A stretch of DNA of 64,000 bases. Origin: Eledone cirrhosa. Taxonomy: Eukaryota. The position numbers and the translations under genes are program-made. Each line of letters begins with the position of its first letter. Positions within the stretch are counted from its first letter, which is position 1. Shown here one piece after another: positions 1 to 64,000 of the stretch. The DNA lies in contig OZ024740.1 in the NCBI GenBank assembly GCA_964016885.1, positions 257,362,001 through 257,426,000 of the forward strand. Reading direction: 5' to 3'. The notes below the pieces were generated by a model that saw only the letters and a program-made list of their open reading frames with translations, was not told the DNA's origin and did no database searches.

Positions 1-499
1 AGAAAGACAGGGATTGGAGCGAGAGAGAGAGACAGAGCGGCAGGGAGAAATAAAGAGAGAGGTGTGTAGAGAATGAGAGGGAGGAGAGGGAGAACGAGGA
101 GAAAGTGAAAGAGAGGAAAGAAAAAGAGAAAAAAAGAGAGAAATGGAAGGGAAGAGAGTGAAAGCGATAGGAGAGGAAAATACTGAACAATATAGGAAAG
201 GAAAAAATAAACAATATTCAAGGAAAATTTAATGGATGCAAAACCATTCCGAATTTTGAAATAAGAAAACCTAGAAAGGGTGAAGCTGAAATGATGGGTA
301 GGGAATGGAGTGGGTTGAAAGATAACATCCTGATGTGGAAAGTGGAGGTGTAATTGACAGGTAACATGATGGTTTGTAGGAAAACAACAAATATATATCA
401 CTTATAATATGGAAATATAGAATAAAATAACAAAAATATATATATTTTAATTTCAAGCAAAACTCATGGTGTTTGGTTTCTATAATAGAGCAACAACAT

Positions 500-635
<136 letters not shown>

Positions 636-689
636 CCACCACTAACCTTCTATCGAACTCAAGAGTAGAAGTTCCACTGACTACATTGC

Positions 690-3600
690 CTACCTGGTGA
701 AGGTCAGTGAGCGTCTGGGAACATTCCAGATAACAGACAACCAGTCTCGGCCTATTCTTGACCCAGGACTGCAGCTCAGTCAAAGAGACCAGCTGCGGAA
801 TGGCCTGTCTGTCAAACGGAGCCCACACCTATTTACCGATTAGGCAGAATATCTGGAGATGCTTCAGCTTCAGTGAAAGTTTGCGCATCATTAGTCAGGG
901 CATGCCCAGCCCTCCACGTAGAGGGTGCTGGCAGTAGATGGACCGCCTCACCAACGGAACATGTTCCCTCCACAAGAAGTGGAAGAGGAGCTGCTCCAAT
1001 TTGGTGAGGCGTGAACGGGGGCAAAGGCTGACGGTCAGGTGTAGTAGATGATGGACGTGATATACGCGTTCGCCACCTCCATCCGACCTTTCAGGGAAAG
1101 TTTCTTCTTGGCCCATTTTCGGGGGAGACTGGCCACCCTGATCATCACCTTGTACCAATTCTTATCCACCTGCAGGTCTGGTCCGAACCATACCCCTAGC
1201 AACTTCAACGGTCAGTCTGTCTAGCACCCAACGACGCTATTGGACGGCATGGACTTGCCTCTCCAGGTGCCGAGTCGGAAGCCCAGCGACTTTTAGGGTT
1301 TAGTTTCACTCCTGTCAACTTTTTATATTCTTCCAATAAGTTGCAGACCACCTTGATTTCCGAGGTGTCCGACACCATCACGGTGATGTTGTCCGCATAA
1401 GTCGACACAGCCTTTCCGGGTCTTGGTTTGAGCAGGATGCCATGCAACAGCTCCAGCTTCCGCTGTAAAAGCTCGAGAGTCAATACGTAAAGAAGGGAGG
1501 AGAGAGGGCACCCTCGACGGACCAATCGAGAGATCTGAAACGGTTCCGAAAGGTTGTCATTAACTTTGAGTATATGACACTGTTCATTGAGGTGATCAAG
1601 TCTCTGAAGACGGGACCGAAGCCAGTCGTCTTGAGGACATCAAGCAATCGTTGGGTGACCCTATCGAAATCTTTTGATTAATCTAAAGTGATCAGACTAC
1701 ACCCTACGCTCTCTATGATGTATCGCATGAGATGGGGATTGTCGTATATGGACCTGGTTGGAATTGCGCAAGTTTGCGCCTCCTCAAATAAATCCTCGAC
1801 GACAAGCGCCAACCTCTTTGCTAACACCTTGACCAAAATCTTAAACTCTGTGTTAAGCAGAGTTATAGGCCTGAAGTTATCTAATGTATCCCTCTTGTCC
1901 TCGTTTTTCCTCATTAACGTCACTACTCCTCGGCCCTCAGTAATGGAATACTACCGTTCTGTTGCCAGTTGCAGTAAAGAGTTTCGAGGAGATATGATAA
2001 CAAGTCTGGAATGTCTACGTAAAGCTCGTATGGCAGAGCATCCAAACATGGCGACTTGCCCCTCACCCAGCCAACTAGGGCACCCCGGATTTCGGCTGAA
2101 GTATCGGCCTTTTGTAGCGCCCATCATCGGACGTCGAGAGGTGCGACAAGCTGTCAATGTAGTGACTGAAATCCGCCTCCCTTTCCGACCCGTCATTTCC
2201 TCCGAACAGCTGAGCAAAGTGCTGGCGAAAGGCCTGACACATCTACCTGGAATCGTTCAGCTCGCGTCCGTCTCGGTCCGTAAAAGACCGAATTGTAGTT
2301 TTATTACCCAGCTGCCCCTCCGCCACTCGGGCCCATCAAATAGCTTTCGTTCTCTCGTTTCTCAGAGCACACGCCTTAGCCCTGACAATGCAGCTTTCTT
2401 GTTTTTCACTGAAGATATGGTCTGGTGTCATTCTTGCATCTAACACATCGGTTGCAATGCCACTCCCAATTGCCTCATCGAATTTAGTTACTAAATGCCC
2501 CTCCGTTTTATTTTTTCCTATCGCTACGGATTGATATGAATTCTACTCTAATCACTCTCTTGAGAGCGCCCCGCCCCCTGTTGTTCACGATGGCTCGTGT
2601 CAACTGCTGCTTAACTAATTTGCTAATCCGGTCGCTGTAGACTTTACGCACTGGGAACGACCCGTTAAGCTTCCAGTGTCTACCTGTTCTATCTAGGTCG
2701 ACCATGCAGATCACAAACTTGTGGTCTGAATATGCGACCGTATGTAATTGTGGGCACCCTATACTCTCTTTATCCACTAACCTAATTAGAAACCTATCTA
2801 AGTATGATCTAGATGCCCCTAAGCGGTTTGGCCAGTTCCACATTGGCGTATTACGGAAATCTAGTCGGTACCTGTCAGACAGTTGAAACTGGATAATCAG
2901 GTTTTTGAAGCTTTTGCACCCCCTACTTCTATTGGCTACTCTCACACAGTCCCAGCTTCCGTCCAAGATGCCGTCCTGTCTACCCCTAACATTAAGACTT
3001 CCAAACGCCCAAATAAATCTGACCGTCCTGCCCCAGTCGGGGCGTAGACAGCCACCTTTACTATTATTCACATCTAGAACCACCATCTTACCACCCGGGT
3101 CCAGGAAGATCGTCCGTACCTCGAGACCCAGGCATTTCCTAAACAGCACTGTATCCCCACCTCCCATTCCATGCCGACTAAGAGATATGTAGATCTCAAC
3201 ATCGTCAAGAATAGGGGCCAGTGCGTGCGTGTCGGAAATTCTGGTCTCGCTGATGACTACCACATCCAAGCCGACCCCTGACCACGAACTTTTACGTATC
3301 CCACTCTTAACATCCCCATGTTGATCAGATACAAGAGAAAAGGAGGGTTACTTACCCTTCGGTTACTGTTGGGGGCCGGGTGGTTCGACCTCTATTCCTG
3401 GTTGGTGGGATTCCTTTGGGAACCCCTTTAAAAGTTTACTTGAGGCTTTTACACTGGGTGTTCGCACGTCGTTGGTGAAGTTCTCCCTAATTGTTTTATA
3501 ATTGTCTAATGCAATCCGCACCAGCAAAAGTGTTTGTGGCACCTTGAAGGTGCAGGTGCTGAATGCCTCCTTTTCTTTCTCTATGTCCTTTCTTCGTGTT

Positions 3601-5000
3601 ATGATGTTCAGTAGTTTTGTATTCGATTTCCTCACTAACACGAAGTTAGGTGTTTTTGTGGTTGTGAGTTGTTGCTGTGTGTTTTCTTTTAGTTGTTTGT
3701 GTTAATAGTTGTGTTGTTGGTGGAGGTGGAGCTTGTGTTGACGGTTTTGTTGTTGCCGGGGTGGGTGTTGTAGTATGTGTGTCAGTATTTGGTGTGAATG
3801 TGTCTCCTATGTTTGCTGTTGGTTGTGTTGGTTTGTGAGATTTCTTCGTTTTCTTTTTTCTTTTTTAGGTTTTTGGTGTTCCTTCTCATTCTCGCTCAGG
3901 AGTGGCATTGCAACCGAAGTGTTAGCTGCAAGAATGGCACCAGACCATTTCTTCAATGCGAACCAAGAAGGCTGCATTGTCAGGGCTAAGGCGCGTGCTC
4001 TAAGAAACGAGAAAACGAAAGCTATTCGATGGGCCCGAGTGGCCGCGGTGCAGCGGGGTAATAAAACTACAATTCGGTCTTTTACGGACCGAGACGGACG
4101 CGAGCTGAACGATTCCAGGTAGATATGAGCTGTGTTTGTGTCAGATGTGAGTAAGAGTGTGTATGGGTGTGTGTGTGTATTCGAGAGGGGTAGCGGGAGA
4201 GATTATTTGGAGTGCCCCCTTGGTGGTCTTAGTGGTCTTTGCAGTTTTTGTTTTTGTTGTTGGTTGTGGTGTTTCTGTGGCAGTTGCTGGTGGTGTTGTT
4301 GGTTTTGCTGGTGCTGCTCCTGCATTTTTTTGTGAGGTGATGTTGTTTTTGAGTGTTGCAGTTGTTGTTGAGGCCCTGGTGTTGGCAGCAACGGGGCTCT
4401 GTTGTTCCATGTGCCAAACGTTCCTCCAAGTTATCGGGGTCGATTTCAATAAGTTCTGTTATCATTTTTTTTTTCAGTTGTTGCTGTGGTGGTGGTGGTG
4501 GGGGTGGGAGTTATGTCTGTGGTGTTGACCGCTCCTACCGTTGTTGTGGTGGGGGTGGCGGTATTCATCGTGCTAAACATTGGCAGAGCTGGAGAGTCCA
4601 CTTTGTTTTTACCAGAAACATTTTGGTCACTGCTGCTGCTACTGCACTTCTTGCTATTGCTATTGCTGCTGCTGTTATTTTTGTTGCTGCTGCTGTTATT
4701 ATTTTTGTTGCTGCTGCTGTTATTATTTTTGTTGCTGCTGCTGTTATTGTTTTCAGAATTTTGGCTTTTCCACTCTATGGACAGCCCGACATCTTAATTT
4801 TCGTTGAAAATTGGGGTTCATGTTTCAAAAACAAACACAGATTTGGCCTCGAAGGGATTCAACTGGAGCTAAATGAACCAGCTCACGAGGATAGTGGCTT
4901 ACGTAGCTTCAAAAGGACATCAAAGTTTCAATGTTGAATAAGAGTGAAAGTGGAATAAACTTACAGGAGCGAAGTGAACCACGTCTTGAAAGACTGAACC
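690..5000 (-). mobile_element. Degenerate L1/Tx1-like non-LTR retrotransposon (ORF1-like region, APE endonuclease, RT), 3' part lost
   Basis: Minus-strand ORF pieces: APE-like MDVVVISETR...SYLDRFL...AYSDHK...WKLN (2508-3269); RT pieces LDNFRPITLLNTEFKILVKVLAKRL (1678-1923) and VRRGCPLSSLLYVL...YADNITV (1205-1525); 'QHPLRGGLGMP' C-terminal motif. Many frameshifts. The low-complexity Thr-rich 3300-4950 region is interpreted as ORF1 (inference). Confidence 0.85.
3896..4135 (+). mobile_element. Inverted fragment of the same Tx1-like family inside the ORF1 region
   Basis: SGIATEVLAARMAPDHFFNANQEGCIVRAKARALRNE matches the APE-RT linker seen at 11972-12154 (-) and 21590-21700 (+), in opposite orientation to its host. 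Confidence 0.75.
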
Positions 5001-5009
5001 ATAATAATA

Positions 5010-5325
5010 ATAATAATTGTTTCTACTTTAGGCACAAGGCCAGAAATTATCCCAGTGCATTACTGGTGCTTTAAATAATAATTGTTTCTACTTTTGGCAC
5101 AAGGCCAGAAATTATCCCAGTGCATTACTGGTGCTTTAAATAATAATTGTTTCTACTTTAGGCACAAGGCCAGAAATTATCCCAGTGCATTACTGGTGCT
5201 TTAAATAATAATTGTTTCTACTTTTGGCACAAGGCCAGAAATTATCCTAGTGCATTACTGGTGCTTTAAATAATAATTGTTTCTACTTTTGGCACAAGGC
5301 CAGCAATTACCAGTGTATTACTGGT
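5010..5325 (-). repeat. 65-bp tandem array (about 4.7 units) made of the SINE 3' tail
   Basis: ATTGTTTCTACTTT(A/T)GGCACAAGGCCAGAAATTATCCCAGTGCATTACTGGTGCTTTAAATAATA starts at 5016, 5081, 5146, 5211 and 5276; no variable spacers. Confidence 0.92.
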
Positions 5326-5695
5326 ACTTTATTTTATCGACCCCGTAAGGATGAAAGGCAAAGTTAACCTCGGCGGGAGTTGAACTCAGAATGGCAAGGG
5401 CCGTAACTCTATGCGTCAAAGCATGGCGTCCGACCATCTACCAATACTGCCAATCCACCGCCCTTGTGCTTTAAATAATAATGGTTTCTTATATTGACAC
5501 AAGGCCATCAAATTTGGGGGAAGAGAAGTCGATTAAATCGACCCCTTTGCATGACTGGTACTTTATTTTATCGATCCCGTAAGGATGAAAAGCAAGGTTA
5601 ACCTAGGCGGGATTTGAACTCAGAAGGTAAAGGGTCATAACTCTATGCTGCAAGGCCTGGTGTCTGACGCTCTACCGATACTGCCAATCCAAGGC
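5270..5695 (-). mobile_element. Two adjacent copies of a tRNA-derived SINE
   Basis: Reverse complement of the element at 28766-29027 (GGCGGTGGATTGGCAGTATCGGTAGA...GAGTTCAAATCCCGCC...GCCTTTCATCCTTACGGGGTCGATAAAATAAAGTACCAG); copies at about 5270-5462 and 5475-5692. Confidence 0.88.
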
Positions 5696-5859
5696 CAATA
5701 ATAGGGATAATCATGGTAATGGATTGTAGCGTTATTTACAGTCATTTTTGAAAATTATGGAAGTTAATGAACTTACGATATTTTATAACTGGAAGTAACG
5801 TTGTTGAGAAGAAATTAAAAAAAATCAGTAACAAGTGCCAGTAGTAAAGAATGGGGGAA

Positions 5860-8800
5860 TTTTAATGGATCCCCACGCCCTGCTAATATTGGCTTGGTGT
5901 CCGACACTTCATTGGACCACCGACCCCAGTGGGTTAGAGGCTATGGGAGAGTAGCCAGACAGAAAACTAAACCCTTAACAACATGATGGTAGTAACAAGA
6001 TGTAAACCATCCTGCATCGCTCGTCATGCGGATTACCAAGCGAGGAACCACACTGAGGTCAAAACGTCAGCAAATGGAACAACCCTCTCCTATCTACCCC
6101 TCAGTAACCCTCATATCGAGGACATACCTCACAATGAGACACACTGTGACAACACATAAATACATGCTAAAAAGCCACGACAAATAGAGAGGAATACAAA
6201 GCAGTTATGGCTGCATACTATATTGCCATCCTGTTTCAGAGAGAGAACTCATCAACGCAAGAAATCTATAGTATCTGGAGGAATTCCAACCCTAACTCCA
6301 GAAAATACGTGGACATGAATCAGCTAGCTAATGTAAGAAGAGACATGATGAGAAGCAAAAGACTCAGTGAATCAGAACTGGAAACCATCAAAGCAGAGAT
6401 AAGATGGAGACCTGCATACTAAAGGAGCAGCAGACGGTGAAATTATTACTGAAACTCACACAGATGAGAACCTCCCTTAACATGAACATTTAAGTGATGG
6501 CTCATTGGTTGATGTTGCTGTCTGGACAATGAAGGAAGTTATTCTCCGTGAGTGGGTGATTCTGGAAATACAGGACTTGATAGATCGGACAAAACTCCAT
6601 AAAGTGCCCAAAGTCATGCATCAGCTAAAGAAGAAGGTCAACCTAGCTGAAAAAAGCACTAGATGTAATCAGAGGTGGCCACGGAAAACCACTGACACTT
6701 GATGAGATTAATCAGCTGCTATATATGCCACTGGCAAGCTGCACCCCGAAATACGAACAGATAAAATAAACACAAAGGAAATACTGAAATGGCATACACA
6801 GCTGGAGAACAAAACTGCAGAGTTTAGGAGAGATGTCGCTCTCGTATCCGAAATAGATAAGGGAACTGACATCAACTCCAAAAGCTTAGAAATACACGGC
6901 TAGCTGGACAGCATACTGGAAAGAAATTGCTGAATCAATCAAGCAAAAGATACAGGAAAAGTCGCAGAGAATAAGCACATGCAAAAAAAAAAGAATCAAC
7001 TTCTTTAAACAAAACAACATCTTTGCCGAAGACGCCAAAAGATTTTATAGAGATTTAGGTAAGAAAAGTATTGAAATGAGGCAATCACCTGATCTTGATG
7101 AGTTTTAACACTTTGGGGCAAATATCTGGGATAAAGCTTAAGACCACAACTCCAATGGCACATGCTTGGAACAATTGGAAATCCCTGCTTGAAACCAGGG
7201 ATGGAATGAGAGCGGCTGACAAGAAATAAAAACAGCAGTGAGCATTGTTGGAAACTGGAAATCACTGGGAGAGAGGGCTTGCTGAATTTCTGGCTGAAAC
7301 ATCTGGATGTGCTCTATGAAGCCTTGATTTATCCAGGATTGTAGCAAACCCAAGAAAGGTCCCAAAGTGGCTGACAACTGGCATAAGGTATCTTCTACCG
7401 AAGAATGAATGTGCAACAAATCCTCGAATCTACCGACCAATTACATGTCTACCAACGATGTACAAAGCCCTAACGTCAGCGATCAGTGGAGATATATTGC
7501 CATCTGAACAAAAACGCTGTAAACGAGGGAATTCTGGGTGCAAAAATCAGCTACTGATAAATAGACTCATAACGGAAAACTGCAAACAGAATAATTAAAA
7601 ACCTGCCAATGGACTTCATAGACTTGCTAGAAGTTATTCGACAGCGTACCTCATTCATGGATCATAAAGACACTAGAAATGTATCACATATCATTCGAGA
7701 TCACAACTTTCCGGAAGACAGAGTGGAAAATTTCGATGGTCCTTCAACACCACAACGAACCACTAGAATCTTTGTCCCCTTTGCTAAGTTAAGTCGGTTA
7801 CTGCGGAGGACAGTCTACGATATAAAATAGACAACAGGCTACAGTCACCTTCCTTATATGGATGATACCAAGTTATTTGGAAACAATGATGGGAGGCTGG
7901 AAGGTTTATTGCACAGTGAAACAATTCAGTGAGGACATCCATATAGAATATGGACTGGACAAGTGTGCAAATGCCACATTCAAGGGAGGGTTGCTCTCTA
8001 ACCATAAAGATATTGTCATAGACCAACAAACCACCATAAAGTAACTTAACAATGAAGAGTTCTCAACTATCTTGGAGTTAATGAAGAGATGGAATCCAGC
8101 ATGCAAGTATGAAGGAAAAGATACGGTAGGAGTACATAAGGAGAGTGAGACTGGTAATAAAAAGTGAGCTAAACTGCTGCAACAAGTTCAAAGCCATTAA
8201 CAGTCTAGCAGTACAAGTTGTAACATAGAGCTTTAACATCATAAACTGGAACCTGCAAGAACTACAAAGGTTGGACACTAAGACAAGGAAACTATTGACA
8301 ACGGAAGAAATACACCACCCTAAAGACGATGTACATAGGCTGTATATCTCAAGGAGAGAGGGTGGAAGGGGCCTCCGACAACTGGAAGTTGCATACAAAA
8401 CAGCAACCATTGGATAACTACCTCCACCACACCCGAGATGAACTCCTTATGTCTGTACTCAAGCTTGAACGAATTAAGTAACTACACTCAATAACAAGAG
8501 AGGCAAGGAGATTTAGGCAAAAACTGAACATGGAACAAGACATACCCATAGAAAATCAACAACAGAGTGCTGCACAGCTATCTATGATTGTGGAGATCAA
8601 AGCAAAGCAACACAAAACAGGAACTAAACCGTGAATAGAAGGTAAACCACTACAGGGTAGATTCCCAGAACGACTTTCTAACAATGATAACGACCAGCAT
8701 GGCTCACTATCCTGGCTCAGAAGTGCCGAGAGACTCACAGTTGCTGCACAAGACCAATCCCTAAACACTCGGGCTTATAGACACAGAATATTGCGAGATG

Positions 8801-9458
8801 AGACTAGCCATCTATGCAGAATATGCTACAAACAAGAAGAAACGGTAAATTATATTATCACCAGTTGTCCAGAGCAGGCAACAACTGACTATATCGAAAG
8901 ACACAACAAATTGCCAAATATGTGCACCGGATACTCTGCCTTTATCATGCCATCCAAACCTCTAACAAATGGTATGAACAACAAACAAAAACAGTCATGG
9001 AAAAGGGGCAACATATGCATCTTGTGGGATATGCCTGTCATAATCGACCGAGAAATCGCTGCTGACAGACCAGATATCATCGTAAATAACAGAACCGACA
9101 TGTAGCCTTATAGATATTTCCGTACCATCTGACAAGAATACATCTATAAAAACAATGGAAAAACTGTCAAAATAGATAGACCTGGAAATAGAGATGAACC
9201 GCATGTGGAGGATGACCATAAACACTCTCCCTGTGGTAATAGGAGCATTAGGATTAATACAGAAATCAACAGACATGCACCTTAGCGTCCTTCCCTGCAA
9301 GATCAGAAAATATGAGCGGGCTACTAGGAACAGCACACATTCTCAAACGAGTTTTCTCTATACAGTCAAAAGATCTATTGCGCTAGGTTCAAAACCTGAT
9401 CCTGGCAACAGAGAAACAGAATTGAGCTAATCAAATAACACACAATAATAATAATAAT
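5860..9458 (+). mobile_element. Degenerate R4/Dong-like non-LTR retrotransposon (RT, CCHC, restriction-like endonuclease)
   Basis: RT remnants (YRPITCLPTMYK near 7430; HLPYMDD near 7850; YGLDKCA), HHPKDDVHRLYISREEGGRGL, CRICYKQEETVNYIITSC zinc knuckle, YIERHN, ILWDMPVIIDREIAADRPDIIV and LIDISVP (PD..D RLE); ends in (TAA)n. Confidence 0.85.
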
Positions 9459-12400
9459 GATTTCTTTATTAACCACAAAGGGTTTACATCAATAACATTG
9501 TTATGACAGTACAGGACGAACAGATAGATAGATAGATAGAGAGAGAAGAGAGAGCGAAAGAGAGAGAGAGGCAGAGAGAGAGAGCGAGAGAGAGAGAGAG
9601 AGAGAGTGTGTGTGTGTGTGTGTGTGTGAGTGTGTGGGTATTGGTGTGTGGGTTTTTCGTCTAAACAAATGTTAACAATGTTAAAAAAAGATAATTAAAT
9701 TAAAACAATGCGGGTTCCTCAATAGGGAGGAAACGTTCAGGGATCAATCGTGTAAAAAACCCCATAAAATCCCGGATGCTTTAGGGTAAGTGACTTGTCC
9801 CAGCTGTACTCCTCCAACCTACAGGCTTACACTCAGAGCAGGCCCATTCAGTTGGCCCTTGCTCGCTTCTCTCACCCACCTTTCAACAAATTGCTTTGAA
9901 GGCAACACTTCGCTCTCTACGCTGATTTTTCTCCTCAAATGGAACTTGTAGAAGTTAATCGGGGATTCTCCAAAGATGAAAGTGCTCGTCTTCAAATCTT
10001 TCAAGCGTGTCCACCATACAACGTCTTTCGCCATGTCCACAAGGCTTCTAAACACTGCGCGTCCTTCTTGACTAAAAGAAGTCGCCGGGCCAATCTTCGC
10101 AATGGACTCGTTTCATAACCGAATTTGTCCTACACACGAAAGCCAGTATTCGACATAAACCTTCAAGTCAGCATTGCTCGGACACTGAACGATTGCGTCC
10201 AGCGCGCATCTCGGAACAGTCTTGGCTGACGGCACTTCCACGTCTGAAGAGTACATCTCGAACTGGCAAAGCTCCTCATTAGCACTGCCAGGCCAGGGAT
10301 TTCTGGAAATTATCCATGAACCCCGGACGGAAAGTCCTTCGAAAAGAGTGGCTAGTTGAATATCGTCGATGTCTAGAGTTTCCCTAAGAAAGTCGGCGCT
10401 TTTATCGATTTGTGAAGGGCTGTAAGCGAGAGCAGATCTTCCAGTTACCAAGTGCTCTCCCTTGGTCTACGCTTCACTCAGGACTGTAGCTCCGTTAATG
10501 ATACGAGCTGGGAAACATGCATCTGGTGAACGGTGATTCAACGTTAAGGAAAAAATAGACATGCCGTAGCCTCAGCGTATGTCTTGCGCATCATAAGCCA
10601 CGGCATTCCCAGTCCTCCAAGCAGGGGCTGTTAACAGCAGATGGACCGCCTGATCATTGGAACACGTCCCTTCCATAATAATCGGAAGAGCAAATGCTCA
10701 AATACAGCCAGAAGTGGTTTGGAACAGGGCACGATGGTCAAACGGTAGTAGAAAACGGACGCGATGAAGGCGTTCGCCACCGCTGCCCTACCTTTCACTC
10801 TATTCGTCACTTCATCACAATTTCTATCTATCTGGAGGTCAGGACCGAACCAGCCCCGAGGACTTTAAACGTCTCGTCCGTCCAGCGTCCAACAACACTG
10901 TTAAACAGCATGGACTTGCCCCTCCGTGTGCCGAGTTGTAGGCCCACGGATTTTTCCTGGTTGATTTTTGATACTGTCAGCGCTTTGTATTCATTTAGAG
11001 CAGTGTGAATCACCTTAATGCGTTTGGTGTTCGATACTACGATTGTGACATCGTTGGCATAAGCCGACACAGATCTTCCATGTCCTAGTTCACGCGGGAT
11101 GCCCCTCAACCTCTCTAATTTGTGTAACAGTGGCTCGGGAGTCAATACTAACAACTGGGACGAGAGAGGACAGCCCGGGAGGACCGGACGCATGATGTTG
11201 AACGGTTCCGAGAGGTGACCGTGCAATATGACCACAGAGCAGATGTCACTATTCATAGCAGTTATCCATCCTTAGAAAACCGGCCCAAAGCCTGTTGCTT
11301 TGACGACTGCTGCTAGGTACCGATGGTCGACCCTATTGAACGCTTTTGAATTGATCCAAGTTGATCAGGGCCCCACACGCGCCAGGTTCTTTAGCCACGC
11401 TCTATATGATGTATCGCATGAGATGAAGGTTGTCGTGGATGGATCTTTTGTGAATAGCACATGTCTGTGCCTCTCCTTCCAGACCACAAACGACAAGCGA
11501 CAACCTCATTTCTCGCACCTTGGCCAACATTTTTAAATCTGCATCTACCAGATGTATGGACCTAAACTTATGTATATTCTCCCCCTGTTTGGGTCTTTTC
11601 TCAGCAGTGCCACCCATCAACGGCTCACAGAACTGGGAATTCTTCCGTTCTGTTGCCAGTTGCAGTAGAAGCCTGTCAAGAGGTCATCAAACAAGTCTAA
11701 CACGTAGTACAGACCATCCAAACCAGGCGATTTTCCCGTCGTGCAGTCAGCTAATGTCCCCTGTACCTCAACGGCTATTATTGGCTTTTCGCACCACTCC
11801 ACTTCTGTCACCGATCACCGCGGCAGGCCGTCGAGATAGGTTGTGAAGTCCATCTCGCAATCCATTCCGCCCCCGCTCCCGAACACGGGCAAAGTGTTGC
11901 TGAAAAGTCGCACATTCTTGGGATCGAGTATCATGCGCCCGTTATGGTGTTCCAGAGATCGAATTGTGGCCTCACCGTGCCTCTACCACACGAGCCCATT
12001 GAAGGGCTTTCGTCCCATCATGTCTAATAACATGCGCCTTAGCTCTGACCACGCAGCCTTCGGGCTTAGCATTGATGAATTGGTCTAGGACCAATCTCAC
12101 CGCAAGAACGTCGGATGCGATGCCTTTGCTAATTGCCTCTTCAATGTTTTTCACTAGTTCCCTCTCTCCTCTAGTTTTCTCTATTGCTAAAGCTTTGCTA
12201 ATCCTTATTGATTCTACCTAAGTCGCCCTTTCCATGGCGTACCGCCACTTTTGACGATTGGCCCTGTGAATGCCCACTTAACTAAGTCACTAATCAGGTC
12301 TGTAGGCGTTGCGCGTTAAGAATGAGGTGTTTAGCTTCCAGTAACCTGGTCCATACCTATGGAGCCGATCTAGATCTACTACACATGTCACAAATCTATG

Positions 12401-12730
12401 GTCTCTGTAATCAACTAGTTGAAATTGCGGACAACTTATGCTATCTCTGTCTACTTCCCTACAGAATACCCTATCTAGATAGGACCTGGATGACTCGATG
12501 CGGTTTGACCATGTCCGTATTGGCGCATTCGGAAAATCCAATCGGTATCTGTCAGACAGGTGGAAGCATCTTAGTAGATTTGTGAGGCTTCTGCATCCTC
12601 CTCCCTAATCTGTTAGTCCCACACAACCCCAGCATGCATCTAAGATAACGTTCCTTCGCCTATTAATACTAAAGAGCGAGACTTTCCCAGAAAGTCTTCC
12701 GGCGGAAGAAATCAGTCTGCCTTACCACTA
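9459..12730 (-). mobile_element. Degenerate L1/Tx1-like LINE with intact 3' end
   Basis: Minus-strand ORF pieces: APE (SYLDRVF...DHRFV...GPGYWKLN), GKSPGLDGL, FRSIHLVDADLKMLAK, PGCPLS...YANDVTI, C-terminal KDVVWWTRL; 3' terminus CCCTTTGTGGTTAATAAAGAAATC(ATT)n. Confidence 0.88.
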
Positions 12731-12734
12731 GAAA

Positions 12735-13700
12735 ACTCTTATAAAATAACTAGTGTAGGACTAAATAAATGCATAATAAAGGAAAAGCTAATACAAATAG
12801 CCACAAAACATGAACAAAACAAAAAACTGTTCGCGGTCTTCAAGGAAGCCAAACAATTCAAATCAGAAACTGGATTAACAGATAATTGTGAGGAAAACGA
12901 AAACAAAGAAAGAACAACAGAAATTGTGAAAGACATAGCATTTAAATTGAAAACCGACTTCCAGAATTCCATGTTAAAATGATGGCAAGAGAAATCCTTA
13001 CATGGCCAATACCCCCAAAGAGCTAAATAGAAAGAAAGTAGACAAGAAAAAAAAACCCTACAAAACTGGCACCGAAGCACTGGACTAAAAGCTGAGACGG
13101 AAGTATTTCTAATTCAGCACAAGACCAAAGCCTGCCTAACAAAATCTACCAGAAGTACATAATAAAACAAAGAACAATAACTGGAGCATATGTGGAGCAT
13201 TATGAAATATCAACAGAAAAAATATGATACAAACACAGACCAGAAAAAGTGTCAGAGAATAACAAAGCAACCATTCTCTGGGATATGCCAATACATACCC
13301 ATAGAGAGATCAAGGCCAACCGACGTGATATTATAGTCAAAGAACACAAAAACGCCTTCTAATAGATGTATCCATTCCCAAGATGTATCTATTCTAATAA
13401 ACTCTTCAAATATAATGATCTAGAGATAGAAATGACACGAATGTGGAAAATGAAAACAGAAACAATACCCATAATAATAGGTGCTCTAGGAATGAGAGAA
13501 ACACACAAACAAATACATAGCCAAACCCCAAAGACTTACAAATATATACAGCATACAAAGATAGCACATATTACGAAAAGTACTGAAAAGTACTATCAAT
13601 ACATTAGAAACAACATCAGCAAAAACTGCACTGCTCATACAAGGCGCACAGAGCTGTGCTCAGTAAAGAGTAATGATGCGCAACAATAATAATAATGGAA
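12735..13700 (+). mobile_element. 5'-truncated R4/Dong-like LINE (RLE region)
   Basis: LHGQYP, GLKAETE, ILWDMPIHTHREIKANRRDIIVK, KYNDLEIEMTRMWKMKTETIPIIIGALG; same clade as 5860-9458; followed by (TAA)n. Confidence 0.82.
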
Positions 13701-13785
13701 ATGATAATAATACTAATAGAAGAAGAAGAAGAAGAAGAAGAAGAAGAAGAAGAAGAAGAAGAAGAAGAAGAAGAAGAAGAAGAAG

Positions 13786-13815
<30 letters not shown>
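13684..13815. repeat. Compound (TAA)n/(GAA)n/(CAA)n microsatellite
   Basis: Directly visible; source of the poly-R, poly-T and poly-L ORFs. Confidence 0.95.
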
Positions 13816-13816
<1 letters not shown>

Positions 13817-14259
13817 GTAACCACATCAATATCAACAACATCAACGGTAACAACAGCAACAACAACATCGAAAACAACTGCTACAAAAGTCACTAGAAAC
13901 ACCAGAATAAACAAGAGCTGCAAAACGAGGAGATGGAGACCAACCAACGATTTGCAAGATAAAATATTACATTTGAAAACTGAGAACTTGAAACGTTAGT
14001 TTGAAGCGAATATGTCACTAAAAAATGGTAATGAGGTGCATAAAATACATTTTGTTGCAAATTTTCAAAGAAATTCGCATTTCAAATTACCTAAAAACAA
14101 ACAAACAAAACACCTAACAACGAAAAATGAATGAAAATATCAATATATTATGTGTGCGTTCATGTGTATATGTGTATGTATATACGCATATATATGTTTA
14201 TTCACACACACATACATGTGTATATTAAAACTTTATTAAGAATCAATATACATGTATAC

Positions 14260-14880
<621 letters not shown>

Positions 14881-15250
14881 CCATATTCAACCTATTTCTT
14901 AGTACAGATCTCTCATCGCTAAAAGACACCATTTCCAGCACGGTTCTTGATTCCCAACCTGAAGCGCCATAAAATATAATGAGGCTATAAAACCACATCA
15001 TTATTGATAAGTTGAAAAAGTATTAAATAATATTAAAATCATGATATTGTTGTTGACGTTGATTTTTATATTATATATGAATGTAATAATGTTAGTTTTT
15101 TTCTAATGTTTATGTTAGGGTTTTTCTGTGTTTTTGGTTGTTTTTTTTTTGTTTTGTTTTTTCGGTCTTGATAAAGAATTCAATAAACAATTTTATTTCT
15201 GGTGAATATATGAATTTATCATTGTGACACGGATATAATAATAAAGGATT

Positions 15251-15327
<77 letters not shown>

Positions 15328-15933
15328 TATGTGAGTGTGGGTGTTTGTGCATGTGTGTGTGTATATGTGTGGATGTGTATATGTGTGTGTATATGAGAGA
15401 GGGAGTGGGGATGAAGATTGATGTGTACTGATGTATATATATCTATATGGAGAGAGACGGGGAGAAAATGTGTGCGTTTCTATATATCAGTGTTTCTATA
15501 TATATGTATATGCATTTATGTATTTGTGCGTGTAAGAACATATGCAAATATATATTATTTAAGTACGTGGTTATAGTTCCATATAAGTATGAAGGTAAGT
15601 AATAAGGTGATATGGTTTAGTGGTTAAGTTTCATCACTTCCTATTAAACAGTCTCGTGTTCAAACCCTACTAAATTTCGGGTATATATGATGTTTATTGT
15701 TGTTTGATTGAGATAATATATAAAATGAATTCTCTCCATCCGATTTTTCATAGATATGTAGTGGTATATTATTTAATGCTGCACTGATTCCTCCGCTATA
15801 TCTCTTTTACACTTCATCCTCACTTGTTTACACATTCACACACACACGCGAACAGACACACATATATATATATTAGAAAATGAGGGTTTTTTTTCAAAAT
15901 GAAAAAAAACGAGATGTCCTACACGAGTGAACG

Positions 15934-16092
15934 TATAAGGAAAAAAGGTGAAATCGAAAATGAAACTGAAGTTTTTTAAGAATATTTATTTGGTTCCTTT
16001 ACCGGTTTCGCAGTTCTTATGCTTTTCGGTAAAGTAACCAAATAACTATTCTTAAAAAGACTCCAGTTGCATTTTCGATTTCATCTTTTTTC

Positions 16093-16100
<8 letters not shown>
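15934..16100. repeat. Imperfect inverted repeat (about 70-bp arms) next to (TA)n, with a hammerhead remnant in the loop
   Basis: TATAAGGAAAAAAGGTGAAATCGAAAATG...CCTTTACCG pairs with CGGTAAAGTAACC...CATTTTCGATTTCATCTTTTTTCCTCATATA; the minus strand of the loop reads GCA-taagaac-TGC GAAAC CG GTA AAGG. Confidence 0.8.
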
Positions 16101-16134
<34 letters not shown>

Positions 16135-16202
16135 AATGTTATACTGTCATTTCTATAATACGACGAGTGTGTTTAACTCCGATGCACTCTAGTATTTTAA
16201 TT

Positions 16203-16254
<52 letters not shown>

Positions 16255-16842
16255 CACAGAGCAGCACGGTCTCTTTCTCTCTATATATATCTGTACATAA
16301 TATCTCTGTCTCTGGAAGAAATCAGCCATGATCCTACCTGGAGAGAGATTGGCTACATCAGGTTTAAATTCCCAAGAAAAGCTCTTGGACATGATGATGC
16401 CTCTATGATTCCTTTAAGAATCAAGGTTTTGATTTTATTTGAAGATGTATAGCAAGAAAGATTCAACCCAACTCTGATGAGCAACTTTTTCTATATTTTC
16501 TCTATTCTTGTAAATTAGAAAACTTTACAGATAGAATATCAGGTAGAATGCTTATGCTCTGATTGCGATTCCCACCAATATCATCTATTAGAGATCGATA
16601 AGTACCAGTCGAGGATTGGGGGTTGATCCTTCCTCTATATTTGTTCGCATCATCTCTTTCTCTTCCGCTCTCAGAAAGCGGTTGTCATCTGACCTGGAGA
16701 GGAATCGGCTCGCTAGCTTTAAAATAATCAAGTCAAGCTGTTTATTACGGCAACGCCCTTTATAACTTCATTATACCTTCAAGTATACAATATATTTGTG
16801 CCTACGTGTAGGTATGTATGAGTGTATGTATGTATTAGTGTG

Positions 16843-16898
<56 letters not shown>

Positions 16899-17062
16899 AA
16901 TATGTATATGTGTAATAGATGGGGCTATTATTCAATACTGAAAACAAGGGATAAGGGTTAAATCTATATTCTTAACTTTTAAATTTACCATATATATATA
17001 CATTCTTTCACGAAGAAACTCACACACAACACATATATATGTATATATACATATACATATAT

Positions 17063-17112
<50 letters not shown>

Positions 17113-17115
17113 TAA

Positions 17116-17228
<113 letters not shown>

Positions 17229-17969
17229 GCGTGTATGTGTGTGTATGTGTGTGTGCAAACTAGAGAGTTTGAAAGAAATAGAACGAGAACACGAGAATTG
17301 TAAAAAAAATTCAACGTATATATGCCGGGCGTATGATTTCGATCAAAATACGCCGCTTTAATGTGACAAATATTATCTTTGATCGTTCATACACTTTACA
17401 CCCTGATATATCTCTCACTATCTCTACGCACCACATCTCTAAATTTCATCGCCGCCTCCACCACCCACATCACCAAAGGCCTTCACCACCACCACTTCTG
17501 TTATTCCTCTTATTAAACATTGCTCTCTGTAGCTCTTCCCCATCAACGCCAACACACCTCCTTCATTTTCTTCCATCTTCCTGTTTATATCATAAATTGA
17601 CCTTTTACCTCACGCCTGGAGGACATCATAATTCTCCTCCGATTGGAAGGTTTTACCAAAAGGCAATAAACAATAATTAAAAGGTGTTAATTAAATCAAT
17701 TGTTCCAATGATGAGATAATTGCTCAAGAAGCTAGCAGCATATTAATAGAGGAGGAGGTGACACAGATGAACAAACATCTAACGTTACACAGGACTGATC
17801 CTCAAACTAAAGATATTATATTTGGTGCAAATATACATATATATATATGTTTTTTTCTCCCCCTCTCTCCCACATACAATGACACACACACGCACGCAAA
17901 CAACACAAACGCACGCAGACAAAAAAACACTCTCACACATTCATACACACATTATTTCCCTCCATATAC

Positions 17970-18007
<38 letters not shown>

Positions 18008-18064
18008 GTACCTACATACATATGTACATACATATATACATATATAGATATACATAGATACATT

Positions 18065-18129
<65 letters not shown>

Positions 18130-18434
18130 GCGTACATACATGCATACATAAATACATACGATCGTCTCCCAAGTGTAATGTTGCGTGTTGTAGAACTATA
18201 ATTGTTAAACTTTAAAGAATTTAACAACGTAGATTTCATGTTTGTCGGAATCCATAGGCCCCACCCTGTTCTTCGACCAAACTGAAACAATATGTATATA
18301 CGACTGTGCAACTGTGTCAAAAGGCGTACCTGACAGATTGAATTAATTAAGTGACAGATTGTAATATGCTGCTGTTGCTGTCGGACCTCCCACCATGTTT
18401 GAAAACGTATGTTCCACTTGTTGAATCAAATGGA

Positions 18435-18670
18435 TAGCCTGCTCGTGAATTAACCTTCAAGTGACTGAGCATTCCACAGATATATGTTCCCTTAAAGTAA
18501 ATCTCAGGGGTTTAGCGTCACACAGTGTGTTACAAGGCTGGAGTCTGAATGAAATGAATAGCCTGCGAGTGAATTCATTCGCAAGAGGCTGAGCATTCCA
18601 CAAGCATATGTTCCTTAAAGCAATCTTCGGGGGGCATTCGTCTTCACACAGTTCGTTAAAAGGCTGGATT
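18435..18670 (+). repeat. Two diverged tandem copies (about 122 bp) of an interspersed-repeat fragment
   Basis: ATAGCCTGC..GTGAATT...CTGAGCATTCCACA...TATGTTCC.TTAAAG..AATCT...CACACAGT...AAGGCTGGA at 18435 and 18558. Confidence 0.7.
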
Positions 18671-19330
18671 GGTATCATACCACAGCGAACTGGAGCAACG
18701 TGCTAAAATTCTCATCGCATTGCCGCAAATCAAAAGTGACGATGTTACAATGCTGAGCGAAATGCAGCTGCAGTCCTGTAGCTGATTCGAGTAAAGGAAT
18801 AAAATTGGCTGCGAATTAGCAAAATAGTTAGAACGTCGGCTAGAATGCGTTACGGTATTCGCTTCGGCTCTCTGCCCACTGTGTTCAAATCCTGTCATGG
18901 TAATTTTGCTTTTCATCCATTCAAAGCCGATAGAAAAATTGCCAGTCTAGTATTGGGTCGATCCTTCCTCTAAATCTCTTTCTCACTCTGTCTATCCTTC
19001 TCTCGGAGAAATCTGCTGTATTTAGACATGGAGAGAGATGTGCTCCACCAATTTTTTTCAATGCCCTAGAAACGCCGTATATTAATACGGCAGCGCTACG
19101 ACTCTCTCGGGAGTTACGAGACAAACCGAAGCAAATGGATAAAAGCTTTCACTGAATTTATGCTTTATGAGATTTCCTCCAATTACATTTGAAAATTAAA
19201 ATAGCTGTATTTCATTGTTGACTCCTTCAGTTATGGGTAATTTAATATTTCTTCACGATATATTAAACTCTTCCTCTCTATCCAATTCTTTCTGTCTCTC
19301 TCTCCCTCCCTCTCCCCCTCTCTATCTCTC

Positions 19331-19444
<114 letters not shown>

Positions 19445-19461
19445 CATATACATATATATAT

Positions 19462-19492
<31 letters not shown>

Positions 19493-19539
19493 CATATATA
19501 TACATATATATATATATACATATACATATATATACATAC

Positions 19540-19688
<149 letters not shown>

Positions 19689-20349
19689 AATGGACACACC
19701 TATACTGACACACTCATAGGAAAGTATGTATAGATTCTTACATACACACATACACGTGCACTTGAGTGGATGTGCAAGTATAGGCATGTACACACACATA
19801 TATATGTATTTATTAATATATATGCATATATGTATGCATTCATATGCAGACACACACACGGTCACATATATAGTGATATAGAGTATGCTGTCATATACTA
19901 TTTCACTTGATATTCAATCATTTGCTAGTTAATAATTACGGAAAGTATGAAATAAAATATAACGTTATATTTCTATGAAAATTAAATCCATCTTATATTT
20001 CAGCGAAGAAAAAAAATAAATTTCTCAAAGACACGACACCAACAACGATAGTTCCTTACCATTTAATTCAATTTGATTTGGTATTGTTTATTCGTAAACA
20101 TTATAATTGTCACAGCTAATTATATTTCTCATGTAATTTATTACCTGATTAATTAAGGAACCAGCGAAAAGATTTCTTGTAAATAGTTTTTTTTTCATCT
20201 GAAATTTCGTTTTGTCAAAATTCGTTTGATAATTTTAGAGAAATGTATTAAATTCTTTAAATAATTTGTGTCTAAACAAAATAAACAGCATTCCTATTGT
20301 TATTACTATTATTATTATTGTTGTTGTTGTTGTTGTTGTTGTTATTATG

Positions 20350-20510
20350 GTGGTGCTGCTGGTGAATTGGCAGTACCGGTAGAGCGTCGGACACTATGTT
20401 TTGCAGCTTCGGACATTTACGTTATCCCTATGGGATCGATAAAATAAAATACCAGTAATGCACTGGAATAATTGCTGGCCTTGTGCCAAAAGTAGAAGCA
20501 ATTATTATTA
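20350..20510 (+). mobile_element. Internally deleted SINE copy
   Basis: TTGGCAGTACCGGTAGAGCGTCGGAC head joined to GGGATCGATAAAATAAAATACCAG...GGCCTTGTGCCAAAAGTAGAAGCA(ATT)n tail. Confidence 0.8.
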
Positions 20511-21000
20511 CTAGCAGAAAAACCACCCTCCGGATTATTTTCTGCTAGTATGTGCAGTGTGCATATTGATATTATACTCAAATATATATGCATGTAGATA
20601 TGATATGTCAAATAAAAATTAAATTGACAATATGCATAGAAATTGAAGAGAGACTGTTATACAATCTTCTGTAATAAATAAATTAATCCATAATACATTT
20701 AATAAAGACGATATTAAATATAAACTGCAGTACGACAATATGTTTTGAAAAGACAAAGAAGAAAATGAGATTAGCGACGGGAATATAAACGCTATGATAG
20801 AGCGATTTAGATATATACACATCTATATAAGCGATGTGATATAGCGTTCGGCGAAGTGCTATGATAACGGAAGTGCTGGCATTTGAATATTTTAAAGGAA
20901 GTGAATCTTGAAATAAGCAGTACCTTTTATATATAAGAATATTTATGTTTAATCAAGAATTATGTATTTAGTAGATAAATTACCTAATATTCATTCATTA

Positions 21001-21180
21001 TTGGCAGTATCGGTAGAGGGTCGGACGCCATGCTTTCCAGCATAGTTACGTCCCTTTACAATCTGAGTTCAAATCCCGCCGAGGTTAACTTTGCCTTTCA
21101 TCCTTACGGGGTCGATAACATAAAGTACCAGTAATGCACTGGATATTTGCTGGCCTTGTGCCAAAAGTAGAAACAATTAT
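21001..21180 (+). mobile_element. tRNA-derived SINE inserted into an older AT-rich repeat
   Basis: SINE sequence as at 28766; its flanks rejoin to match the uninterrupted sequence at about 53270-53325. Confidence 0.88.
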
Positions 21181-21489
21181 TTATTCAAAGTAATCCAACT
21201 TATTTTAATAACGCGATAAAAACTCCAATTATTAACTACAAGATTATTGGTTACTGGTGTGGTCACGCATCGGCTACAACAGTAGGAATAATCATGACGT
21301 CTGTGTAAGACCCAATATATAATCTTATAAACTACCGCCGTCTGCTCCACAACAAATAGCACATATTAAATAAAAAAACAACACAAATAAAAACACTGAC
21401 ACCACCACCACGTCAACAACAATAAAAACAGTGATAAGAACAGCACATTTGCAGCTACCGCTAAAATATCAACGGCAGTGATCGCAATG

Positions 21490-22260
21490 AACTTAGAAAA
21501 TAAGAGAGATTAGATTTTAGCAAAGAACTATTGTTAGTGAAAAATAGAAAGGTGGGAAAAGCTGGTATCTAAATTAGACGAGGCTATTTGTAGTGGCATT
21601 GCATCTGATGTGCTAGCGGTGGAATGTCATTAGATCATTTCTTCAATGCGAAACACGAATGTTGCTTTGTCAGAGCTGAGTCACATGCTTTAAGAAATGA
21701 GGGAACCATTATGCACGCACTCCAGTGTCCGTGCATTACTGACTTGTGGAGTAATGTCGAACAGTTGTTGTCACGTTTAGAACGGATCCGTTTATCGACC
21801 GTGTCCATAGTGACGATCGACCTGCCGCCTTTTGGTCGGAAAAGGCAGGCAGTTTTCCTCTGTCCGGTGGCGGTAGCGAAAGAAGTTGTGTGGTGGACCT
21901 GGTTGAACAGACTGAAGACAGACACATTCCTCTTCGGCCAAACCCTCATGAACCTTTTCAAGTTTCACTTGGAAAGGAAAGTGAGGATAGAGGGAGAAGT
22001 GCTGCCCTCCAGTACATTTGCTAAAAGGTGGATAAATGTGACGAGAATAGCCCGTGTGAATGGGTCTACTTTGACCATGCGCCTGTAGGCTCGTGAATTT
22101 GAGGAGGAGAGGGTACCCTTCTCGGGTACCCTCGAAGCGTCGGGTGGTTCAGGATTTGTGGGGTACCTGAGTCAAACCTGGGTGGGAAATCTGTTTGTAT
22201 TTTTCTTGTTTATTGTTTTCATTTTTTTTTTACTCGATTTTTTTACTCGATCACTTGTGT
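21490..22260 (+). mobile_element. Internally deleted Tx1-like LINE fragment
   Basis: ORF 21624-22088 fuses the APE-RT linker (DHFFNAKHECCFVRAESHALRNEG) directly to the C-terminal domain (TIMHALQCP...AKEVVWWTWL), so the whole RT is missing. Confidence 0.8.
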
Positions 22261-22422
22261 CTAGTAAATGAAAAAATTACCATCATTATTATCGTGTGTT
22301 TATTTTAATTTGTTATTCTAATTTTTATTTTAAATGTGTTTTACATTTGAAATTCATGTCCAAACAAATTTTATTTATTTATTCACCATCTATATTTGTT
22401 TCGTGTGTATTTCTGGTATATG

Positions 22423-22473
<51 letters not shown>

Positions 22474-22533
22474 GTGCTACAGTGATCGAGTCACTTGACA
22501 AGCCGACTAAGCTACAGCTTAGATGCACTTTAA

Positions 22534-23122
22534 CTAGGAAGAAGAAAGAGAAAGAAAGAAAAACTTGTATTTACGTGAATTTAAAAAGAATTAACAGTTT
22601 GTAGGATGGTGGAATATGATTCCAGAATAAATAACTTGTAGGATAAATTATATAATTTCGCTAAATTAACAATGTTCTGAAACATTTTCAATGGTGGATG
22701 AAAATATTTGAATATTTGAATCGACAAATTGCTTTCTTACATTTTGAACTGCGTCTTTTTCTTAAATATTTATGCAAAATGTAAAATCAACATCCTTCGC
22801 AACTCATATTAGAAATGTAAACAATTAATACGTGTTTTATTTCTTTAAGATCACCAATAATAGTTATACTTGCACACTTATTAATCTATATAGATATTTA
22901 TATACTTACAACCTGTTGTAATGTAATAAGAGAAAATGTACTTACAGCCATAATTCTTCATAGAATCTAATTGATTAGATATATAATATTATAACTCATA
23001 ATATAGCTAAATATATATATTTTTTTAATTCTGGAATCTTATTTCACCATTCCTACAAACTGTTAATTTTTTTTAAATTCACGTAAACACAAGCTTTTCT
23101 TTCTTTCTCATTCTTCTTCCTA
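22534..23122. repeat. Inverted repeat with about 95-bp arms and a 400-bp spacer
   Basis: TAGGAAGAAGAAAGAGAAAGAAAGAAAAACTTGTATTTACGTGAATTT...TTCCAGAAT (about 22535-22628) is the reverse complement of ATTCTGGAATC...AATTCACGTAAACACAAGCTTTTCTTTCTTTCTCATTCTTCTTCCTA (23028-23122). Confidence 0.85.
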
Positions 23123-23338
23123 CACATACATATATATATCCTAATAATTATTTAAATATACCTAGCGTCTAAAAATAACATTTTTTCACCCCTATACCTC
23201 AACCTCATTTACATATTCATTTTAATAATTTGAATTATTTGACTTTTCCTCTCTTTCCCCTCTTTCCTTTTAAGGAAAAACTTGAACCGTTAGGATCTCC
23301 CTCCTGTATATGTTAATATTTATAAAACAAACTTTGTA

Positions 23339-23394
23339 TTTTATCTGATGAGCGCGTACCAAATTTTCGTACCCCTGATATATATATAATAGAA
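23339..23394 (+). ncRNA. Degenerate type I hammerhead ribozyme motif in a PLE-type terminal fragment
   Basis: TTTTAT CTGATGA gcgcGTAC-caaattttc-GTACccct GATA TATATA TA ATAGAA; GAAA is mutated to GATA. The surrounding 23310-23436 matches 57317-57460 (-). Confidence 0.55.
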
Positions 23395-23432
23395 TAAATA
23401 TGGTTTTATAAATATAGTTTCCATTTATTAAT

Positions 23433-23567
<135 letters not shown>

Positions 23568-23597
23568 AGATATATATGTATATATATATATATATAT

Positions 23598-23743
23598 ATT
23601 AATAAAAGGAATTCCAAATTTGTCACATTTACTCGTTTTATTTACAATCCTTTAAAATGATAATGGTATTAGAATGAATATAATTTTAAAGGATTGTAAA
23701 TAAAACGAGTAAATCAGACAAATTTGGAGTTCCTTTTATTAAT
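23598..23743. mobile_element. Fold-back pair of 3' termini of the Neptune-like PLE family, in (TA)n
   Basis: Right arm TTTTAAAGGATTGTAAATAAAACGAGTAAATCAGACAAATTTGGAGTTCCTTTTATTAATAT nearly equals 41087-41147; the left arm is its reverse complement. Confidence 0.9.
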
Positions 23744-23776
23744 ATAATCTTCTATACACAATCACACACACCCGTG

Positions 23777-23846
<70 letters not shown>

Positions 23847-23860
23847 GTATATATATACAC

Positions 23861-23893
<33 letters not shown>

Positions 23894-23914
23894 ATTGTGT
23901 ATATATATATATAT

Positions 23915-24498
23915 ATATCATGCTGATATACAAATCTGGCGGATCAGGCAGTCTGCTAATATGAAAATCAGGCTCATCAGTCACTGTATATTTCAGAAAA
24001 TATCATATATTCTCACTATCTCTGACAGTTGACAGGTGAACAGTGTACGCTACTTATGAAGGGTAATAACCCAGAAACATGAGTGTCTGCAGCTCTGTTT
24101 ACATGCCGACACAAGAGCAAGAATGACGAGATCATTCTATTCACACGGCTTAGGAGGCTGTTTGCATAATCGAATATCATTATTAATATTATTAATTAAT
24201 ATTATTATTATTATTAATTAATAATATTAATAATGATATTCGATTATGCAAACAGCCTCCTAAGCCGTGTGAATAGAATGATCTCGTCATTCTTGCTCTT
24301 GTGTCGGCATGTAAACAGAGCTGCAGACACTCATGTTTCTGGGTTATTACCCTTCATAAGTAGCGTACACTGTTCACCTGTCAACTGTCAGAGATAGTGA
24401 GAATATATGATATTTTCTGAAATATACAGTGACTGATGAGCCTGATTTTCATATTAGCAGACTGCCTGATCCGCCAGATTTGTATATCAGCATGATAT
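23915..24498. repeat. Apparently perfect palindrome, about 285-bp arms, A/T-only centre
   Basis: ATATCATGCTGATATACAAATCTGGCGG...CGAATATCATTATTAAT mirrored to ...CCGCCAGATTTGTATATCAGCATGATAT; no mismatch found by eye. Each arm contains the HHR-like CTTATGA A GGGT-aata-ACCC A GAAAC ATGAGT GTC. Confidence 0.92.
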
Positions 24499-24566
24499 TA
24501 ATGTTTTAAAAAATCACATTTACATATCTTGTATTCAGCCACATAATGCGATAAAACAATTTGTTA

Positions 24567-24598
<32 letters not shown>

Positions 24599-24689
24599 CA
24601 TATATATACATATATATATACATTTATAGATATATATACATATATATATATATATATACAACTATATACATATATATACATATATATAA

Positions 24690-24723
<34 letters not shown>

Positions 24724-25191
24724 TTGTGTGCGTGTGCGTGTTTTAGAATTTCGTATTTCTAAAGAAATAAGATAAGTAAACATTTAGAAAGCCGTAGCTA
24801 TAGAACACAGCGGTGCTATCGCCCCCTGGTGGTGTCCAGCAGATGCATGGGGAACAATCGTCGATGCACTTCGAATTTAGCTTATGCAGCGTAATATGCA
24901 AATGAGATTAATCCCTTCATTTACACAGACGACAAAAACATATATTCTCGTCTGTTTTCAAGTCCAAAAGTAGTAAGAGTGGGCGGGATCAACTGATGAG
25001 AACCAGTTAAGTTTGAAATGTCTCGAAGATTGTCCCCCTTGTTTCTTCTACGGCTTTCTAAATGTTTACTTGTAAACATACCATATTTCTTTAGAAATAC
25101 GAAATTCTAATACATATCTGTATACAGCTGTGCATAAAGCTAAATGCTAATGCTATTGTATATGTACATATATATTTATATATATACATAC

Positions 25192-25326
<135 letters not shown>

Positions 25327-25441
25327 AGATAAGCAGAACAAGTAAAATTCAACCAATTTTTCAAAATAAATCAAAATTAATATACAATTAAAATTATACA
25401 AAATTAAAAAATATAATGTAAATATTTACCTATTTACATGG

Positions 25442-25519
25442 CCCTAACTGTACAGTTTCACGGCGCAAAACATTAAATATCACCAGGATATTAATGGAAA
25501 AGCAACGATCATCAGAGAA
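25442..25519 (-). ncRNA. Type I hammerhead ribozyme motif in a (TA)n-flanked island (25327-25745)
   Basis: Minus strand: TTCT CTGATGA [long stem II including CATTAATATC/GATATTTAATG] GAAAC TGTACA GTT AGGG; palindromic loop III; stem I uses G-U pairs. Confidence 0.7.
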
Positions 25520-25743
25520 GCATTTTCCTGCCCTAGGGTTAAAAACCCCAGGAACGACAAAATATATGACCTCACTCCAACTAATACAGGTCTAAAAGGT
25601 CGTGAAAGTGACCCGTAAATACATTGGTGTATAGTGAAGGCGGGAAATCGTAGACTCGCCGTCTACAGCTCGCCACTAAAAAAAGATTTTTAGTAACTAA
25701 ATATAACGACAAATTTGTATCTCTACATATGGAGATTATTGAA

Positions 25744-25828
<85 letters not shown>

Positions 25829-25830
<2 letters not shown>

Positions 25831-25910
25831 CGAAGTGTGGTAAGGAACCAGATGAACCATAATAGCCGTCGAAACGGCTTGAGCACTGCCGTCGGGGTTA
25901 AACTTGTTCA
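25829..25910 (+). mobile_element. About 85-bp micro-element in (TA)n carrying the 3' half of a hammerhead; further copies at 25932-26065 (rearranged), 26592-26745 (inverted pair) and 30496-30580
   Basis: AACGAAGGAAGTGTGGTAAGGAACCAGATGGACCATAATAGCCGTC GAAAC GGC-ttgagctct-GCC GTC GGGG TTAAACTTTT recurs with the same ends, always between TA repeats. Confidence 0.85.
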
Positions 25911-26092
25911 TATATATATATATATATATATGACGAAGGAAATGTGGTAAGGAACCAGATGGACCACAACGCACCAAAGTACTCAATACTTAGGGTAGTA
26001 GAGTGGGTAATAGGAACGTGTAGGACCCCGACGGCCGAGCTCAAGCGGTTTCAACGGCTAATTCTGGACTAATATATATATATATATATATA

Positions 26093-26529
26093 TATTAAAA
26101 GGATAACAAGGACGATTGATTACTCCTTCATTGCATTTATTGGTAGGTGACGCGCGTTTCGCCACTGATCAGCTCAAGGTTCGATCTGTATCGATCCTAC
26201 CCGACTCAATATTCGGCGGCTCGACGTACCCTGTAAAATGCTATAAGAAAATGAAATACAAATGAAATACATTTCTTATAGCATTTTAAAGGGTCCGTCG
26301 AGCCGCCGATTATTGAGTCGAATAGGATCTATACAGATCGAACCTTGAGCTGATCAGTGGGGAAACGCGCGTCAGCTACCAATAAATGCGATGAAGGAGT
26401 TTATCAATCGTCCTTGTTATCCTTTCAATATATTACACTCTGTATATCTCTACTCCTCATCACAGAAGTGAACCTAAACATCGAGTGCTCTCCCGGGTGA
26501 ACCTGCAGTAACTCCAAGTTAAAACCCCT

Positions 26530-26531
<2 letters not shown>
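26093..26531. mobile_element. Fold-back PLE-type terminal repeat (arms about 160 bp, 26093-26432) with 3' extension
   Basis: The arms mirror each other and each carries GAAAC GCGC GTC, typical of minimal PLE hammerheads. The same family occurs at 35185-35455 (-). Both sides are flanked by (TA)n. Confidence 0.85.
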
Positions 26532-26593
<62 letters not shown>

Positions 26594-26608
26594 GGGTTAA
26601 ACTTTTCC

Positions 26609-26660
<52 letters not shown>

Positions 26661-26849
26661 GGAAAAGTTTAACCCCGACGGCAGAGCTCAAGCCGTTTCG
26701 ACACCTATTGTGATCCATCTGGTTCCTTACCACACTTCCTTCGTTATATATATATATACACAGTTCAAGAGTAACCAATCTTAAAGAGAGAGATGGAGAT
26801 AGGAGTGGAGAAAAGAGATTGGTGAATTAGTTAGAAGCCAAAAGCGTAA

Positions 26850-28405
26850 AGGCATGTGCTCAATGTGCAATATGCAGTGGATGGCAGCTAGGTGGCTGGG
26901 TTCATGCGACTCTGCGGAAATGACAGATTTAGTTGGAAGTTACTTGTTACTTATCATCAGAGCTGAAACCCAACCCTTGCAAGACGGAATATATAGGGAC
27001 TGCGCCCTATTTGCAGTCCACAATTGCACTAATCGAGGCATTGACTTGCTCAAAAAGCGAATTACATAGATTTTTTTTAAATAACGATCTCTCTATCACC
27101 ATCGAGCCGAACCATATGGTAGTAAACTTCCTGGACGTTACCCTATATCTTAACAATAACTTATATTACCCTTATCATAAACCAGGTGAAATACTTACAT
27201 ATATTAGACCACACTTTAACCACCCACCGGCAGTCATCAGAGCAGTTATCAAATCTAACTCGTATAGGATCTCCATGCTATCCGCAAATGAGGAGATATT
27301 TATAAACCATGCGGCATATTATAATAAGGCTCTTTCAGAATCTGGTTATGAACAGTCCATTTACTACATACCTAAATGCCATAACACAGAACTAGAAATA
27401 CTTTAGCATATAGCCAGATTCGCCGGAATTTTAGCAGTAACAGCACCTATACAGGGAACCTTAATGTTGGCAGAGGCCTACTTCCCACTCCCAGTAGCAG
27501 AATCAGAACTAGAATAGGAATGAGCAATGGGATGACAAATAACAAATGCCCAGGTAATAATAACCCTATGAAGGCCCCTGCCAACTCCACTAGAACCCCT
27601 AAAAGAAATAGACCTAGAAATATCACCTGGCTTAACCCCCCCCCCATTCTCATCTAACTTAGCCACTAATATCCCTAAACGCTTCTTCTCTATCCTATCT
27701 ACCCCCCAACCATAGATATTACAAACACTTTAATAAAAACAACATTAAAATCCCATTCTCTACAATACCTAACCTAGCTAGCCACATCGTATTCAGTAAG
27801 CATCATAAACTAAGACAGTATAACTCCCACAGCACGGTACCATTACCACCCTCAAATACACCACGCCACTACACCAATACTTACTATAGTAGCACACCTC
27901 CCCCATCTAATCCTTCTAGCGCGCACCAACTGCATAGTTTAAACAACCCTACCCTCACTAACCGCAGCAGTAACTGCAACTGCTGTTACCCTAATGCATG
28001 CCCACTAAACGGACAATGCCTTACACCCAATACAGTTTATAGGTGCACAGTTAAAACAGCATCGCATACCAGCTCCTATATTGGCTTTACCTCTAACTCT
28101 TTTAAGGTACGCTATAACGCGCACTCATTTTCCTTCTGAGACCCTAGCAATAATGTTCAACATCTCTAGCTAGGCTCATTAAAAACCTTAAATTAACCAA
28201 CATTGAACACTCACTAACATGGGATATCTTGGCTAGAGCCCGACCGTTCAATGGACGAAGAAACTCTTGTGATCTCTGTCTTACCGAAGCCTATTACATA
28301 ACTCTATCACGACCTCTACCGCTTAATGATAGAACGGAGGTAACTATTAGCTGTCAACATCGAAGGGCTAATTCCTTCGCCAACAGAATATTTCACCCAA
28401 CATAG
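26850..28405 (+). mobile_element. 5'-truncated, frameshifted Penelope-like element, Naiad-like (RT C-half, thumb, GIY-YIG)
   Basis: GSCDSAEMTDLVGSYLL...GIYRD; VNFLDVTL...YYPYHKP...NHPP...RISMLS...ALSESGY; RNITWLNPP. By manual translation: CNCCYPNACPLNGQCL..NTVYRCTV...YIGFTSNSFKVRYNAH...TWDIL...CDLCLTE...LNDRTE...SCQH, stop at 28403-28405. Confidence 0.85.
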
Positions 28406-28765
28406 TCATCTATTCCCACCTTTACTCATAGCTAACATGTTAAATAGTTAACCCTTACTAAGATAATTATAAGTTACCTTCCTTACATTGTCTCTCACTT
28501 AAACTCATTAGCACTTCGTAACTATAAACGACCTACAATTTCTAATTTCTCGAGGAGTTACTACCACTCAAACCAGCCTCTAATTAGTAAGATAAATATG
28601 TCCTTTGGCGGCCATCGTGTTACCCATAGGCAGATCTTGCATAATGTAGCCTCGACAGAAGAATATTGCTCGCCTCTGGCAAACAATAGATAGACCCAGG
28701 ACACCATAGTGAAATACCAATATATGGAACATTACATTCATGTAACCATCTTATTATTGTTAAAT

Positions 28766-28978
28766 GGCGGTGGATTGGCAGTATCGGTAGAGGGTCGGAC
28801 GCCATGCTTTGCAGCATAGAGTTACGACACTTTATGATCTGAGCTCAAATCCCGCCGAGGTTAACTTTGCCTTTCATCCTTATGGGGTCGATAAAATAAA
28901 GTACCAGTCACGCACTGGGGTCGATTTAATCGACTTTCCCCTCACCCAAATTACTGGCCTTGTGCCTATATAAGAAAC

Positions 28979-29027
<49 letters not shown>
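28766..29027 (+). mobile_element. Full-length tRNA-derived SINE with (ATT)n tail
   Basis: A-box-like TGGCAGTATCGG, B-box-like GAGCTCAAATCC (GAGTTCAAATCC in other copies), conserved central GCCTTTCATCCTTATGGGGTCGATAAAATAAAGTACCAG (recalls the MetaSINE central domain, from memory), tail GGCCTTGTGCCTATATAAGAAACC(ATT)n; about 10 related copies in the window. Confidence 0.9.
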
Positions 29028-29028
<1 letters not shown>

Positions 29029-29133
29029 TTTACATTCCTTACATTAAACTACATCTATGTTGACAATCTTTAAATAATGTCTTCCTTGTGAAATTTGTGG
29101 TCTGTTTTGCTTAACTAATGAATAGATATATAT

Positions 29134-30462
<1,329 letters not shown>

Positions 30463-30575
30463 ATATGTGTATGTATATATACATATATATATATAGCGAA
30501 GGAAGTGTGTTAAGGAACCAGATGGACCATAATAGCCGTCGAAACGGCTTGAGCTCTGCCGTAGGAGTTAAACTT

Positions 30576-30696
<121 letters not shown>

Positions 30697-30704
30697 GACA
30701 CACA

Positions 30705-31213
30705 CACATAGGAGAGACAATTCGTTGTATAGGAGAGGGATTAAAGAAATACTGGAAAGATAACAGAATTAAAGATCCTATCCACACATAGAACCGACGC
30801 GACACTCAGACAAATTAGAGTGGCCTCTAGCATAATAGAATAGTGTCCTAGCCTTAACAGAAAACAAGAGTGGAATAGTAACAACCTGCAACTTAATGAC
30901 AGAAGACAGAATAATGACAAATTAAGACACAAACAACACAATAGCAAATGATACGAACCCACTCACGTAAACACGACAAACACGTACACAGAGTTGCAAG
31001 CGCAAAATGTGTACAGACACGAAACACATAAAACACACCATAAAACAATCAAAGAAAAGATGGTCTAAAAGTTTAAAGCCAAGAACACAAAACAGATAAT
31101 CAATGAGGATGGCACAAAATGTGTGACGAAAGAATTTGATACACATATGAGTAATGAACAAGATAAAGTGAAATGCGTTTCTTTGTATTGGCAATATTGG
31201 CGAAATGATCATC

Positions 31214-31215
<2 letters not shown>
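30705..31215 (+). mobile_element. PLE 3' fragment (Nematis-like GIY-YIG C-terminus plus pLTR with decayed hammerhead)
   Basis: [19 protein letters not shown] (YIGET motif) and DATLRQIRVASSIIE*CPSLNRKQEWN by manual translation; ATCA ATGAGGA TGGCAC...GTGAC GAAA GAAT T TGAT at 31099-31140 is related to 57541-57583 (-). Confidence 0.6.
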
Positions 31216-31302
<87 letters not shown>

Positions 31303-31424
31303 GGAGGTGAGTTTTATTGTAGTACAATAAAGCAATGCAGATATCGGATAAGAAGCACTCTACAGTTTGTAGGACTGGAGTATGCATAATATAAGATCAA
31401 AAGATGGTTAAAGGAGTTCCATGT

Positions 31425-31493
31425 ATTTTATTATGCGCATTTCAAAAACAAACATCATCACGCAATAATATTTGTGTTTTCATCAGATAAAAC
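31425..31493 (-). ncRNA. Type I hammerhead ribozyme motif, core intact (left arm)
   Basis: Reverse complement of the motif at 32360-32428. Confidence 0.8.
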
Positions 31494-32359
31494 AGGAGAA
31501 CATGATATGAAGGCTAAAAAACACTTGTGGATAGTGCAGTTTTAAATCAACATATGAAAAGTGGTTTTAGATTGATGTGTGATATTGGTAAAAAAATATT
31601 TTATTTAGAGAGGGGGGGGGTTGGAAAGGATGAAAAGGGAAGGAGATGAGAGGGAGAGATGGGTGATAGAGAGAAAGAGAAAGAGATAGTTTTTATAACT
31701 GAGAGGAGATATATTTTTTACATAGAGAGGTTGAAAACCGTTGGAAGATACTGTATAAATTAAAAATTTTGAAAATTAACAAAGGGAGGATACGTGCGAG
31801 GAAAAAATATTTTATTTAGGGAGGGGGGGGGGAATGAAAAAAAGGGGGAGGAGATGAGAGTGAAGGTGGAGAGGGAGAGATGGGTGATAGAGAGAAAGAG
31901 ATAGTTTTTCTATGTTAAAACAATATATCTTTTTCTCAGTTATAAAAACTATCTCTTTCTCTCTATCACCCATCTTTCCCTCTCCACCTTCACTCTCATC
32001 TCCTCCCCCTTTTTTTCATCCTTTCCCCCCCCCCCTCCCTAAATAAAATATTTTTTCCTCGCACATATCCTCCCTTTGTTAATTTTCAAAATTTTTAATT
32101 TATACAGTATCTTCCAACGGTTTTCAACCTCTCTATGTAAAAAATATATCTCCTCTCAGTTATAAAAACTATCTCTTTCTCTCTATCACCCATCTCTCCC
32201 TCTCATCTCCTTCCCTTTTCATCCTTTCCAACCCCCCCCCCTCTCAAAATAAAATATTTTTTTCCCAATATCACACATCAATCTAAAACCACTTTTCATA
32301 TGTTGATTTAAAACTGCACTATCCACAAGTGTTCTTTAGCCTTCATATCATGTTCTCCT

Positions 32360-32428
32360 GTTTTATCTGATGAAAACACAAATATTATTGCATGATGATG
32401 TTTGTTTTTGAAATGCGCATAATAAAAT
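32360..32428 (+). ncRNA. Type I hammerhead ribozyme motif, core intact (right arm)
   Basis: GTTTTAT CTGATGA aaacACAAATATTATT-gcat-GATGATGTTTGTtttt GAAA TGCGCA TA ATAAAAT. Confidence 0.82.
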
Positions 32429-32459
32429 ACATGGAACTCCTTTAACCATCTTTTGATCT

Positions 32460-32501
<42 letters not shown>

Positions 32502-32504
32502 TAA

Positions 32505-33251
32505 ATATAAATTAGAGAGAATCGTATTTCGGCTTTGGAATTAGCGAAAAACAACTTCCGAGATGTATGGCCAGCGCTCAATAATTCTGAAGAATCAGAG
32601 CTACAACATACGTTAAAGGCCAAACACACTGAGACGATGGTTAAACCGTCATCCGCACACCCATAGAAACGACCAAGAAATTCGGGTCAAACAAATAAAA
32701 AGATATGTGATTGAAAAATTTACCCGGACCCCGGGATGGTTGGTAAAATCCAGCATTTGGGTTTCTGCGACTCCTAAATCAAGTACTGTCCGGTTAGACA
32801 AATAATGTTAGGCTTCTGGTAAGATGATTAAACAAGGAAGTCACTTTCTCAACAGGTTTTAGTTCAAGTGCCAGGCGAAGGAATGACCGTTACCGTTAAA
32901 CACGTGGGGCTCGACAGGGAGACAACCCCTATTTTTCGGGGATGATATTCAGTATGTGTATATTATTGCAAAAATGCAAAATATCACAAAACGAATTAAG
33001 CTCTCAACAGAATGGTTATAAGTTAACAAAAGCTATTCCTCAGAATCAACAAAAAAAGCAGGAAAATTAACTGGTCAATAGCTAGACTCTGGAGATTAAT
33101 ACGAATATAAATTAGCGAGAATCGTATTTCGGCTTTGGAATTAGTGAAAAACAACTTCCGGTTAGACAAATAATGTTAGGCTTCTGGTAAGATGATTAAA
33201 CAAGGAAGTCACTTTCTCAGCAGGTTTTTGTTCAAGTGCCAGGCGAAGGAA

Positions 33252-33254
<3 letters not shown>
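32505..33254. repeat. (TA)n-bounded island with about 600-bp tandem periodicity; the second unit is internally deleted
   Basis: 32505-32560 plus 32793-32886 recur contiguously at 33105-33253; the deleted ~230 bp is bounded by TCCG microhomology. Confidence 0.8.
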
Positions 33255-33301
<47 letters not shown>

Positions 33302-33479
33302 GCAAATGTGAGAATCAGAATGTAATAACTGTCCATCACTATAAACAATCCGTTAAAATACCTTTAGAAACGGAAAAAAAGTGAAATATCTATATCTACA
33401 TATACCTCTCTATCAACCTGTCTATTCCTCTCTATCTTCCAGTTTCTGTGGAAGAAGCAGGCTCCACTGGTGAGGAGCT

Positions 33480-34434
33480 CCTTCAGCTGTCAGCACCCTT
33501 CCAACGGAGGGCTGGGAATGCCGTGGTGATGATGCGCAAACATGTGTTGAGGCTGCGGCACCTCCAGGTATTCCTCACCGACCCCCAGCCGGTGTGGGCA
33601 CCGTTTTTGAGACAGGCTTTCCCACAGCTCGTATCGCTGATGGAGCTGCAGTCCTGGGTCAAGAAAAGACCGAAAACGATGGGCGCCTGGCACATTGAAT
33701 GCGCTCAGGCGCTCACAGTCCTCTGGCAAGCGGGCGCAGCAATCAGTGGAGACTCCACTTCGACATTCTATAGAGGGATTGTACGTTACAAGGGCGACGA
33801 CGTGCTCGGAGAGACTCTGGGCGTCGAAGACGATGAGCTCACCAGTCTATTTGGTAGGACTTTCCGCTCGGGACCTATGGACAACTTCCAGAGCTCCCTG
33901 GCCTGGCAGTGCTACCGAGGAGCTCTACCGGTTCGTGACAAGATCTACAGGCACGGACGCTTCGGCAGGGATCCTTCCAAGAGGACGTGAAAGAAGTTAT
34001 ATGGTGGACGAGGTTGAGAGGACTGAGGACAAATGCCTTTCTCTCCGGAGAACAATTGATTCCCTTCTTTAAGTATCACTTTAGAAGGAGAATCAGGGTG
34101 GAGAGAGAGGCACTGCACCCCAGTATATTTACTGAAAGGTGGGTGAATGAAGCAAAAATGGTCCGAGTGATTGGGCCTTCTTGTTTATAAGCCTGTAGGT
34201 TGAGGAAGAGAGCAAAATGAAGAAAGGGGCACTTGCACAACACGCTCCTGGAGTTGAGGGTTGTTCTATCGGCGGGGTATTAAACAACCCATTTGTGACG
34301 CTTCCCCCCTATTGGGGATTTCGATTGTTGTAATTGTTTGTTTTTATATTTTTTACACGACTGTATGTAAAATCCCCGGCATGTCTTTGTATTATCCCCT
34401 TTTCTTGTGCGCCCTTGTGGCTAATAAAGAAATA
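33480..34434 (+). mobile_element. 3' fragment of a Tx1-like LINE
   Basis: VWAPFLRQAFPQLVSLMELQSWVKKRP (matches 700-828, minus strand), LAWQCYRGALPV, KEVIWWTRL; ends GCCCTTGTGGCTAATAAAGAAAT. Confidence 0.85.
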
Positions 34435-34558
34435 TATCTATGTATCTGTATATATGTATATATATATATATGTATATATATATATGTATGTATATGTATG
34501 TATATATATATGTATATATATATATATATATATTAGAATTGATGCTCTGAAATAGCGA

Positions 34559-34833
34559 TATATATATGAATGTATATATAGTGTATTTTGCAATACACTG
34601 TATGCTTAATTAAAAGCATTTTGAAGACCACACGCTATTGTTTTAAAATAGTGACAATGTCACTTATTTAAATTTTCAGCAAACAGGTGGAGATAAACTG
34701 ACAGACCTCCGTTTCGAAATTGTTGGTACTTATCAAATAAGTGACATTGTCACTATTTTAAAACAACAGCGTATGGTCTTCAAAATGCTTTTAATTAAGC
34801 ATACAGTGTATTGCAAAATACACTATATATACA

Positions 34834-34840
<7 letters not shown>
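34559..34840. repeat. Inverted repeat with about 110-bp arms and a 65-bp loop, in (TA)n
   Basis: ATGAATGTATATATAGTGTATTTTGCAATACAC...GTCACTTATTT mirrored; the loop on the minus strand contains GAAAC GGAGGTCT GTC (hammerhead 3'-half-like). Confidence 0.88.
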
Positions 34841-34900
<60 letters not shown>

Positions 34901-34906
<6 letters not shown>

Positions 34907-35056
34907 TATTAAAATAACAGATTAAAGTTTAAGCAAAGGATCGCTGCTTTCACCCTTAACGGGATCTTCTGAAACTTACTAGTTTCAGAAGATCCCGTTA
35001 GGGGTGAAAGCAGCGATTCTTTTCTTAAACTTTAATCTGTTATTTTAATAAATAAT
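34901..35056. repeat. Inverted repeat with about 76-bp arms and a 4-bp loop, next to (TA)n
   Basis: ATTATTTATTAAAATAACAGATTAAAG...CTTCTGAAACT tact AGTTTCAGAAG...CTGTTATTTTAATAAATAAT; the arms start with HHR-like CAGAAGA T CCC-gtta-GGG GT GAAA. Confidence 0.88.
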
Positions 35057-35138
35057 TGCTCTATGGTTCTTATATATTTGATATATATTTATCCTTATCA
35101 AGCCCTCTTTGGATTTTTGTCTTCAAATTTACTATTAT

Positions 35139-35184
<46 letters not shown>

Positions 35185-35185
<1 letters not shown>

Positions 35186-35950
35186 TCCAGGGGGTGTAAC
35201 TTGGAGTTACTGCAGGTTCACCCGGGAGAGCACTCGATGTTTAGGTTCACTTCTGTGATGAGGTGTAGAGATATACAGAGTGTAATATATTGAAATGAAA
35301 ACAAGGACGATTTATTACTCCTTCATTGCATTTATTGGTAGGTGACGCGAGTTTCACCACTGATCAGCTCAAGGTTCGATCTGTATCGATCCTACCCGAC
35401 TCAATAATCGGCGGTTCGACGGACCCTTTAAAATGCTATAAGAAAATGAAATACATGCTATGCGGTAAAGAAAGAATTTCAAGAGTTTGACAATGTGAGT
35501 TATTTTGATTGGTGGGAAGGATCAAAGGGATGTACTGGCCTGTAGTGTATGTGGGGGTGGATGTGATGGTGAGATGTTGGTGACGGTCGCTGGCTGCGAT
35601 GGGCTGTGGTGGTGGCGGATTGGCATTGGCCTGAGGTGTATGTGGGGGTGGATGTGATGATGAGATGGTGGTGACGGTCGCTGCCTGAGGTGGGCTGTGG
35701 TGTGGTCGTGTCGGGATGGCTTTGGCCTGTAGTTTATATGGGGGTGGATGTGATGATAAGATGGTGGTGACGGTCGCTTACTGGGGTGGGCTGTGGTGTT
35801 GGGGTAGTGGGTTGTCGGTAGACAGGTTGGCGTGTGCGGGGTGTGGTTGTGGTGTTGTTGTTTATGGTAGTGGCGTTTGTGGTGGTGTGGTGTTGGTGGT
35901 GTCGAGTCTTTGGGGAGATACATACCTAGACACTCTTTGTCTGACAAATA
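35185..35950 (-). mobile_element. Longer copy of the 26.1-26.5 kb terminal-repeat family, with an internal ~90-bp G/T-rich tandem repeat
   Basis: 35185-35455 matches 26093-26255 and the reverse complement of 26270-26531; GGCCTGTAGTGTATGTGGGGGTGGATGTGATGGTGAGATG units at about 35537, 35628 and 35724. Confidence 0.72.
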
Positions 35951-36331
35951 CGTTGTTTATATATATACATATATGTATACATGAGCTTATATACTGACAT
36001 ATATAGACTCGTACACACACACACCCGCGCCCACATATATCCACACACACATATATATCCATATGCATATATACACACATGTATGTGCATGCGCGCGTGT
36101 GGATATATATAGGGAGAGTGGGGGAGTATTGGTGGGGGTGACGTAGGACTAAGATGGAGGGAAGGTGAGAGCCAATGGAGATGGTGTTATACATATAGAC
36201 ATACACATACATACACACATACACACATACGGATATGCGCACATACACATACACACACCTATACATAAACATACACATACACACACGTATACACCCACAT
36301 ACACATACACACACACACACATACAGATACA

Positions 36332-36371
<40 letters not shown>

Positions 36372-38415
36372 CACGCACGCATATGTATACGCACGTATAT
36401 ATAAAAAAAATACTTACACACAGACACACACACTTGCGTTGGTTCGAGAGGGGAGGTATGTGTTGGCGGTGTTGATGATGTATGGAGTTGTGTCTTGTGG
36501 TGGTGGTGGTGGAGTTGTGAGCGACAAAAATATACAGGATCGAATAATACGATGGGTTACAGGTTAAAAGGTGACATAGGGAACGCGGGGGAAAAGAGTT
36601 TATGGACGTATAGTGATGTGTGTTGTGGTCATGGTGGTGGTGGTGGTGCAGGGGTGATATGTTCGACAAAATGATTACATGATCAGAAGTTACGGTGGGT
36701 TACAGGGTACGGCAGACGGCTGGGGGGGGGGGGGGGCGGCTATAACACAGTCGATCTGGGAGTGAGGGATGATATGTGTTGATGATGTTAATGATGTTAA
36801 TGATTGTTGAAGTATGTGGATGTATCTAGTGGTCGCGGTGGTGGTGTGTGTGCCACAGTACATTTACAGGGTCGAATTTAGCGTGGGGTTGTAGGTTAGG
36901 GTAAGCAGAGGGAACGTGGAGGGATAATGTAGCAAGTGTGGATGGTAGACATATGACGATGTGTGCTGTAGTGGTGGCGACGGTGTGATATGATCGACAT
37001 TGTATTTATACGATCAGATGTTACTATGGTTTGCAAGGTAAAAGCTGACAGAGAGGACAGATAGAACCCAATGTTGCAAGGTTGAGGGGTGTATGGCGAT
37101 GTGATTTTTGGTGGGGGTGATGTATGCGGCATGATATACAAAATGCGGGGTTACAAATGGTTACATGCTATACAATAAAATAAATTCACTGAGATGGGCG
37201 ATGGTGAGACGGGGCAGAGGTGGTTATTATTATGCTGGGTCATGGTTATATATATATAACTGAACATATAAACTCTGAAATTAAGAATTTAGCTGAAATT
37301 ATACCAACAGTTATCAAAGATACAAGAGAATGCCCGTCAGAACAAAACGAAAGAAATGTGGAAAACAAATCACATCAAAATAAGAAAAGAAATGTGGAAG
37401 GCATGGAAAATATTTCTTAACATAGGAAAACAAAACTTCTGGAAAGCATACAAATGCAAAATATATGTCTAAACACATTCGAAATGGCTCTCTCTAACTG
37501 CACCCATACTCCCTCGTAAATACCTAATTACACAAATTGCAGGAGTACCAGAAGAAGAAACAAAATCCCGATGGGAATTTACATTGACAAAATTCAGGAC
37601 CAACATCTCCATTTCTCAATGTAAACAATCTCGCTACAAAGCCAAATATGAAGCTATTGATGTCCAAATTGAAGTCGAAATTTCAAAGCTAACGACTGGT
37701 AATATAGCTGAAAAACTACGAGAATTATGGATCAGAGATACCTCAAATGAAGAAAGCAAATCAAGAAGGTTATGCCAGCGGAAACAATTATTTCTGGACG
37801 AATATGTTGCAAATTACGGTAAAGACTCTGGAACTCTGAGAAAAAGCATTAAAAGTTTTCAATCTCACCAATACAACATACGCCAAAACACGTGGCAACA
37901 CAAAAACTCACCTACCTTGAAACAAAGAAGACTACGGTAAGAGCTTTTTCTACAAAAACACCCTAACGCACACAACATGAACACAAAGCACAAACACGAT
38001 AGATATTCCTTTGACCTGACCATGAGAAGTAGAAAAACCAGGAGATCATTCTCAAGATCTCAACAGAGATTACCCACAAGAAACTGGGCGAAAAAACGAT
38101 CTAAACCTGAAAGCAAACCTAGGTCATTTTCCCAGATTGGTAAAAATAATGCTAACAAGAAATGGAAAAATAATATACATAATATCAAAAATAGGACAAA
38201 AATATAACGAAACCAAATATAATATCACGACCAAAAGTTCATCAAGCAAACACGAAAAGGAATATAAATCATGAACAGAGAAAAATCCATTTTTTAACGT
38301 CAGGACAACAAAAACCGGAAAAAGAAAAACTCCAGGAGGAAACATATCCAAAACAACTGTACACGTAGATCCTAAAATAATTAATTTATCCAAAAGAGAT
38401 CTTGACAATGATGAA

Positions 38416-40584
38416 ATGCAAATTCTGTCAACAGGACTGAAATTCACACCGACTCCAACAGTCAACCACCAAGAACTGAAGGAGGATACCCAAGAATTAT
38501 GTCGTAAATTACGTCTTGTAGAATTCTTCGCTAAAAATAATGAGAGTGATGAATCACTAGTAAAGAATAAATCAAATTTCACTCCGCCAAAAAGAAGAAA
38601 TATCTATCTCGACCAATACATTGACATCCTGTCTAAATTTCCTCTTAGACGTAATACTAATGTTAGGCCAAACATTAACAAATCAGAAATGTCTGCACTT
38701 AAACGTATACAAAATGATAAAACAATAATAATTAAACAAGCAGATAAAGGGGGTGCAGTTGTTATAATGGATGCTGAATACTACAAAGATTTGGTTGAGG
38801 AACAACTGAAAGACACAACATTCTATCATGAAAAACCGTCAAATATAGACCACAACATCATGAAGAAGATCAAAAACCTTGCTTCAAAATACCACAACTC
38901 ACTTACTGATAAGGAAAGAGACTACATCACCAATTTTGAGCCCAAATCCAGCAACCTGTATGGCCTACCGAAAGTTCATAAGTCAAAAGAAATCCAACTG
39001 GCGGTAAAAGAACAAAACAGTGAGTACATTAAATTACTACACCCAAAAGACTTAAAACTTAGACCTATTATAGCTGGTCCAACATGCCCTACCCACAGTC
39101 TAAGCAATTTTGTTGACATTATTTTGAAACCACTATGTATTCACATACCCAGTTTCATCCGGGATGATATCGACTTCCTGTCCCATCTTCCCAAAACCAC
39201 GGAAACGAATTCACTTCTACTTAGTTTTGATGTGGTAAGCCTTTACACCAACATTACACATGATTTAGGAATAAAGGCGGTTAAATACTGGTTGGAAAAA
39301 CATAGAGAAGTGATTCCCACCATTTATATTAGACGCAGTGAAACATATTCTGGAAAACAAAATTTTTTCTTCAATGGAAAGAAGTACATCCAAATTAGAG
39401 GCACAGCGATGGGAACGAAGTTTGCTCCCGTTTACGCGAACTCTGTAATGGGATACTTAGAACAACAACTCTACCAAGAAATAGAGGAAAAATATAGCAC
39501 TGAATTTAGAAAGTACATTGAAAAATCTTGGAAAAGATACATTGACGACTGTTTCATCATCTGGACAGAATCTCTAGATACTTTGGATGAGTTCAATATC
39601 CCCCTGAATAACCTACACCTATCTCCCCAATTCACATAATAGATGAGTAGTACCGAATTACCATTCCTAGATATAATGGTAATCAAAAACGACACAACCA
39701 TTACCACGGATATATATTATAAACACACAGACACCCATCAATATCTGAATTTTAAGTCTTGCCATCCACATCATACAAAATGCAACATCCCATACTGCAT
39801 AGCCAGAAGAATGTGTACCATTGTAGAAGATACAAATACCAGGAACAAACGCCTAACAGAACTGAGAGAATGTTTGCTCAAACAAAAATACCCATCTCTA
39901 CTTATAGAAAATGGCATTCAGCGGGCTATAAAAATACCTATACAAAAATTTAGGACAACCCAAGGAAGAAGAAACCAAGAACTGGTCATACCATTTATAA
40001 TGACACACAACCCATGTCACCAGAATATCTTCAACACTGCCAAAGCAAACCTACCGATCATTGCTCAAAGTATTGAATTAAAAGGCTTAATCACAGACCG
40101 ATCTTTGACACTTAGTAAAAGACAGCCGAAAAATGTGAAGCAATTACTAACAAAAGCAAAGTTTGACCTTAACAACAAAGACCAATCATTCACTGTATCT
40201 AAATGCAATGATAGTCGATGTGGCACATGTCAATCCATACACACCGGTCAATATATGAACACAAAAACTGGAAAAATATTCCCAAATGCAAATATGAACT
40301 GCAAAAGCAGAAATGTAATTTACTCTATTAAATGCCCGAATTATGAAGAACTATATGTCGGTCAAACTGGAGATGCACTATCGGAACGTGCACGGGTGCA
40401 CCGACAGCAAATCAGAGACCCAGACGTCCATCAGATACCCCTGAGTAACCATCTAGCAACATGTGGTCAGAAAATATTTATAATATTTCTATTCTACAAA
40501 TTACACAGCCCAAGTGAAATCAAGATAAAAATTAAAGAAAAGAATTTTATTGAGAAATTCCAACCCAAGCTAAATGAACAATAA
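38416..40584 (+). pseudogene. PLE reverse transcriptase and GIY-YIG endonuclease (disrupted)
   Basis: LSTGLKFTPTP, KQADKGGAVVIMD, LYGLPKVHK, LRPII, FDVVSLYTNI, GTAMGTKFAPVYAN, WKRYIDDCFIIW, LPFLDI, SCHP, Cys linker KCNDSRCGTC...NCKSRNVIYSIKC...LYVGQT. In-frame TAA TAG at 39637-39642 and a locally shifted frame near 39320-39370. Confidence 0.93.
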
Positions 40585-40990
40585 TAATGCTTAGGGGTAT
40601 TACTCCTACTATGGCTACGCCTACGACCATGTCGACTACCACCACTAACAACAACAACCACAAAAATAATAATAATAAAAGTGATGTTGATGGTGATGAT
40701 TAATGAAGACTTTTTATAAAAACCCTAGAAAATGGTATTTTCCTCATTTCTAAAAATAGCAAAACAATTGATGCTTTGGATAGGGTCAAATAGAAGTCGT
40801 TAGACATGCTCAACCAACCGTGACGCCTAAACCAATCAGCTTTAGTAATCCAGTGAAACTACACACCGATGGTCGAAATACAGTTTGCAAAACTTAACAT
40901 TCTGTAGCCTCTTTTCACTGTATATAAGGCACACAATTTACCCATCTCATTATAGTTGAAAATTGCAAACTTGACCGTCACCACAGAATA

Positions 40991-41029
40991 TGAACCTGAA
41001 GATTGCGAAAGCATGAAAGTACTTGTTCA
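40991..41029 (+). ncRNA. Minimal type I hammerhead ribozyme motif in the PLE 3' pLTR
   Basis: TGAAC CTGAAGA t TGC-GAAA-GCA t GAAA GTAC TT GTTCA: perfect stem I, GNRA-capped stem II, palindromic GTAC. Confidence 0.85.
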
Positions 41030-41141
41030 ATTAACACATAACATGTAATATTCTACCATACTATTTCATGATAATACCATTATACATTTTAAAGAATTGT
41101 AAATAAAACGAGTAAATCAGACAAAGTTGGAATTCCTTTTA

Positions 41142-41179
<38 letters not shown>

Positions 41180-41630
41180 ACTTTGATAACTTTGATAGGT
41201 TTTGGCCATGTCTAACTTAATAGCACCACCTGGTGTGTGTGTGTGGCGAGAGAGAGAGATGGAGAAAGAGGGAGAGAGACAGAGACAGAGAAAGAAAATA
41301 GTGAATACATTAACTGTGAAACATAAAAGTTCGTATCATTATTGTTTCTTGAAACCCAACGAATATTTTTACAGGTTTCTTTTCCAAAGAGTTTGTGTGG
41401 ATCATTCTCTCGTTGTAAAAGCGAAATAAACATACTATACCAACGAATATAAAACTTATCTATGGGGGTTTATATGTCACCCATTATCGTGTTGGGTTAG
41501 AGTAGAACAAGTATCAATCAATCACATTCCAGTCACTGGTGCAGCCATACGTTGGGGTTCCACTCTAGATGTGCCGCGTGTGCAGGGGCGTGTGGGGGGA
41601 GGGGCGTGTGTGTGTTTGTGCATAGAACAA

Positions 41631-41690
<60 letters not shown>

Positions 41691-41869
41691 TCACTCACAT
41701 ACATAGAAACAACAGAAAAAGACACATACACACACACTCACACATATTAACACACACATACATGCAGGAAAAGCAAAGAACTCACAGACATACACATACA
41801 CACACACACATCTGTGTGCGCACACCAGCAATATAATACGTTGATACACCCACGTGTTCAAGCACACAG

Positions 41870-42800
41870 ACTGAAGTAACGCACACCTACCAATTTCAGC
41901 CCTTTGGCACACACCTAACAAGACCCATGTCACTCATGGACCCTCCACTTTGGCCCCCATACTCAAGGCCGGACCTTTCGCCTACCACACCCAACCTATC
42001 AATCTCCACCAACACCTTTTTCCTAACTTCCTTTCCTAACTTTGACACACTACTTTCATATACTACATGTTCTTCCTCTATCCGCACCTTCCTTATGAAG
42101 GATATCTGTCCGAAACGTAAAACCCTCCTCCATTTCCTCCAATACTAATATAATATAACCTAATATAATTATATATTTTTGCATCCCTGTATTTGTTTTG
42201 TTTCATCTATCAACTATGTTTCCCAGCATACGCAACCCTCCTGCGGTACGAATGTAGATAATTAACCAGCCTTCGGATTGATTGATTTTGAACTGCTTTT
42301 GCACTGCTCCAGTTTTCAGCGACCCTCCTTTACCACTTTTCTTCTACAATTTTGTACCATTCGTTTCTCGCTCCCCTTCTCTTTCTCGCCATATATGGCA
42401 CTCCTCCTCTGTCACCTTCCTCGTTCCACCTCGCCCACAATGCCTAGACTTAAATGCTTCCTCCACCACCTCCACTCCGGCCTTAAACACTTCCTTTCCC
42501 CACTTCTTACCCCATCTGCTACCTCAAACCTGCATTTAAACTCTCATATCTCCTCTTCGCTAAAACCCGTCATTCTAGCCATGTCAAATTCCTCAGCCGT
42601 TGCTTCATCTCAATCTCATTCCCTGTAGATTTCGCCTTCATTCCACACCTTCCCCATTCTTCTCCCTCCACAGAACACATCATCACTCTTTCCCCCCGTC
42701 TTCTTATGCATGCCACTCTCCACCCCACCCTCTCCCCAATCCGCAACCTCGACCGCCAACCACCCCAAACCTTTCTTCTTGGGAGTACGTTGAACAATTG
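41870..42800 (+). mobile_element. PLE 5' fragment: pLTR with decayed hammerhead and start of the ORF
   Basis: CTTATGA AGGA-tatctg-TCC GAAAC GTA at about 42092-42119; KTRHSSHVKFLSRC..LNLIPCRFRL (42560-42645) resembles the N-terminal region at 52880-52985 (-). Confidence 0.6.
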
Positions 42801-43762
42801 ATGCACACTTGATGATTAAATATCCTTAAGAATGAAGAAAGCCAGTGATGCTTTTGGACGGCTGAATGAACGTTTTGTGCTCCAGACGAAATATCACCAC
42901 TGAAACCAAGGTATCTAATTTGTGTCCACTCCACTTTACTTTATGCTTGTGAAACGTGGGTCAACTACAGAAAGCATCACAAGAAACTGGCGAGGTTTTA
43001 CCAACAATCTCTTCGTAAAATATTAAGGGTTTGATGGAAAATTTTCGTCAGCGATTTAGAAGTTTTCAAACGTAGCAGGTGCATGAGTATAGAGAGCATG
43101 GTCTTTCAGCATCGGTTGAAGTGGTGTGGACACGTGGTCTAGATGTCTGATTATCGTATACCAAAGCAACTTCTCTACGGTGAATTGTGCGCAGGAAGGC
43201 GACCACCACACAAACCAAAAGGCGGTTCTGGGACTGTGTCAGGGGCACCTTGGCTTGCAATGAAATTTCGTCTGATGAATGGGAGAAAATAGCTGAGGAT
43301 CGTGCGAAATGGAGACGTTTGATAAAATCAGGAAATGAGAACTTTGAAACTCGTCGAAGGGAATACCAACACTGAAAAGGAAGCCGAGGAAAGGGAACTG
43401 TTTTGAACTGCCTGCTGTTGAGCAACATCTGGTTTCCCAGTACTGTGCTGGAGTTTGCCTGAGCAGAGCTGGTCTATAAGACATGAACAATATCATATCA
43501 GTAGACCTCATGTAGATTATGAACAGCCTGTTCTGAAAGTGTAGGGAATATGGTAAGAAATGTGCAAGCATGGAAGGTCTTAAAAACATATGAGAACACA
43601 GTCAGAACCAAGCAGTGCAAAGTCCCAGAGGAATCTACAGTTGCCATGTATGTACTAGAGAATGCAAATCTTTGGCTGGTTTGAAGATGCACATTCGTGC
43701 CTCATATCCTTTAGTATTTTATCAGGTGATGGCAATGCTCAAATACAAGTTTGCGGCCATCA
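42800..43762 (+). mobile_element. 3' fragment of an RTE-like LINE with C-terminal C2H2-like fingers
   Basis: TLLYACETW, LRKILRV, RLKWCGHV, RIPKQLLYGEL, WEKIAEDRAKWR, CHVCTRECKSLAGLKMHIRA. Confidence 0.82.
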
Positions 43763-43801
43763 CTTATACATATATACATCATATATACATCATACACACA
43801 C

Positions 43802-43882
<81 letters not shown>

Positions 43883-44769
43883 GAAGAGTCGGGAATCCGA
43901 CATATGAACTCTTGCCGTCAGGATCCCAACTCTTTCTTATTACCACACTCTACTATCCCAAGTATCGAGTAAAGGTGTTTTACAGCATCCATGTGTGTGT
44001 GTGTATGTGTAAACATTTTGTTTACATTTTATAAGAACTATTAGCAACATAAATAGTAAATATCAAATATTATAAAGAAACATATGAGGGCGGTGGATTA
44101 TTAGAATCTTTAAAACGTCGGTCAAAATGCTTTCCAGAGTTTAATTTCGGCTCTTTACGTTCTGAATTTATATCCCGCCGAGGTCAAATTTACATTCTTA
44201 TTTAAGGTAAAACTTTCCAACATAATTTATCATTAGAATCATGTTAAGCTACTTAGTAATGAAGTAATTAATAATTTCAGCAATTCTACAAAAATGCTTA
44301 TTAATTTAATATAATTGGGTGTGCATCATTTGAAATATGGTAACAAATCTGGTAGAATACTTTCTTCCCTACTCTCTGAATTCAAATCCGCAGATAACTT
44401 GGCTTTTTATCTTTTCGTGGTTGATAAAACAAAATAACTTATCAGTACTTTGATCGATTCTTCTCTTTCTGTTTGTCTAACTGCCCCTCATTTTTATGTC
44501 TGTGTCCTTCTTTCTACTATGCAGAAGTTGTTGGTGGTAAAATCTGTAGATGGGTAGGCTATATCGGGTATAAATACCTGGACCTCGCCATACGTCACAT
44601 CTATGTCACTATAATTTCGTGAAGAGTCGAGTCACACATAAGTGAAGGTTCAATCTTTGAATTACAGATAGAGCCCATGCTTCCATACGGTTTCGTCTAC
44701 ACAATCTCACTCACAAGGCTGTGAACTAGGCTTGTGTAAAGCTATAGTATAGAAAATTGTAATATTGAC

Positions 44770-45011
44770 CAGTGGTCCAAAATCACTGGGACACACAGAA
44801 AGAATAAAAACTTGTTTTCCCTTTTATTGACTATCACGGTCTACATTATGTTGAGTTGAGTCATATTTACAGTAAAAATTTAATAATCAAATTATATTAA
44901 ATATTAAAATTATATAATATGCACTTTATGGTTTATTGTATTTTAATACGCACGTGACTGACACCGAACCCATCTCTTGGTCCGCGGCGCAAAAAAGGTT
45001 GGGGACAACTG
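44770..45011. mobile_element. hAT/Charlie-like MITE remnant
   Basis: Termini CAGTGGTCC... and ...GGTCCGCGGCGCAAAAAAGGTTGGGGACAACTG; no clean 8-bp TSD seen. Confidence 0.5.
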
Positions 45012-48000
45012 AACCGAGGCTGTAGTAAAGACAAATGCACGAGTAAGATCGAACTTATAGTGGAATCGAACCCAGGATTTTACTATTACGAAATAAACCA
45101 GTTAACTAGCTAGCCATACTTGCTACGACCAAATCTAGGGGTGAAAATTCAAGACAGTGGAAGGATTATCTTTTGCTGATGCTGACCAAAACCAGATCTT
45201 TTGGATTCCAAAATTTATGTTAATATTACCTATTACTTCACACGCTGGAAGTATTGGTACAAAGACGCTATGAGAGTTGAAAAACGTTGCCATATTTATG
45301 GTTTAGAGACATTATTTTTTCAAATATAACATAAATTCCCATGAGTGTAGAGACAGTTGCTTCACCTTTTCCTATATGTTCGAATCTAATCAAAAGAAAC
45401 ACGGTTGTTATCACTAAATGTCGACAGTTAATAGGCTTGCTTAAAAGTATACCGAGCTAGCTACATCACACAGAAAAAGTAAAATAATTTCACAGGCAAA
45501 GCGATATACTTTCAACACAATATATTATCGCCCACCATTACCCACATCTTACAAAAGTTTATTACACACAAAAGATTTAAACACAAAAGAATGTTGCAAA
45601 AATCTGTATCAAAATATAATATAGGATGGATCTAGCTTACATTTATAGTTCGTTCGTGAAATGTGCTATAATGAAATTAAAATCAATATTTTTCATAATC
45701 CTGCCAGTTCTTCAAAAGACTAGAGTGATTGAGTTAACATTGATGAGAGGCGAATATAATCTCGTCTAAAGAAGTGCCAGGGGAAAAACAGAGATACGGA
45801 CTATAAAAGACGAACAAAATATACGTAAGTATAAACGAGTGTCACCCAATGAACTCTACAGCATTCTATTGAGCAACACACAAAGGTTTAGAATTTCCTG
45901 CATGGAAACTACCTTCACGTTATTTATTTATTTGTTTAATATGATATGGCTGTGTGGTTAAGGAGTAGGCTTCGCAACCGTTTGATTACTTGTTCATTCT
46001 CGTTGCGTGACACCGTGGATAAAACTCTTGTAATATAGCCTCGAATTCATCCATGTAGTTTGAGTGAAAGATGGTAGACGAAAACTACGTCCTTTATAGC
46101 TATAAAAATAAACGTGAATTCTTCCTTGTCACTCTGTGTCCGGTAAATACTTTGCATGTGATATGAAATTCAAGCGCGAAAGTAAATTGCGCCGATCCAA
46201 GTTCAAATTACCGCAATAACTAAAATGTTATTTTCACATTTATAAAACACAAATAATATTTTTCATAAAAACACATGTTACATGACAACCGCTTTGTACG
46301 AGATTTGTTTGGGGAGTGTTAATCTTTCTCCTTGCTACTCTATGTCACAACGGTTTTGATTGGACGGACAGCATTTAAATAAGCATCAGTCTCTCTATCT
46401 CTCTCTATATCATCAAAGGTGATGTGCTGGGCTATTTCATGCTTTTGGTTAATAATGGTTTATATAAATCTTATTCTCTTTAAACCCGTAACTCCTGTTG
46501 GAGTCGTAGGGCCCGTAGCGACAGCGTTTCTTGGGAACTTTTTAAACCTGGAGGTAAGCCCATCTCCTCTCAATGTATGAACACAGCCAATTTAGTACAG
46601 AAAATTTAAGAGAGTGACAGAGAGGTAGAATCGTCCTCAGTACTAAACTGGTCACAATTTTCAAAAGTATATCTTCGTTGTATTAGATTTAATAAACTGC
46701 AATACAAAATATGTCGGTGAAAGTCTGCATCAATTGTCTGTCAAGAAAGTGAGTTTCTCTTTTTATGCATTTCTTTACATAGATAGATACTCCACGAAAC
46801 ATTTGTGTATACACCGACAGAAGTCCCGCTTTTTCTTGATTAAGTGGCTTTCGTTTTTACCCCTCTAGCTCTTCTCCATATTTCTATTTTTTAATTTACA
46901 TCTTCGTATGGATAAATAGCGTCCGAAATGATAAGATTTTTCCTGTTACATTAAGTGGGGAATTAATATGCATGTTCAATGTACTTCATCATTTGTTCTG
47001 TTTTCTCAGTTTACTTTTCGAATACATACATATATACATCACACACATACACACACACACACACATATATATATATAAAGAGAAAAGGAGGTTCTGCGAA
47101 TATGTGTGCATACACAAGCACGTACACACATGCACACACAGACCCGGATTTGATACATTCTCATCTCATCCCAACCGCCCCCCCCCCCTCCATACACACC
47201 AACACCCATACAAGGACTATACGAAGTTGCAGCTGCAAGTAGCAGATTCGCATCCGATTGAATTTCGAGACTGTCACGAAGCACTCAATGATAGAGTATT
47301 TAAGAAATTTCTCCTCGGCGTCAAGACAAGAAGTTAGGTAATAGTGTCACTATTACCTAATAGAGGCATGTTACACATTAATACTACAACAACGAAACAT
47401 ACAGACAGGTTAAAGATAAAACTAGCCCTGCTCAATAAATATCTTCGATTGGTTTCTGGGAAAATCAGTACGTTACACTCCAAGTTGAGTAACTTATATG
47501 GAAGTCAGTAATGTATCCTAAGATGGAACGGGGATTTCCCTTCGTCAAACGGTTTTTCGTTCCGAGTATCAGCTTTCATCAGGTCTAAAATAACATATCC
47601 ATTCTACTGAAGTAGTAAATATGGCAGCGAGGTCACGTGCTCTTTCTCAAAAAGAAGAAGATCACTTCCTGTTTTGGCGGGTACATTCAAAAGTGTGAAC
47701 ATAGGATCTCTCTCTCTCTCTCTCTCTCCCTATATATATATAACGTTAGACTTTTCAATATTTCTTGTTTATGTTTCCTAATATTAAATTTTGAGTATTG
47801 AATGTTCTACTTCGTATCACAAATCAGAATTTATTTTCTTGTATATATGCACGAACCTCGTTATGTATGCGCATATACAAGATGCCGGTTTAGTGCTTTC
47901 TTTTAGTGCAAATTCCTTTGTTTGAATTCTACTACCAATCATGTGTTTTAGTCTGCGATAAAATCTTCCTCTTTTCATTAGAGGCAGAGTGAGGGAATGC

Positions 48001-49001
48001 TTTAACTGCTTAGTCAGTAGCGATGGCTAACTCACACTGCGCGGACCTATCGTATGATTCTGGAAACGCTACTGAAGACGTCTAATATCCCGATTACGTA
48101 ATTATCAGCTGATTTTGTGTGATTTTCTAAACAGTGTGGACGTAATATCTGCATTTGTAAAGTTATATTACACAGAAACGACATTGTCCAGGAGATGAGA
48201 TATATACTTGTATCTTTACCAAAACACAGCCAATGTATCTGCTATTAACTAAATGTGTGCAGTTTGAACAGATACTTGCAGCTGCATCACTGCAATTCGC
48301 CAGATTCATTGAGTGAGCGAGACGCTGCTCGGATGACGCTGAATTTCTACCAGCGATCTTAGTTACTTTTATTATATATACATATATATATATATATATT
48401 AAAACTAATCCGATCTCCGGAAACAGAATGGGGGTTAAGAGGGGAGCACTTCCGATTTTCTAGTCTCGGGGGTTTCTTCAGTGCGAGTAGCAGATGCGGT
48501 TACACATAAGCACCTCTCAACCGTTTAAAATTATAGAAATGCAATCCCTTGATCCCGAAGGACGTTCTGATCCTTCATCATTTTGTATTGTTGTGGAATG
48601 CTTACTTAAGTGATCACCAATTTACAAATCCACCATTCCAATGAGAAATGGCTGTGTGAAAGAGCACCCCTTGCACCCCCTCCAAAAAAACATAAATGAA
48701 TACCGCCAAAAAATTCTCTCACAAAAGTTCCCTGGATGTAGCCAGATCCATAACTCCAACGACGCTAAGACATTGTATATACTGAAGTTTTGTAAATATT
48801 TTATAATTTTAGTATTATTTCCTTAATTACTTTCTATATTTAGATATTCTAAATAATTATTTAAAAGTATTTTATGCAATATTTAAATAACCTTTAACAC
48901 CTTTTATTCTAGGGAAAATTGACATGACGATAGGTGACTCTAGGCGACTTATGATGAGTTTGCAGTACATTACAGACCGGGGTGATTGGTGGGAGGCCGC
49001 T

Positions 49002-49660
<659 letters not shown>

Positions 49661-50449
49661 ATCTCTCTCTCTCGCGCGCGCGCACTCTCTCTCTCTCCTT
49701 CTCTATCTCTCTCTCGCGCGCGCACTCTCTCTCCCTCTCTCTATATATATTGAAGTAAGCAAGATAAAAGAATGAAGGTTGCATGATAATAAACCTTATT
49801 CACATATGGCAATTGTTTATATCGAGCAGCGCAAGGGGTAATCATTGTGACCAGGCCTAGACCTCTCATCGGCAGCTCTTTGTACCTGTTTTCTTTTATT
49901 TACACTATGCAGATTGCAACCTCACTTAACCCTTAACTACATGGAAGTATAAAGACAGCAGTCAACAGACCAATGGAACTGCATTGAGTGCGCTGACTGG
50001 CGATTCACCCGTAACTTTCGTTTCATACCGCCCTATTATATATATATATATATTTGTGTGTGTGTGTGTGTGTGTGTCTGTGTGTGTGTGTGTGTGTGTG
50101 TTTGCTCTTTGTCCCATTTAATAGTGCTTCGACAGAAAATGTCGATAAAATAAATACCAGTCATAAAAATAGAACTAGAAATATACATACATTTACAAAT
50201 ATACATACATTTCACACATTAATATATCTTAGGAACCGGATTGATTCGAACAATCAAGGCTTATTACTTTGTCAGGAAGCGGCGAGAAGTCTGCTAAGAA
50301 GAACTTAAATATATATCTCAAAGAAAATACATATATATACATACAAACAATGTGTTTAGAAACACGTATGCTTACATACACAAATCCATAAATAGATATA
50401 CATGTACACGAACATACATAGGCACACGCACGCACACACACCCACATAG

Positions 50450-50506
<57 letters not shown>

Positions 50507-51479
50507 GCGTTGTTGTTTTTTCGAAAGTCTTCATGAATAAATGGTTTGTTGTGCAATGGAATCTTCTAGTGGCTTTGTGGTGCCAAACTGTCCGGGCCAC
50601 TTCGTAGAAGACCAAAGTTCAATCAAAATCACTTTACAAGTCAATTTCTGTGTGCGTGTATAAACACCCCCACACACACACATATATATATAAGGTGTAA
50701 TAGTTTACTTTAGGCATTGTGGAATATGAAAGTGAAAAGTGGCTATGTTTAGCAAGCTGTACAATGCAAGCGTTTATCAGAGAGCGTCTAAAGGTACTTC
50801 TGCACTCGCATTGTAGAGCTTACTAAAGCCACCCACTTTTCAAATATATATGCAAAAGGCAAACAGAAATAAAGCAAATGACACAGTACAATGAAGGTAA
50901 TATATTATTAGTTTTACACTTGATATAGTAGGAAAAGAGTGTTAACATTTCGGAAGCTAGTCATTCATCAGAAAATAGAATGAAAAATAAAAATGGATAT
51001 AAAAAATTAAGGAGACGGGCAGTGGCAGAAACGAAAAAAAAAGTCTGATAAAATAACAGGTACATTCTTGTCACCATCTGAAGGAAAATTGTTGATGCTG
51101 GCGTTTTGTGTAAAATAAACTTGTTTTAAAATGTGGTGATCGTGCGCGTCTATCTGAAATGGAAAAGAAAACATATTTTGTATATAGAGCTTTACGTATA
51201 TGTGTGCGCAATTTGTGTGTCTGTGTGTGTTTGTATACATCCGTACGAAGCTAAGAGTATATGTGTGTGTATATGTAAATATAATTGTATCTGTGTGCAT
51301 GATTGTGCATACCAATGTGTGTTTTATAAGGGTGTGCATGCGTTAGTTGTTGGTCTGTACAGAGCTGTGAAGGAAAATGTAGAAATCTGTCTGTTTTCTG
51401 TTGGTCTTTATAAGCTGTAATAATGTGTGTTTCGGACCATAACAAGGCCATAGGATCCTAGTGGATGAATGTATGCGCA

Positions 51480-53100
51480 CGTATGTGACAATAGACTGTG
51501 TAAGAGAGAGTTACAGAGGCTAGTGATGGAGTAGTGGGTGAGGGGGAAAGGAAGACATAGAGATATTAAAAAAATTGGACTGAAGAGCTGGAGACAGAGG
51601 AGGTGAAGGTGAGGGCAGGATGAAAAGACTGGGAACGAACAAATTGGTGGAGTTATGGCCCATTACTGTACTTTTAGTTACCCCAGAGACCTGGATGTTA
51701 TAGTGGCGGTCGGTTACTAGGTGTGCGAGAAGGGTGTCAATATATTGGGAGATAATTTCGGTAGGGCAGTTACAGGCTGAAATGATAGGGCGGCCGAGAT
51801 CATCGGGCTCATGTAACTAGGGGAGGAAGCAGATGGTGGCTGTACGAGGGAAGCGTAATATAAGTTTAGTAGCAGTTGGGGGGTAGGTGAAAGGAAGTGA
51901 TAAGTTGACGAATGTTGGTGGACACGGGCTGTTAGTAGCCTGGGCTGGGGTCAGAATATAAAGGCCGGTAAAAATGGGTATTGTGCAGATGGCCTCACTC
52001 TGCGCGCCACGCCACCATTGTACCAGCTTTATCGGCGGGATTCATGAGAATGTCATCGTGGCGCCTTAAGATGCACAGAACACCGTAGGCTGTATAGAAC
52101 GTAGGCTGCACAGTTCAGCTTGAGTGGGATTGGTGCGACGAAAGTGCTTCTGGAAATAAAAGCGTTTCAATGTACGTCGATAAGTCTCCACGAATGTATC
52201 AAGGAAGTTGAACTGCCCAGAATTCGGGGTCCACAGTGATTTTTAGCAGATTAGACTTGTGAAGCAGTCTATTTGGGCCGATGATGGTGTTTTATAGAAA
52301 ATTGTCTGAAACTTCAGCTGACGTAAGAACCATTCAACCTCAGCACGTTTTCGGAACTCGTCTCACGTGGATGTATGGGGTATGAAACGCGAACCACTCG
52401 CGAGGAAGGAGCGCCCCACTTCCAATAGTGACAGGTCAGGAAGTAGCTTGATAACCATGTGAAAGGTACAGGAGGAAGAGTAATTAGTGGAGGCGGAGAG
52501 GCTGTAGTGGTTAGGTGTGGCGTCAGTGAAGGGGATAAAAGTGAAGGTGGGGGTGATGAAAGAGTAAGTCTAAGGCAAAGGGTTAATACGGTTAGGGCTG
52601 AAAGTGAGGTGCGTGTGTGTGTTGACGGTAGACAGGGAGCGGAATGTGTCAAGTTTTGCCTCTTTATAGAGGTGAGAACATTGAAGGGGAGGCGATTGAG
52701 ACAGGGGATGGATTAGGTGAGGAGAGAGTGGTAAGTTAAGGAGAGATGATAGGCCTTACAGAGATCTAGGTCGGGATAACGGATTTAACAGGGGTAGAAT
52801 GGAGGATCGCCCGCATGAGATGGCGAGAGGAGCAGGATCTGTTGTGGGAGCTGAGTAGGAGGTTGGGTGGATATTGAGGCGAAAACCCCGGGAAATGAAG
52901 TGGTGATGAAGATATCTGCTGAAGAATGAGACGTGACTGTCATAGCGAGTTTTTGGTGTAAAGGAGTTTGGAGAGATGCAAAGAGGATTGCAAAGAAGTG
53001 GAGGAAGTGTTTGGGGGTGGATTGGAGCTGGTGGAGGTTTTGAAGATTGGGAATGTTGCTCTGTTTAACACATATTAGCGTGCGAAATAGAGGTTGTTAC
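51480..53100 (-). mobile_element. Old, deleted Neptune-like PLE (N-terminus and RT fragments)
   Basis: Manual minus-strand translation: LRRHDDILMNPADKAGTMVAWR, FLP*LHEPDDLGRPIISACNCPTEIISQYIDTLL, SFHPALTFTSSVS, and N-terminal TRYDSHVSFFSRYLHHHFISRGFRL. Confidence 0.75.
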
Positions 53101-53375
53101 GAAGATGATATTGATGATGATGATGATGACGATGAGAGATGGGTGTGAGGAAAGGGTGAAATCTCTCAAAATTTGAAAATGTTAAAAGAAGTTAATCTTA
53201 AAATAAGCAATCATTATGTATAAGAATATTTATGTTTAATCAACAGATACGAAATTTAGGACATAACTTATGTAATATTCATACATTATTTATTCAAAGT
53301 AATCCAACTTATTTTACTAACGGGATCAAAAAATATATTCAAGAAACAGTTCCGCACTTTTCCCTATATTATATT

Positions 53376-54602
53376 ACTAGCTGCAGTACACGATAATACC
53401 CAGGAAAGGTGGGGTTATTCACAGTTCCCAGAATGCGCCTGGAAATGCTAGTGATCCTGGATGCTCATACTGGATTTTCAATAGCAACCTTTGCTAGGTG
53501 TGTTTATGGCAGATAATTTTTTTGTGTGGAACTATCAATAGGTGTTTAAGTTATAAGTCCAGCTTTCTTAATTCAAAGTGAAAAAGCCGGGGAAGTTTGA
53601 GCTCGAAGAGTATCGAACTTATTCAACATGTATAAAAATAGCAAACTTACTGCCTTGGCGCTCAAAAACAAACACAGAACAATTGAGGAGGTCATCGCAA
53701 GTATTGAAGAAATTATAACTGAGTGAACACATTCAGGTACTGTTCAAGTACCCTGTATATCACCGTTTGTAAACCCTTTGAATGACTGAAGCAATTCAAT
53801 AAAACCATCGCGTTTTCCCCCTATAGTAGACATACCCTGAGAAAAAACACCATAATAAGTCGGATAAACAACCACAAGTGTTGACCCTAAAGAGGGCCTT
53901 GTAACGTTCACTGCTGCAAAGTGTCAATAATGGTGGAGATGTTACATTTTAATTCGTGTTAATCTTCCCACGATCCGACACCTCGAAATATCGACAAAAT
54001 AAATTCTACTCTCAAAGAGGGCATGTTACAAATAACATGCTTGGAGTACGAATATTCGTTAACATACGATTTGGATTTTATTCTTCGGACTAATGTCATG
54101 GTAAGCCAACTTCCAGGTCATTGATCATCACACTCTTTTGTAGCTTTTCACCGATTCCTGCAGTTGACCTTAATGTGACCTAAGCTTGTGCACGTATTCA
54201 GAATCCATATCAATGGATGTGATATATATATATATATATAATATATATATACGACATCTGTTCAGTCGTCAACCAAAATTAGATTGTCGTCTGCTCTGTT
54301 TGAAATTTCTTTATGTATATCTCGTTTTGGGGACTGAGTTGTGGTAGGAGGAAGCGAAGTAGTGGGAGGGTTTAACATACAGTAGTAGTATCTCCTACCC
54401 CCTCTCTCACTGAAACGTCTTCTCTTTCCCCCTCCATTGTAAAGATGTCCCCAGGGGTTCCATTATTGATTTTTATTGAAATCCAATGAGCCAATCCTTA
54501 ACATGTATGCAAAGTTTCATCAGGATCGAATCACTAGTGTAGGCACCAACTGGTTATACACAGATACACAGACAGAGAGAAATTTCTATTTATATAGTAG
54601 AT
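53376..54602 (+). mobile_element. Non-autonomous Helentron/HINE-like element (decayed)
   Basis: Starts TACTAGCTG..., ends ...GCAAAGTTTCATCAGGATCG...ACAGACAGAGAGAAATTTCTATTTATATAGTAGAT, resembling DINE-1/HINE termini. Confidence 0.45.
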
Positions 54603-55867
54603 GATAAATATTAAACATGTTGTATTGGTGCACCAACATAGTGTTATACACATATATGTACGTGTTGTATAGCGAATAATATACGAGATGTTTATGAATA
54701 ATTTGAAAACCTTTGGTTATGAATTGTTATGACTGAGACCAACTTCACACATCCTTGTCTCAGGAAAAGCAAGGGGAAGTAACTGACAACGTTGTTTCAC
54801 GCATTTTGACGGTTGTCAAGTTTTCGTATCCTCCTAGCCTCTGCTGAAATTAAAATATGCTAAAATCATATAGATTTTTAAACCTGCTCGGTTTAAATAA
54901 ATAAAATAGTATGTGTGGAGTCTGTCACCCTCTTTCTTCCTAGCTCTTACCCTCCTTTTCATCACATTTATGGCATTTATAGTCCTTTCTAATACTGATT
55001 TCGTTTTTTGTATGTTTGACTAATTTATAATTAACATATATACTTATTTGGTTTTCCATTGATATAGATATATACAGAAGGATAGGAAGAAAGATAGATA
55101 GTAAAATAGAAAGATAGATAGATATGTAGATAGATAAATAGATAGATAGATATGTTTAAATAAAATGCATTTTATTTCTAACGCACGATTTCTCCTCTGC
55201 GGTCATTTGTGTTCAAAGTGTGTCACAGTTTGTCACAGCATAGAAAATTGTTTAGTGCAATATCATGATAGACTTAACACAAAATACTAGCTTTAAGCGA
55301 ACTCAAAGCCCCCTCTTATTGAAAGATACAAATCTATCTCTAAATGTAATTTATATCACAGATTCTTAGAAAGAGACATATCAAAATATCCAAGAAGCAA
55401 TAATATGTCAGGAGAAACAATGAGATACACGCCCGAGAATGCGACGGCGTGAATATTGTACATTGGTGGAAAATGGGTTAATATCAATCGTTTGCTTAAA
55501 ATTTTCTTTAAACAAATTATTTTCTATTAGCGCGTTGCTTCAGTTTTTTTTTTCTTTTGTGAACATCGCTACAAATAACACATAATAATATGAAGCAAAA
55601 TGTCAAAGAGATGCCAAGATAGGATACGGTAATTTTATATAGAATCTCTAATACATCACTTACAGCCAAGTGTGTCAAAATAACTTCCTTGTTTTGTTTC
55701 TGTTTTAGATTTTTACAGCAATGATGTTAGATGATTGTTCACGCTGAAGTTAGTCTATTAAAAAAGTCAAACATAATAAGCTGAAGGTGTTGAAGCAATG
55801 TTAAAGATTGAACAGCAAATGAAGTGAAATGAGACAGAGAATGGAAGAAAAAAAATTAGATTTGCAT

Positions 55868-56362
55868 TTAAGAGATGATCATGTCTTGTTGGTGATGTTG
55901 TCTGTGACAGAAGCAACTTGATTATAGTATGGCTCTACTGGAGACTGTTTAAGGGTAAAAGATAATGATGTGACTACTGTTAAACGTAGGTCATACACTC
56001 CCCCGTCGCATTATATAAAAATAGGTATGCTATTTAAGTTTATACACACGCGCGCGCATAAAAGTAATATTTAAGATTGGGATCTTAAAATTGCGTTTTT
56101 AACATTGGTGTATTAAGGTTGCCTTTTATGATCATTGTGTTAAAAATAAAAGTTTAAGATTGGTAATTTAAAATTGAAATTTCAAGGTAGCGATTTTAAG
56201 ATTGCGATTTAAAGATTGTGACTTTGAAATTGTAATTTTAGAATTAGATTTAAACTTAAGAGATTATTGTATCTTGTTGATGATCTTGTCTGTCACAGAA
56301 TCAACTTGATTATAAAATGGTTCTAGCGGAGATTATTTAGGGGTACAGGATAAGGATATGAC
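55868..56362. repeat. Diverged ~105-bp direct repeats enclosing a degenerate ~13-bp tandem array
   Basis: TTAAGAGAT...TCTTGTTG.TGAT.TTGTCTGT.ACAGAA.CAACTTGATTATA at 55868 and 56256; TTTAAGATTG-like units at 56070-56250. Confidence 0.7.
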
Positions 56363-56559
56363 GGCCTTATTGTCAAACATTTCTTTCCATTGTTTTGTAC
56401 CAAAATGAAGGTCCGACAATGGTTGGCAAAACTTTTGCTAATCCGGATCTTACCTTAATAAGAATTTTACAATTGAGTAAATGCTAGCAAGAGGGAAACC
56501 TAACCACTACACAACTTAAGAAATAAACGAAATTATAAAAAAAAAAAGAAGAAAATATA

Positions 56560-57290
56560 GCTATCTCTCTCTCTCTAGATGCTAAACTCCGCCAACTGCA
56601 GACTGCGCATAAATATGAGATTTTTTTTCTCCACAAAATTCGATCACCAACAGTAGAGTTTAAAGAGCAAAGGATATTATGAAGCCATCGTTTTGGCTGC
56701 CGATCTCTGCTTCTCTTACGAGCCAACTTTCCTTCTAGGCAAAACTTACTCATAACACGAATTGATCTTTTGATATTACCATACATTTTAAGCACAGATG
56801 TGATTGGTCTAAAGCTGGTGATGTTGAGCAGCTCACTGATACAGATACAGTCAGTAAGCCGCTTGTCCAGTCATACGTGTCATGATGTGGTTCTGTAATG
56901 TAGAGAGCTTCTGAAGTGACCGTCTCATCCAATTAACACAGTCAAGACCATATAACACAACTGGTAGGATGTAAGTATCAAAGATCTTAGTCTTCAAATG
57001 ATAGAAAACTCGTTTTGATGTTAGTACTTCCTTGTTCCTGTTGAAAGCTGCCCAACCTAGAGCGGTGTGATAGTGCACAGTGACCATTCATGATTCGACA
57101 TCAAATTCCATACCATCTATGTTAATTACCGAGATATCTCATGCCGTCAAAAATTTGAAGCGAGGAAAAAGCCCTGGATATATACTCAGAATTCATTAAA
57201 GCTGAAGGTGAACCAATTGTCAAAGCACTTCAACATCTTTTTAATTTTATATCACTACAGGAAAAAGCCCAGATATGCTTTAAAAAATCG
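56560..57290 (-). mobile_element. RTE-like LINE fragment with an inverted 5' piece
   Basis: LGWAAF...LKTKIFDTYILPVVLYGLDC; LEGKLARKRSRDRQPKRWL on minus; EISHAVKNLKRGKSPG..IYSEFIKA on plus (57130-57240). Confidence 0.7.
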
Positions 57291-57359
57291 ATATAAATAT
57301 ATATATATATATATATACGATATTAACAAATGGAAACTATATTTATAAAACCATATTTA

Positions 57360-57420
57360 TTTCATTATACATATTTCAAGGACACCAAGTTAAATTATGG
57401 TGTGCTTTCATCAGATAAAA
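57360..57420 (-). ncRNA. Type I hammerhead ribozyme motif, core intact, in a (TA)n-flanked 180-bp island
   Basis: Minus strand: TTTTAT CTGATGA AAGcACACCA-taatttaact-TGGTGTcCTT GAAA TATGTA TA ATGAAA. Confidence 0.78.
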
Positions 57421-57500
57421 TATAATATAGATCAGTTTTATAAATAAATATAGACATACCCTTAAAGAATGCAACCATTACTGTTGGAAGCTCCCGGATA

Positions 57501-57534
<34 letters not shown>

Positions 57535-57541
<7 letters not shown>

Positions 57542-57745
57542 CTAAGTTCTTTCATCACACACCTGTGACATCATCAGTGATACTATGATGTTTCCTCCCA
57601 TTGTATTGTAATGTTTACTTATTTTATTTATTTATTGTTGTCTCTGTTTGTGCTGCATTTGTGTGCGTATTTTCTGTTTGGTGTCTGTTCGTGAGTTTGT
57701 ATCTGGGTCTGTGTATGTTTGTATTCTATCTTTGGTCAATAGTGT
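57535..57745 (-). mobile_element. Inverted pLTR fragment of a Nematis-like PLE with hammerhead core
   Basis: Minus strand: GTATCA CTGATGA TGTCAC-aggtgt-GTGAT GAAA GAACTT, then a few bases and (TA)n; related to 30925-31140. Confidence 0.6.
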
Positions 57746-57749
57746 GTTG

Positions 57750-58108
57750 GGGCTAGTATTAAAACTACACTAAAGGGCCACATGTTCAAATTTAATCACA
57801 AACTTAACACCCAAGATGAAGGAGCAGCCTTTCGCGTCAGCATAATTGGCGATATTGACAACCTAATTATGTTATGATGGGAAAGGAAACTCAGAGAACG
57901 CCTAGCAGAGTACTCCATAGCCCTAATCATATACTCTCGTTACGTAGATGATATCAATATAGTAATAAAAACACCCCCACAAGAGAGTACCAATAAACCT
58001 GAATTAGAAACTAACACCATGGAAGTCACCCAGCAGATAGCTAATTCCATACACCAAAGCATCACAGTAACTCTCGACTACCCTTCCAAACACCCTAACA
58101 TTAGAACG
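57750..58108 (+). pseudogene. PLE reverse transcriptase fragment, Nematis-like
   Basis: Manual translation: LKGHMFKFNHKLNTQDEGAAFRVSIIGDIDNLIML*WERKL...IYSRYVDDINIV...TMEVTQQIANSIHQSITVTLDYPSKHP (absent from the ORF track). Confidence 0.78.
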
Positions 58109-58349
58109 CAGCTATCATGCTGTGTGTGAGTGTATATGTATGTGTGTGTTTATGTAAATGTATGTGTGGTTGTGTGAATATGTATGTGCGTTTGTGTGAA
58201 AGTATGTGTATTTGTGTGAGTGTGTATTTTTGTAAGCGTGTCTCTGTTTGTGCGATTATATTCATATACTCTTACATATAAATGTATATATATGCATATA
58301 CACACACATGCAGACACACACACATATGCGTCACTCTCTCTCCCTCCCC

Positions 58350-58408
<59 letters not shown>

Positions 58409-58963
58409 GTGTGTGTGTGTCACATAGTCACTCTACCTATCTGTATCTCACCTCACACACAATCTCTCTCTCTTTCTTTCTCGCTCTGTCAATATATATG
58501 ATAGTTGAAGTGGTGGTGGTTTAGTTGGGTGTGATAGTGATTATGCATGTGATGGTATGGGGATGATGAAGGTATTTATGACAATATATACATAAAATAA
58601 ACGAGAGATGTTTGTTGGTTGGTTCCTTCAGGCATCACACAAAAATGAAAAATGACAATCGCAAAGTAAGTACAGCAATAATAGGGTATATCTAGGAAGG
58701 TTTATTGATACTAATTCTATAAAATCAAAGAAGAAGAACAGTTGCAATGCACTTGTGCACTGTACACAGTGGCTTTCATTATTCTACATAGAATATCCCG
58801 GGTATGCTAACGAACCTGACTTTATGGCGAAATGTTATGATATCAACGCGAGAAACAGAAGTTGAAATTTGAAACTTTTAACAGAAGTGAATATTGAAAG
58901 ACGCAATAAATCATATATAAACTTATTTATGTTTAATTAAGAGCTACGTACTTTAGTAGATAA

Positions 58964-59865
58964 ACTAGACCACCCGTGACCCGTTGGGTCACGTTCACTT
59001 CAAAATATTTTTTTTTAAATCATGTTCACTTAAAAGTATTTATAAAATAATTAAAATATACACAGATATGTATATGTGAAATGAAACTGGAAGGCCCATA
59101 TATATATACATGTGTGTATATATATATATAAATGTGCCCCAACCCTATAAAATAAAGTTTTCTTTAGAATCTGATTAGAAAAACAATAGGTAACTGTGTA
59201 CATATGCTTTGAAGAATATACATCTTTAAAAAAAAAATTTTACAGCATTAATTTAATCTTATTTTTCACTTACATGGGATCTTTAATTAACGAAGATCTT
59301 CTGGACATCATCAAATCTTTCTATGATAAATAACGAAAAACACTGCCACACATATCTTTTAAATACTTTTGAACAACCCCTGCTGTAACCAATTAACAGA
59401 TTTAACGATTTTTAATATGTTTGTGGAAAAACACTGATAAATCTTTATTTTTTGAAGTCTAAAAACGTATCTAATTCCATGATTTTAATGCACATTGCTT
59501 TGAATGGTATATTTTTCTTGATAATTTGTCTTATGATATTAATTAATGTATTGTTATTTTCTATTACATATATTTCCTGAAGCGATACGTTTTAGGCAGA
59601 GCACCCATACTGGGGTAACTTTATTAATAATATCCAGACTTTTCTCCACAAATTGATGGGTTACTCTAGCTGCATTGAAACGCCCCTAGCGATGTTTAAA
59701 TAAATAATAATAATAATCATTTGTCCTACTGAATTTTGAATTGTAAATGCTCTGCTACTGGGAGTGCACTTTATTCATCCAGTTTCTGCTCGTTCCTGAA
59801 GAACGAAGGGATAAATAAATGCTTCGAGCTTGACTCATTTTAACTATGAAAATAGTGAACTACAC

Positions 59866-59872
<7 letters not shown>
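58964..59872 (+). mobile_element. Possible HINE/Helentron-like non-autonomous element
   Basis: Starts ACTAGACC followed by the hairpin CGTGACCC-gtt-GGGTCACG; AT-rich body ending at (TA)n. Confidence 0.35.
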
Positions 59873-59907
<35 letters not shown>

Positions 59908-60401
59908 GTTTTTAATGTGCTATAGATGGTCTCCATAAGTGACAGCTACTAAACAAAGAAAGTGGGTGAAAGAAGGGAGGGGGATGAGAAAGAGGGGGAC
60001 ACACACTCAAACGCAGGCGGATGATCAGTGAGAAAGATGGAATTATTAACACTATACCACCATTCTTTTCTTTCCCGCCACCGCCACCACCACAAAACCT
60101 CAGTTAAAGAAACCAGTCCTTTACAACTACTTATATAGTTTTGCTTTGAAAATCTGACCTATACTTTTAGCTGGATGAATTAGCTCTCTGTGGGGGTGCA
60201 CCCACTTATAACCCGAGAGTTCATTTGAGGACAGACACAGTATTGTAATGAGAATTGTCACTTAGTTCTTCTATATCATTTCATTATTTCTTTCATTCTT
60301 TCTTTCTTTCTCAAAGTTTCTCTGGGGAATAAAAGTCAAGGAAAATGTTGTATAAGGGAAATAAAAAAATCGTTTTACTACACTATCGTTGTCGATATGT
60401 T

Positions 60402-60690
60402 TAATTGTTTCTACGTTTGGCACAAGGCCAGCAATAACCCAGTGCATTACTGGTACTTTATTTTATCGACCCCCGTAAGGACGAAAGGCAAAGTTAACCT
60501 CGGCGGGATTTGAACACATATTGGAAACGGCCGTAACTCTATGCATCAAAGCATGGCGTCCGACCCTCTACCGATACTGCCAATCCACCACCCTGTCGAT
60601 ATATATAATGATTTCTATTATAGGCACAAGACCAGCAATTGGGGGAGGAGAAAGTCGATTAAATCGACCCCTGTGCATTACTGGTGCTTT
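60402..60690 (-). mobile_element. SINE copy plus an adjacent SINE 3' fragment
   Basis: Reverse complement of the 28766-29027 family (60402-60593 and 60605-60690). Confidence 0.88.
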
Positions 60691-61734
60691 AGGGTAACAC
60701 GTCTATTCCCATGAAAGACAGCGCAGAGAGAGAGAGAAAGAGAGAGAGCGAGACTGAGGAACCGGAAGCGAGGGGGAGGGTAGAAGGCAGAGGGGGTGAG
60801 TAAGAGGAATATAGATCGAGAGGGAGGAGGAAGGGAAGGTAATTAATCCAAAAGTACTACGCATGTTTAGTTAATAACAAGTACGGTGTCTGTGTTTTGG
60901 TAGAGATAAAATATATATCTCCCCGCTGGATGAATTAGTTTCTGTGCTTCACAATTGCAGATATTAAATCTGCCGTGTTCAGATACCTACGTATTATCAG
61001 CAGATAGTTACGTAACCGGGCAAATTGCACGTCTTCAGCTGACGGCCCATGTCAACACTTTGGTCTATTCGTTGGGTATGGTAGCGGTTACCACTTCGAT
61101 AATGAATCTAGCAGTTCGGGCTATTCTTACACTTGACCTCTAATGAAAAAATATATATGTATATATTATATGAAATCCTCAGCAGTAAGTTTTGGCTTAG
61201 ACTGGAGCAGTTAAATACATCCCATACATGATTCGCACTTTTTATACACGCATAAAATGCACATATCTACATAATCACTGATATCATTCTCAAATATATA
61301 GACTTACAAATTATCTTACAATCACATATACAAACGAAAACACAAATACGCACTTACTGTCACTATATACACACACAAACTTTTCAGTTACATATACAAA
61401 CTTCATACATACAAGTACATACTCGTCGACATGCGGTCACAAAACATGACCTCGAATCTGACACAAACATTCACTCAGATAAGTATATATATTCTCCCTA
61501 ATACACACATATAGAGATTTAGAATTTCATACAAACATATGTGTGTTCGCTTTTAGTCCTAAATCTCCTGAAGGATTTGTAGGGGCGTCGCATATACGGT
61601 GTTTCTAGAGCATTTTAAAACCCGGTGGATCCCATCACATCTCCAGGTTTGAGTACAGCTAAATTCCCCGGTGAAGGATAGAAAGTGAGAGAGAAGAAGT
61701 GAGAAAGAGATATAGAGGGTGAATCCAACTCAGT

Positions 61735-61880
61735 ATTAGACTGGTACTTTTATAGCGACCCCGAAAAGATGACAGTCAAAGTTGACTTCGGTGAAATGTC
61801 AAGACAGAGAGCAAAGTGCCGGAACGAATATCGTAAAGCATTATATCCGATGTTTTATCGATTCTGCCAATTCGCCGCCT
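61735..61880 (-). mobile_element. Diverged related SINE copy
   Basis: CTGGTACTTTTATAGCGACCCCGAAAAGATGACAGTCAAAGTTGACTTCGG...GATTCTGCCAATTCGCCGCC. Confidence 0.75.
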
Positions 61881-61999
61881 TCTTACAGTTACATATCTTC
61901 TAGTCGATCTACTTTCGTCAAATCGGACCGAGGAAACTATGTTTCCGTTGGTCTTTCCAATTGCTAATACTATCTATCGGTCGCAACTCCAGGTAGAAG

Positions 62000-62101
62000 G
62001 AGCAACGTGAAATAAAGTGTCTTGCTCAAGGACATAACGCATCGCCTGGTTCAGGAATCGAACTCACAACCTCACGAGTTCGATTCCTGAACCAGGCGAT
62101 G
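62000..62101 (-). mobile_element. CORE-type SINE fragment ending in a perfect 26-bp hairpin
   Basis: GTGAAATAAAGTGTCTTGCTCAAGGACA (CORE-like), then CATCGCCTGGTTCAGGAATCGAACTC-10 nt-GAGTTCGATTCCTGAACCAGGCGATG. Confidence 0.65.
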
Positions 62102-62580
62102 TTACAGTTACATATACAGACACATATATACGTACATTCAAGAATATTATATTCTTTAATACAAATATGTATATTCCTTCATCCGTCCTCACCTACACAT
62201 GTATAGACACATACATCCACACTTGCTCTTACAATCATGTATGCAGACAATCATACACATATAATTACACACAGGTCCACTTTGCGGCTACTTTCAAACA
62301 GACATTCTCACAGATAAATATATTTTTGTTACATACATATACACATATACAGGCACTAATAGAAGTACACACAGAGAGACGCACACATTTACTGATAATG
62401 ATATATACAGACACTTGCATCCACGCACTACATCCATAAACAGTCACAAAAACATGACCTTGAAAACGTCATACACATTAAAACACTCCATTGTGACACA
62501 TGTAAGTTTGTATGTTTTCATATACATACACGTTCAAAGACATTCAGATTTCTTTTCTAATGACACATAACTCTCTCTGT

Positions 62581-62616
<36 letters not shown>

Positions 62617-62639
62617 ACTCTTTCTCTCTCTCTCACTCA

Positions 62640-62678
<39 letters not shown>

Positions 62679-64000
62679 TATCTCTTACGTATATACATAT
62701 ATGTATACACACGCACATATATACAAACATCCATAAAGAAACATAGAGAGACAGATTTAAAAACACGTGTGCTCTGACTTGTACTTACACACACGCACAA
62801 ATAAATACACAAGCATAGACACATTCATACTCAAGTACCTATAAAACAGTATGGAACTACACAAATTAATATTCACTTAAACACACACTCACACACACAC
62901 ATATATAAACATACATACATACACGCACACTTATATATACATATATATATAAACTTACATACATATAAAAGCGCATGTAAATATAGACATATTCACGCAC
63001 ACAAACTATCCACATACACATTGACAAAATTACATAAGCAGCTACCAAATTATAGAAATAATCATATTCGCTCGCTAACACATACACGAACATGCACCAG
63101 CCAGGCATACGCACGGATTCATTACACACACATTAACAAACTGTGTTGAAATATCCACAACCACACATATATACCGTTATAGACACACCCATAAATCCAC
63201 TTATACGAATATGTCTCATATGGAATTAGGGTATAGAATCCCTCAATTGTTCCTTATTTATAAGAATTTAACATGATGTTCCTGTGGGAACGTTGTTTTA
63301 CTCTGGCACACACGATTAAACATATGTGGAAACCTTGTTATATAATATATTGGCCCACACGTTCAGACATAATCCACTTCATGTTTTCCTAGCTGGGAAT
63401 AAAGTAATGAAATGAAATAATATCATAATATATTTGCCGACCATTTGAAAATTCCACGGATTAAAAACAACCAGTAAATATTTAAAGATCAATATGACAT
63501 TGCAACTGTTTTATTTGTGAGTTATATATACGCGCAAATAATATATACAGTATTTAATTACATATATACAAAACAACAACAATAATCGAATTAATTCAAT
63601 ACGTGTCTGAAACAACTAAAATAAAATATGTTATATTCATTTTCACCACAGCCGCTTTTTCTAACGTTCCCTCTCCTCTTAGGCTCAATACGATGCGTGA
63701 AAGAGAAACACATGACACAATATGACGAGAATCGAACACATAACTCTTTAATTACAAGAAGCACTAATATAGACCTCCTTACGAGCTTCACACATGTCCT
63801 CCCCTTTACGACCGGTGATGTATACACACATTTAGCTCCCGTGTTACGCTTCTGGATCAGGTGGACATCGCTTCCGAGTCATGCTTCTGTCTATGCTCGC
63901 AAGGACAAGATCCGGGTGAAGCTTAGACAAGTCATGGCAATGCTGTGTAGTAAGAAAGCTACAGCGTTTTAGGTCCTTTGCTGTAACTTCAAAGCTGGAC

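What the first reader, a model, noticed from the sequence alone, without database searches (positions are those of the whole stretch)
23598..23743. A mini-palindrome is the 3' terminus of the Neptune-like PLE found 17 kb away
Seen: both arms match the last 60-75 bp of the RT/GIY-YIG element (41072-41145) and stop at the same terminal CCTTTTATTAAT before (TA)n. This is direct in-window evidence that the TA-embedded palindromes derive from PLEs: a severely truncated insertion whose two copies of the 3' end face outward.
Basis: seen in the sequence. Interest (0 to 1): 0.72.

Follow-up and report, generated by a model that had tools for sequence, protein, structure and literature searches.

The report
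Mirror-image Penelope retrotransposon end stub
This 185-base mirror-image insert is two short copies of the end repeat of a very common Penelope-type jumping gene joined head to head, a known insertion shape, likely made when both cut DNA strands copied the same RNA from two neighbouring start points.

Summary
The palindrome is real and belongs to the RT/GIY-YIG Penelope-like element (PLE): 27 of 29 other ORF-bearing copies end at the same terminus. Three corrections. (1) Only the left arm meets (TA)n; the right arm carries a 39-bp PLE 'tail' (23744-23782). (2) The terminus is the end of a 193-bp pseudo-LTR (pLTR) that also forms the leader upstream of ORF1. (3) The copy 17 kb away is not the parent; the family has at least 7,815 ends. 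Of 75 head-to-head pairs examined, 69 carry exactly one tail. Partner arms differ at 2.8% of sites against 5.4% when shuffled, and either arm owns the central base (13:14). This best fits one RNA copied twice, from the two start sites reported in vitro (PMC11167929), onto both target ends; cDNA fold-back remains a serious rival. Inverted pLTR plus one-sided tail is a published architecture, and this scan noted it before on other DNA, including this genome. Of four neighbouring palindromes, one is PLE-linked, two have the same anatomy without an ORF link, and one does not fit.

The parts
23420..23597 (.). (TA)n microsatellite, left flank (inferred target)
23598..23678 (-). tailless arm: last 82 bp of the pLTR (= 41065-41146), 3' end pointing left into (TA)n
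   Evidence: 91.5% over 82 columns
23679..23743 (+). tailed arm: last 66 bp of the pLTR (= 41081-41146)
   Evidence: 93.9% over 66 columns
23744..23782 (+). 39-bp PLE tail, on this arm only; in complete copies it lies between the pLTR and the element's own internal (TA)n before ORF1
23783..23917 (.). (TA)n/(TG)n microsatellite, right flank
37255..41146 (+). 5'-truncated, broken copy of the same PLE family; begins inside ORF1 after a short (TA) run and ends tailless in (TA)n; a relative, not the parent
38275..39639 (+). ORF2 part 1, reverse transcriptase (PF00078, E 8e-8), ends at a premature stop
39643..40584 (+). ORF2 part 2, RT thumb, CX4CXXC finger and GIY-YIG endonuclease (PF01541, E 1.5e-5)
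40921..40928 (+). TATA box (TATAWAWR) 31 bp upstream of the sharp 5' edge; predicted promoter
   Evidence: 21 of 25 long copies scored match it
40952..41146 (+). pLTR, about 193 bp; its 5' edge is the inferred transcription start
40991..41029 (+). minimal type I hammerhead motif with palindromic helix III; predicted cut after 41024; absent from the mini-palindrome
   Evidence: own descriptor; not among the 150 of 157 Rfam matches listed

Best explanation
The insert 23598-23782 is two short copies of the pLTR end of an abundant RT/GIY-YIG Penelope-like element, joined head to head inside a (TA)n tract with the tail on one arm only, and it was likely made by copying one RNA twice. Inferred steps: (1) the element's protein cuts both strands of (TA)n. 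(2) One target end primes reverse transcription inside the RNA at the pLTR end (TTATTAAT/ATA) and the other about 39 nt further 3', at the element's own (TA)n; the interval is the tail. (3) Both cDNAs run toward the RNA's 5' end. When the template is the mRNA leader they normally stop at the start site after about 193 nt; here they stopped early or were trimmed later. (4) The two cDNA 3' ends are joined through a few complementary bases, and host repair fills in. Family membership and anatomy are shown (about 0.97). The single template is strongly supported for the family. Two primings rather than fold-back is inferred.
For: Terminus belongs to the element: 27 of 29 ORF-anchored loci. pLTR-tail-(TA)n-ATG order: 18 of 28 distinct 5'-anchored loci have the tail just upstream in the same orientation (9 printed). 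One tail per pair: 69 of 75 pairs, 2 with none, 4 with two; independent arms would give 44%, P 1e-18; in the positional sample alone 26 of 28, P 6e-8. One template: partner arms differ at 2.8% of sites vs 5.4 +/- 0.2% in 500 shuffles, and share 34 rare variants vs 1.6 expected; subfamily sites disagree in 62 of 738 (8.4%) vs 43% shuffled. Against fold-back of the tailed cDNA alone: in 27 pairs with a one-base centre the tailed arm owns that base in 13 and the tailless arm in 14; where arm starts differ by more than 10 nt in one-tailed pairs, the tailless arm is the longer in 8 of 19, including this palindrome (my tally). L033 and L104 carry only an inverted tail plus 14-29 nt at the 5' end of a long tailless arm. 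In vitro, a Poseidon PLE cuts and extends both strands, starts at two internal sites that bracket the tail, and is predicted to be a dimer (PMC11167929).
Against: Ten of 80 positional loci and about 11 of 37 junction-anchored loci have a second arm that starts at the centre and lacks the terminus, as centre-outward fold-back synthesis or later deletion would give. Several junctions are exact fold-back hairpins with 4-5 nt loops (L120, L122, L208). The 8.6-kb palindrome L208 would need about 4.3 kb of strand displacement. Subfamily sites disagree within pairs more often (8.4%) than all sites (2.8%), so some pairs may have two templates. For this locus alone the evidence is thin: 3 differences in 61 sites and one shared variant (41126 T), which sits on one arm only in 8 of the 10 pairs that carry it. 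Later flipping of the centre by recombination between arms could also give 13:14. The 75 pairs pool four differently chosen samples.
Confidence: 0.6

Rival explanations
1. Fold-back (snap-back): one cDNA is primed from the target, its 3' end folds onto itself and is extended back outward, and synthesis ends at the first TA-like site (TTATTAATA), which joins the other target end. This also gives identical arms and one tail.
For: Same-template signal. Centre-anchored partial arms; 9 of 10 in the positional sample sit beside a tailed full arm. Hairpin-type junctions, and arms whose 5' ends coincide at arbitrary ORF positions (L139 39665/39669). Self-priming was proposed for such junctions in PMC3846280.
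Against: Centre ownership 13:14 and tailless arm longer in 8 of 19. Tailless solos exist (14 of 43 arms) but tailless palindromes are rare (2 of 75). Inverted tail-only stubs beside long tailless arms (L033, L104). Seven junction-anchored loci have a tailless full arm beside a partial arm, against three with a tailed one.
Confidence: 0.3
2. This particular short form is a collapsed remnant: a full 2 x 193-bp palindrome (made by either route) lost its centre later by cruciform-driven deletion. This concerns arm length only and is compatible with either mechanism above.
For: Full-length pLTR palindromes are the commonest paired form; instability of perfect palindromes is established knowledge (recalled).
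Against: Short solo copies with similar 5' ends exist without any palindrome (41068, 41081), so early stops happen at insertion. Both arms were short in 3 of 23 positional palindromes, about 1.3 expected from independent truncation, which decides nothing.
Confidence: 0.3
3. Two different RNAs, one per target end, or two separate insertions into the same (TA)n.
For: A few pairs disagree at 3-5 of 11-12 subfamily sites (L007, L008, L154, L172).
Against: Arm similarity and shared rare variants; one tail in 69 of 75; no (TA)n at the centres.
Confidence: 0.06
4. An independent repeat (MITE or fold-back DNA transposon with terminal inverted repeats) that happens to lie beside the PLE, or that now moves as a fixed unit.
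For: Long inverted repeats in TA sites resemble MITEs; 739 sites share one centre motif.
Against: 27 of 29 ORF copies end in it; centres and arm lengths vary from site to site, and each pair has its own subfamily type; only one other copy of comparable short form was among 40 scored.
Confidence: 0.02

Closest known systems
Insertion unit of endonuclease-positive Penelope-like elements: inverted 5'-truncated pLTR plus 30-40-bp tail at one end (PMC3846280; PMC8557442 fig. 2 legend)
   Same: Head-to-head inverted pLTR, tail on one arm, palindromic junction, (TA)n target, hammerhead in the pLTR, partial tandems.
   Different: Here most ends have no ORF beside them (76 of 94 sampled ends are pLTR-only), and this insert is shorter than one pLTR. 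The one-tail rule and arm identity are counted over 75 pairs.
Poseidon PAc of Anolis in vitro (PMC11167929)
   Same: Two RT start points bracketing the tail; both strands used; AT-rich target.
   Different: Here the tail lies in the 5' leader before the ATG and both start points look like (TA)n, so RNA-target pairing is possible; in PAc the starts lie inside the ORF and are not homologous to the target. In the parts read, that paper does not derive inverted copies from one RNA.
Neptune clade of PLEs
   Same: RT followed by CX4CXXC finger and CCHH-type GIY-YIG; (TA)n bias; separate ORF1.
   Different: No tree against named Neptune, Nematis or Hydra references was possible.
Non-LTR retrozymes (bioRxiv 10.64898/2026.07.22.740005)
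   Same: Non-coding, hammerhead-bearing pLTR derivatives.
   Different: Retrozymes are tandem arrays; this is an inverted pair and lacks the hammerhead.
L1 twin priming (recalled, not read)
   Same: Both target ends prime on one RNA.
   Different: In L1 the two cDNAs cover different parts of the RNA; here they overlap almost completely.

Membership tests
EN+ Penelope-like element | RT followed by C-terminal GIY-YIG endonuclease | tested here: met
   Pfam PF00078 and PF01541 in the window copy and in the 775-aa open ORF2 of L208 (RT there below the curated cut-off)
EN+ Penelope-like element | [quoted passage not shown] | tested here: met
   LIYCIKCPNCEELYVG, then RVH and SGH in L208 ORF2, conserved in homologs; criterion from PMC8557442
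EN+ Penelope-like element | pLTR formed by partial tandem, repeated at both ends | tested here: met
   27 of 29 ORF copies end in it; 18 of 28 5'-anchored loci have the tail, mostly with pLTR sequence, upstream of ORF1
EN+ Penelope-like element | 30-40-bp tail at one end | tested here: met
   39 bp at 23744-23782; 69 of 75 pairs with exactly one
EN+ Penelope-like element | hammerhead motif in the pLTR | tested here: met
   motif at 40991-41029 by own descriptor; not listed by Rfam; activity untested; missing from the mini-palindrome
EN+ Penelope-like element | target-site duplication | tested here: inconclusive
   cannot be read inside (TA)n
Neptune clade | CX2-5CXXC finger upstream of GIY-YIG (absent in Penelope/Poseidon) | tested here: met
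   CNDNRCGTC in L208, CNDSRCGTC in the window; shared with Nematis and Naiad, so not unique
Neptune clade | RT phylogeny with Neptune references | not testable with these tools
   none of the 120 homologs listed carries a clade name
Naiad | N-terminal endonuclease, no hammerhead | tested here: not met
   endonuclease is C-terminal and a hammerhead motif is present
MITE / fold-back DNA transposon | fixed unit whose inverted ends are not the 3' end of an RT element | tested here: not met
Non-LTR retrozyme | tandem units each with a hammerhead | tested here: not met
   inverted pair without hammerhead

The most novel reading that the evidence does not exclude
Penelope-like elements integrate by copying one RNA molecule twice: a protein dimer primes both target ends at two sites one tail-length apart, and the two cDNA 3' ends are joined. 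Inverted pLTRs and the one-sided tail are then the primary product, copying of the mRNA leader seeds the genome with thousands of ready-made hairpins, and some templates begin at the hammerhead cut (8.6-kb palindrome L208 centred on it).
Probability: 0.55. Interest if true: 0.6.

Novelty: new member of a known kind. Interest (0 to 1): 0.33.

Why it matters
The object itself is one of roughly 2,300 similar palindromes of this family (extrapolated) and has a published shape. Its value is as data on an open question: PMC8557442 names the origin of tandem/inverted PLE structures as unresolved, and PMC11167929 leaves the steps after first-strand synthesis unvalidated. The one-tail rule, the shared variants of partner arms and the even ownership of the centre give sharp predictions for the existing in vitro system. 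If transcribed, such palindromes would be ready-made double-stranded RNA; PMC5625713 ties palindromic repeats to heavy A-to-I editing. Expression was not tested here.

Tried and rejected
Rfam scan of 20000-43000: only sub-threshold hairpin matches, no hammerhead among the 150 of 157 listed. First hammerhead pattern missed the motif through a pattern flaw; redone. RNA runs: no RNA holder listed; no reads were laid. Relatives outside this genome: single-protein scans of metagenome and genome contigs found nothing; the alignment scan gave 59 loci, apparently animal DNA in microbial bins; 11 of them were checked for a slippery heptamer before ORF2 with no consistent result. The neighbour at 37255-41146 as parent: rejected; with at least one end per 383 kb, a copy within 17 kb is unremarkable. 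A peak of 5' ends at the hammerhead cut: weak, about 3 independent events at 41024-41026 among 21 internal starts, plus L086 at 41027; BLAST edges blur this. ORF links for palindromes 23918-24495, 26098-26425 and 29256-30351: no consistent link in 30 loci each with 1.5-kb flanks; isolated hits at L215, L241, L245, L261, L271 and L290 were not in a shared position. ORF1/ORF2 frameshift as a novelty: dropped, PMC8557442 fig. 1 legend already lists an ORF1 separated by a frameshift. Arm homogenisation by gene conversion as the source of arm similarity: not excluded, but 41126 T stays on one arm in 8 of 10 pairs, so conversion is not frequent.

Full report
Observation. The window holds a palindrome at 23598-23743. 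Its left arm is the reverse complement of 41065-41146 (82 columns, 91.5%) and its right arm matches 41081-41146 (66 columns, 93.9%). The 3' ends face outward. The left arm runs into (TA)n. The element at 37255-41146 encodes RT and GIY-YIG domains split by stops.

Does the terminus belong to the element? A search of the own genome with the endonuclease region returned 40 scored matches of 1,244 candidates; 30 loci were fetched. Leaving out the window's own copy, 27 of 29 run on to 41144-41146; one stops at 41080 and one at 40598. A search with the 5' part (30 loci, 28 distinct other than the window) showed the tail just upstream in the same orientation in 18 of 28, mostly preceded by pLTR sequence. 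The order is pLTR, tail, a short internal (TA)n, then the ATG of ORF1 (9 loci printed). The terminus is thus the end of a pLTR that stands both behind the ORF and, in partial tandems, in front of it. A TATAWAWR box lies 31 bp upstream of the pLTR's 5' edge in 21 of 25 long copies scored, so that edge is likely the transcription start. A minimal hammerhead motif with palindromic helix III lies at 40991-41029, of the kind described for PLEs (PMC4209133, passages). The mini-palindrome begins downstream of it.

How common? An exact 24-mer from the arm occurs 7,815 times, the reversed control 0 times. The motif for two complete pLTRs meeting head to head occurs at 739 sites. I fetched the first 95 of the 100 listed 24-mer hits, all from the first 55 Mb of one chromosome, as 80 loci. 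They fell into 23 pLTR-only pairs (one, L116, is really the centre of a long palindrome), 5 longer pairs, 10 pairs with an incomplete second arm, 35 short solos and 7 long solos; several 'solos' have short inverted remnants below the cut-off. Of 94 exact-match ends, 41 are in two-ended pairs and 18 extend beyond the pLTR. Scaling 28 pairs per 94 ends gives about 2,300 palindromes, an extrapolation from one region. Of 109 ends, 67 start at 40951-40963. The nearby copy is not the parent: other copies match the arms at 96% and 98%.

Rules of the pairs. I pooled 75 pairs with two termini from four samples (best hits, anchors, the positional sample, and 37 further junction sites), dropping five loci that were duplicates or the window's own long copy. 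Sixty-nine have one tail, 2 none, 4 two; two of those four are upstream pLTRs of longer copies where the tail is internal, one is complex and one borderline. With the tail frequency of solos (29 of 43) independent arms would give 44% one-tailed, P 1e-18; for the positional sample alone, 26 of 28, P 6e-8. Partner arms differ at 2.8% of sites against 5.4% in 500 shuffles (minimum 4.8%) and share 34 rare variants against 1.6. At 12 subfamily sites they disagree in 62 of 738 cases against 43%. Both arms therefore usually come from one template. The largest case, L208, is an 8.6-kb palindrome of two copies with open ORFs that differ at one residue of 775, centred on the predicted hammerhead cut, with a tail at one outer end only.

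Mechanism. One template and one tail fit two models. In fold-back, the tailed cDNA turns on itself, so it should own the centre and be the longer arm. By my tally, the tailed arm owns the single central base in 13 of 27 pairs and the tailless arm in 14; the tailless arm is longer in 8 of 19 clearly unequal pairs, this palindrome among them. The pairs with fewest private changes are mixed as well. L033 and L104 have only an inverted tail plus 14-29 nt beside a long tailless arm. Tailless palindromes are rare although tailless solos are not. These points favour two primings on one RNA, with the two cDNA ends annealed at the near-palindromic 5-mer of the start site. PMC11167929 (parts 1-2 of 4 read) shows in vitro that a PLE protein cuts and extends both strands, starts inside the RNA at two sites whose interval is the tail, and is predicted to be a dimer. 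Internal starts also explain why pLTR-only copies with a sharp 5' edge dominate: the mRNA leader is itself a template. Against this reading stand the centre-anchored partial arms (10 of 80; about 11 of 37), exact hairpin junctions, the long displacement needed for L208, and possible later flipping of centres. I put twin priming at 0.6 and fold-back at 0.3. For this locus alone the single-template evidence is weak (3 differences in 61 sites, one shared recurrent variant), and whether it was born short or lost its centre cannot be told.

The general claim. Four neighbouring palindromes were searched, 30 loci each. 31394-32459 has a hammerhead motif in both arms, a GIY-YIG-like frame upstream in the same orientation in about 10 loci (Pfam E 0.01 for one, below cut-off) and one-sided tails: a second PLE family, without the CX2-5CXXC spacing. 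26098-26425 has two end classes and one tail in 4 of 4 head-to-head pairs, with no ORF link found. 29256-30351 is built of 522-bp tandem units with mostly one-sided extensions, with no ORF link found. 23918-24495 does not fit: its arms are 99% alike but 86-89% to other copies, its outer ends are not family ends, and its right flank is not shared; it looks like a local inverted duplication.

Comparison with what is known. Inverted pLTR plus a 30-40-bp tail at one end, head-to-head junction palindromes and (TA)n bias are described in PMC3846280 and PMC8557442 (passages). The protein has the CCHH motif and the CX2-5CXXC finger, which excludes Penelope/Poseidon and, with the C-terminal endonuclease, Naiad; 'Neptune-like' is fair, but no tree with named references was possible. 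Seven paper searches returned no paper that states the one-RNA, two-cDNA origin of inverted pLTRs; the library lacks most subscription journals and no supplements were read. Also seen: PMC5625713 and PMC12602865 (passages) and bioRxiv 10.64898/2026.07.22.740005 (part 1 of 5). L1 twin priming and palindrome instability are recalled. Earlier notes of this scan reach the same architecture and a similar mechanism on other DNA, including this genome; I had written my reading before seeing them, and they are not independent support. No note overlaps this region.

Verdict. Real, PLE-derived, known architecture; a new member of a known kind. Interest 0.33, resting on the counted rules that make the integration mechanism testable.

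Noticed in passing
L208:339-8997 (G000:C1 about 21872040-21880700): 8.6-kb palindrome of two copies with open ORF1 and ORF2, centred on the predicted hammerhead cut site, tail at one outer end only; suggests a ribozyme-cut tandem RNA served as template.
   Followed up: partly
window 38290-38298; L208:6152: ORF1 and ORF2 overlap in the -1 frame with a T TTT TTA heptamer, unchanged in 23 of 29 hits and in slippery phase in 6 of 7 independent copies with at most 2 stops in ORF1. A conserved RT motif lies upstream of the first Met of ORF2. Candidate -1 frameshift; downstream structure is weak and a splice acceptor is an alternative.
   Followed up: partly
window 31394-32459: Palindrome of a second PLE family: hammerhead motif in both arms, one-sided tail, GIY-YIG-like frame upstream in other copies.
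   Followed up: partly
window 29256-30351: Head-to-head array of 522-bp tandem units with a roughly 120-bp one-sided extension; 3,164 first-look candidates; no hammerhead or ORF link found.
   Followed up: partly
window 26098-26425: 328-bp palindrome with tailed and tailless end classes, 2,168 candidates, no ORF link found.
   Followed up: partly
window 23918-24495: 578-bp palindrome with 99% identical arms of an older repeat (86-89% to other copies) that has 33-bp tandem units; likely local inverted duplication, assembly artefact not excluded.
   Followed up: partly
window 26933-28139: Broken RT-thumb and GIY-YIG-like frames of another, apparently Penelope/Poseidon-type element (type judged by recalled motif); no Pfam hit.
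   Followed up: no
window 34902-35055, 34569-34835, 15938-16094: Further short palindromes beside (TA)n; two of them have (TA)n on one side only.
   Followed up: no
window 57414 (minus strand): Another type I hammerhead motif, resembling that of the 31394-32459 family.
   Followed up: no
L183, L207, L140: Arms with an internal deletion from about 40985 to 41020 or 41048 that removes the hammerhead core.
   Followed up: no
L329-L387: Relatives of this RT occur in bacterial metagenome bins, probably animal host DNA mis-binned.
   Followed up: no
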